This document shows, in pieces, positions 1-20,000 of a stretch of 20,000 bases of DNA. The notes under the pieces are model-generated. The model made no database searches. It was not told where the DNA came from and saw only the letters and a list, made by a program, of their open reading frames with translations. A program made the translations under genes and the position numbers. Position 1 is the first letter of the stretch. The number at the start of each line of letters is the position of its first letter. Source of the DNA: an uncultured virus (IMG/VR IMGVR_UViG_3300008070_000002) (Duplodnaviria > Heunggongvirae > Uroviricota > Caudoviricetes). The stretch is from the IMG/VR virus record IMGVR_UViG_3300008070_000002, positions 55,697 through 75,696 of that record; one strand, written 5' to 3'.

Positions 1-407
1 ATTGTTAACGCTCTGGTAGACATGCTGCCATCGCCTAACAACACCCCAAGCAAATACGGATGAATTGGAAAATCCTTTTCGCTGGTTTCTTCTGGCTCCG
101 GAAGTGGGATATAGACACGCGGTTCGTGCATATCGAGTAATCGTTTCATCTCCAGCGTGTTTCTAACACCCCATCTACGTTTTTCTGTAGTGTTAATGTA
201 AAAACACTGCCACAGATGTTCACCACAAACTGTCGCTTTTCTACCATCATAGAAGGTAACTTCGTATAGATCAACAACTCCCTGTGGGTAAACACCAGTT
301 ACTAATGTTGGCTTACCGTCTGCACCGGTAACGGTGTCGCCTATTTTTAGTTTTTCGATGGCCTTCCAACCGCCTGGTATGCGAACAAGTGTTCCATTTT
401 TTGCGGC
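1..407 (-). mobile_element. Intein (Ala1, class-3-like) with LAGLIDADG homing endonuclease, N-terminal part, inserted in the helicase P-loop
   Basis: After GKGK the frame reads AAKNGTLVRIPGGWKAIEKLKIGDTVTGADGKPTLVTGVYPQG (Hint block A/N2), then EVTFYDGRKATVCGEHLW (block B, His followed by Trp), then PIHPYLLGVLLGDGS (block C, LAGLIDADG helix). Confidence 0.9.
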
Positions 408-848
408 CTTCCCTTTGCCCATCTGAACTTCGAATATATCATGTCCGGTTGGTTTTTCTCCTGCTTTTTGCGCATCGTTTTGCCACACAAAGTCCTCATG
501 TTCTTCGTGCATCTTAAACGTATTGCGGTCAAACTCTACTTTATCACCAGACCAGGACTCGTCTACGGTTTCATAGTGGTATTTAATAGAGTCTCGAATC
601 TGGTACATGTTGTTTTCAACATGCTGCATTAAGCGATCATAGGCTCCAGCAGCATACAAATATTCGTTTTTACGTGAATCGAAAAGAAAGAACTTATCTC
701 CAGGAATGAAGATGATTTTACCGTGTTCACGTTGCATTTTACGTGCAGTGAGCTTATCGTTAAAATCACGGAGTAAGTTTAGGTACTGGTGAGAAATCGT
801 TCGGACGGAGAACCCAGTTCCCCATCGTCGTATATAAACTTCGATCAT
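1..848 (-). CDS. SF2-type helicase (phiKZ gp75-like position), 5' part, intein-containing; runs off the left edge of the window
   Basis: Manual translation is open from ATG 848 (GGAG upstream; alternative ATG 860) to base 1: MIESLYTTMGTGFSVRTISHQYLNLLRDFNDKL...DFVWQNDAQKAGEKPTGHDIFEVQMGKGK, then intein. Q-motif-like WQ and Walker A-like MGKGK are present. It lies directly downstream of the nvRNAP beta' C-terminal gene, as in phiKZ-like phages. It is absent from the ORF track because there is no stop inside the window. Confidence 0.8.
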   Translation of the reverse strand, partial: MIEVYIRRWGTGFSVRTISHQYLNLLRDFNDKLTARKMQREHGKIIFIPGDKFFLFDSRKNEYLYAAGAYDRLMQHVENNMYQIRDSIKYHYETVDESWSGDKVEFDRNTFKMHEEHEDFVWQNDAQKAGEKPTGHDIFEVQMGKGKAAKNGTLVRIPGGWKAIEKLKIGDTVTGADGKPTLVTGVYPQGVVDLYEVTFYDGRKATVCGEHLWQCFYINTTEKRRWGVRNTLEMKRLLDMHEPRVYIPLPEPEETSEKDFPIHPYLLGVLLGDGSMSTRALT

Positions 849-860
849 CTCGGCTCCCAT

Positions 861-890
861 AAATAAAAAAAGGGAGCCGAAGCTCCCTTA
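861..890 (-). terminator. Intrinsic terminator after the nvRNAP beta' C-terminal gene
   Basis: Minus strand AGGGAGC-TTCG-GCTCCCT followed by TTTTTTATTT. Confidence 0.85.
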
Positions 891-2879
891 GTTAGATGGT
901 GGAATATACACCAAATCATCCAAGATGGAAGAGGTACGCGTGGATTCTAAATAAGAATCCGGGTCATCAAAGATTTCTGACTGACGTTCAAAGAGCATGG
1001 CCACTGCTAAGCTGCGATGACGGATTAACTCATCGTGGCTGCAGAAGTAACCTTGGTTCTTACCAGCCGGCATAGACCAATCACCATTCACTGGATCTAC
1101 TGCACGCGATGCCATCAGCACTGTTGCAATGTGGCCTAAATGAATCCCTGATAATTTATCGCAGATAATGTAATACGCATCATACAACGCAGCATCCACA
1201 TCACGGTATTTTACCAGCATTGGTGTGTTCTTACCCACGGAATTCTGTGGGGTCATATCTTCATTCAAACGGGCACGAGTGGACCGCAGGAATGTCTCAA
1301 TACGAGATACTGCTGCTGACATGTTCTCATGTTTGTTCTGATAGATTAACACCGGGTGGTCTTTATTCCATTTGGATAGATCGATGATGTAGCGATTACC
1401 ATCGCGCTCCCAGCTATGTACTTTTAGATACTTTAGCATGGAAGGTGATAGCGATGCTTGAATGCTGGCACGTACAACCTGAACAATTTCAGGACGAGTA
1501 ACAGCATAGCCACGATCATCTACTTTGAATAACTGGATAGAACTTAAGCTACTGATCTTAGCAATATCTGTAGCGCCTGGCGTACTAACGTAGTTAATAT
1601 CAACCAGACCTTGTGCTTCAGAAACAGCTATGGACATCCGTAGGTTGGATGTATCCACATCACGTTTAAGCAACACATGTTCAGCATGGCTCTTTGCAAT
1701 AGAGAACCAGTGTTCCATATCACGTGGTAACGTTTTAGGGAACGAATGACGGATGAAGTCCAAGTGTTTGGTGGAAATAATCGTCTGGGTAGCTGGTTCG
1801 TTAATCGACGTACTGGACACGTGCCCAGGGTTTGTATCGTAAGGTATTGCGTAAGATATTGCACCATAGCAAACCTCACAAACACCCTGATTAGGGCCCT
1901 CCAGGCAGCATAAGGAGCTACGGAAATTGACAGTCGTTCCAATAAGATGGGTATCGTAACTTCTGATTTCCCGCATCTTACCATCCGGCATTACCTGGTA
2001 CAAACCAACCATGGATTCAAACAGGCGTTTGCCATTACTATCATCCGGAATAAAGAACGTGTGGTAATCACGGGTACCGCAATCACCAGGAACAATCTTA
2101 CGTACGATCCCGCAGACTAACTGCATCTTACGGTTAAAATACTCCGCATCGGCTACCGGGTCTTTGTTAAACAACTGGGCTTTTGCGGCAGAACGTGATT
2201 CCATTGCAAACGCATCCAGTGTGGCTAGACCATGCACGAAACCACGCAGTATCGGTTTACTGTAGATTACCGAGTCGATGTCAGTATTCGGGCCGCGAGG
2301 TCCGAATGACTGCCTGGCTTGGTCCATCTTCACAGTACCGTAGGATACCGTATCGATAACCGTTTTACCGGCCATTGCTGGATCTTTAAAGACCGCATCG
2401 ACCTCATCGTAAACGTGGTTAATAGCCTCACGGCTATCGTTTACTTTGCTCATTGCTGCTGCAATGCGTGGATGGTCAGCAACCTCCAGAATATCTTTAT
2501 AGCTAATAGAACTAATAAACCGGTTACAGCCGTTAACAATGGCATTATAACTGCGGTTATAAAGCTCGTAAGCCAACAACCAAACATCTTCTTTTGGAAC
2601 ATCGAGTCCCGTGGTTGACTCAATCGCATCCCAGAGCAGTTCGCGAAAGAGACTATCCGTAAAGACGTTGTCGTAAATAAACAGTTTATGATTCACCTGG
2701 ATTTGCGGCCAGTTAGCCGCAATAGACCAAAGATACCAACTACCAATCATGATGTTAACTGTATCGGTTTCAATAGTAACATTGTCATCGAAGGTTAACT
2801 CACAACGGGCTGGTTTTGGTAGACCCCAGATTTCAGCTTCGGTGTAAAACATCAGATCACGGACATGATACTTTAACAC
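888..2879 (-). CDS. rpoC: Non-virion RNA polymerase beta' subunit, C-terminal part (phiKZ gp74-like)
   Basis: 663 aa. Bridge-helix region GFVHGL..AMESRSAAKAQ..AEYFNRKMQL..GDCGT; Zn site RSSLCC..GVCEVCYG; trigger-loop SINEPATQTIISTKH. GTG start with GAGGAG upstream. Confidence 0.92.
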   Translation of the reverse strand: MLKYHVRDLMFYTEAEIWGLPKPARCELTFDDNVTIETDTVNIMIGSWYLWSIAANWPQIQVNHKLFIYDNVFTDSLFRELLWDAIESTTGLDVPKEDVWLLAYELYNRSYNAIVNGCNRFISSISYKDILEVADHPRIAAAMSKVNDSREAINHVYDEVDAVFKDPAMAGKTVIDTVSYGTVKMDQARQSFGPRGPNTDIDSVIYSKPILRGFVHGLATLDAFAMESRSAAKAQLFNKDPVADAEYFNRKMQLVCGIVRKIVPGDCGTRDYHTFFIPDDSNGKRLFESMVGLYQVMPDGKMREIRSYDTHLIGTTVNFRSSLCCLEGPNQGVCEVCYGAISYAIPYDTNPGHVSSTSINEPATQTIISTKHLDFIRHSFPKTLPRDMEHWFSIAKSHAEHVLLKRDVDTSNLRMSIAVSEAQGLVDINYVSTPGATDIAKISSLSSIQLFKVDDRGYAVTRPEIVQVVRASIQASLSPSMLKYLKVHSWERDGNRYIIDLSKWNKDHPVLIYQNKHENMSAAVSRIETFLRSTRARLNEDMTPQNSVGKNTPMLVKYRDVDAALYDAYYIICDKLSGIHLGHIATVLMASRAVDPVNGDWSMPAGKNQGYFCSHDELIRHRSLAVAMLFERQSEIFDDPDSYLESTRTSSILDDLVYIPPSN

Positions 2880-2882
2880 TCT

Positions 2883-4919
2883 TTACTCCTCAGTCGTAAA
2901 CTCTGCACCACCTGCGTTGATAACGTGGTGGAATATAGTTAAACCGTTATGGTGGCCTAATGGATATTGATCACGTGGCACGGTGTCTGGGATATTCATT
3001 GGCACAGCAGCCGTCATTACTGACTCTATCTGAACATCCTGAACCACTGGGCTATTTGATCTATCCATAATCTCAGCAATTACCTGCTCACCAATGTAAG
3101 CTGCTTCATGACGCATTTCTGATTCACCAGAATGCTTCTTAGCGCTTTCACTGATTGGGCGGGAGTGTTTGTCTTTACTGTGACGTTTGGCGATTGTACC
3201 AAACTGCTGGAATCGACAAGCTGAGACTGCTGAGAAATCACGGCCGGTTTTATCCAGACGGATCATATACAGCTGACCAATTATAATTTTCTGTTCGGTA
3301 AGTTCCCATTCTCCAGTTACTGGGTTCTTAATCCGCAGACGCTGTTCTTTTGGTGGGAAGTTATGGTAGATAAAGCGCACGGTTTCGATGATCGTTTCTG
3401 GACGTTCATGCGGGTACCAAATACGCAACGGGTTATGATATAGTTCGTCAACAAAAGCTCGTTTAGCATCTGCCGTTGGATGTGTTTCCACAATTGCATC
3501 GTGCCACATTGAACTCACGCCTTTAATAAACGCGAATACTTGATCAACTTCTTCCAGGTTGAAACGACGTACAGTCATGCACGCTGCAGTAACGTAATGT
3601 TCCAACGGGCGGTTGAAGTTAGTACGGCGCAGCACCGCGTTATCAGACATAACCACATCGATCGGAGTGCCATCCTCACCGTGCATCATGTCTTCGTCTT
3701 CTTCGACTTTACCGACGATCCCTTTACCACCGAAGCTGTCTGTAATTTTACCAGAAACATCCAATGGGACTGGGAATTTAACAGTAATCTCAATTCGGTA
3801 ATCTTGCAGCATTTCATAACCGAACTGCTTAAAGCGGTTTATCTCATCTCGCTGTAAGTTATACTGCTCTGGAAACATAGCCACAGCATGGTGCAAGAAC
3901 AGCACGCGACACGCCGGTGACAACTTTGGTTTACGGTTTTCCTGTTTAAGTTGTTTGTAATAATCCGAGATTGCCTTGTCAAACTGCAAATTACTATTTA
4001 CAACTGCTTCAGGAATGCGTTGCTCAAATGGACCTGGATTGTTTGACAGGTTCCCTTGCCACACTTTCACATCGATGACTTCAGCGCCAGGATCGGCAAA
4101 CTCAACGTCATCAAAGTGACCATCGATATCCGTTAAGCCAGTATCCGTCATTTCAATCCCAGCTAACAGGGGATTAAACTTACGTTTTGCTGCCACGATA
4201 CCGTCGTCGCCAATCTTGTAACCGATCGGTGGGATAGGAATCAGATTACCCTTGTTATCTTTGTGTGGTAACAACAAGTACTCGTCAGGTGCCACGTTAA
4301 TCGTGTACGTATGGTAACCATAACTTAGATTCTTATCCGCATAGCTTCGGCGAATAATTAACGCATCTTCGATAACCTGTGGATGCGATACCAATACGAC
4401 ATTCGCGTTCATGCCTAAGCAGAACTCGTTATCGATATTAGATTCTACGTCAGCTAACACAGTGCCTTGTCGTAATACCTGCCCAGGTACCAACCGTTGT
4501 CCGATGTTAGTAATCAATAAATCATAACCAAAGTACTGATGGTTAGACATATATGCTGGGATATGTATTACGTCAATCATGAAGTCATTTTCATTTTCAA
4601 CGAACACATAGGTTTCCAGAGGCTTACCGTAGCCGTATTCTCCTGGCAGATAACGGCTAATTATCTTCGTAACTCGGCAGTTATTCATTACCGTCACATT
4701 GAATGCGTATTTAGCGTATTCAAATTCAGAGCCGGTAAAGAAGTTACGTGGTTCACAACCAACAATCTGTGGGGCCTGCATGTAGTGTGCAGATTGCATC
4801 TGCAAACGTGAACTAGAAGACCCGTCAGCCCCAGGCACTAGTTCAGTTGTAGCTCCCATTAATTCTGTTCGCAGGCGGATTGCATCCTCCGGCAAAGAAT
4901 CATATGTCACTTGTGTCAT
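2883..4919 (-). CDS. rpoB: Non-virion RNA polymerase beta subunit, C-terminal part (phiKZ gp71-73-like), uninterrupted
   Basis: 678 aa. Motifs SSRLQMQSAHYMQA, IEDALII, GKITDSFGGKGIV, DVVMSDNAVLRRTN, GQLYMIRLDK and HSGESEMRH match conserved RpoB blocks. Confidence 0.92.
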   Translation of the reverse strand: MTQVTYDSLPEDAIRLRTELMGATTELVPGADGSSSSRLQMQSAHYMQAPQIVGCEPRNFFTGSEFEYAKYAFNVTVMNNCRVTKIISRYLPGEYGYGKPLETYVFVENENDFMIDVIHIPAYMSNHQYFGYDLLITNIGQRLVPGQVLRQGTVLADVESNIDNEFCLGMNANVVLVSHPQVIEDALIIRRSYADKNLSYGYHTYTINVAPDEYLLLPHKDNKGNLIPIPPIGYKIGDDGIVAAKRKFNPLLAGIEMTDTGLTDIDGHFDDVEFADPGAEVIDVKVWQGNLSNNPGPFEQRIPEAVVNSNLQFDKAISDYYKQLKQENRKPKLSPACRVLFLHHAVAMFPEQYNLQRDEINRFKQFGYEMLQDYRIEITVKFPVPLDVSGKITDSFGGKGIVGKVEEDEDMMHGEDGTPIDVVMSDNAVLRRTNFNRPLEHYVTAACMTVRRFNLEEVDQVFAFIKGVSSMWHDAIVETHPTADAKRAFVDELYHNPLRIWYPHERPETIIETVRFIYHNFPPKEQRLRIKNPVTGEWELTEQKIIIGQLYMIRLDKTGRDFSAVSACRFQQFGTIAKRHSKDKHSRPISESAKKHSGESEMRHEAAYIGEQVIAEIMDRSNSPVVQDVQIESVMTAAVPMNIPDTVPRDQYPLGHHNGLTIFHHVINAGGAEFTTEE

Positions 4920-4953
4920 TTACTTCACCTTTTGATTAAATAATGACGTCATG

Positions 4954-4971
4954 TCACTTAGATAATATCTA
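4954..4971 (-). promoter_or_regulatory. Phage promoter-like motif class 1, copy upstream of the beta gene
   Basis: TAGATATTATCTAAGTGA on the minus strand; one of four intergenic copies. Confidence 0.7.
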
Positions 4972-4997
4972 ATTGAAATTTCTTATAGCGAGGCTTT

Positions 4998-5324
4998 ATG
5001 GCAGCATCTGTTATGGGTCAGGCAACGTATGTCATACCACGCAGTATGTACAATCCAACAATACGTAAGCGCCTGGCTATCTATCGGCATTTTTTAAGAA
5101 CCGATGAATCCACTACGCTGCACGCGGTGGACGTTAATAAAATGAGAATGCATATCGGTGATCTCTATGGTTATTTAAAAACCATAGGTATCGTTGATGA
5201 ACTCCATTGGGTTGTTTTACTGATCTCTGATCTCAATGACCCTGGTGAATTTGGGTTATCTACTAAGTTATTATATATCCCGGATATCCGGATAGTGGAA
5301 ACAATTTTAACGCTGGACAATTAA
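4998..5324 (+). CDS. Small protein, possibly LysM/T4 gp53-like baseplate wedge-type fold
   Basis: 108 aa; fills the gap between two minus-strand genes, has GAGG upstream and ends at a bidirectional terminator. Pattern GDLYGYL..IGI...LHWVVLLISDLNDP.EF....LYIPD resembles gp53/tail-X LysM-like proteins (fold call is inference). Confidence 0.6.
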   Translation: MAASVMGQATYVIPRSMYNPTIRKRLAIYRHFLRTDESTTLHAVDVNKMRMHIGDLYGYLKTIGIVDELHWVVLLISDLNDPGEFGLSTKLLYIPDIRIVETILTLDN

Positions 5325-5356
5325 AAAAAAAGGGGAGGGCGAAAGCCCTCCTCTTT
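5323..5356. terminator. Bidirectional terminator between convergent genes
   Basis: A-tract, GGGGAGGGC-GAAA-GCCCTCCTC, TTT; lies between the stops at 5324 (+) and 5358 (-). Confidence 0.85.
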
Positions 5357-5357
5357 A

Positions 5358-6665
5358 CTAGCGACGACTCAGGATGCTAATCCCGCCACCACGGCGGTCA
5401 TCCCGGTCGTCTCGATCTCGACGGTCTCGACGGTCCCGACGATCGTAGTCACGATCACGGTCACGGCGGTCATCACGACGGTCGTCACGGCGGCTATCGT
5501 AGTCACGATCAAAGATACTAACACGTCCACCGCGATCACGGTCATCGCGGCGGCTATCACGACGGTCGTCACGGCGGTCATAATCCCGATCTCGACGGTC
5601 ATCGTCACGGGAACGTATACCTGAATTAAGTACGCTAATACCACCTGATTTTACCACCGGCTGTACCTCGCGGTCCCGTGCGGTAGGTTCTTCATCGTGC
5701 CATGGTGGGGTATCGTTCGATGTCGCAGCTACGCTAGAGCGGCCAGTCAAACTTGTAATTTCCACATCCGATTTAGCTACCGTATTACGCGGTTTCTTCG
5801 GTTTATCTACTGGACCAATGTTGCCAGGAAGCGCTGGAATAACCCCAAGCTGATCTTCCATCCCTTCATCCAACCACTTGTGCCAACCCAGCGGTACGAT
5901 ACCGATGGTTGATTCATCGATCCCACCTTTCAGTATTTTACGCACTTTATTCAGGCGATTTGCGACACCGTAGTAAAGGCGCATAATTGCTTCGAAGTAC
6001 GGTACATTGCCATTTGCACCAACTTCCATCACAACACCTTCAAACAGCTTCTCAACAAAGCTAACGATCATTCGTTTATCGGCTTTGTTGTTGGCTTTAA
6101 TACCCTGGATAGATGCATCAGAAACATCTTCCGATAGCATTGGGATTTCCAGTGTCGCAATACGTGCAAACGTTTTGCCGTCCAATTCACCTGCTCTACT
6201 AACGTACAGATTTGAAAACGAGATGGTTCCGTTTTCATCACCATATGCTTTCATTAGTTTACCAAAGAACTTAACCGTAGATTCTTTCGCTTCACCCAGA
6301 ATTTCAATAAATTGGGTATAGCTGCCGTCTTTGATTTCTCCTTGCAGGGATTGGTTTTGCGCAATCTGCAGTGAGCATAATGTCAGGTGACAAACGTTTA
6401 AAGCGATGGCTGCGTTCACACGCTTGATTAACCAACGTGTTACATCAGACTGCCCTGCTAATAGATCTTCACACAGTGGGTGGAATGGGACTTTATCGTC
6501 CCATACGTTTTCTTTCAGTAACTCTTGTGTTGGAATAACCAACGGCTTATCGCCGATGGTATACACATCACCTTTGAGTGACTTAATTGTACCGTCTGCT
6601 TCAACTACACAGAACAACGATTTCATGATGTCGCTATAAATAGTCGACAGGGGTTTTCTATCCAT
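5358..6665 (-). CDS. Conserved jumbo-phage protein (phiKZ gp70-like position) with Arg/Asp-rich C-terminal tail
   Basis: 435 aa, start overlapping the upstream stop at 6665; located between the gp69-like gene and nvRNAP beta; the last ~85 aa are RDDRR-type repeats. Confidence 0.65.
   Translation of the reverse strand: MDRKPLSTIYSDIMKSLFCVVEADGTIKSLKGDVYTIGDKPLVIPTQELLKENVWDDKVPFHPLCEDLLAGQSDVTRWLIKRVNAAIALNVCHLTLCSLQIAQNQSLQGEIKDGSYTQFIEILGEAKESTVKFFGKLMKAYGDENGTISFSNLYVSRAGELDGKTFARIATLEIPMLSEDVSDASIQGIKANNKADKRMIVSFVEKLFEGVVMEVGANGNVPYFEAIMRLYYGVANRLNKVRKILKGGIDESTIGIVPLGWHKWLDEGMEDQLGVIPALPGNIGPVDKPKKPRNTVAKSDVEITSLTGRSSVAATSNDTPPWHDEEPTARDREVQPVVKSGGISVLNSGIRSRDDDRRDRDYDRRDDRRDSRRDDRDRGGRVSIFDRDYDSRRDDRRDDRRDRDRDYDRRDRRDRRDRDDRDDRRGGGISILSRR
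5361..5645 (-). repeat. Coding low-complexity repeat (RDDRRD/RDYD units separated by GGISIL-like motifs)
   Basis: Recurrent TCACGACGGTCGTCACGGCGG-type DNA units; protein GGISVL..RDDDRRDRDYDRRDDRRDSRRDDRDR.GGRVSIF.DRDYDSRRDDRRDDRR..GGGISILSRR. Confidence 0.85.
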
Positions 6666-8107
6666 TATTTACTCCAATCTCTCTCTGAAACTTTATGCTG
6701 ACGATTAATTTCGGGATCGATAACCTCTTTACGAAGTTTAATATAACGATCTGCAAAATCATTAAGGTTACGGATATCGGATGTGTAAGTTGGTGGAACC
6801 AACGCATCCGCAAAAGCAGGGAAGTTAAACGTTTCGGTACGACCACCGTCCCATTCAACGTCGATAGTAAACATCCCCTCCTGAGAACATTCAACACGGC
6901 AGTAGAGCAGAATTCGGTTATTGCGAGTAAGGTGGTCTGTGATTTCCGCCATTACTTTCTTAACCAATGCGGTGGCAACATCAGACGTTCTAGCCAAGCC
7001 ATCCACGTAAGACGTCCAGTCAATGATTTCGTACTGCGCTTCACCGCGATCTAAACGATTGTTATCGATAATGAAGATAACTGACGATAAGCAACGATCC
7101 AGCATGAACGCCGGAAGCTCGCGGGAAATAGTAACAGCGGCCATTGTAGCACCATCTGCACCTTTCCACGGTACTGAGTCGTAGTCAAATTCGTTTTCAT
7201 CGAAGTTCATGATTGTGGTAGTATCGTCCAAAGAACGCATGTCTTCGTGGCGACTGAAACGAGCTAAATCCTCGTACAGAAACGACACATTGTCATGCAT
7301 ATCTGGTTGGAACGATGCCAACACATTAATAAACTCATTGGAGTTTACTTTTGGATCGCGCAGTAGATCGCGAGCAACCGTATCACGCGTCAGGTTAAAA
7401 TGACTGTCGTTATTAGCTGCTGCTTCTAAACGTGCGTCATAATCTGCGGCAATCACACGAGCTAAATAACCACTGCGGGTGTTGTTTCGCTGAAGCGATG
7501 CTTCTGGTTTACGGAAACGTGCACGTAAATCCGTTCCTTTTTCATCCCCATAATCACGACGAATCGTCAATGCACCGAATAAATCAGATGGGCGAGACAA
7601 CACGTCGTTTTGTCCACCACGACGACTAATGCCACGTAGGATCTGATATGGTTTTTGGATTTCACTTTCAATAGTTTCCCGACCACGATCCATCACAATA
7701 GTGTCACGAATACCAATGACCCCGTTGATAAACATTCGCATGTCTTCAGGGATATCATCGTTACGTAAACTACAATCGGATGATTCGGTGTAACCAGTAA
7801 CCACAACCCGATAACCCGGCGAACCACGACGAGATGGTGGGTCAATTTCCAGCTCCAGAATAAAACGATAGCGGTGACGGTTCCAACCACCATTAATATC
7901 AGCTTTATCCATATTGGTACCGGAGAATCGCATGCCGGTTGCAATAACATCAGTGAGAGACGTAGGTCGAATTGCTGAAACACCAGAATGTTCCAACGCA
8001 TTCTCCAGCTCGTCCATCAACTGTCCAGAGGCGCTCAGTTCAAACGGGCGTCGATACTGCTGTTCCATGTCAGGAACACCAATAAATATCAGCTTCTTGA
8101 TCAGCAT
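6665..8107 (-). CDS. Probable phage-nucleus protein-import factor (PicA/Imp1, phiKZ gp69-like)
   Basis: 480 aa with GAGG RBS; directly follows the gp68-like gene as in the recalled phiKZ block. Assignment is by synteny and size only. Confidence 0.6.
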   Translation of the reverse strand: MLIKKLIFIGVPDMEQQYRRPFELSASGQLMDELENALEHSGVSAIRPTSLTDVIATGMRFSGTNMDKADINGGWNRHRYRFILELEIDPPSRRGSPGYRVVVTGYTESSDCSLRNDDIPEDMRMFINGVIGIRDTIVMDRGRETIESEIQKPYQILRGISRRGGQNDVLSRPSDLFGALTIRRDYGDEKGTDLRARFRKPEASLQRNNTRSGYLARVIAADYDARLEAAANNDSHFNLTRDTVARDLLRDPKVNSNEFINVLASFQPDMHDNVSFLYEDLARFSRHEDMRSLDDTTTIMNFDENEFDYDSVPWKGADGATMAAVTISRELPAFMLDRCLSSVIFIIDNNRLDRGEAQYEIIDWTSYVDGLARTSDVATALVKKVMAEITDHLTRNNRILLYCRVECSQEGMFTIDVEWDGGRTETFNFPAFADALVPPTYTSDIRNLNDFADRYIKLRKEVIDPEINRQHKVSERDWSK

Positions 8108-8119
8108 GTTTTATACCTC

Positions 8120-9730
8120 TTAATCTCTATTTTGACGGCGCACTAAGAACGCCATTAACTCTGCAAGTTGAACACGTAAATTATAATCGAGTACTGGGCC
8201 ATCTTTATAGCGTAGAAGCTCGGCTACTTCAGAAGTACAGACTACTTTTAATGGCAAGCTCACAACCAGCGAAGTGTACATCTCTACAGAAATACGACCG
8301 CCGCCCATCGGTTTTGCATTTTTGGTGTTACTATCAATCGGGCGATGAAAACGATAAAGCGCATCCAATGCCTGACGCTGTTTACTGTTTAGATGTACTA
8401 GCTCAGGTGCTTGGTAATCGTCGTCGTCTACCAGGACCGTCGACATTAGCCGTGCAATCCCATGAAAACCCCAATGAATCAAAGCGGCTTGCGTTACCCC
8501 CATGGCATTGATCATAGCCCGACGATTAATATCCGGTATAGTCTTGACCATGACGTCGTTTGCAAGAATCCACTGAACCAGCGTTTGGTGCACCGGAACG
8601 CGATTGTCCCCACCAAGGATAATTAAATCCTTGGAAGATTCCAGCGATTCAATACAAGCAACAACGGTAGATGTTGGGATGACATCGTCCAGGTCGCGAC
8701 GTACCCGACGGTAATCGTACAGATAAACCTGGTTTGCAATGATAACATCACTTGCCACTTTCTGAGTTGCTGAGTACGACTCGAAGTAACCAGTTTTATC
8801 GTCTTCCGTATTGCCCCAGTTCATATCCCGTTTACGTACCATCATTCCCACTTTTACATGGATATGTTTGGTGTCCTGTTTAATCTTGTTAAAGACTGAA
8901 CTCACCAAGGTTACTTTAGGGTCCGTTGGGCTTAACGGTGTACAAACCAGTTTATTGCAGATGGCAGAGGCTAACAGATAATTTGGAATCTCTGTCGTAC
9001 CAACGCCACCAATCACCGCGGACGCTTCGTTGTTGTTATCAACGATTTGATACGCGGACTCCACAAACACGATTAATCGCTGCATGAACGGATGTTCCAC
9101 CGCATGAGTATCGCGAATGATGCGCAGTAATTCTAACTCGAAATAGATTCTGTTGTTCAGAATATCTTTCGGTACTGCACAACGGAAGTCAGTCCATACG
9201 GGAATCATCGCCCGGAACATGGTGGTTAAGCAGGCTAACCCGAAATACTGTGCCTTCGTGTACGTAATGGTTTCGCGGTGTCGACCGTCATTGTCGTCAA
9301 ATACATCGGCCACGTTAGATGGGTATCGAATATCTTGGGTTTCCAAGAAATCAGCAATCTCATCTAAATCATGGTACTCATCAATCATGGTTCTGACTTC
9401 AGGAATCAGCAGCTTCACCATGGTGGAAATATCTGACGTTTGGCTGATTAGTGTATGAATACGACGATATTGGTTGAATAACTTGCCTTGCCATACTGAA
9501 TCGCGGGATGCCCAATACGCATTGATTTCTCTAAGCAGGTTATCCACCCGCTCAGCTTTGTTCTGCTCTGGGGTCTTTTTCTGGCCACTATCGCGAACTG
9601 CGGTTTCTTCTTCCTCACTTCCACGATACCAACCCTGGTATGGTTTAAATTCCCCCCAAGTTAGATACTCCCCATTATTCTCAATGGTTAACATGGTTTG
9701 GACATCGTCATGTCCAATATACATTCTCAT
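8120..9730 (-). CDS. nvRNAP promoter-specificity (sigma-like) subunit, phiKZ gp68-like
   Basis: 536 aa, predicted largely helical, with AGGAG RBS and its own class-1 promoter motif. Size and position (ChmC-like upstream; gp69/gp70/beta/beta' downstream) fit gp68. Confidence 0.7.
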   Translation of the reverse strand: MRMYIGHDDVQTMLTIENNGEYLTWGEFKPYQGWYRGSEEEETAVRDSGQKKTPEQNKAERVDNLLREINAYWASRDSVWQGKLFNQYRRIHTLISQTSDISTMVKLLIPEVRTMIDEYHDLDEIADFLETQDIRYPSNVADVFDDNDGRHRETITYTKAQYFGLACLTTMFRAMIPVWTDFRCAVPKDILNNRIYFELELLRIIRDTHAVEHPFMQRLIVFVESAYQIVDNNNEASAVIGGVGTTEIPNYLLASAICNKLVCTPLSPTDPKVTLVSSVFNKIKQDTKHIHVKVGMMVRKRDMNWGNTEDDKTGYFESYSATQKVASDVIIANQVYLYDYRRVRRDLDDVIPTSTVVACIESLESSKDLIILGGDNRVPVHQTLVQWILANDVMVKTIPDINRRAMINAMGVTQAALIHWGFHGIARLMSTVLVDDDDYQAPELVHLNSKQRQALDALYRFHRPIDSNTKNAKPMGGGRISVEMYTSLVVSLPLKVVCTSEVAELLRYKDGPVLDYNLRVQLAELMAFLVRRQNRD

Positions 9731-9751
9731 GAATATACTCCTGCAGTTTAA

Positions 9752-9769
9752 TCACCATGATAATATCTA
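9752..9769 (-). promoter_or_regulatory. Phage promoter-like motif class 1, copy upstream of the gp68-like gene
   Basis: TAGATATTATCATGGTGA on the minus strand. Confidence 0.7.
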
Positions 9770-9785
9770 ATCGTAAGATTATGGG

Positions 9786-9810
9786 ATTAGGGCCCTAAGC
9801 GAGCCCTAAT
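9786..9810. terminator. Hairpin (possible terminator) after the Tad2-like gene
   Basis: Minus strand ATTAGGGCTC-GCTTA-GGGCCCTAAT (10 bp with one G.U); no good U-tract on the minus strand, TTCTTT on the plus strand. Confidence 0.5.
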
Positions 9811-9814
9811 TTCT

Positions 9815-10273
9815 TTATACCAAGTACCAGTCTTTTGCTTGCATATCGGTTTGCGAACACAGCCATGGTACCACTTTATCATCTGCGGTTTTCATTGCCA
9901 GATATGGTAGAGATTCACCATGGATGCTTGCATCTTCATCAGGGATAACTAAGAACACAAACATACCTTTACCGTTCCAGCCTTCGCGTGCAATATGGAC
10001 ACCGTTGCCTTCCAAGCATTCTTCCAATGCAATCGAGTACGACAGTGGGCCAGAAAGATCAACGTTACCTTTCTCGAACTCTTCTTTCGGAGACCAACTA
10101 ATATATTCTTTTTCGGTGTCCTTGTTATAAACTACCAGGTAACCTGGCGCTTCAATATTGCCGTGGATTTTATTGCTGGTATGATACGCTGCGTCGCCAA
10201 GCAGCATTGGGGTAGCATGAACGTGCTTTACTGAACGATAAAGTTTTAAGTCTTGCATTTTCGGTTGCTCCAT
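9815..10273 (-). CDS. Two-domain protein with C-terminal DUF2829/Tad2-like (Thoeris anti-defence sponge) domain
   Basis: C-terminal SYSIALE..IAREGWNGKGMFVFLV..PYLAMKTADDKVVPWLCSQTDMQAKDW is the DUF2829 signature. N-terminal domain K.V.A.PM..GYLVVY..YISWSPKEEFEK. The true start may be ATG 10258 (GGAG upstream). Confidence 0.82.
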   Translation of the reverse strand: MEQPKMQDLKLYRSVKHVHATPMLLGDAAYHTSNKIHGNIEAPGYLVVYNKDTEKEYISWSPKEEFEKGNVDLSGPLSYSIALEECLEGNGVHIAREGWNGKGMFVFLVIPDEDASIHGESLPYLAMKTADDKVVPWLCSQTDMQAKDWYLV

Positions 10274-10276
10274 GAA

Positions 10277-10299
10277 CCTAGGAGGCAGTGCCTCCTAGG
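10277..10299. other. Perfect GC-rich inverted repeat between the ChmC-like and Tad2-like genes
   Basis: CCTAGGAGGCA-G-TGCCTCCTAGG (11-bp arms); no U-tract on either side. Confidence 0.75.
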
Positions 10300-10303
10300 A
10301 TAG

Positions 10304-11152
10304 TTATTGGTTCAGATTGTAATCATCAAAGTTGATATTGGTGTCCACCGGTGCAGAAGCCTGCTGCTGTTGCTGCTGATAGCCGCCGCCTTGATTTTGC
10401 TGGTAGCCGCCTTGACGCTGCTGATAGCCGCCGCCACCTTGGTTACGCTGATAGCCACCGCCACCACCCCACTGCTTCTTCTGGAAGCCGCCACCACCCT
10501 GGCCACGGTTTTGATAACCACCACCATTATTCCATTGTTTCTTCTGGAAGCCGCCACCTTGGCCACCCTGACCGCCTTGACGACGTTGGGCTGGAGCCGA
10601 GTCAGCATATTCGCGTTCGAAGATAATATCCACGACACCTGAGATTTCTTTAACCCAGTTGCGTGCACGACGGCGGGAAAGCTCTGATGGTGGTACTGGA
10701 TTACCAGCGCTATCAACGATCTCAATATAACCTTCAGAGATAAAGTCAAATTTAACTTCACCACCTTGGGTATTGGAGACAGCCAGGTAAACAATACCTT
10801 CTTGGCTAATACCGACTTTAATTTCAGATTCACCATTGCGGCGGTACGCAGTAGACCACGGCAGGTTGGATTCTTTCGCAGCCCGCAGAATATCTTCCTT
10901 CAGCATACCCCATTCTGTTTTGGGGAATAGCATAGATACCCATTGACCTGAAGCATCGCGTGATACATCCGCAGCCATACGAACGCAATTCTTCTCAACC
11001 GACATACGTAGACTGGAAATAGACTGCGTTTGTGGGTCACGTCGGGTCAGACGAAATGTACGGTCTGATAATGGGTTTGACTTTGCCGGTGGTTGGGCAG
11101 CAGCTTGGCTCTCACCTTGCGCAGGGGCTTGAGCGTTTTGATATTGTGACAT
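10304..11152 (-). CDS. Probable ChmC-like nucleus-associated nucleic-acid-binding protein (phiKZ gp67-like) with G/Q/Y-rich tail
   Basis: 282 aa: a compact alpha/beta domain followed by GGGFQKKQW x2, GGGYQ repeats and an acidic end (INFDDYNLNQ). Position upstream of the gp68-like gene matches ChmC; not confirmed by alignment. Confidence 0.65.
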   Translation of the reverse strand: MSQYQNAQAPAQGESQAAAQPPAKSNPLSDRTFRLTRRDPQTQSISSLRMSVEKNCVRMAADVSRDASGQWVSMLFPKTEWGMLKEDILRAAKESNLPWSTAYRRNGESEIKVGISQEGIVYLAVSNTQGGEVKFDFISEGYIEIVDSAGNPVPPSELSRRRARNWVKEISGVVDIIFEREYADSAPAQRRQGGQGGQGGGFQKKQWNNGGGYQNRGQGGGGFQKKQWGGGGGYQRNQGGGGYQQRQGGYQQNQGGGYQQQQQQASAPVDTNINFDDYNLNQ

Positions 11153-11179
11153 CGATTTTCTTCCGTTTTAGTGTATACA

Positions 11180-11204
11180 CATATAGTAGATACGGCTGTA
11201 ATTA
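11180..11204 (-). promoter_or_regulatory. Promoter-like motif class 2 (TAATTACAGC-N11-TATG) upstream of the ChmC-like gene
   Basis: Minus strand TAATTACAGC CGTATCTACTA TATG; identical architecture at 16462-16486. TATG is the known phiKZ nvRNAP start-site motif. Confidence 0.6.
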
Positions 11205-12053
11205 TTAAGACAGTTTGTATTTACCAACTCGCTGTAGGTACTCAACCAGGAATGGTTCGTACGCTAATTTTGCATCCGTTAGCACGCGGCCATCTGTTGT
11301 CATAGCGTGCCAATGGTACTTTTCACCTAACTTCAGTAATACCTTTCTCAGTTTTAAATCCTGAGCAGCTATCATGCTACCATCACCAAACACTGTTAAC
11401 ATACTTAAAGTAAACGGGATACATTCCGTCTTCTTAGGTGTGTTTAACTTAGTAGCCCAGAGCATTCTACTTTTTACTTTCCCAGTATGAGATTCCAACA
11501 GCACCATACCAGGAAAATAATAATAAGAAAGTAGGTCGATCGGCTGATGGGTAATAATGATAACCTTGGCATTACCGTGTAACTTAGTATCGAATGTCTT
11601 CGTTACAGCGCCGAGGTAGTCCACAGCGTACTTAATAAGCTTTGTTTCCAACGATTCCGTTAACTTCTGTTTCTCAGTCAACTCATCGGCATTGGAGTGC
11701 CGAAACCGCATTTCAGGTAACTGACGGTTAATCGTCCTATGCGTCGCCATATAAAACACGAGGCGGTGCTTATTTTGTTTTTCAATGGTTTCCTTTAACT
11801 GATCAATGTCTTGCTGTATTGCATCGCGCAAAACAAAATCAGTTAATCGTGAGTGAGTAGATGATTCAAAGGCACCTAAGCAGTTACGTGCCAATGTCCG
11901 TATATTAATCCAGATTTCTTCCATCTCAGCGGCATCGTCAATTAAAGCGGGATGGTCGTCAGCGTGTTCACCAACTTGATACAGCCCCTCTAAAGCTAGC
12001 GATGTCGCGATAGAAATAGGGAAGAAACCCAAAGTACGATCCAGAGCGTTCAT
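11205..12053 (-). CDS. Conserved jumbo-phage protein (phiKZ gp66-like position), possibly PIN/FEN-like fold
   Basis: 282 aa, ATGA overlap with the SbcD-like gene; motifs EIWINIRTLARN, IITHQPIDLL, LLESHTG, VFGD. The fold call is a weak inference. Confidence 0.55.
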   Translation of the reverse strand: MNALDRTLGFFPISIATSLALEGLYQVGEHADDHPALIDDAAEMEEIWINIRTLARNCLGAFESSTHSRLTDFVLRDAIQQDIDQLKETIEKQNKHRLVFYMATHRTINRQLPEMRFRHSNADELTEKQKLTESLETKLIKYAVDYLGAVTKTFDTKLHGNAKVIIITHQPIDLLSYYYFPGMVLLESHTGKVKSRMLWATKLNTPKKTECIPFTLSMLTVFGDGSMIAAQDLKLRKVLLKLGEKYHWHAMTTDGRVLTDAKLAYEPFLVEYLQRVGKYKLS

Positions 12054-13150
12054 ACTTTCAGTAACCCCTTAATTAACCGAATCGTATCGACAACCTGCTC
12101 CGCCGGTTCATCAATTTCGGCAAGAACGAGTTCTTCAATATTTTCCGGGGTGATATTTACAGTAACCACCGATAAATTGAAAGCCTCGTTTGCTTTATCA
12201 ATCGCAGTAGCGCCCTTGTACTCTACGTCAATATCCACCTTGGCGGTTTTAATGACGTTGTTAATATGGTCCCGTAAATCCGTTTCTTTTGGCACATACA
12301 AACGTAAATAGCCTTTACGCTGTTGTTCCAGATGGTCATCTAAACGGGTAATGATATCTGGATCACTGCACCATGATAAGTCCAAAGTAATATATGGGTA
12401 AGCATCTGGATTTTCCAGAAACTCGTGTGTTACCGTACCATTAACAATATCGGTAACGATACCGCCTTTAGGGCCCTCTTCACCATGTGAGCAGCGGTCC
12501 CAGGAACCAGGGACTTGTACCTTATCTTTAGACTTTGACTTATGGTCGTGACCATTGAATATCACGTAGTTGGTGAGGTTAGATAATCTAGCGGTATCCA
12601 ACGCGTTAGTGACACCCGGCGGTAGTTGGAAATCAAAGAACCCGTGGGACAACACAACGTCCAGGCGATCGATCCCACGTACTGCCATTAGCGTTTCCAA
12701 ATCGTCCATGATTTGGTTGCAGGTTGGACGAATCTCATCCGGGATATACCCAAAAATCAACCCGAACGTAGGGTCCTCCATGACAGTTAACTCGTCAATA
12801 TAAAGAAGATCTGCGCCGATTCCAGTAGAATCGTTAATGGTTTGTAATAGCTTGGACTGCTTCCAATCGTGGGATGGGGTACCTTCCAGAACACGAATAG
12901 CAACACCTAGATCTTTACATAGTTGAAGTTTGTCATACGCCCAATGCCAAAACGTATCACCCATACTTAATTTCACCCAGCGATCAAACAAGTCACCGGG
13001 GATAAGGATACCATCAACGCCCAATAAACGCCTCGCTGTAAACACATAAGTGTCTAATGTTTCCATGATGTGTTCTATTGGAGTTTTACGGTGGTATAAG
13101 TGGACATCACTAATTGTGATAAAACGTTTTGCGCCTGCAACCTTAGCCAT
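12050..13150 (-). CDS. sbcD: SbcD/Mre11-like metallophosphoesterase nuclease (phiKZ gp65-like)
   Basis: Motifs SDVHL, PGDLFD, GTPSHD, SHG, GHDH, PGSWDR. Start placed at ATG 13150, just after the upstream stop, rather than at 13177. Confidence 0.88.
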   Translation of the reverse strand: MAKVAGAKRFITISDVHLYHRKTPIEHIMETLDTYVFTARRLLGVDGILIPGDLFDRWVKLSMGDTFWHWAYDKLQLCKDLGVAIRVLEGTPSHDWKQSKLLQTINDSTGIGADLLYIDELTVMEDPTFGLIFGYIPDEIRPTCNQIMDDLETLMAVRGIDRLDVVLSHGFFDFQLPPGVTNALDTARLSNLTNYVIFNGHDHKSKSKDKVQVPGSWDRCSHGEEGPKGGIVTDIVNGTVTHEFLENPDAYPYITLDLSWCSDPDIITRLDDHLEQQRKGYLRLYVPKETDLRDHINNVIKTAKVDIDVEYKGATAIDKANEAFNLSVVTVNITPENIEELVLAEIDEPAEQVVDTIRLIKGLLKV

Positions 13151-13151
13151 G

Positions 13152-13745
13152 TTATAACTCTTCGAAATCGCCCCCAATCGGGTGCTCTTGATAGCTTACA
13201 TCGATCTGTTTCTGAGCCTCATCTGATTCATCACTCGGGTTCTGTGTAAAATCAGCAACAGACAGTAATGGAATACCGTGGTCAGCAAATACCTTATTTA
13301 CCGCCACAATCGTTTTAGCGGCAGATTCCGCATGGGCTTCAGTATCATTACCAACGATCTGATTCAGTGCGTGAAACACGCTACGGGATGCCAGCATTGG
13401 ATTATCGGCACGCAACGATAGCAGCTCTTGAATATGGTCACAAAAACGATCTTCTGGATTACCTACGGGTGTTTCCAGGTTATCAATCATTGATGGGATG
13501 CTGTACTTCAGTGTGCCGTTAGTTTCATACACTTCCACAGCTGCGAACGGGTGACCTGTAAAGGCAATCCATGCTTTGGTATCGAATTCGGCATGGGCGG
13601 TACGCAGGATTGGCAACCCTTCACGTACAAACTGGTCGTAATACAAACGTGTTACTGGGTTTAAATCCAGATCGCGTTCTAACCCAGTGGCGACCATTTC
13701 CAGTTCTTCCTGGCTAAACATCTCTTGTGTTTTGTACTGTTCCAT
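13152..13745 (-). CDS. Hypothetical protein, acidic
   Basis: 197 aa with GGGAG RBS; tightly packed in the operon. Confidence 0.7.
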   Translation of the reverse strand: MEQYKTQEMFSQEELEMVATGLERDLDLNPVTRLYYDQFVREGLPILRTAHAEFDTKAWIAFTGHPFAAVEVYETNGTLKYSIPSMIDNLETPVGNPEDRFCDHIQELLSLRADNPMLASRSVFHALNQIVGNDTEAHAESAAKTIVAVNKVFADHGIPLLSVADFTQNPSDESDEAQKQIDVSYQEHPIGGDFEEL

Positions 13746-13786
13746 ACATAACTCCCATTTCAGTTAAATGATGGTTATCGGTGTAA

Positions 13787-14194
13787 TTAATTAGGCAATA
13801 CCCCAACTGCCGATTGACTACTGCGGAATATTGAGTCTGTTGTCGATACAGCGCGTTGAAGTTCGTAGGCGGTGCCATTACGAATTACAGAAACCCCAAT
13901 CTGCATATCTATCTTTGCAGATAATGGGTCAGACACATAGTTTACTTCGACTGTATTACCTTCTGGGAAATTACGTGCCATGATCTGTTCTAGGTCACTT
14001 TGGATACGGTTTGCTAGCTGATCCATGTCTTGACCACAATCAAATATCGCGCGTTGTAAAGAAAACACTTTACCGCGAAAAATTAAACTCTGGTGGAAGT
14101 TCGCTGCCGTGTAATATGCGATTAGCCGATCCAGCAGTATCAGTGGGTCGGTAATCCAGTTGCGGCTGTCTAACGAAGAAGCTGCATTTGCCAT
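13787..14194 (-). CDS. Hypothetical protein, possibly gp25-like baseplate/sheath-initiator fold (phiKZ gp62-like position)
   Basis: 135 aa with AGGA RBS; helix RIQSDLEQIMARNFPE followed by strands VEVNY..IDMQIGVSV..YEL resembles the gp25/GPW layout (inference). Confidence 0.55.
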   Translation of the reverse strand: MANAASSLDSRNWITDPLILLDRLIAYYTAANFHQSLIFRGKVFSLQRAIFDCGQDMDQLANRIQSDLEQIMARNFPEGNTVEVNYVSDPLSAKIDMQIGVSVIRNGTAYELQRAVSTTDSIFRSSQSAVGVLPN

Positions 14195-14208
14195 AACTGA
14201 TTCCTAAC

Positions 14209-14240
14209 AAAAAATAAGTAGGGACCGAAGTCCCTACTTA
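14209..14240 (-). terminator. Intrinsic terminator
   Basis: Minus strand TAAGTAGGGAC-TTCG-GTCCCTACTTA followed by TTTTTT, directly after the stop at 14241. Confidence 0.88.
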
Positions 14241-14846
14241 TTAGATTTTGGATAACCCCGCATTGAAGCGAGAGGTTGGATCATCATCACCCTTCTCAAT
14301 GATGCGTGCAACTTCATCGATGGTGATACGAGCATCTGCTCGATCGATCCAGTCGAATTCATCGTCCGCTTCACACATAACATAGGTTGATGCTTTATTA
14401 CCGTTATCGAACGTTGTGACGCCGTTATAGATCTGGCGGTACGTGATGTCGGTATCGCGAATCGCGTTACGGTTATCTGGTTCCCACTCTTCTGCGTACC
14501 CTTCCAACTGACGACGGTTATACATACTACGTGTTATCGGAGATGCCATGATAATACGTCGCATGATAGGCATCGCATGCTGCATTGCCCCCACGTCAAT
14601 TAACTGTGATACTGCATTCGGTCGGCCCGCGTTACGCAACTTACGATACGCACCAATTGCTCGGCGCGTTACGTAATTGTCACGAACCCGTTCACGTAGT
14701 TCAGTTACCTGAGCCACGAACTTTTCACTGTAGCGTGATAGTCGTTCCCTGGACTGTTCTGCGTATCGACTCACGGCACGATCATCGCGACAATACAACA
14801 GATCGGTAATCGATCCGTTATTCTGCCCTCTGATTACGTTTGCCAT
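14241..14846 (-). CDS. Conserved jumbo-phage protein (phiKZ gp59-like position)
   Basis: 201 aa; ATG abuts the TAG of RNAP exon 2, with AGGAG RBS inside exon 2; ends in DDPTS..N. Confidence 0.65.
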   Translation of the reverse strand: MANVIRGQNNGSITDLLYCRDDRAVSRYAEQSRERLSRYSEKFVAQVTELRERVRDNYVTRRAIGAYRKLRNAGRPNAVSQLIDVGAMQHAMPIMRRIIMASPITRSMYNRRQLEGYAEEWEPDNRNAIRDTDITYRQIYNGVTTFDNGNKASTYVMCEADDEFDWIDRADARITIDEVARIIEKGDDDPTSRFNAGLSKI

Positions 14847-15035
14847 CTATTTACTCCTGTAATATCTTAAAAAGTTGTTTGCCATCGCGATCACTTCCGG
14901 ATGATGGGTAATAATACCTTTCACACGGCGTGGTTTTGATGTGTCGATAATCCCTAAGTGGGACATCAACCGACGGAATAGCCTCCGTTCTTTATTATCA
15001 CGTAAAAGCTTAATCTGCATCTGGTCACCGTCAAA
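14847..15035 (-). CDS. rpoC: nvRNAP beta' N-terminal subunit, exon 2 (FDGDQMQ...YYRSK, 62 aa)
   Basis: Begins TTT GAC GGT GAC (FDGD), completing the catalytic NADFDGD motif when joined to exon 1; preceded by G at 15036. Confidence 0.93.
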   Translation of the reverse strand, partial: FDGDQMQIKLLRDNKERRLFRRLMSHLGIIDTSKPRRVKGIITHHPEVIAMANNFLRYYRSK

Positions 15036-15458
15036 CATTGCTTTCAGCAGGCTCGCAACTTCCCACCAGTTCTCTCCCAGTTACCTGGGGAACTTCCCGA
15101 TCGTTATAATCGGATATAAGAGCACATCATTTCCATATACAGCCAGGCTGTACTTAGGATTCCCCCATTTCACACTACCTGTCCGTTAGGACGCTTGTAG
15201 GCTACACCGCGCTACCGGTTGCTCGTTGAAGCCACACCATCACCCGAAGGCCTAAGGTGCTTTCTTGCTGATTTTCCATTGTGTACTTGCGTACTGACCC
15301 TTAGCGCCGTATCTCACGATAGGATTCCATTTAAGCATAGGTCAACTGTTCAGTTTTTTCTAGATTTCTCTACCGTGACGTTTGCCGTTTCCAGCTCCGC
15401 TTTGGTTGAACAGTATTAGGCTCTTCCAGCAGTTAGAGGGACACTACTTCCCTTATTT

Positions 15459-16439
15459 CTAAGAGAGAGGACTTTGCGTATAACGAATTATGTAACCTCG
15501 CCATTGTTCTTTCTTGGTAGCTTTTTGAATTACCGATTTACAAACAAACATTTCCTTAGCAAACGCTTCGGCCGATGGATAATTTGTAACTTCTCCGGTA
15601 ACCGTATTTTCTACTGTGATAGGTATTGGTTGTCTAATAGGGGTGGTTTTTTCGAACACAGTTGCCGGGATTTCCCGCACATCGTCCAAATGGTCCTTAA
15701 AATCACATTCGTACCATATTTGAATTTTGTGTTTCGCTATTGATTTTATCCCGCCGTTTAAGTATTGGTACAGTATAAATACATTTACATCAAAATATCT
15801 AGCAACGTCGCTTACACTTTGTGCAACGTAAAACGTACCATCGTCATCAACTACAACTACCTTTTTACTGTTACCATTCCGATGTTTATAAGCATCTTCT
15901 TTAGTGAGTTTATGTTTTGAACCCACTTTAACAATAGAAAAGATATCGTCAAACGGTGCATCGCCTCTGCTGTTTATGTACGCAGATATGCGATATGGAT
16001 TTACTTCAAAAGCCCTGGCTGTTTCATTTAGACTATAAAACTGTTTCTTTTCCCCAGTTAACAGGTTCATCACTTCAAGGTTAAGATTATCGTCGCGAAG
16101 TCCTGATTTATACGCATGTGTAATATTACCGCTATACGTAGTAAGCTCCAGGTTCTCAATGCGGGGATTCATCTTGTTACCGTCGATGTGATTAACTATC
16201 GGTTTATTTTCGTCTTTTTCCAAAAATGTCTCCACCATCAGTCGATGCACTGTGTACTGTGCGCCGTTATAAACTACTTGTGGGTACTTGAAAAATCCGA
16301 CGAATGGAACCAGACAACTATTGGCATCTAGGTTTATCACCCTACCTAACACTGAAAGGGTTAATGACCTTATAGTGGGGTGGATATAAAAACCACGATA
16401 CTTTTTACTTTCAATAATACCTTTTCTAAACACTTGCAC
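15459..16439 (-). CDS. Intron-encoded HNH homing endonuclease (I-HmuI-like, with NUMOD1/IENR1-type repeats)
   Basis: 326 aa; VHRLMVETF..VNHIDGNKMNPRIENLE.TTYSGNITHA (HNH), then three HTH-like repeats FYSLNETARAF, QSVSDVARYF, YPSAEAFAKEM. GTG start with AGGAGG; visibly more AT-rich than the flanking genes. Confidence 0.93.
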   Translation of the reverse strand: MQVFRKGIIESKKYRGFYIHPTIRSLTLSVLGRVINLDANSCLVPFVGFFKYPQVVYNGAQYTVHRLMVETFLEKDENKPIVNHIDGNKMNPRIENLELTTYSGNITHAYKSGLRDDNLNLEVMNLLTGEKKQFYSLNETARAFEVNPYRISAYINSRGDAPFDDIFSIVKVGSKHKLTKEDAYKHRNGNSKKVVVVDDDGTFYVAQSVSDVARYFDVNVFILYQYLNGGIKSIAKHKIQIWYECDFKDHLDDVREIPATVFEKTTPIRQPIPITVENTVTGEVTNYPSAEAFAKEMFVCKSVIQKATKKEQWRGYIIRYTQSPLS

Positions 16440-16461
16440 AGTGAGCGCCTCCTAATTACTA

Positions 16462-16486
16462 CATAGGGTTGACGCTGCTGTAATTA
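16462..16486 (-). promoter_or_regulatory. Promoter-like motif class 2 inside the intron, upstream of the HNH gene
   Basis: Minus strand TAATTACAGC AGCGTCAACCC TATG, followed by TAGTAATT AGGAGG and the GTG start. Confidence 0.6.
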
Positions 16487-16510
16487 ATTACATAAGATCT
16501 CGTACGCGGC

Positions 16511-17806
16511 ATCAGCATTGGGCGCTTTTATCGCCAACACGGATAGCAGCATTGCTTTTACGTTTATATTCGTAATGACTTTCGTCATACGAAAATACTG
16601 GTTCGAACCACGAGCCAGTGTGGGGTTTCGAAGGATCGATAGCGGTATACCACCCTCGGGGCATTGCGCTATTAACTTGTTTATAACCTCGTGAATTAAA
16701 GCATCGTAACGCTGGGTGGCGTTATCGATGTATTTGTAGATTTTCTTCGGTGACATCTTGTATTCGTTCAAGAGCATCGAGGCAATATCTACACGTAACA
16801 GACCAACAGACACAGACCATGGCATATGGACTTCGTCGTATTGGTGGGCACTGGCCAGTGGCGCAATAACCGCACGAGCTGTCCATTGCGATCGGGTAGA
16901 ACCTAACTGACGTCGGGCAATCCCCGTTTTACTACCACACGTATTCTTACGGAACTCCACATGATAATCTTTATACAGTTTAGTGAACTTAACTACTAGT
17001 GAGTTCACACGTCGCACCGACATGCGCATTGCAGATGTTTCAATAGCGCAAATCGTTTTAACCGCGTCAAATGCCAACGGCATCGCCGGGTCGACTTGTG
17101 TCGTAAAGCCCAACTGTTCAGATGGGAATACAGCCCGTGATGGGAATGGTACATGTGTTGACCAAATACAATCCCGGTACTTCTTCAAGATACGGCGCAT
17201 TTTACTGCATGCAATATCCCGAATATTACGGCCAGCATTCTTACCTGTACGGTGCTTTAACATCGGTAACGGTTGAACAACAACATCCATAATCCAATCG
17301 AAGTTATGATAAAGCTCTGCATAACCACGTGGGACTTTATGTTCTTCCAAATAACCAACGATGGTTCGTGTCATCTCGTCATTTGGATTTGGCGGTATGT
17401 AGGTTGGATCCGTCAACCACATCAAGATATCCACTTTACTGGAACTCATTTCTGATGTAAACAAACTCCAGAATGTCGGGTTGATTAACGCCGGAATACC
17501 TTCCGGTGCCGCTATCCATATTTGCGAATAGGTTGGGCGGTCGATCGCTCGCCGAACTTCAGTACCGCAATGTGGACAAACCACGGTGTTGAACGCACCA
17601 GTTGTTAACCCACAGTCACATTTTGGTAATGTATCTAACTGATCTGACGAATAATGAATTCGAATAAGATCGTTAATTACATCGCCTGCTTTTGTTGCTG
17701 GATATTCAGTAATAACCTGATTAATCACCACTGGCTTTATAAGCAGCGAATCCCACTGTGCCTGGTAGTTTAAGAAACGTAGACTAATGCCATTAGGAAA
17801 AGCCAT
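16511..17806 (-). CDS. rpoC: nvRNAP beta' N-terminal subunit (phiKZ gp55-like), exon 1 (432 aa; spliced product 494 aa)
   Basis: Zn finger CDCG..CPHCG; KTGIARRQLGSTRSQWTARAVI (cf. [20 protein letters not shown]); LRNPTL; ends APNAD at the intron junction. Confidence 0.93.
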
Positions 17807-17828
17807 GAAAGAACTCCGAGGGCATAAG

Positions 17829-17858
17829 AAAAAAATAAGGGAGCCGAAGCTCCCTTAT
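17829..17858 (-). terminator. Intrinsic terminator after the chimallin-like gene
   Basis: Minus strand ATAAGGGAGC-TTCG-GCTCCCTTAT followed by TTTTTT; same core as the terminator at 871-888. Confidence 0.88.
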
Positions 17859-17870
17859 CCCAGGTACCGA

Positions 17871-19748
17871 TTAACGGCGGTATGATGCGCCTGCACCACG
17901 GTAATCATCGCGACCACCACGACGTGGGTCATAACGACCACGACGAGAAGCCAGGTTGTTACGCAGTGCGAAACGCTCGCCACCGCCACGGTTACGTGAA
18001 CCGTAGGTGCTGTTGCCATCTTGATCGATGGTCAGCGCCATTGGGCCAGCGCACACTTCTTCGTGCAGAACTTTCAGTGCTTCAGGGTCGAAGTAAACTT
18101 TGAACGCGAAGCCCTTCAGTACGAAGGTGTTGTTGGTAACGTGTTTCAGAATTTCCACCATGCGAGAGATACGCGCATCGTAGTCGAAACGGCTGTTACC
18201 ACCTACTTTAGTGCACTCGATCCAATCTTCGATCATTTCTGGGTTCTTGTCAGTCAGACGTGACAGAACGCCCAGAGTATCGAATTCTTCGATTGGGTGT
18301 GCTTCGCCATCGCGGCCAGTGTAGTAACCAGTTGGAATGCGGACTACGTCTGCAACCAAGTTGGTACCACGGAAGGCATCGCCGAAACCACCGTCGGTGA
18401 TGTTATCCAGTGCTTCACGCAGACGCGCTACGGCTGGCTTAACGTTATCGTACGCATCTACCAGAATACGGGTTACGTTATAACCAGGAGTACCTTCACG
18501 GATAATCATGGCGACGTCAACACCGTCTTCGCAATAGAACAGACGATCCATCAGGGTGGTGAAAGTACGGCTATCAGCCATTGCTTTCTCAACGTCATCT
18601 GCATTCAGACGATCTGGAGTAATGACTTTAGGATCGAAGCCATAGCCCAGCGCGCTGATATCACGCAGCGAGTTCTTTTCCAAACCGCCTTCGAATTGGC
18701 GCATCCAACGGTCGTCGGTATTCAGGAACGGAACCGCAGCCAGTGCCAGCAGCATACGTTCAGTAGAACCAACTGCAGGACCTTCGATGGTGTTGATAGA
18801 GCTGATTACCACTTCAGGTACGTATTGACGGGTATCTTCACCATCATCACGACGGCTACGACGATCATCACGACGCTCGAACGCATCGGCACCCACATAA
18901 CGTGGCGATACGAATGCAGTGAAACCAGTGTAGGTTTCAGCTTCATCGTTAGCGATCAGTTGGTTCTTAGTAGTACCTTCTACAACTTCAGCCACGGTGC
19001 CCATGAAGTCAGCACGTACAGGCAGACCACCAACATCTTTAGCCAGTTCATTCGGTGCGAATGACAGGTTCAGACGCAGGGTTGCATCTGGCTTAACATA
19101 GTTAACGTCGAATGGGGTATCAACGTTTGCTACGTCCCAGTTTGCATCGTCAGCTGCGCAAATGTAAGAACCAATTTCTTCGATTTCACCTACGTTAACT
19201 TCAGCTGGAACAATGGTGGTACCAGTGTAGATTGCCTTGCCTGCAAACTTCAGTACACGTTCAACATACTTGGTCAGCTTGTCAATAACACCGGTAGACA
19301 CGTAGTCGTACAGTGCAGTGTACTTAGTTACATCTTCACGACGCTCACGCAGGATTTTCTTGTCAACAGATTCCTTCTGACCTTCCAGAATCATAACGTG
19401 GAACATCACGTCTTCGCCTTCCGGAGTAGCGTAGATCAACCAGCCGTGTTTGTTAGACAGGTCACGACGGATGTCACCATCGATAGGCAGCAGACGAGAC
19501 ACGACTTCAGCCATGTTGTCTTTGTTGTCTTCGACGTAGGTTTTCAGGAAGGTGCTTGCACGACCTGCTTCACCGGTGCTACGGTATTTGGTGTTACGTG
19601 CTGAATTGCCAGCAACCCAGGTGCGCTCACGTGGCTCGTCGTGGCGATCATCGCGACGGTCGTCACGAGTCTCACGAGTGTCACGCTGCTCACGAGCTGG
19701 ACGGTCTTCGCGGATTTCTTTTTCGTTGTTACCAGTAGATACAGCCAT
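17871..19748 (-). CDS. chmA: Probable chimallin (phage nuclear shell protein, phiKZ gp54-like)
   Basis: 625 aa (chimallin-sized), immediately upstream of the gp55-like RNAP gene; high-expression codon bias (CGT/GGT/AAC/TTC), stacked promoter motifs, own terminator, disordered-looking termini. Based on synteny and size, not alignment. Confidence 0.72.
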   Translation of the reverse strand: MAVSTGNNEKEIREDRPAREQRDTRETRDDRRDDRHDEPRERTWVAGNSARNTKYRSTGEAGRASTFLKTYVEDNKDNMAEVVSRLLPIDGDIRRDLSNKHGWLIYATPEGEDVMFHVMILEGQKESVDKKILRERREDVTKYTALYDYVSTGVIDKLTKYVERVLKFAGKAIYTGTTIVPAEVNVGEIEEIGSYICAADDANWDVANVDTPFDVNYVKPDATLRLNLSFAPNELAKDVGGLPVRADFMGTVAEVVEGTTKNQLIANDEAETYTGFTAFVSPRYVGADAFERRDDRRSRRDDGEDTRQYVPEVVISSINTIEGPAVGSTERMLLALAAVPFLNTDDRWMRQFEGGLEKNSLRDISALGYGFDPKVITPDRLNADDVEKAMADSRTFTTLMDRLFYCEDGVDVAMIIREGTPGYNVTRILVDAYDNVKPAVARLREALDNITDGGFGDAFRGTNLVADVVRIPTGYYTGRDGEAHPIEEFDTLGVLSRLTDKNPEMIEDWIECTKVGGNSRFDYDARISRMVEILKHVTNNTFVLKGFAFKVYFDPEALKVLHEEVCAGPMALTIDQDGNSTYGSRNRGGGERFALRNNLASRRGRYDPRRGGRDDYRGAGASYRR

Positions 19749-19809
19749 TTGTTTCTTCCTTTTGTTTCATCGATGAAATAAATAAAGTGCGTTGATATTT
19801 CTACCAACA

Positions 19810-19827
19810 TCACTTAGATAATATAAA
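19810..19827 (-). promoter_or_regulatory. Promoter-like motif class 1, proximal copy upstream of the chimallin-like gene
   Basis: TTTATATTATCTAAGTGA on the minus strand. Confidence 0.7.
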
Positions 19828-19884
19828 CCTATCTTTTTTTCGGATAGGGTTACACATACTACACTTGAGGGCATAAACCCTTTA

Positions 19885-19910
19885 CATATAATGGGTGCAT
19901 TGTGTAATAA
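19885..19910 (-). promoter_or_regulatory. Promoter-like motif class 2 variant upstream of the chimallin-like gene
   Basis: Minus strand TTATTACACA-N12-TATG (spacer 1 nt longer than the other two copies). Confidence 0.45.
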
Positions 19911-19963
19911 ATAACAGATATCTCGTTTTAAACCTCAGACATTAAAAAGAGTATGCAGCTCCA

Positions 19964-19981
19964 TCACCTTAATAATATCTA
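19964..19981 (-). promoter_or_regulatory. Promoter-like motif class 1, distal copy upstream of the chimallin-like gene
   Basis: TAGATATTATTAAGGTGA on the minus strand. Confidence 0.68.
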
Positions 19982-20000
19982 GTTATAGATTCTTTGGATC

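Follow-up and report, generated by a model that had tools for sequence, protein, structure and literature searches.

The window analysed here, a 20,000-nucleotide stretch of an uncultured virus, carries within a gene block of nucleus-forming phages a gene whose product joins a Tad2 domain to a separate small N-terminal domain. We consider it most probable (roughly 0.6) that this protein combines a sponge for the Thoeris signal with a second module that has a counter-defence target of its own. It would be an accessory counter-defence gene gained by one lineage of nucleus-forming phages.

A two-domain gene between the ChmC-like and gp68-like genes

The sequence-only reading had proposed a Tad2-like sponge fused to an uncharacterised N-terminal domain, bounded by hairpins and inserted between two nucleus genes. 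The following features were found at this place:

9815-10273, minus strand: fusion open reading frame in its longest form, 152 aa
9815..10258, minus strand: probable true extent of the fusion gene, 147 aa from Met6
10049..10258, minus strand: N-terminal domain (residues 6-75), a small fold rich in beta-strands that belongs to no Pfam family
9818..10042, minus strand: Tad2 (DUF2829, PF11195) sponge domain, residues 78-152
10268..10271, minus strand: GGAG, probable ribosome-binding site, 9 nt 5' of Met6
10277..10299, minus strand: upstream hairpin with a 10 bp stem, directly past the ChmC-like stop
9786..9810, minus strand: downstream hairpin
9759..9768, minus strand: AGATATTATC, located downstream of the insert, a probable phage promoter motif for the gp68-like gene
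10304..11152, minus strand: upstream neighbour, ChmC-like RNA-binding protein with a Gly/Gln-rich tail (phrog_3284, E 4.4e-25)
8120..9730, minus strand: downstream neighbour, phiKZ gp68-like non-virion RNA polymerase subunit (phrog_3209; tblastn)

The two-domain organisation of the open reading frame is real. Its C-terminal part (residues 78-152) matches the PF11195 profile with 80.3 bits against a cut-off of 25 (E 1.6e-22), and residues 6-75, which contain GYLVVY..YISWSPKEEFEK, form a separate domain of about 70 aa without a Pfam match. The hairpins were recovered as well: the only two inverted repeats found between positions 9700 and 10400 (701 bases, arms at most 40 nt apart) lie one on each side of the gene. 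The neighbours also agree with the proposal, as the upstream one belongs to phrog_3284 and the downstream one matches PHIKZ068 in tblastn (E 7e-16). phrog_3284 is common to the upstream neighbour, PhiPA3 gp61 and phiKZ gp67; the direct BLAST match of the neighbour to PhiPA3 gp61 is weak (E 0.023). PhiPA3 gp61 has been named ChmC and is reported as the second most abundant non-structural protein of that phage (10.1101/2023.09.22.559000). With chimallin (PF25677), RNA polymerase subunits and an SbcD-like nuclease, the window represents the conserved block of nucleus-forming phages.

The true start of the gene is probably Met6 at 10258 and not the first codon of the longest open reading frame. 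This start is favoured by the GGAG upstream of it, by the close relatives, six of six of which start at the equivalent position, and by one contig (depth 4.5) in which one extra base behind 10257 breaks the frame from Met1 and keeps the frame from Met6.

Elsewhere in the window (14847-17806, minus strand) an RNA polymerase subunit reading frame stops soon after ...APNAD. It is followed by an HNH endonuclease gene (15459-16439) and a 63-aa reading frame (14847-15038) that begins FDGDQM. It looks as if an endonuclease-carrying intron interrupts the catalytic NADFDGD motif, and a similar split of the RNA polymerase motif is, we assume, present in phiKZ.

The C-terminal half has the pocket of a gcADPR sponge

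In Foldseek, the AlphaFold model of the C-terminal half (pLDDT 90.8) matched SPO1 Tad2, SptTad2 and MoTad2; for SPO1 Tad2 the match had an E of 3.7e-6, a TM-score by target of 0.78 and an rmsd of 2.9 over 77 columns. All six gcADPR-pocket residues that we checked are present (W99, N100, W137, S140, T142 and D143). In the alignment, W99, N100, W137 and D143 fall on SPO1 W25, N26, W73 and D79, residues of the described gcADPR contacts (10.1101/2023.05.01.538930), while S140, T142 and D143 fall on HgmTad2 S90, T92 and D93, which were mutated in that protein (PMC10680739). The Tad2 identity is thus backed by sequence, predicted fold and pocket residues. Compared with the known Tad2 proteins (SPO1 Gp34.65, PDB 8SME/8SMF/8SMG; MoTad2, 9EIB), these three properties are alike, whereas the additional 70-aa N-terminal domain and an insertion of about 13-14 aa, as opposed to 24 in SPO1 Tad2, set the present protein apart.

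This insertion bears on the ligand. Cyclic dinucleotides had been named as an option, and the Tad2 proteins described to bind them (HgmTad2, SptTad2) carry 35-41 inserted residues between beta2 and beta5 (PMC10680739). The corresponding segment here, at about residues 110-123, is acidic and far shorter than this range, so that binding of cyclic dinucleotides by this Tad2 half appears unlikely and the option is weakened. The spacer is among the five shortest of 122 homologues measured, our protein included, and three close relatives have an insertion that is 8-9 residues longer. The likeliest ligand is gcADPR, which is not certain because specificity varies within the Tad2 family. MoTad2 is reported to bind His-ADPR and cUMP and not 3'cADPR (10.1101/2025.08.24.671296; 10.64898/2025.12.03.692087), and the C-terminal half aligns equally well to MoTad2 and SPO1 Tad2; another ADPR derivative could therefore be the ligand.

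DUF2829 homologues are also annotated as 'anti-CRISPR protein', and AcrIIA7 without its head domain has been reported to bind tracrRNA (PMC13133391). An AcrIIA7-like, tracrRNA-binding anti-CRISPR is nevertheless a reading to which we give hardly any weight: an N-terminal head abolished the activity of AcrIIA7 in the same report, a lack of anti-Cas9 activity in vitro and in vivo has been described (PMC10680739), the Tad2 half here is acidic (5 K+R, 12 D+E), and Cas9 is described as already excluded by the nuclear shell.

The N-terminal domain is related to that of RyR Tad

The N-terminal domain had been called uncharacterised. This holds in so far as it has no Pfam family, but over 68 aa it is 46% identical to residues 1-70 of gp68 of Pectobacterium phage vB_PatP_CB1 (tblastn, E 3e-10), which is the protein RyR Tad (10.64898/2026.06.04.730250). 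It also matches phrog_18865 (E 1.3e-14). Its nearest relatives in cultured phages are N4-like, namely stand-alone 70-aa genes (57% identity in EK8) and CB1 gp68, and its subtype is that of the RyR Tad N-domain and of stand-alone 70-aa genes of Cbunavirus. A 249-kb record labelled 'partial genome', that of Enterobacter phage SonariX (PQ898399), has an N4-like primase locus with the same match score as a 76-kb phage and may be a mixed assembly.

In the description of RyR Tad, the N-domain is a fold of unknown function that often stands alone and that forms a beta1-swapped dimer in the crystal; the gcADPR pocket is located in the other domain, and against type I Thoeris this C-domain was sufficient, while the N-domain by itself showed no apparent activity (10.64898/2026.06.04.730250). 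Type I Thoeris is the one defence for which we found tests of this domain family. Judging by this homology, the N-domain is one previously seen and partly characterised, and it carries a different gcADPR sponge here. Both proteins have the N-domain first and a gcADPR-sponge domain second; the sponge half is Tad2 here and RyR Repeat12-like in CB1, and the carrier is a nucleus-forming virus here and an N4-like phage there.

These properties of RyR Tad, a domain-swapped dimer that is inactive alone against type I Thoeris next to a C-domain that is enough, also fit a different explanation. Tad2 would then be the sole active part, and the N-domain a passive strand-swap scaffold that staples subunits, stabilises the oligomer or links tetramers and is reusable across anti-defence domains. 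The occurrence of one subtype on RyR in CB1 and on Tad2 here argues in the same direction, since it means that the partner is exchangeable. We see a minor yet real chance for this explanation, as Tad2 is reported to tetramerise without an N-domain (10.1101/2023.05.01.538930; PMC13133391), and a scaffold role alone leaves the stand-alone genes unexplained, including those in the ChmC slots of pEa_SNUABM_37 and SA002 described below.

In its AlphaFold model (pLDDT 92.6) the N-domain is mainly beta and folds independently. Sequence searches of the PDB with the domain gave no significant match, and a fold search with the model gave none at E<=0.001. A second fold search over 48,161 chains had a best Z of 3.7 (3be3, rmsd 2.8, 50 aligned residues), and a repeat inspection gave a Z of 2.6. 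In the ESM Atlas, a feature search returned unnamed clusters only, all under 0.9. Several identities were considered, and four of them (chromo- or Tudor-like domain, pdAcrIIA7 head, Sequestin and Acb4) were rejected. For a chromo- or Tudor-like domain there were weak rows, with four weak Tudor_5 or SH3 Pfam matches among 150 homologues. pdAcrIIA7 (9KZR) has a helical head, which is not the domain found here. Sequestin is an all-helical hairpin while our model is mainly beta, PF21825 gave no match, and Sequestin occurs as a partner; likewise, there was no PF13876 match for Acb4, which occurs as a separate partner of the N-domain. Lockin gave no row in the sequence and fold searches, the libraries of which may not contain a Lockin structure. 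It is described as a curved beta fold that forms a cog-like hexamer and is absent from INPHARED genomes (10.1101/2025.07.12.664507). The N-domain is found in 50 INPHARED records at E<=0.1. With 8 K+R and 10 D+E, it is not basic overall; the pockets of known sponges are reported to be positive (10.1101/2025.07.12.664507).

A profile built from 11 sequences, mostly stand-alone members, matched 4,919 clusters at E<=1e-3; with the threshold at E<=1e-10, 1,740 remained. Ninety of the 150 best matches are at most 115 aa long, a set in which the shares of stand-alone and partnered forms are biased because the seed consisted mostly of stand-alone proteins. Three tandem duplicates of the domain among the homologues fit a dimeric unit. 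In the literature we found no name or function for the domain; the tests of 124 proteins in 10.1101/2025.07.12.664507, the tables of 10.1101/2025.08.24.671296 and the panel of 10.64898/2026.06.04.730250 may hold tests of it.

Besides the subtype found here there is a longer one, in which the Trp of SWSP is substituted and which has an extra hairpin that our subtype lacks. Through this longer subtype a remote link exists to the N-terminal OB-fold of phage L Dec (PDB 6E3C; PMC6449081). A profile of five longer-subtype members matches Dec with 17.6 bits (E 2e-7 for one comparison), whereas the best of 200 shuffles reached 7.0 bits, and the longer subtype and Dec have KPEVGGY in common. Several homologues are annotated as decoration proteins, and one methods section describes the removal of sponges that have a 'PDB 6E3C' domain as well (10.1101/2025.08.24.671296). 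On this view the N-domain might be a shortened Dec-like OB module with affinity for capsids or nucleic acid, through which the sponge would be anchored to virions or to RNA close to the nucleus. We regard this as improbable, because our own subtype does not match Dec (-0.5 bits; hhalign probability 21%), which makes the link merely transitive, and the homologues lie in anti-signalling hot spots beside the primase gene and not in head modules.

Named partners of the N-terminal domain are anti-defence domains

The fusion turned out not to be a speciality of nucleus-forming phages but to occur commonly in small phages. Over its whole length the protein matches phrog_872, the type of N4 gp49, and 40 of 264 matching phage records, N4 gp49 among them, align over at least 80% of the query with identities of 30-42%. 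The two-domain layout of these N4 gp49-type proteins (Kapi1, IME10, KP8) is alike over the full length, whereas our N-domain is of the RyR-Tad-associated subtype (phrog_18865; support of the larger clade 98/92). For this reason the present fusion may have been assembled separately.

Among the 150 best matches of the N-domain profile, 23 have a named partner (16 Tad2, 4 Sequestin, 3 Acb4), in all cases a sponge family, and 37 of the 60 longer matches have partners without a Pfam name. A second search was seeded from a Tad2 fusion; among the 120 of its 162 matches that were listed, 89 contain Tad2, 12 Acb4, 3 both, 3 Sequestin and 13 no Pfam family. The Atlas structure search retrieved the same partner domains. 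Two further kinds of fusion are RyR Tad and KF4_077 of Vibrio phage vB_VpaS_KF4, in which the N-domain lies between Tad5 (PF25190, E 3.8e-28) and a segment with a MazG-like annotation. Matches like this three-part protein occur in many related Vibrio phages. Tad5 is counted among inhibitors that bind Thoeris proteins (PMC13243611); the partners are therefore anti-defence domains but not sponges alone. The survey of partners that had been called for thus yielded five anti-defence kinds (Tad2, Acb4, Sequestin, RyR Tad and Tad5-MazG) along with many longer matches whose partner has no name, and the statement that all partners are anti-defence applies to named partners only. Since every named partner is an anti-defence domain, the N-domain is tied to counter-defence. 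In general terms this part of the earlier proposal stands; against it, the relative in CB1 gp68 was inactive against type I Thoeris.

Fusions of two sponges have been described before, and in Acb4-Tad2 each sponge is reported to be active (10.1101/2025.07.12.664507). Like Acb4-Tad2, Sequestin-Tad2 and Acb4-Sequestin, our protein is short and has two modules with at least one known sponge, but in those fusions both halves are described with known ligands (10.1101/2025.07.12.664507; 10.64898/2026.06.04.730250). The fusion survey that found Sequestin is described as querying Pfam families only (10.1101/2025.07.12.664507), so that a domain without a Pfam family could not surface in it. The N-domain is not among the seven sponge families given in the relevant part of a 2026 review (PMC13712596), and the corresponding part of the Acb4 preprint does not mention fusions (PMC11722364).

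Some fusions contain additional segments. In seven proteins the N-domain is followed by a short helical module that recurs among them and belongs to no Pfam family; by the same fusion logic this module is a further counter-defence candidate. One protein with N-domain and Tad2 has an RyR-like segment within the Tad2 insertion. In two nucleus-type records, N-domain-Tad2 fusions have an extra C-terminal domain of about 120 aa, and the one such protein scanned gave no Pfam match for it.

The gene is an accessory insert in the ChmC-gp68 slot

To score the slot between ChmC and gp68 we used the best 80 of 334 matches of a gp66 alignment in IMG/VR, from which one locus identical to the window and two without gp68 in the stretch were excluded. 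At none of the remaining 77 loci was Tad2 or the N-domain found in the slot, and Tad2 was likewise found there at 0 of 20 GenBank loci of nucleus-forming phages. The gene is hence not a core gene of the block, in agreement with the accessory status proposed for it. Eight of the 77 loci have unrelated reading frames of at least 100 aa in the slot. Such accessory genes include a lipoprotein-like reading frame, a membrane protein, and sets of two or three reading frames with a Cys-rich protein; five proteins from four of these loci gave no Pfam match. In GenBank, 17 of the 20 loci have no real gene in the slot, the slot of Psa21 is taken by a GIY-YIG endonuclease, and that of pEa_SNUABM_37 and SA002 by an unfused N-domain of 89 aa. 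These counts are not independent because SA002 was chosen through its match, the SA002 and pEa_SNUABM_37 proteins are 76% identical, and phages overlap between IMG/VR and GenBank.

In a tree of 53 rows, 40 of them drawn at random from 362 available domains, and 69 columns, the N-domains of pEa_SNUABM_37 and SA002 group on a long branch with members of the longer subtype, and the domain of the window lies elsewhere. This grouping suggests a second, separate insertion into the ChmC slot; a single origin of the two insertions is not rejected (p-AU 0.277). In Erwinia phage pEa_SNUABM_37 the two halves are encoded apart: the N-domain gene follows ChmC, and a lone Tad2 gene lies about 34 kb from it. 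SA002 has the N-domain in the slot and no Tad2 match. Across 56 nucleus-type records, many of them incomplete, PF11195 is above the cut-off in six, always outside this slot; five of these are fusions with the same N-domain and the sixth is the lone Tad2 of pEa_SNUABM_37.

The gene is in place in contigs from three wastewater runs of three studies. A search of 4 of the 21 listed runs for an empty site, i.e. a contig joining across the gene, found none.

Transcription of the insert

Neither flanking hairpin has a U-tract on the coding strand, and a terminator scan found one site compared with 1.7 in shuffled sequences. The upstream hairpin is strong (about -21 kcal/mol for the whole 76-nt stretch). 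A hairpin soon past the ChmC stop was present in 12 of 12 reference intervals that we folded, which indicates that at least one of the two flanking hairpins is native to the block, and the insert lies behind a hairpin at the position where its insert-free relatives have one too. The ChmC stop lies 45 bases before Met6, and hairpin makes up half of this spacer; this leaves no room for a promoter, and the insert must therefore be read through from ChmC. Transcription presumably passes through the post-ChmC hairpin. The earlier idea that the insert borrows strong expression from the ChmC unit is weakened by its position behind this hairpin, which may either stop the RNA or just stabilise it. A single RNA run was uninformative, its coverage being limited to pieces of the neighbour genes and to a 40-base conserved Tad2 motif from other sequences.

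The probable promoter motif AGATATTATC behind the insert occurs five times without a mismatch in the 75.7-kb contig, each time on the minus strand. At up to one mismatch it has 18 matches compared with four for a control pattern, one of the matches being there by construction since the pattern was taken from the site itself. In phiKZ, TATATTAC, which we take to be an early promoter, stands at the corresponding place upstream of gp68.

A position behind such a hairpin, in a slot that takes unrelated genes (8 of 77 IMG/VR loci, and the endonuclease of Psa21), would also suit a weakly expressed passenger with little effect on fitness. We consider this very improbable: six relatives, down to 74% identity, have an intact frame and all pocket residues, and the placement recurs in the contigs of the three studies.

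Proposed function

The preferred reading remains a Thoeris sponge joined to a second counter-defence module. By analogy with solved Tad2 structures, the Tad2 half would form a homotetramer with two pockets between protomers and sequester 1''-3' gcADPR. This capture would blunt type I Thoeris, a signalling defence that a DNA-enclosing shell would not stop. From the homology to RyR Tad, the N-domain is expected to be a separately folding module that dimerises by a swap of its first beta-strand, and its target would differ from the signal of type I Thoeris. Ligand binding, oligomeric state and expression of the full protein are here extrapolated from its homologues and its context.

The N-domain most likely has a counter-defence activity of its own, because it often stands alone, keeps a set of aromatic and polar positions unchanged and occurs in fusions with five anti-defence kinds. 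Within this explanation, a small-molecule sponge is somewhat ahead of a protein-binding inhibitor. A more specific picture can be offered only tentatively. The N-domain may be an eighth, unnamed type of counter-defence family with several thousand clusters and a Dec-like OB-fold origin, whose strand-swapped dimer would capture an untried immune signal or an immune protein. The swap might let Tad2, Acb4, Sequestin, RyR Tad, Tad5-MazG or unfused copies co-assemble, and recruitment to the ChmC transcript would have occurred at least twice.

The Tad2 half is ordinary, and its patchy distribution in the nucleus-type records indicates that nucleus-forming phages add signal sponges to their shell only here and there. 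Our analysis contributes three points: the N-domain is linked to one with a crystal structure, it occurs in a Tad5-MazG fusion, and it is found behind ChmC more than once. The lasting value lies in the N-domain, a large family without a Pfam model that is joined to five kinds of anti-defence domain. Its natural 70-aa stand-alone versions in cultured phages, such as that of EK8, together with that of pEa_SNUABM_37, allow direct testing, and a ligand, if found on stand-alone N-domains, could expose a new immune signal.
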